Under the pieces are notes generated by a model. That model saw only the letters and a program-made list of their open reading frames with translations, did not search any database and had not been told where the DNA came from. Of a stretch of 15,229 nucleotides of DNA, positions 1 through 15,229 are shown piece after piece (within the stretch, counting starts at the first letter, position 1; each line of letters opens with the position of its first letter). The stretch lies in NCBI RefSeq assembly GCF_020969955.1, contig NZ_JAHDSX010000051.1:1-15229 (forward strand). Reading direction: 5' to 3'. The stretch is from Allobaculum fili (GTDB lineage Bacteria > Bacillota_I > Bacilli_A > Erysipelotrichales > Erysipelotrichaceae). A program made the position numbers and the translations under genes.

Positions 1-64
1 GTCAATAGATTTTTAGAAAAAAGTGAAAAAACTCGAATCATTCGAGATTTGACTTGAAGAGTAG

Positions 65-101
65 AAAAAAGACCACATCACTGCTTAACGCTGATGTGGT
101 C
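65..101 (-). terminator. Rho-independent terminator downstream of the nitroreductase gene
   Basis: Perfect 10-bp inverted repeat GACCACATCA (71-80) / TGATGTGGTC (92-101) with an 11-nt loop. On the minus strand it is followed by T6 (A-run 65-70). A weaker second hairpin CTCGAA/TTCGAG (32-46) plus T-run lies just beyond. Confidence 0.6.
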
Positions 102-215
102 TGAGAAATCTTAACTTAATGACATTGCTCCTCTTACCAGAAAAAAACTCCGCAGAATTCAGTGACCTGCGAAGCAAAAATGATAGTCGTCTTTTTAGAA
201 AGCGAAGAACGCCGG

Positions 216-725
216 CTATTCGATCCAGCGAATACGCTCTGGATCAAAATGTTCAGTTACATGAACGTCCTGCTTTGGATAGCCAAACGGAACCAGCGCA
301 ATCGATTCTAAAGTTTCATCCAGCTGAAGAACATCCGCCATATACTTCATTCGGTCTTTCAAAGGGGCTACGCCAAGGCAGACGCCGCCCAGACCGAGCG
401 CTGTGATTTCCAGAAGCAGGTTTTCGATGCAGATGCCCATGTCGATTTCATTGTAGGGCGGACAGCTGTTCTCCTTGCGACACAGAACGGCAAGCAAAAC
501 CGGCGCGCCGGCCGCAAAATGCGAATATGGAGAAATGCCGGCCAGTCGGGTTTTCATTTCCGGATTGGTGATAACTGCAAATTCCCAGGGCTGGCTGTTC
601 ATGGCGCTAGGCGCCTGCATGCCGGCTTTGAGAACATCGATAATCTGTTCGCGCGATACGGGCTGATCGGTCCACGCCCGCACGGAAGCGCGTTTAAAAA
701 TTGGATTTTCACTGCAGGATTCCAT
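216..725 (-). CDS. Nitroreductase-family flavoprotein (169 aa from the internal start)
   Basis: The ORF contains the nitroreductase signature region PIFKRASVRAWTDQPVSREQIIDVLKAGMQAPSAMNSQPWEF. The ATG at 725 is preceded by GGGAGGAACCTT (SD GGAGG), whereas the 60 codons upstream in the 229-aa ORF are Cys/Arg-rich and implausible. Stop codon is TAG. Confidence 0.85.
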   Translation of the reverse strand: MESCSENPIFKRASVRAWTDQPVSREQIIDVLKAGMQAPSAMNSQPWEFAVITNPEMKTRLAGISPYSHFAAGAPVLLAVLCRKENSCPPYNEIDMGICIENLLLEITALGLGGVCLGVAPLKDRMKYMADVLQLDETLESIALVPFGYPKQDVHVTEHFDPERIRWIE

Positions 726-924
726 AAGGTTCCTCCCCGGCTCCTGAGGAAATGTCGCAATACGGTAAGAACTGCAGAGCGGCAAAAACGTGCAGGAGCT
801 TCTTTTTTCTTCAGTATAGTTATCGCGCAGGCAAAGCGCAGAGGGAATGAACGAAAAGCACAGACGAGAACGGCGCCTGGAAAGGCGCACGCAGATTGTT
901 TTCAAGTGCTCTCTATCCTGCGCA

Positions 925-964
925 AAGAAAAACGATGGCCTGTTCTGTCATCGACAGGCCATCG
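925..964 (-). terminator. Rho-independent terminator of the phosphatase/GTPase-NYN operon
   Basis: 11-bp perfect stem CGATGGCCTGT (933-943) / ACAGGCCATCG (954-964) with a 10-nt loop. It lies immediately after the TAA stop (968-970) and is followed on the minus strand by TTTTTCTTT. Confidence 0.7.
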
Positions 965-967
965 TTT

Positions 968-3490
968 TTAATGCTTTTTAAGTGCTGCAAAGGCGCTTTC
1001 GTTGACGGAGAGAACTGCGCGTTCGAGTTCTCTGGCGGAAATTCTTGTGGCGCCATGGGAGAAGACGGAGTTCTGAATGAGGCCGTCGCTCGTGGCGGCA
1101 ATGCAGTGAAATTTGCCTTTGAGATCCGCGGCCTTCTTTTCAATCCAGGCATCTGCGCTGATGCCGGATGGCGTGTACACAATCGAAGCGGATCCGTTTT
1201 TGGAAGAGGAGCCGGGATTGCCTTTGCGGCGGTTGCCGTCAAAGACCACGATCAGCGAATACCCTTTGTACCCCTGGTAGTTGATGAGCAGACTGATCAG
1301 CTCTTCGCGCGCATCCGATAAAGAATGCGAGGAAATTTCGCGCAGAGACGGCCATGAGTAAATCATGTTATACCCGTCGACGATCAGAACCGTTGGCAGA
1401 TGCGAGAAGGTCGTAACCTGCGTTGGTTCGAGCGACAGGTCGGTTCGTTTCTTTTTGGATGGACCGGCTTTTTTCGCGTTCTGGTTGCTGCCGCCGGCGT
1501 TCTGGAAGACGCGGTTCAGCTCCTGCGCGGAAACTTTGGACGAGTTGATCGAAATCGAAGAAACCGTCTGGGTATTGTCCACGGGCGGAATGTGCAGGTG
1601 GTCTTCCACCTCATCCCATTCGATCGTAAGGCCGACACCGTTCGAGCAGAATACCGATCCCGAAGGATAGAAGCGGTCGAGGCTTTCGTCGTAGCCGATC
1701 TGTTCGATGACTTCCTCGGCGTTTTCGCAGCGGTCGTAGCCGTCGTTTTCCACGGAAATATCGGCACGCCCTTTGGAAAGGGAGGCAAGTGTCGTATTCA
1801 GATTCATCAGCGTGCTGACCGGACCGCGTCCGGTAATGCGCATTTTTCCCGATTCCATTTCTTCTACCTGAACTTTGGCGCGTCGGGTTTCGAGTTCGTA
1901 CAAAATGCGGGAAAGATCTTCGGCAGGCGTTGTGATTTCAAAACGGAAAAACGGTTCCAGCAAGACGTTCTGCGCCTTTTTCAGGCCCTGGCGCATCGCC
2001 CGGGATGCTGCCTGACGGAAGTCCCCGCCCTGCGTATGTTTCTGGTGAGCGCGGCCGGCGATCAGCGTGACATGAATATCCGTCAGCGCGGATCCGGTCA
2101 GAATGCCTTTCTGGACGTGATCCGAAAGGGAAGAGAGGATGAGCCGCTGCCAGTTCAGAGACAAAACGTCGCGGGGAACTTTGGACGAATACGTCATGCC
2201 CGATCCGCGTTTGCCCGGTTCGAGCATCAGGTGCACTTCGGCATAGTGGCGAAGCGGTTCAAAATGGCCGTAGCCAAAGACGGTATCGTCAATCGTTTCC
2301 TGGTAGACGATTTTCCCGTTTCCAAATTCGCATAAAATACCGGTGCGTTCGTAAATCCGGTTTTTGAGAATTTCTTTCTGAATTTCGCCCATCAGACGGA
2401 TGGAAATCGTCTGGGACGCTTCATCGAATTCGATCTGAAGCATCGGATCTTCCATCATCATCTGCCGCAGCGGCGCCATCATCGTGACCGGATCTACACC
2501 GGCCGGCAAAATCAGTGCGTAGCACAGGGAAGCGCTCAGCTGCGCTTCTTTGCGCGACGTCTCAAAACCGAGTCCGTCGCCAGGTTTCAGATTCTGAAGC
2601 CCTTTGACCAGAACGATATCGCCCGCCGAAGCTTCCTTGACGGGACGAATGGACTGTCCGTTCGCCATGAAGAGCTGATCGGCTTTCTGATCGCCGCGCT
2701 CATCGTGAATTACATCTTTGGCGTGGAGCGTTCCGCCGGTCAGCTTAAGATGGGCAATCGGCGCCTTGGCGGAATCGAGCGTGATTTTAAAGACGCGCGC
2801 CCCAAATTCTTCTGGATATTCCTGTTCTGGCGTATAGGCAAGCAGAGCATCGAGCAGTTCGCTGATGTTTTCGTTTTTCAGTGCGGAGCCAAACAGCACC
2901 GGAAATGCCTTGCGCTCCTTGACGGCCTGCGCCATGGACGCGGGGGAGAGGGTTTCGGTCTGTACAAATTCATCGAGCAGCTTTTCGTCGAGCGCCGCAA
3001 ACTGTTCGATCCAGTCGTCCACGCTCAGATCTACGATTCGGGTATCCAGATTTTTCTCAATGTCCGAAAGCAGTTCTTCTTTGGAATAGGACGTCGCGTC
3101 CATCTTGTTGACAAAGAGGATGGACGATACCTGATACGCATCCAGGCATTTCCAGATTGTGCGGGTATGCGACTGTACGCCATCTAATGCACTGATCAGA
3201 ACGATGGCCGTATCGAGAATGGAAAGCGAACGTTCCATTTCAGCGGAAAAGTCGGCATGGCCCGGCGTATCGATGACATTGATCGTTGTATCCTTCCAGG
3301 TGAAGGAAGCCTGCTTGGAATAAATGGTAATTTTTCGTTTTCGTTCCTGCTCGTCAAAGTCGAGAAAGGCGTCCTGATGATCGACGCGTCCAGCCTTGCG
3401 GATCTGGCCGGAGGTCAGAAGCATGCTTTCAATACAGGTGGTCTTTCCGGCATCGACATGCGCAAGAATCCCGGTTGTGATGGTTCTCAT
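968..3490 (-). CDS. TetM/TetO/EF-G-like translational GTPase fused to a C-terminal YacP/Rae1-type NYN endoribonuclease domain
   Basis: A single uninterrupted ORF. N-terminal G motifs are AHVDAGKTT (G1), DTPGH (G3) and NKMD (G4). The sequence is collinear with ribosomal-protection/EF-G proteins (ISALDGVQSHTR..FVNKMD; EF-G IV/V-like LEPFFRFEITTP). The C-terminal ~140 aa (LIVDGYNMIYSWPSL, LIVVFDG, SADAWIE, ATSDG, SARELERAV) matches the B. subtilis Rae1/YacP pattern. SD AAAGGAAG is best spaced for the second ATG (3490); the first ATG at 3496 is an alternative start. Confidence 0.85.
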   Translation of the reverse strand: MRTITTGILAHVDAGKTTCIESMLLTSGQIRKAGRVDHQDAFLDFDEQERKRKITIYSKQASFTWKDTTINVIDTPGHADFSAEMERSLSILDTAIVLISALDGVQSHTRTIWKCLDAYQVSSILFVNKMDATSYSKEELLSDIEKNLDTRIVDLSVDDWIEQFAALDEKLLDEFVQTETLSPASMAQAVKERKAFPVLFGSALKNENISELLDALLAYTPEQEYPEEFGARVFKITLDSAKAPIAHLKLTGGTLHAKDVIHDERGDQKADQLFMANGQSIRPVKEASAGDIVLVKGLQNLKPGDGLGFETSRKEAQLSASLCYALILPAGVDPVTMMAPLRQMMMEDPMLQIEFDEASQTISIRLMGEIQKEILKNRIYERTGILCEFGNGKIVYQETIDDTVFGYGHFEPLRHYAEVHLMLEPGKRGSGMTYSSKVPRDVLSLNWQRLILSSLSDHVQKGILTGSALTDIHVTLIAGRAHQKHTQGGDFRQAASRAMRQGLKKAQNVLLEPFFRFEITTPAEDLSRILYELETRRAKVQVEEMESGKMRITGRGPVSTLMNLNTTLASLSKGRADISVENDGYDRCENAEEVIEQIGYDESLDRFYPSGSVFCSNGVGLTIEWDEVEDHLHIPPVDNTQTVSSISINSSKVSAQELNRVFQNAGGSNQNAKKAGPSKKKRTDLSLEPTQVTTFSHLPTVLIVDGYNMIYSWPSLREISSHSLSDAREELISLLINYQGYKGYSLIVVFDGNRRKGNPGSSSKNGSASIVYTPSGISADAWIEKKAADLKGKFHCIAATSDGLIQNSVFSHGATRISARELERAVLSVNESAFAALKKH

Positions 3491-3508
3491 TTGCATCTTC
3501 CTTTCTCT

Positions 3509-4132
3509 CTATCTTTTTTCTTCATGCGCATCGTCATCGCGGACACATGAAGACGGAGTCAGCGGCTGCAGGCTGTCCCGGTGCAGCGTATCGGTATCGA
3601 ATACCTTCACCTCACAGTTTTGATAGAATGCGCCGGCATAGGCTTCATTATCCATGCCTTTGAAATAGTTTTCAATCACCCGGCAAATTCCGCCGTGCGT
3701 TACGAGAAGAACATTATGCGCCTTTGACGGATACTGTTTCTGAAGCTCGTCGAGAAAGGTGTATACCCGGGCGGCCACATCCAGAAACGATTCCCCGCCT
3801 TCAAACGGCTTGAAGTACTGATGCTTTTCTTTCTGGTATTCGGGATCATTGCGCAGAGCGCCTTCAAAAACGCCAAAGTTCTGTTCGATCAAAGCCGGGG
3901 CGATTTTCATCGCAAAAGGAAAGCTCGTGTTTTTTGAAATGGCCTCTCCGGTCTGCATGGCCCGTTTCATGGGCGAGCAGTACACAGCGTCAAAGGCAAT
4001 GTCTTTCAGTGCTTTACCTGCCTGATCGGCCTGCTTTAAACCCGTGTAATTGAGCGGTTCATCCGTTCGGCCCAGAACGCGGTTCTGATGGTTAATATTT
4101 GTTTCTCCGTGACGAATCGTATAAATTTTCAT
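3509..4132 (-). CDS. Histidine phosphatase superfamily protein (phosphoglycerate mutase / CobC-like branch)
   Basis: N-terminal RHGET catalytic motif (MKIYTIRHGETNIN) and a second catalytic His in LLVTHGG. SD AAAGGAA lies upstream of the ATG at 4132. The TAG stop is 12 nt (18 nt to the favoured ATG at 3490) from the downstream GTPase start, consistent with co-transcription. Confidence 0.85.
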   Translation of the reverse strand: MKIYTIRHGETNINHQNRVLGRTDEPLNYTGLKQADQAGKALKDIAFDAVYCSPMKRAMQTGEAISKNTSFPFAMKIAPALIEQNFGVFEGALRNDPEYQKEKHQYFKPFEGGESFLDVAARVYTFLDELQKQYPSKAHNVLLVTHGGICRVIENYFKGMDNEAYAGAFYQNCEVKVFDTDTLHRDSLQPLTPSSCVRDDDAHEEKR

Positions 4133-4513
4133 GATAAAAGTTCCTTTCTGTCATCGGCTTTCGTCGACGGCCGCAGAGGAATATGGAATTGACTGCAGGA
4201 AGGACAAACGCCGTACAAAAGCGGCTCTGGAAAACGCAGTCAGTTTATAAGGCTGTTTCAAAGACGTTGCTTCATCTGTTTTTAAGGAAAACCGGCAAAA
4301 TCAGAACGGTCCTTTTAAGCCGGCGAACATTTTGGGACAAAGCGCATGGTCAGCCACCTGACAATCCGTTCCTGCAGGGACTGGTTCTGTTCTTTACTAT
4401 AACCGGTTGAAGAAAGGCGTGCCGTTTCAAAAACGAAGAAGCCGGCTTGTGCCAGACGGGCCCAATCGAACAGGCCCGCAAATTTTGAGCAAGTACATGA
4501 AGGAGGGAAAAAG

Positions 4514-6043
4514 ATGAGAGATTCACACAACGATTTTTTTGGCGGTACCCAATCGTCAGAAGATACAAAGAAAGAAACCGTGTATGAAGAGGATCTGCGT
4601 GAAGAAGATCTTTATCTTTTTGAAGATCCGAAAACGGCGACATCTAACGACATAAATTCAGCTGCTCAGCCGTCCAAACCGGTCGTTTTGCGTCCTCTGC
4701 CGCAGCAGGCAAAACCGGATCTGTCCAGTACTGCTTCCAGAGAACAGCCAAAACGAAGCGTACCCCAGACGGATTTCCGCTCGCGCAGGGATATGCCGGA
4801 TATTCCGGCTGATGCGCAAAGCAGCCCATATGGGAAGACATCCAGATCTTCGGACTTTGCAGAAGAAATGGACGAGTATTCAAATCCCTCTTCAGGTTAT
4901 GATGCAGACCACTGGGATCCCGCCTGTGACGAAGATCGTTACGACATCCATACCGGTCAGGATTCTGACTTTGACGATGCGCCGTACGAAGACGATCAGC
5001 CTCTCCTGCAAAGAGAATACACAGAAGACGACAGCCGTTCGCGAAGAAGCCGCCGCTCTTCCAGACGTTCCCGCAAAGACCGGGATCGGGACGATCGCCG
5101 CTCATCCAGAGCGCAGGATCGAAAGGAAGCCCGTGCAGCCCGCCGCCGCGAAGACGACGAAGATAAGGAGGACGCATACTTCAATCATCGCCAAAACAGA
5201 GAATATGTACAGGACAACGATCCAGAACCGTCTTCACGCAGATCTCGCAGTCGAACAGCGCCATCCGATGAATATGATGACGAGTACGAGACGCATGCCC
5301 ATTATGAGGACGACCCTCGAGACTCCAGAGACCGCTCCGGCCGTCGAGGGGGAGGCATTCCATGGATTTTGCAGGCGGTACTCTATTCGGCTTTAGGTCT
5401 TGGCCTCGGCCTTTTTGCCCGCTATATTGATCTTCATCCTTCCGACAGCACGATCCAGTCGCTGGCCGTTTCACTTTCGGATCTTCCGTTCTGGATGATG
5501 TGTGCCGTCGGGATCAGCGTCTATTCCAAAAACGGCCTGGCGGCGTTCGCGAACGTTCTGCTGTTTTTCTCCTTCATGGATATTGCCTACTACTGGTATT
5601 CCTATCAGTACGATGGAACGCTTCTGATGAAGCTCTTCGTCTTCTGGGGTCTGCTGGGGGCGGCGAGTTCGCTGCTGGCGCCATTTGTGCATTACGCCAA
5701 GTCGAAGGGCGTATTCGGCTTTGTGCTTTCTGTACTGATTCTTGCGGTGCAGGCGATTCTGACCGGCTGGTCGGTGATCGGCTGGAACTTTCTCTGGTTC
5801 GTCGGCTCGATGCTGTTTCTTTCCCGCAAATCCATATTCATGACGCTGCTCATGGGTCTGGCCGGCGGTCTGCTTGGCATTGGCGTCTGGATGTATCTGC
5901 ATCAGATCGGCGTGAGCAGTCTGCTTCGCCATTCCACAAGGACCGGTGAAGAATCGGCTTTTATGGTCTGGATTAAGCAGACGGATCTGAGTGTCTGGCT
6001 CGAACAGCTTCTGTACCGTCTGGGCATGGTTCCTGGTCAGTAA
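4514..6043 (+). CDS. Membrane protein with a long intrinsically disordered, highly charged N-terminal region (Arg/Ser/Asp/Glu-rich) and ~7 C-terminal TM helices; family unknown
   Basis: Strong SD GAAGGAGGG 6 nt upstream of the ATG. A terminator follows the TAA stop. The C-terminal 220 aa is a run of hydrophobic helices (IPWILQAVLYSALGLGLGLF, LAAFANVLLFFSF, VFGFVLSVLILAVQAIL, IFMTLLMGLAGGLLGIGVWMYL). The N-terminus contains DDSRSRRSRRSSRRSRKDRDRDDRRSSR. Confidence 0.75.
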   Translation: MRDSHNDFFGGTQSSEDTKKETVYEEDLREEDLYLFEDPKTATSNDINSAAQPSKPVVLRPLPQQAKPDLSSTASREQPKRSVPQTDFRSRRDMPDIPADAQSSPYGKTSRSSDFAEEMDEYSNPSSGYDADHWDPACDEDRYDIHTGQDSDFDDAPYEDDQPLLQREYTEDDSRSRRSRRSSRRSRKDRDRDDRRSSRAQDRKEARAARRREDDEDKEDAYFNHRQNREYVQDNDPEPSSRRSRSRTAPSDEYDDEYETHAHYEDDPRDSRDRSGRRGGGIPWILQAVLYSALGLGLGLFARYIDLHPSDSTIQSLAVSLSDLPFWMMCAVGISVYSKNGLAAFANVLLFFSFMDIAYYWYSYQYDGTLLMKLFVFWGLLGAASSLLAPFVHYAKSKGVFGFVLSVLILAVQAILTGWSVIGWNFLWFVGSMLFLSRKSIFMTLLMGLAGGLLGIGVWMYLHQIGVSSLLRHSTRTGEESAFMVWIKQTDLSVWLEQLLYRLGMVPGQ

Positions 6044-6118
6044 TCAAAAACAATCGGAAACTATCTCTTATTGGTTAACGTTTTCCCTTCGATTTTCTCC
6101 CTGTTCTTTCGTTTTTCT

Positions 6119-6157
6119 GCCCGCTAGTGTGCGCCAGGCACATACAGCGGGCTTTTT
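6119..6157 (+). terminator. Rho-independent terminator of the 509-aa gene
   Basis: Outer stem GCCCGCT (6119-6125) / AGCGGGC (6146-6152), inner stem TGTGC/GCACA, followed by T5 (6153-6157). Confidence 0.65.
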
Positions 6158-6163
6158 GGCGGC

Positions 6164-6197
6164 ACAAAAAAATCCAGCCGCAAAAGGCGACTGGATT
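6164..6197 (-). terminator. Minus-strand Rho-independent terminator with no annotated gene upstream of it
   Basis: Stem AATCCAG..CTGGATT (6171-6197, one internal mismatch). On the minus strand it is followed by a T-run (A-run 6166-6172). On the plus strand no T-tract follows, so it is oriented for minus-strand transcripts coming from the tRNA side. Confidence 0.5.
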
Positions 6198-6397
6198 GGA
6201 AAGTTTCTGAAACCGATTTTTTCGTTATAGCCGTTCGTAACGGACAAAGGGAACCGCCAGGATGAGGGGAGCAGCAGACCTCAGCGGCGAAATAGAGCGC
6301 ACGACTCGGCACGGTCTGAAAAAGACCTTCCCCGGAAGGAGGCTGCAAAGGAAAGCAGGATGCTAAGGAAAATGGAAAGTCTCGCTCAAAAAAGCGC

Positions 6398-6427
6398 AAA
6401 AAAATCGAACACTGCGAAGTGTTCGAT
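6398..6427 (-). terminator. Rho-independent terminator of tRNA-Lys
   Basis: Perfect 10-bp stem ATCGAACACT (6404-6413) / AGTGTTCGAT (6418-6427) with a GCGA loop. On the minus strand it is followed by T-rich TTTTTTTGCGCTTTTTT. It starts 12 nt after the tRNA 3' end. Confidence 0.7.
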
Positions 6428-6438
6428 CTGGTTTCAAG

Positions 6439-6514
6439 TGGTGGATCCTTAGGGATTCGAACCCTAGACCCACTGATTAAGAGTCAGTTGCTCTGCCAGC
6501 TGAGCTAAGGATCC
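6439..6514 (-). tRNA. tRNA-Lys (anticodon CUU), 76 nt with encoded CCA
   Basis: The reverse complement GGATCCTTAGCTCAGCTGGCAGAGCAACTGACTCTTAATCAGTGGGTCTAGGGTTCGAATCCCTAAGGATCCACCA folds by hand into a cloverleaf. It has a 7-bp acceptor stem, D stem GCTC/GAGC, anticodon stem ACTGA/TCAGT with loop CTCTTAA (CTT at 34-36), T arm TAGGG-TTCGAAT-CCCTA and discriminator A73. Confidence 0.95.
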
Positions 6515-6560
6515 ATGATTTGTTTTGTCATGAGAACTTGCGCCCTCGTGACTGCCTGAA

Positions 6561-6588
6561 CATAATAACACAGCTGGGCCGGAATGCA
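6561..6588 (-). promoter_or_regulatory. Putative sigma-70-type promoter for tRNA-Lys
   Basis: Minus strand reads TTGCAT (-35, 6583-6588), a 16-nt spacer, then TGT-TATTAT (extended -10, 6561-6566). An A/T-rich UP-like tract (TTTTTTTCATTTTTTTGTTTTT) lies upstream. The element sits ~45 nt before the mature tRNA 5' end. Confidence 0.5.
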
Positions 6589-6694
6589 ATTCCAAAAACA
6601 AAAAAATGAAAAAAAGTTGATTTTCAACGGGCGTGTAAAAATTAAGGCGCGTTCGATTCGAACACAGAACAGACACAAAAGAAAACCGATGCAT

Positions 6695-6722
6695 TTGCAA
6701 TTGAAGAAAGGCTGCCTAAAAT
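6695..6722 (+). promoter_or_regulatory. Putative sigma-70-type promoter for the FemAB-family gene
   Basis: TTGCAA (6695-6700), a 16-nt spacer, then TAAAAT (6717-6722). The -10 overlaps the ATG at 6721 of the long ORF version, which argues for the downstream start at 6811. Confidence 0.45.
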
Positions 6723-6810
6723 GTTAGTTCGTTCGCCGTCCCCTCAAATTGGAAGAGATATTGTGACAGGGTATAATGAAGGCGCGTTTATTAAAGATTG
6801 GAAGATATTC

Positions 6811-7923
6811 ATGCGAATTGAACAGATTACTATTGAACAATATGAAAAATTTATCGAAGACAGCCAGTTAGGCTTTGTCTTCCTGCAGATTCCCTCGTAC
6901 GCGAAACTGTATGACCGTTTCATTCTGGCGGGAATCAATGACGAAAACCGCATTACCCATGCCGTCATCGTTGAACCCAAACCCGCTATGAAGATGTGGA
7001 AGTTTGCGTATACTGCCGGCGGCTTTTTAAGCGATGACCGCGCTCATGACGCGGACTTCCTGGAAGAAGCTTCCGAGTATCTGAAAAAGGAAGGCTTCAT
7101 TCTATGGCGTATTGAATCGTCTGTGGAAGTAAAAGAATACGACCGCGAAGGCGCCGTTGTGGAAGGCGGCTTTGACAACACGAAAGAGCATCTCGCTCTC
7201 GCCGAAAAAAACGGATTTCACTGGCACGAATCGCCGTTAGGCACCGATACGAGCCATCAGATTACATGGCAGTCGGTCGTTGAGCTCAAAGACGGCATCA
7301 ACCAGCACCACAAAGGCTATCAGGGCAAGCTCACTCCGGAAATTCCAAACCGGGACATTGCGGATATCGACAAGCTGATGTCCGGCAGCTCGAGAAAGTA
7401 TACCCATAAGGCCGAACGCGAAGGCTTTACGCTGACCATCAAGAATCCGTCCGAAATGGAAGAGCAGGACTGGGCCGATATCGAAGGCATGCTTGACAAG
7501 TCCGGCGAATACAAGAACTTTGATACCGGATCCGGCGAAAAGCGCCGCGATCTGGCCAGCGTATCCGACGGTTACTGCAAGCTCGTCAAAGTCCACAATG
7601 CGGATGGACAGCTGGTTTACGGCGGCTACTGGTACGTAACCAACATGGAAATGTTATGTTACTTCGGCGGAATTGACCGCAGTGCCGTCCGCTATAACCT
7701 TTCCGGCTTCATCCATCATGAGATGTATAAGCACGCCCTTGAACTCGGTCTGGAACGCTACAACTACGGCGGAATCAGCGGCTACTTTGAAAAGGGTCAG
7801 GACGGCTACGGCAGCTTCTTTTTCAAACGCGAACTCGGTGCGACCGTTGTTCGTACGTTCGGCATTTTCGACAAACCGCTCAACGCGATGGGCAAAATCT
7901 TCGAACAGCGCCTGAACAAGTAA
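6811..7923 (+). CDS. FemAB-family (FemX/MurM-like) aminoacyl-tRNA-dependent peptidoglycan interpeptide-bridge transferase
   Basis: Collinear with Weissella FemX as I recall it. KFAYTAGGF..FILWRIESSV corresponds to KFAYASKGP..YVLRFDPEV, and YFGGIDRSAVRYNLSGFIHHEMYKHALELGLERYNYGGISG corresponds to YMYAGSMDG..YAVQSEMIQWALDTNTDLYDLGGIE. The start MRIEQITIEQYEKF at 6811 has GGAAG 6 nt upstream. The ATG at 6721 is an unlikely N-terminal extension. Confidence 0.85.
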   Translation: MRIEQITIEQYEKFIEDSQLGFVFLQIPSYAKLYDRFILAGINDENRITHAVIVEPKPAMKMWKFAYTAGGFLSDDRAHDADFLEEASEYLKKEGFILWRIESSVEVKEYDREGAVVEGGFDNTKEHLALAEKNGFHWHESPLGTDTSHQITWQSVVELKDGINQHHKGYQGKLTPEIPNRDIADIDKLMSGSSRKYTHKAEREGFTLTIKNPSEMEEQDWADIEGMLDKSGEYKNFDTGSGEKRRDLASVSDGYCKLVKVHNADGQLVYGGYWYVTNMEMLCYFGGIDRSAVRYNLSGFIHHEMYKHALELGLERYNYGGISGYFEKGQDGYGSFFFKRELGATVVRTFGIFDKPLNAMGKIFEQRLNK

Positions 7924-8082
7924 ATCCGAAAGAAATTCAGCCGGCAATACAGTTCAATCCGGAATACAGGAAGAAACGGGAGCAATCGACAAGCGCTCAC
8001 GTTCAGACGATTCGCTTTATAAAGCCAGTCGTTTCGATCCTGCAAATTCACAAATCCGATTCACAGAACAGACTTAGAAATC

Positions 8083-8129
8083 CAGCGGGATGGTCAGTCA
8101 CACAGGACAGGCCATCCTGCTGCTTTTTT
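8083..8129 (+). terminator. Rho-independent terminator downstream of the FemAB-family gene
   Basis: 11-bp stem CAGCGGGATGG (8083-8093) / CCATCCTGCTG (8112-8122, one G-U pair) with an 18-nt loop, followed by CTTTTTT. Confidence 0.6.
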
Positions 8130-8221
8130 ATACCCAGACGAAATAAATACGAATATCCGCTTTCGACATTCATCCCGCAACCGTGTTTCGCTCAATAAAC
8201 GTGCATCCTCCGGCACAGAAA

Positions 8222-8304
8222 TTTGTCGATACGAATTGGCAGAAGGGGCCGTGTCGAAGCGAATCGGCGAGACAAATGTGTCGAAGCAAATGGGGCGAAG
8301 GGAG
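8222..8304. repeat. Three imperfect tandem copies of a ~27-28-nt unit with core TGTCGA[AT][AG]C[AG]AAT
   Basis: Cores are at 8224-8236 (TGTCGATACGAAT), 8252-8264 (TGTCGAAGCGAAT) and 8279-8291 (TGTCGAAGCAAAT), spaced 28 and 27 nt apart. The flanks are partly similar (GGCAGAAGGGG vs GGGCGAAGGGAG). Confidence 0.5.
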
Positions 8305-8313
8305 CGAGCAAAG

Positions 8314-8351
8314 CGGAAAGCAGCATACGGATAGCAGAATACGGAAAGCAG
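8314..8351. repeat. Three tandem copies of a 14-nt unit CGGA[AT]AGCAG[AC]ATA
   Basis: CGGAAAGCAG (8314-8323), CGGATAGCAG (8328-8337) and CGGAAAGCAG (8342-8351) with an exact 14-nt period. The array abuts the terminator of the 708-aa gene. Confidence 0.5.
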
Positions 8352-8383
8352 AAAAAATCCCCTGTTCAAGTCGTGAACAGGGG
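8351..8383 (-). terminator. Rho-independent terminator of the 708-aa membrane protein gene
   Basis: Perfect 10-bp stem CCCCTGTTCA (8359-8368) / TGAACAGGGG (8374-8383) with a 5-nt loop. On the minus strand it is followed by ATTTTTT. Confidence 0.75.
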
Positions 8384-8450
8384 AAGAAAGAACGAAGCAA
8401 ATTTCTTGCGGGCTGTGGTTGATATGCAGCCAGGAAACGAGGTGTACGGA

Positions 8451-10577
8451 CTAGTCGAGGATCTGGTAAATCACGTCTTCGGTATTCTCGTCATCGTAAA
8501 CAATCTGGTAGGAAATGCCGCCGGCGTCGAGAACCTGCGCATCGCGCTCCGTACCTGCGATGTAGTCGATATCCCAGTTTTTGAGCATCGAAACGGGCAG
8601 ATTTACCTGTACTACGTCGCCCGAAGGGCTGGCAATTTCCAGATCGCCATCCGGAATCAGGGAAACGTAAATGTGCGCGTAACGGTTAATTTCGTCTTCA
8701 AACTTGTGCTCCGGATCGATGAGTTCCCATTTTTCGAAATCCGGGTAGAAGTTGACGCCGTTAACGACTTTGACGCCATTGGCCATCATCAGCGCCTGAC
8801 GCAGATCGTTTTCGGTCGTCAGCCACCAGGAGTCAGGATTTTCTTCACGAATCTGTACAGCGGCCTGTGCCATGGGGTATTCGGCAACGCTCGCCGTTCC
8901 CTGCATGATCGGGTTGACAAGCATGCCGCTGCCGGCTGTCCATGCCAGCATGCCGCAGAGGGTCAGCTGACGATAGCGGGTAAAGGCCAGCCAGAACAGG
9001 AATGCCAGACCGATTGAGAAGACATAGAACATGGCCCGCGATCCAAACAGCCGCAGGAAGTTTGGCAGGATCATGTAATGCGTAACCATAGCGGCAAGAA
9101 CGGCGTAAATGGCGCAGGCGACAAAGCCGGAGAGCGTTTTGTGCGGGAACTTGGTGTCCTGCACTTTGTAAATCGTCCAGACGGTAAAAATCGTGCCGGT
9201 ATAGCCAAATACGGTCTGCATGCGGTTGCAGGAAGAAAGCAGAGTCACTTTCGCCAGCCATACCGGGATTTCAAAGTGCAGATAAAACGCCTGGAACAAA
9301 AGGGAAAGGAAGAGAACCGTTCCGATCCAGCGGGAGCGGTCTTTCTTCTTTCTCAGCCAGTAGAAGAGATACGGATAGTACAGGCAGCAGGCAACGCCAA
9401 ACTGCGTAAAGCTCGAGATTTCACTGTTGTTAAGCAGATCCGGATCGGTATACGTCTGCAAAAGGCTGACCGGGTTGATAAACAGCATCCACGGTGCGCC
9501 GGTCGCCCCATGAACGACGCGATCGCCCGGATAAACGGTATCGTTGGCCATCATCAGCGCATCTTTTGCCGAAAGCAGTGTCGGCACCAGAACGATGCAA
9601 AGACCGCCGATGACCGCGATTACGTTCCAGATGTTGCTCTTTTTCCATTCCAGCTCATCTTTATCCCGATAAAGACAGGCGCACATTAGGAAGAAGGCGA
9701 GCAGTCCGCAAGGAACCTGCAAAGAAGGGAAGAGGGCCAGAACAAAGCCGTCTAACGATGCAATAGCCAGAAGCGTGAAGGCCCATTTTTTCCAGCCCTG
9801 CGCGCGGAAAAACCAGTAGCCGACCACAAAGAGCGTACTCGCCCAGAAAATCGCATCGTAGAAATGGGGCGAGAACCACCACTGCATGCCCGGCGCAAAC
9901 GTCAGGATAATGGCACCAAAAACGGAAAGGTATTTGTTTTTCGTCAGGATGTGGAACATCTCGATCGAAACCATCACCATCAGAATCGTTTTGGACAAAA
10001 AGTACCAGGAAATGCCGTAGGCGTTTCCAAACAGAATGTAGCCCCAGACAAACGGCTTGCCGATCAGGGAGAGCGACAGAACCGGGGAGTTGTAGCCGAC
10101 GATCATATCCTGACCGCCGATCGACATCTGATGGGAAATCTGGGCGTAGTCGTTGTAGTACTGGGAGAAGTAATACGGAAGCTGTACCGCATACTCATCG
10201 GCCCGCGGAATACGCGGACGGCCCATTAAAATGGACTGTTCCACTTCCGGATTTGCGGTAAACGAGTACATGTAGCAGGCCGCGTTGGACGTGTGGATCT
10301 GGAAACAGAGCAGAACCACAAACACAATCGCCGCAATCAGCCAGCGCCAGCGATACATTTTCTCGAACACCCCGTTCAGGAATTTGGAATAGAACAGGCG
10401 AAGCAGGTTGATGATCAGAACGAGCGTTCCGCACACCGCGATGATCGTCGTTTTTGTGAAGAAAACAGAAGTGAAAATGGTATAAGCCAGAATCAGCAGC
10501 GATTCCAGAAGAATCATGATGACTTTGGATCGCGGCAGTCTGGTTCGATGAAGACGGAGCGTAGAGGACGTACTCAT
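8451..10577 (-). CDS. Large polytopic membrane protein (>=12 TM helices plus a ~150-aa soluble C-terminal domain); possibly a GT-C-fold glycosyltransferase, family unassigned
   Basis: 708-codon ORF with SD AGGAAGG 9 nt upstream of the ATG and a strong terminator after the TAG stop. Hydrophobic helices run throughout. The first predicted external loop carries an acidic RADEY motif, reminiscent of the Asp/Glu loop-1 motif of GT-C enzymes. The C-terminal region (NPDSWWLTTEND...YQILD) is hydrophilic. Confidence 0.8.
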   Translation of the reverse strand: MSTSSTLRLHRTRLPRSKVIMILLESLLILAYTIFTSVFFTKTTIIAVCGTLVLIINLLRLFYSKFLNGVFEKMYRWRWLIAAIVFVVLLCFQIHTSNAACYMYSFTANPEVEQSILMGRPRIPRADEYAVQLPYYFSQYYNDYAQISHQMSIGGQDMIVGYNSPVLSLSLIGKPFVWGYILFGNAYGISWYFLSKTILMVMVSIEMFHILTKNKYLSVFGAIILTFAPGMQWWFSPHFYDAIFWASTLFVVGYWFFRAQGWKKWAFTLLAIASLDGFVLALFPSLQVPCGLLAFFLMCACLYRDKDELEWKKSNIWNVIAVIGGLCIVLVPTLLSAKDALMMANDTVYPGDRVVHGATGAPWMLFINPVSLLQTYTDPDLLNNSEISSFTQFGVACCLYYPYLFYWLRKKKDRSRWIGTVLFLSLLFQAFYLHFEIPVWLAKVTLLSSCNRMQTVFGYTGTIFTVWTIYKVQDTKFPHKTLSGFVACAIYAVLAAMVTHYMILPNFLRLFGSRAMFYVFSIGLAFLFWLAFTRYRQLTLCGMLAWTAGSGMLVNPIMQGTASVAEYPMAQAAVQIREENPDSWWLTTENDLRQALMMANGVKVVNGVNFYPDFEKWELIDPEHKFEDEINRYAHIYVSLIPDGDLEIASPSGDVVQVNLPVSMLKNWDIDYIAGTERDAQVLDAGGISYQIVYDDENTEDVIYQILD

Positions 10578-10669
10578 ATCGCCCGACCTTCCTTTCGTCG
10601 ATGGGTTTCGCTTTCAGAACGCCATCGCTCGAATTCAAAACAGCCTTGATCAAACAGGCAGACAGACAT
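10574..10669 (-). CDS. Candidate 31-codon upstream ORF translationally coupled (ATGA overlap) to the 708-aa membrane protein gene
   Basis: Minus strand reads AAAGGAG, 7 nt, then ATG TCT GTC TGC ... GCG ATA TGA (MSVCLFDQGCFEFERWRSESETHRRKEGRAI). Its TGA overlaps the downstream ATG as ATGA (10574-10577). It was not in the supplied track (too short). No homology evidence. Confidence 0.3.
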   Translation of the reverse strand: MSVCLFDQGCFEFERWRSESETHRRKEGRAI

Positions 10670-11075
10670 GGCAAAACTCCTTTCTTGCGTCTCCGGTTTT
10701 GAATGAATATTCGCAGAGAAAATCGATGTATAAATGAGGACTCTAAATAATCAGATCCTGTACACACAGAAACACCTCAGAAAAATCTGAGGCCAAATCA
10801 GAAGAAACGGGTCATTAAATCCCGCAGGACTGTAACGATTCTGTGTCCAATCGATCCTGTCCGTTCAGGACAGTCAGAAAGATATTAACATTTCTGGATT
10901 TGAAATCGTCCTTTCATCCGGAACTAAAAAAGACAGGAACAGGATCCGTACAGTTTCACATGTGGAAAATCGTGCTGCATTTTGGCCAGACGGAATTTCA
11001 GAAGGACTGAGGGAATGCAGGAAAACCGAAAACCATAAAGGACCAAACGGAACCGAAAGAATCCATACGGTATAC

Positions 11076-11089
11076 TGAAAGAGCTTACA
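11076..11089 (+). promoter_or_regulatory. cre-like (CcpA-type catabolite-responsive element) candidate upstream of the glycoside hydrolase gene
   Basis: TGAAAGAGCTTACA matches 13 of 14 positions of TGWAANCGNTNWCA, with a mismatch at the central C. It is immediately preceded by a -10-like TATACT (11071-11076) that has no convincing -35. Confidence 0.25.
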
Positions 11090-11307
11090 CAGGATGGGAA
11101 AATTCGACGCGGAAATTTTCCTAAGCAGTCCGACGGAACTGAGAAGACTCACTCAGCCAAAAAGACGGCATGAAACGGGCAATTGTGCCGTCTGTCAAAA
11201 TGAATGGACAGCGCTTTTTCATCGGAAACGGGCATACAGATCGAAAGAAAAAGAAAAACATGCGTCGAAAACCAGTTCAGGAATACAGGATAAAAACAGG
11301 ATAAAAT

Positions 11308-11490
11308 ATGAAACGGAAAGGAACAAAAAGCTTGCTGTGCGCCTTTCTGGCTTTAAGTTCACTGAGCAGCGCGCCGGTTTTTGCCGCGCAGTCATCCAGC
11401 GATTCGGCCGTCAGGATGATCCGATCGACCGACAGAGTTCAGAGAAATTACAGCGCCAGAAAAGCTGCGCCAAATACAGCCGTCGCTTAA
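11308..11490 (+). pseudogene. Signal-peptide-encoding 5' segment, in the same frame as the downstream glycoside hydrolase ORF but cut off by TAA at 11488-11490
   Basis: MKRKGTKSLLCAFLALSSLSSAPVFA|AQ is a canonical Sec signal: basic n-region, hydrophobic core and an A-x-A-like site. AGGA lies 6 nt upstream of the ATG. 11308 and 11500 are in the same reading frame, and only one stop codon separates the two ORFs. Confidence 0.5.
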
Positions 11491-11499
11491 ACCGCACAA

Positions 11500-14400
11500 A
11501 TGCCGGCGGCCGAGCATCTGAAAGATTACTGGGATTTTGAAGGGAATACCCCGCTTCAGTCCAAAACGAGTACCCATACCGCACTTACCGCAGTTACTGC
11601 GCAGACCGCTTCGGCAGAAAACAGCCTGTTTGGTCAGGTTTATCGTTTTCCGAGCGATCCTTCCCAGCATGCGTGGCTGCAGGCCTCGAACTATATCAAT
11701 ACCGGTCAGGGCCGCATGACCTTCGCCTTATGGTACAAATACGATCCAAGCCAGGACAGTGCGGACGGATCGTCTGTCGTACTGCTTCAGCATACGGGAA
11801 GCGGAAGAACGATTCTCTCGCTGCGCGCAGACGGCCATTATCACACGTATCTGAACGCCACGGATGTGTTCTCAGAAGGAACGGTTGCTAAAGGCGAGTG
11901 GCAGCACGTCGCGATCAGCTTTGATCAGGACGCGAAAAAAGTTCGCTTCTACATCAATGGAAAATTTGACAGTGAAAAGGATCTGGGCAATACGGTTCTG
12001 AATCAGATGTTTGATCTGCGGATCGGTCACCATAAAAACGATACAGGAACCAACCCGCACGGTCTGCGCGGCGATCTGGATGAACTTTGCGTGTACGACA
12101 CGAAGCTTTCGGATGCCGATGTACTCGAACTGTACGCGCAGAAAGGAAAAGGACTCCTTCTGACGGATCTTGAAGAGTGGGTCGCAAAAGGACAGACTCT
12201 CTGCGACGACAGCAAAGTGAGCCCCTCGGCAAAAACAGCCGTGCAAAACGCGCTGGATGCAGTGGAAGCGCTCGATCCCGAAACGGTATCCATAAATGAA
12301 CTCCAAAACGCCTGCGAAACCTTGAAAACGGCATGTCAAAATGCGGAACAGTCTCGTCCGGCCATTCTGCATGTGGAAGACGAGATTCTTCGAACGATCG
12401 ATCCGGATTCCATTTTCGGCATCAACCATCGCTATGCGTTTAACGCGTATGGAACCTTTGATGACGAAACGATGCAGGTTAAGGACGAGTTCAAAACGCT
12501 GTACAAGGATGCAGGTTTTGGATCGATTCGCTATCCCGGCGGATCCATTTCCAACCTGTTCAACTGGAAAACGACGCTGGGTCCAAAAGAACAGCGCAAA
12601 AAACAGGTTCATGCCTTTTATAACAATGGAAGACAGACCGGCATCGATCCCAACTTCGGACTCGAAGAAATTGCCAGCTTCGCCGATGAAGTCGATTCCG
12701 ATATCGTTTATGTGTACTCGCTGGCAAGAGGCAGTGCGCAGGACGCATCCGATCTGATTGAATTTCTGAATGCGAAAGTCGGAACCAATCCAAACGGCGG
12801 CATCGACTGGGCGAAGGTGCGCAGCGATTACGGCCATCCGGAACCGTACAACGTACAGTTCTTTGAAATCGGAAACGAAATCCAGCAGTGCTGCGGCATT
12901 AACAACGACGGCAAGACGACCCAGGGCTACTGGATCGATTACCGTTCCGACGGATCCGATGCGGTTCACGCCTTCACCCTCGGTGCGCCAACCGCTTATA
13001 ACCGGATTTATGCGGCCAACCCGGACAACTGGGACGAAAACGCCTCCCGCTCCGACGGATCGAAAAACATGGTTCGTCAGCTGCGTCACGTCAATACGAA
13101 CACCATGCTTTACGAAGACGGAAAACTCCGCATGGATCCGGATTTCCAGGCACTGGAAAACGGTGCCCACGTCTACGTCGGTCAGAACGCGGCTTCCGCG
13201 ACGGAATGGACGATTGTCGATTCCCTTGAAAATGCCGGACCAAACGATCAGAAGTGCACGCTGAACTATTCCACAGGCGAAATCACATTTGGAGACGGAG
13301 TCCATGGCGCCGTTCCTGCCAGCGGTCATGGCATATACGCGTCCTACAGCGTGAATCATGACGGCTTTAACGATGTATCCGAAGCGATGCGCCAGACCCA
13401 GTCGCGCATCAATGAACTGGAATCCAAAGAGCATGACGTGAAAATTTATACGGCCTGGGAAAACGTCAACTTCGTCAATCTCGAAAATCAGCTTGGCAAA
13501 GCGGACCTTTACGACGGCATGACGATTCATCCTTACTCAGGAACCGTCAACGAAAGTTCAGATGAAGCTTTCCTGCTTGATGTGATGGCCAAAGCGCAAA
13601 ACTGCAGAAACCGCGTCGTGAACTACTTAAACCAGATGCCGGAAGACAAAGTCCCGGCCATTTCGGAATTTGGCATTTACTACAACACCAGCGGACGTAC
13701 GCGTTCCCAGCTGCACGCTCTGTATGTCGCCCGCTGCATTATGGATTATGCCGAACTGGGCTCGCCCTACATTCAGAAGCACTGCCTCTCGGATTACTAC
13801 ACATCCGGAGCCGATGCCTTAGGTCCAACGCAGCAGGCCGTCATTCAGGTTGTGCCGCTGGCCGGCTCAGATACGGCCACAGGCAAAGGCAATTTCGGTT
13901 ACTTTGCGACGCCAAGTGCGCACGTCTTCCAGATTTTCAACGCCGGATTTGGAACCGAACTGCTCAATTCCTCCCTGTCACAGGACTACACGCTGTCCAA
14001 CAACGTCAATTCCATTTCTGTTCTGGCCAGCCGCGATGAAGAGCACAACTATTCCATCGCCATCGAAAACGCGGATCCGACAAATGCGCGCGAGATCCAG
14101 ATCGAACTGCCGGAAACGGTCGAAAACGCAGTGATCAAGGCGCAGCGTCTGGAATCCAATGGTCTGGCGGATGAAAACAGCCTCACCAGTCCCGCAAACG
14201 TTACGGTCCGTACAGATGAAATTCAGACGGATGAAGACGGACGCGTTTTTGTAACCGTACAGCCGCATTCGTTCCTGATTCTTCGCGTGTATGAACCGGC
14301 CGATAAGACGGAACTCAATTCGCTCATTGAGCTGGCGAAAAATGTGAAGACCGATGGCAGTGCGAAGTTTACCGATCTGAAAAACCGCCTGGATCAGGCG

Positions 14401-14718
14401 CAGATCGTCAGCCGTAATGAATTCGCCCGTCCGGCTCTCGTTCAGGAAAAGAGCGAACAGCTCAGCTACGCCCTCGAACAGCTTCTGGATCCTTCTTTAT
14501 TAGAGACGGCTGTAAACAAAGCCGAAACGCTGAAGGAAGCCAGCTATGCCAAAGCAGACTGGACGTCCCTGCAGGAAGAACTGAGCGAAGCAAAAGAGAT
14601 TCTTCGTACTTCTGTATCGCAGGCGCAAGTCAATGAAACCGCTATGGAGCTGAATCAGACACTCCTTGCCCTGCGCAGACTTCCGGATCCGGCAGCTCTG
14701 GAAGAAATCCGGGATTAA
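11500..14718 (+). CDS. Multidomain glycoside hydrolase-like protein: LamG/concanavalin-A-like domain, helical FIVAR-like module, clan GH-A-type (beta/alpha)8 catalytic region with beta-sandwich, C-terminal FIVAR-like repeats
   Basis: The LamG-like segment is MTFALWYKY..GEWQHVAISFD..VRFYINGK..GDLDELCVYD. The GH51-like N-terminal barrel motif is GSIRYPGGSISNLFNWKTTLGP. The candidate acid/base is FFEIGNE (E at 12877-12879) and the candidate nucleophile is ISEFG (E at 13666-13668). The C-terminus carries EASYAKADWTSLQEELSEAKEIL..AQVNETAMELNQTLLAL (FIVAR-like). There is no SD before the ATG at 11500, so the true start is probably 11308 (see findings). Confidence 0.85.
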   Translation: MPAAEHLKDYWDFEGNTPLQSKTSTHTALTAVTAQTASAENSLFGQVYRFPSDPSQHAWLQASNYINTGQGRMTFALWYKYDPSQDSADGSSVVLLQHTGSGRTILSLRADGHYHTYLNATDVFSEGTVAKGEWQHVAISFDQDAKKVRFYINGKFDSEKDLGNTVLNQMFDLRIGHHKNDTGTNPHGLRGDLDELCVYDTKLSDADVLELYAQKGKGLLLTDLEEWVAKGQTLCDDSKVSPSAKTAVQNALDAVEALDPETVSINELQNACETLKTACQNAEQSRPAILHVEDEILRTIDPDSIFGINHRYAFNAYGTFDDETMQVKDEFKTLYKDAGFGSIRYPGGSISNLFNWKTTLGPKEQRKKQVHAFYNNGRQTGIDPNFGLEEIASFADEVDSDIVYVYSLARGSAQDASDLIEFLNAKVGTNPNGGIDWAKVRSDYGHPEPYNVQFFEIGNEIQQCCGINNDGKTTQGYWIDYRSDGSDAVHAFTLGAPTAYNRIYAANPDNWDENASRSDGSKNMVRQLRHVNTNTMLYEDGKLRMDPDFQALENGAHVYVGQNAASATEWTIVDSLENAGPNDQKCTLNYSTGEITFGDGVHGAVPASGHGIYASYSVNHDGFNDVSEAMRQTQSRINELESKEHDVKIYTAWENVNFVNLENQLGKADLYDGMTIHPYSGTVNESSDEAFLLDVMAKAQNCRNRVVNYLNQMPEDKVPAISEFGIYYNTSGRTRSQLHALYVARCIMDYAELGSPYIQKHCLSDYYTSGADALGPTQQAVIQVVPLAGSDTATGKGNFGYFATPSAHVFQIFNAGFGTELLNSSLSQDYTLSNNVNSISVLASRDEEHNYSIAIENADPTNAREIQIELPETVENAVIKAQRLESNGLADENSLTSPANVTVRTDEIQTDEDGRVFVTVQPHSFLILRVYEPADKTELNSLIELAKNVKTDGSAKFTDLKNRLDQAQIVSRNEFARPALVQEKSEQLSYALEQLLDPSLLETAVNKAETLKEASYAKADWTSLQEELSEAKEILRTSVSQAQVNETAMELNQTLLALRRLPDPAALEEIRD

Positions 14719-14947
14719 ACTTTGCCGCCCTTTCTCTGGGTATTCCTCCTTTCAGACGATCGATACAGGCTGGATTTGTGATTTCGTCGATTTCGCCTGT
14801 ACGGCTGAAAAATCCGGAAGCCAGTTTCCAGAAATTCTCTTTCAGGAAAAGAAGGGGAGGCGTACCGAAGCGACCAAATCGCGGCGGTCTTTAAGGGAGG
14901 TCTGTAACGGAGGATTGCCTGAAGCAGCCTTAATTCCACACGCAAAA

Positions 14948-15002
14948 AGCAGAGATTCTTACCCTCTCTATATCAGGGAGGATGGAATCTCTGCTTTTTT
15001 AT
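14948..15002 (+). terminator. Rho-independent terminator of the glycoside hydrolase transcription unit
   Basis: 11-bp perfect stem AGCAGAGATTC (14948-14958) / GAATCTCTGCT (14985-14995) with a 26-nt loop, followed by TTTTTTATTT. Confidence 0.7.
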
Positions 15003-15142
15003 TTGGAAAATAATTTGCGAGAAGGCTGCGGGCGGTCAGAAGCCGCACAGAAACTGGACTGGACAGGAAACAAAATGGGAAACACAGAGGATGGGCGCGT
15101 TTTTCCGTAAGCGTCAAATAAAAGACGGGTATTTTCTCGACC

Positions 15143-15182
15143 GCCTCCTTGGGATAATTCCTTTATTCAAGGAGGCTTTTTC
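15143..15182 (+). promoter_or_regulatory. SD-sequestering hairpin / terminator-like attenuator immediately upstream of the last CDS
   Basis: Perfect 9-bp stem GCCTCCTTG (15143-15151) / CAAGGAGGC (15168-15176). The 3' arm is the AAGGAGG Shine-Dalgarno of the ATG at 15183. The stem is followed by TTTTTC. Confidence 0.45.
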
Positions 15183-15229
15183 ATGGAATCAATCATCCCT
15201 GCAATCGATCTCGGTATCGATTTCTCCAA
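15183..15229 (+). CDS. 5' end of an unidentified CDS running off the window (MESIIPAIDLGIDFS...)
   Basis: ATG at 15183 with AAGGAGG 7 nt upstream. The frame stays open to the window edge, but only 15 codons are visible, so no product call is possible. Confidence 0.45.
   Translation, partial: MESIIPAIDLGIDFS

Follow-up and report, generated by a model that had tools for sequence, protein, structure and literature searches.

A single polypeptide encoded by Allobaculum fili joins a translational GTPase related to EF-G and the Tet proteins to an endoribonuclease domain of the Rae1/YacP (NYN) type. Its gene lies in the 15,229-nt stretch of DNA analysed here (the window; features are collected in Table 1), and the protein is a member of the Tet-like/NYN_YacP fusion family catalogued in 2015 and 2017. 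Our preferred reading, to which we give about even weight, is that the fusion would act as a GTP-gated Rae1 nuclease which, anchored at the ribosomal factor site, cuts the mRNA of ribosomes that have stalled or collided. The broader idea of the original prediction, delivery of a Rae1-type nuclease to the ribosome by its GTPase partner, stays the best reading of the sequence. New here are the separation of the GTPase from the tetracycline protection proteins, a peak of conservation in domain IV and the absence of a conserved neighbour or a mobile or defence context in the loci and window searched.

Both earlier reports noted Tet-like/NYN_YacP fusions in Clostridia and left their role open (Atkinson 2015, PMC4342817, Additional file 8; Matelska et al. 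2017, PMC5499597). The original prediction had taken the architecture to be uncharacterized, which holds in that no functional study of the family was found in the literature searched; the fusion itself had already been described. The sequences in Additional file 8 show GHFEPLRHYAEVH, KHTEGGDFRQA and LLVDGYN (PMC4342817), and the fusion copy of Agathobacter rectalis aligns with the window protein at 44% identity.

Table 1. Features of the fusion gene, its product and its surroundings in the window (residue numbers follow the 842-codon frame).
Feature	Position	Strand	Details
Whole fusion ORF	968..3496	-	842 codons, ATG start, stop at 968-970; likely start ATG 3490-3488, giving 840 aa
G domain, residues 1-225	2822..3496	-	P-loop AHVDAGKTT, G2 Thr57, DTPGH with His80, NKMD, GSALK; GTP_EFTU E 1e-53
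Domain II, residues 231-310	2567..2806	-	EF-G_D2 E 1.8e-09; beta strands, pLDDT 83-92
Domain III, residues 335-392	2321..2494	-	EFG_III E 1.6e-06, 28.5 bits against a cut-off of 27; AlphaFold model
Domain IV, residues 395-509	1970..2314	-	EFG_IV E 7.5e-18; tip GHFEPLRHYAEVH (410-422) and KHTxGGDFRQA (486-496)
Domain V, residues 511-592	1721..1966	-	EFG_C E 2.1e-16
Conserved extension after domain V, residues 593-636	1589..1720	-	helix, beta-hairpin, helix; pLDDT about 80-86
Disordered Ser/Asn/Lys-rich linker, residues 637-700	1397..1588	-	short helix 657-667; Lys-rich stretch ahead of the nuclease
YacP/Rae1-type NYN endoribonuclease domain, residues 701-842	971..1396	-	NYN_YacP profile positions 1-134 of 166
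Ribosome-binding site GAAAGGAAG	3497..3505	-	between the upstream gene's stop codon (TAG 3511-3509) and the fusion start
17-bp GC-rich hairpin, then T-run on the minus strand	928..969	.	begins inside the fusion stop codon
His_Phos_1 (histidine-phosphatase) gene, upstream of the fusion	3509..4132	-	context only, not a family-wide partner

Translation of the window bore out the single uninterrupted ORF of the original prediction. Its third codon is probably the true start, since the ribosome-binding AGGA lies 8 nt upstream of this ATG but 2 nt from the first, and since a database protein 100% identical to the window fusion (P0001) is 840 aa long. The hairpin at the other end is likely an intrinsic terminator that closes the transcription unit, and the histidine-phosphatase gene is probably co-transcribed with the fusion. 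An RNA-element scan of the window found a tRNA gene elsewhere as the sole such element, and base composition and GC content are uniform along its length.

The Pfam domains that had been expected were all found in one protein, from GTP_EFTU (residues 4-223) through EF-G_D2 (231-309), EFG_III (338-392), EFG_IV (395-509) and EFG_C (511-592) to NYN_YacP (PF05991; 704-835). With motifs G1-G5 including the catalytic His, followed by domains II, III, IV and V, the N-terminal part belongs to the EF2 family. Among 35 homologues, G17, K18, T19, T57, D76-H80, N130, K131, D133 and G203 are invariant and S204 and A205 at least 90% conserved, so that the GTPase motifs reported in the original prediction are intact; in the 81 genome copies, too, the key residues of the GTPase and NYN motifs are invariant or at least 90% conserved. 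EF-G provides the top Foldseek matches (E 1e-52), and the fusion shares with it the fold, the GTPase motifs and, in a domain IV loop, a His aligned with that of EF-G's GSYHD. However, identity to EF-G is about 25%, the EF-G models score below their cut-offs (TIGR00484, 295 versus 659.4; PRK12740.1-5, 352.6 versus 583), most of the G' insert is missing (some 54 EF-G residues are unmatched in the alignment between residues 154 and 161 of the fusion), the first loop of domain IV is four residues shorter with an invariant sequence of its own, and the fusion carries a nuclease.

Conservation along the protein is highest in domain IV. Across the 81 genome copies, which are only 38-47% identical overall, the mean frequency of its top residue is 0.80, as against 0.62-0.67 in the other domains (0.66 in the G domain), and its tip motifs are near-invariant among the 35 homologues while being absent from Tet(M) in the alignment. 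That domain IV is conserved above the G domain argues that contact with the decoding centre would be central to function and that the GTPase may be more than a passive anchor. Domain V is followed by a folded extension with the motif GYDxExDxxNPxGSVFCxxGxGxxVxWxEVxxxxHI, in which Y602, D607, S614, F616, C617, G620 and G622 are invariant among the 35 homologues.

Tet-like GTPases also occur without the nuclease. Those of Ligilactobacillus salivarius megaplasmids and the database protein P0268 match the fusion at 40-43% identity over residues 3-636 and lack an NYN domain. The L. salivarius protein (639 aa, 40% identity) has the tip motifs GHFEPLRHY(A/S)EVH and HTxGGDFRQA as well as the post-domain V extension, which the alignment does not find in Tet(M); P0268 (642 aa) has EF-G-type domains and matches over residues 5-636. 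Unfused members with a common domain IV tip and extension suggest that the GTPase is a separable module. The annotation pipeline PGAP names the L. salivarius proteins as TetM family.

Between the extension and the nuclease runs the low-complexity linker of the original prediction. Its disorder was upheld (in the AlphaFold model pLDDT is < 50 at residues 642-657 and 667-698, and the domains flanking the linker are confident), although the folded extension ahead of it had not been told apart. The linker is the least conserved segment of the protein (0.30) and varies in length from 61 to 124 residues (median 80) in the 81 genomes. With an overall pTM of 0.45, the model is confident for individual domains and does not predict their arrangement; as the linker would reach many sites, the geometry of the nuclease is not decidable by modelling.

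The nuclease assignment is clear-cut at the level of domain and active site. NYN_YacP scores 132.6 bits against a cut-off of 24.6 (E 1.8e-38), and none of the motifs VDGYN, SADAWIE and ATSDG is missing. Matelska et al. (2017, PMC5499597) defined the NYN_YacP group by an Asp that precedes GYN in strand one, together with an active site of four or more conserved Asp residues, and the fusion has both: Asp707 (in VDGYN), Asp753, Asp782 and Asp804, retained as the original prediction had proposed, do not vary among the 35 homologues and reach at least 90% conservation in the 81 genome copies. The domain is about 40% identical to the product of the gene annotated rae1 in Bacillus subtilis and aligns with residues 3-132 of this Rae1/YacP (PDB 5MQ8/5MQ9; E 2e-21), with which it shares the D-GYN motif, all four Asp residues and, presumably, a ribosome-dependent function. 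Two C-terminal helices with conserved basic residues are a further mark of Rae1/YacP enzymes; the fusion keeps one long helix there (821-841), but in alignments with B. subtilis Rae1 and Clostridioides difficile YacP the basic tail of about 30 residues that ends stand-alone Rae1 is absent from the window's clade. This loss is not a property of all fusions, since about 50 of the 81 others keep a tail of 21-46 residues, and members of the family may therefore not all work identically.

The fusion is widespread, as the proposed survey of its phyletic spread confirmed. A one-genome-per-species collection holds at least 585 pattern matches to the family, which forms more than 150 clusters at 50% identity and extends over Lachnospiraceae, Oscillospiraceae, Ruminococcus, Eubacteriales and Erysipelotrichales. 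Carriers include many dominant Clostridia of the human gut, among them Agathobacter rectalis, Blautia, Dorea, Ruminococcus, Flavonifractor and Intestinimonas, and also industrial species that are tractable, namely C. thermocellum, C. cellulolyticum and L. phytofermentans. All 81 independent loci examined have it as one ORF of 822-980 aa, which together with the number of clusters rules out an artefact of assembly or gene calling.

Conservation of the neighbourhood, in contrast, was not borne out. All-against-all clustering of 781 ORFs from the 81 loci gave no conserved operon partner, the commonest clusters being a generic ABC ATPase (12 loci) and a MATE-like transporter (11 loci), and Pfam assignments for the 132 immediate flanking genes gave no conserved neighbour among 182 families, of which the commonest, MatE, occurs in five genes. 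The co-expression with a helix-turn-helix (HTH) protein mentioned by Matelska et al. (2017, PMC5499597) is not general, HTH_18/AraC being found in two of these 132 genes, and the same scan linked none of the rescue-pathway genes smpB, ssrA, rqcH and mutS2 to the fusion locus. The pairing with His_Phos_1 recurs, with a 4-nt overlap, in a 75%-identical relative; in the other 80 loci no such gene adjoins the fusion, and one weak homologue lies about 3 kb downstream in locus L060. An origin from a mobile element, plasmid or phage also found no support, as the fusion has ordinary chromosomal neighbours that differ among the loci examined, and none of these loci resembles a mobile element or island. 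Full-length 'plasmid' matches lie on large records, probably pieces of chromosome, that also carry housekeeping genes (secA and methionyl aminopeptidase among them). Two 'Bacteriophage sp.' records with the fusion gene are both UNVERIFIED contigs, and the neighbours checked on one of them (NAD(P)H-hydrate dehydratase, peptidoglycan-binding proteins) are not phage-like. Wide spread, an invariably single ORF, the lack of a conserved neighbour in these loci and the lack of a PADLOC defence-system match in the window suggest that the fusion is ancient and housekeeping in character.

How such a protein might work is best approached from Rae1, a translation-dependent mRNA endonuclease (PMC12407103, PMC13622287). 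B. subtilis Rae1 stands alone as a 170-aa protein encoded in the rlmB-rae1-sigH operon, whereas the window's NYN domain forms the C-terminal part of an 842-aa protein, preceded by a 700-residue GTPase part, at a locus with unrelated neighbours; Rae1 binds ribosomes transiently and unaided (PMC13622287), whereas in the fusion the GTPase would supply the binding. We propose that an EF-G/Tet-like GTPase carries the Rae1-type nuclease on a flexible basic tether of 60-120 residues, making it a ribosome-delivered endoribonuclease. Its GTP form would dock at the ribosomal factor-binding site, like all EF2-family factors, and domain IV would probe the decoding region and pick a particular ribosome state, either a ribosome that has stalled with its A site accessible or the trailing member of a collision, which would be locked in the rotated pre-translocation state normally recognized by EF-G. 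The tethered nuclease would then cut mRNA near the selected ribosome, and GTP hydrolysis would free the factor, the truncated mRNA passing to tmRNA rescue and decay as proposed for stand-alone Rae1.

The place of the cut needs a revision of the original prediction, which had Rae1 cutting in the A site. Deves et al. (2025, PMC12407103) report cleavage 12 nt upstream of a stalled A-site or stop codon, and Tetreault et al. (2026, PMC13622287) connect Rae1 with ribosome collisions and with tmRNA rescue, for which it generates substrates. With the cut placed there, a model in which domain IV steers the nuclease into the A site as well has ceased to be the obvious one. We favour, speculatively, a fusion anchored at the factor site of the trailing ribosome with its nuclease reaching the mRNA at that ribosome's entry channel; this mRNA is the stretch just upstream of the leading stalled ribosome, and the arrangement would thus match the reported cut site. 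The proposed logic, in which a stalled or collided ribosome is recognized, an endonuclease cuts the mRNA and rescue follows, resembles that of SmrB in E. coli and of Cue2/NONU-1 and Hbs1-Dom34 in eukaryotes, a likeness that appears to be functional only. SmrB and Cue2/NONU-1 have an SMR fold unrelated to the NYN fold and, unlike the fusion, none is known to be covalently joined to a translational GTPase. Hbs1, for its part, is an EF1-family GTPase whose cargo is a tRNA mimic instead of a nuclease.

The substrate of the NYN domain (mRNA, rRNA or tRNA) is predicted from homology to Rae1 only. In TetM, both domain IV and the segment that follows domain V adjoin 16S h44, a placement that would suit a ribosome-directed nuclease cutting 16S or 23S rRNA or a ribosome-bound tRNA, whether in rRNA maturation, in quality control of defective ribosomes or in ribosome inactivation or turnover under stress. 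Such a role was put forward by Atkinson (2015, PMC4342817), and NYN_YacP was first tied to rRNA/tRNA processing by gene neighbourhood, through the mrnC-rlmB-yacP operon (PMC5499597), which we also saw directly. We nonetheless think it unlikely, given that the only characterized homologue, Rae1, is an mRNA endonuclease, that rRNA-processing genes are linked to the fusion in none of the 81 loci and that the modelled NYN domain appears to sit on a long floppy tether rather than to be held rigidly against rRNA.

Protection of the ribosome against tetracycline or another A-site antibiotic, with the nuclease as an accessory, is a very improbable function. As originally noted, the fusion is collinear with Tet(M) and Tet(O) in one stretch over residues 3-588, with five EF-G-like domains and a short G' subdomain; both have a C-terminal extension after domain V, that of the fusion being longer and unrelated in sequence. 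The NCBIfam model tet_protect is its best NCBIfam match, PGAP has named some database copies as TetM/TetW/TetO/TetS family, and B. subtilis Rae1 has been linked to antibiotic responses via bmrCD and erythromycin. But the tet_protect score of 394.9 bits is half the curated equivalog cut-off (775), the TetM/W/O/S model gives 275.6 bits against 1100, identity is 29% to Tet(M) versus 40% to the unfused non-Tet relatives, and domains IV-V are nearer EF-G (69.8 bits) than TetM (51.1 bits). The Tyr-Ser-Pro-Val motif in the domain IV loop of Tet proteins reaches the tetracycline site and displaces the drug. Where Tet(M) has GLYYSPVSTPADF, the sequence throughout the family, the window protein included, is G(R/K)AHxKHTxGGDF, so that the loop YYSPVSTPADF is replaced by AHQKHTQGGDF in the window protein. 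Further, fusion genes sit in varied chromosomal contexts, not on transposons or plasmids, and their identity to the window protein falls from 47-53% in Erysipelotrichales-type copies to 38-45% in Clostridia, as vertical descent would give.

Ribosome-dependent mRNA nucleases are common toxins, and the original prediction had raised a stress or anti-phage effector as an alternative. A toxin or abortive-infection effector would stop translation by triggered cutting of ribosome-bound RNA; Tetreault et al. raise phage transcripts as speculative targets of Rae1 (PMC13622287), and at one locus, in A. rectalis, a BrnT/CopG toxin-antitoxin pair adjoins the fusion. We give this reading hardly any credence in view of the missing PADLOC match, the uniform GC of the window, the doubtful 'phage' records and flanking genes that offer no conserved partner, antitoxin or immunity gene and no mobile setting.

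Many copies of the fusion carry the automatic name 'TetM/TetW/TetO/TetS family tetracycline resistance protein', which the sequence comparisons contradict, and resistome surveys may over-count as a result. Published censuses of Rae1 that rely on an HMM without a length filter leave stand-alone Rae1 and the fusion indistinguishable. How Rae1 recognizes stalled or collided ribosomes is an open question in the field, and there is no ribosome-bound Rae1 structure because its binding is transient (PMC13622287); a Rae1 domain with its own covalently attached GTPase could be trapped on ribosomes by a non-hydrolysable GTP analogue or a His80 mutant, bringing the recognition question within reach of cryo-EM. 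A bolder and more doubtful possibility, offered tentatively, is that the fusion is a 'Rosetta stone' indicating that Rae1-type nucleases work from the GTPase-factor site, with the GTPase sensing a rotated, untranslocatable trailing ribosome of a collision or a ribosome stalled with its A site open, and each GTP spent licensing one mRNA cut. If so, the protein would be a single-polypeptide bacterial counterpart of the sensor and nuclease of no-go decay, and the unfused GTPases with the common domain IV tip would be stall or collision sensors that may partner stand-alone Rae1. In the dominant Clostridia of the human gut, the fusion may be the main form of the rescue nuclease.

The 842-codon reading frame of the original prediction was recovered uninterrupted on the minus strand of the window (968..3496) with all of the quoted sequence motifs present, and Pfam placed six domains on the single encoded protein, among them the expected translational GTPase and NYN_YacP domains (see table). 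Translation probably begins at 3490, since the distance from the ribosome-binding site (GAAAGGAAG) is 2 nt to the first ATG but 8 nt to that of the third codon, and the identical database protein (P0001) is 840 aa long. A histidine phosphatase gene upstream stops 12 nt short of the fusion ORF, and a hairpin of 17 bp followed by a T-run stands directly on the fusion stop codon; the two genes look like an operon closed by a terminator. That the joined frame might be an assembly artefact was ruled out by our own ORF calling, which found a single ORF of 822–980 aa in all 81 genomic loci compared.

Features of the fusion protein, of its window and of related loci (conservation is that among 81 genome copies; L088 and L089 hold the closest relative of the fusion)
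Feature	Position	Score or remark
GTP_EFTU (Pfam)	residues 4-223	E 1e-53
EF-G_D2 (Pfam)	residues 231-309	
EFG_III (Pfam)	residues 338-392	
EFG_IV (Pfam)	residues 395-509	
EFG_C (Pfam)	residues 511-592	
NYN_YacP (Pfam)	residues 704-835	E 1.8e-38; 132.6 bits, gathering score 24.6
G domain		conservation 0.66
Domains II, III, V		conservation 0.62-0.65
Domain IV		conservation 0.80
Domain IV tip loop 1	residues 410-422	GHFEPLRHYAEVH
Domain IV tip loop 2	residues 486-496	KHTxGGDFRQA
Extension after domain V	residues 593-636	conservation 0.67; pLDDT ~80-86
Linker		conservation 0.30; pLDDT <50 at 642-657 and 667-698
NYN domain	residues 702-841	conservation 0.67; pLDDT ~75-92
Hairpin and T-run	window 928-969	
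His_Phos_1 gene	window 3509-4132 (-); L088 3061-3657; L089 2294-2890	directly upstream of fusion
RelA_SpoT-domain gene	L088 6271-7014 (-); L089 5504-6247 (-)	247 aa
Four consecutive predicted ORFs	window 4350-5932 (-)	97, 177, 97 and 153 aa; no Pfam match
Predicted ORF	window 4514-6043 (+)	509 aa; no Pfam match
tRNA gene	window 6442-6514 (-)	Rfam RF00005, 70.9 bits
DUF7657/DUF7654 protein	window 8451-10577 (-)	708 aa
Laminin_G_3 and alpha-L-arabinofuranosidase-type domain protein	window 11500-14718 (+)	1072 aa
Locus of unfused GTPase relative	L001 3735-7920	639 aa; L. salivarius megaplasmid NZ_CP114513.1
Aminotran_4 in P0242	residues 671-864 of 873	in place of NYN

An AlphaFold model built with 35 homologues as input (mean pLDDT 78.9, pTM 0.45) predicts five EF-G-like domains and the NYN domain with confidence, as well as a small folded extension after domain V (helix, beta-hairpin, helix), the placement of the domains relative to one another being left unfixed. 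Its best PDB matches by Foldseek are EF-G structures (E 1e-52). The linker that the original prediction had set between GTPase and nuclease is disordered apart from one short helix, and ranges from 61 to 124 residues among the 81 copies (median 80), that of the window being the shortest. When conservation was scored by how often the most common residue occurs in each column, averaged over each region, domain IV was the most conserved part of the protein.

What kind of GTPase this is can be judged from several comparisons. The best NCBIfam matches are to tet_protect (394.9 bits, cut-off 775) and to an EF-G subfamily model (352.6 bits, cut-off 583); because both scores fall under their cut-offs, the fusion is neither a Tet protein nor an EF-G by NCBI's curated thresholds. 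It is 29% identical to Tet(M) and ~25% identical to EF-G structures. The whole-protein alignment with Tet(M)/Tet(O) is collinear in one stretch, whereas ~54 residues of the EF-G G' region have no counterpart; taken by themselves, however, domains IV–V fit EF-G (69.8 bits) better than TetM (51.1 bits). Both tip loops of domain IV are specific to the family and almost invariant within it. Unfused ~640-aa proteins encoded on megaplasmids of Ligilactobacillus salivarius (40% identity across residues 3–635) share these tip motifs and the extension, and a second unfused relative, P0268 (43% identity over residues 5–636), has the same EF-G-type domains and no NYN domain. The GTPase thus constitutes an EF2-family subgroup of its own, which also occurs free-standing. 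It is no Tet protein. At the L. salivarius locus L001, the neighbours of the unfused gene are an ArsR/SmtB metalloregulator, a DsbA oxidoreductase, a second S14 gene (rpsN) and a 'putative metal homeostasis protein', a gene cluster suggestive of metal (zinc) limitation.

The C-terminal domain aligns with residues 3–132 of B. subtilis Rae1/YacP (PDB 5MQ8/5MQ9; E 2e-21), and the B. subtilis gene annotated rae1 is ~40% identical to it. The catalytic aspartates, whose retention had been predicted, are present and conserved among homologues (Asp707, 753, 782 and 804), and the domain carries the defining marks of NYN_YacP, a GYN motif preceded by Asp and an active site with four or more Asp. Stand-alone Rae1 has an additional basic tail of ~30 residues that is absent from the window protein and its close relatives. 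A Rae1-type tail of 21–46 residues does occur in ~50 of the 81 genome copies, some of which reach position 161–165 of 166 in the Pfam profile; the tail is thus variably kept across the family. Rae1 cleaves 12 nt upstream of a stalled A-site or stop codon (PMC12407103), not at the A site as originally stated. On collided ribosomes it makes substrates for tmRNA (PMC13622287).

Taken together, the sequence features predict a competent translational GTPase with a constrained, family-specific domain IV tip, joined by a flexible tether to a competent Rae1-type nuclease. EF2-family factors occupy the ribosomal factor site in their GTP form, with domain IV toward the decoding region, and leave upon GTP hydrolysis. 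According to disome structures, a collision holds its trailing ribosome in the rotated pre-translocation state, the one that EF-G recognizes. Domain IV of the fusion might pick out a ribosome state, whereupon the tethered nuclease would cleave mRNA close by and the cut message would be handed to tmRNA rescue and decay. Speculatively, the GTPase would dock on the trailing ribosome and the nuclease would reach the mRNA entering it. We favour this geometry because Rae1 cuts just 5' of the stalled ribosome and because the trailing ribosome is in the EF-G-recognized state; the length of the tether permits other arrangements as well.

We give about an even chance to the fusion being a GTPase-delivered mRNA endonuclease that acts on stalled or collided ribosomes. 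A nuclease of the same build might instead be aimed at rRNA or tRNA, which we consider unlikely. Protection against tetracycline-like drugs, the role that the collinearity with Tet(M)/Tet(O) would bring to mind, is very improbable: Tet proteins use a domain IV loop against tetracycline, and the two tip positions of Tet(M) read IHIEVPPNPFWASIG and YYSPVSTPADFRML, so that with different sequences there the anti-tetracycline loop is absent from the fusion. Family members bear automatic names such as 'TetM/TetW/TetO/TetS family tetracycline resistance ribosomal protection protein', 'translation factor GTPase family protein', 'NYN domain-containing protein' and 'small GTP-binding protein'; the first is unjustified, given the window protein's shortfall against NCBI's own Tet cut-off. 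Least credible is a toxin or defence effector: the anti-phage option of the original prediction found no PADLOC match and no conserved neighbour.

Across the 81 loci, the biggest neighbour cluster is a generic ABC ATPase (12 loci), and a Pfam scan of 132 immediate flanking genes gave 182 families but no shared partner. MatE was the commonest (five flanking genes); MATE efflux transporters form a neighbour cluster in 11 of the 81 loci and lie beside the fusion in ~6 (L014, L016, L031, L041, L050, L075). This adjacency may be chance, MATE genes being common in Clostridia, but is worth noting, since the bmrCD drug-efflux mRNA is under the control of Rae1 in B. subtilis. In the relative with 75% identity, the His_Phos_1 gene and the fusion have a 4-nt overlap, which suggests translational coupling in the window's clade only; the phosphatase gene adjoins the fusion in none of the other 80 loci, with one weak homologue ~3 kb downstream in L060. 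Downstream, the window has a nitroreductase gene where the closest relative has a convergent gene of the small alarmone synthetase type. Elsewhere in the window, the tRNA gene lies between the 509-aa ORF, opposite which the four small ORFs are predicted, and a FemAB-family gene. GC content is even (0.48–0.55 in the window), and no plasmid or transposon context was seen among the loci inspected; full-length 'plasmid' matches carry housekeeping genes, e.g. secA and methionyl aminopeptidase. Two records from human faeces with a full-length fusion gene, L005 (MT835563.1) and MT835514.1, are labelled 'UNVERIFIED: Bacteriophage sp.', but none of nine ORFs scanned on L005 bore phage hallmarks and its neighbours with Pfam matches are NAD(P)H-hydrate dehydratase and peptidoglycan-binding proteins; L005 thus appears to be of bacterial origin. 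The genomic contexts as a whole have the profile of a housekeeping gene working alone.

The family is far wider than the published 'ten species' or 'some Clostridia'. A word-indexed search returned >120 full-length homologues that share the Pfam architecture (47–100% identity), the closest named ones from Erysipelotrichaceae genera (47–53%). Together with the window's genes for the DUF7657/DUF7654 and arabinofuranosidase-type proteins, this points to an uncultured gut member of the Bacillota that degrades carbohydrates. When 1.84 billion cluster representatives were searched exhaustively with HMMER, the best 150 matches (36–64% identity) were nearly all full-length fusions of ~820–980 aa, apart from some fragments, an unfused protein of 642 aa and one fusion of another kind; matches around the 150th are still mostly fusions, so the family is at least that large. 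The 873-aa P0242 has the same GTPase and extension followed by a class IV aminotransferase, and may represent either another kind of fusion or read-through in gene calling. With one genome per bacterial species, relatives are encoded by at least 585 stretches (585 of 600 candidates among the matches listed), the best 80 all full-length (38–47% identity). Carriers by record label include Holdemania and Solobacterium (Erysipelotrichales), Blautia, Dorea, Agathobacter, Lachnospira, Butyrivibrio and Herbinix (Lachnospiraceae), Flavonifractor, Intestinimonas, Lawsonibacter and Dysosmobacter (Oscillospiraceae), and Ruminococcus, Anaerovorax, Fusibacter and others. Complete genomes with the fusion include those of C. 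thermocellum ATCC 27405, A. rectalis ATCC 33656, L. phytofermentans ISDg, D. hafniense Y51 and Holdemania massiliensis.

The architecture itself is not new, having been published in 2015 and 2017. Additional file 8 of Atkinson 2015 (PMC4342817) contains copies from R. albus, E. eligens, E. rectale, B. proteoclasticus, C. cellulolyticum, C. lentocellum, C. phytofermentans, C. thermocellum and D. hafniense, and Matelska et al. 2017 (PMC5499597) reported TetM-NYN_YacP fusions 'in some Clostridia', calling their role unclear. In keeping with the original prediction, searches of a full-text literature library gave no functional characterization, and the fusion goes unmentioned in the recent papers on Rae1. 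The 2026 Rae1 census of 18,663 genomes used hmmsearch at E <1e-10 and no length filter for Rae1 (PMC13622287); fusion-type proteins would count there as Rae1. What is added here is the separate GTPase subgroup, its most-constrained domain IV and unfused members, the spread, the partnerless locus and the variable tail. Set against stand-alone Rae1, Tet proteins, EF-G and SmrB, the fusion is a new variant in which a GTPase is built into a ribosome-associated nuclease, and together with the Rae1 work of 2025–2026 it offers a practical handle on how Rae1 recognizes collided ribosomes.
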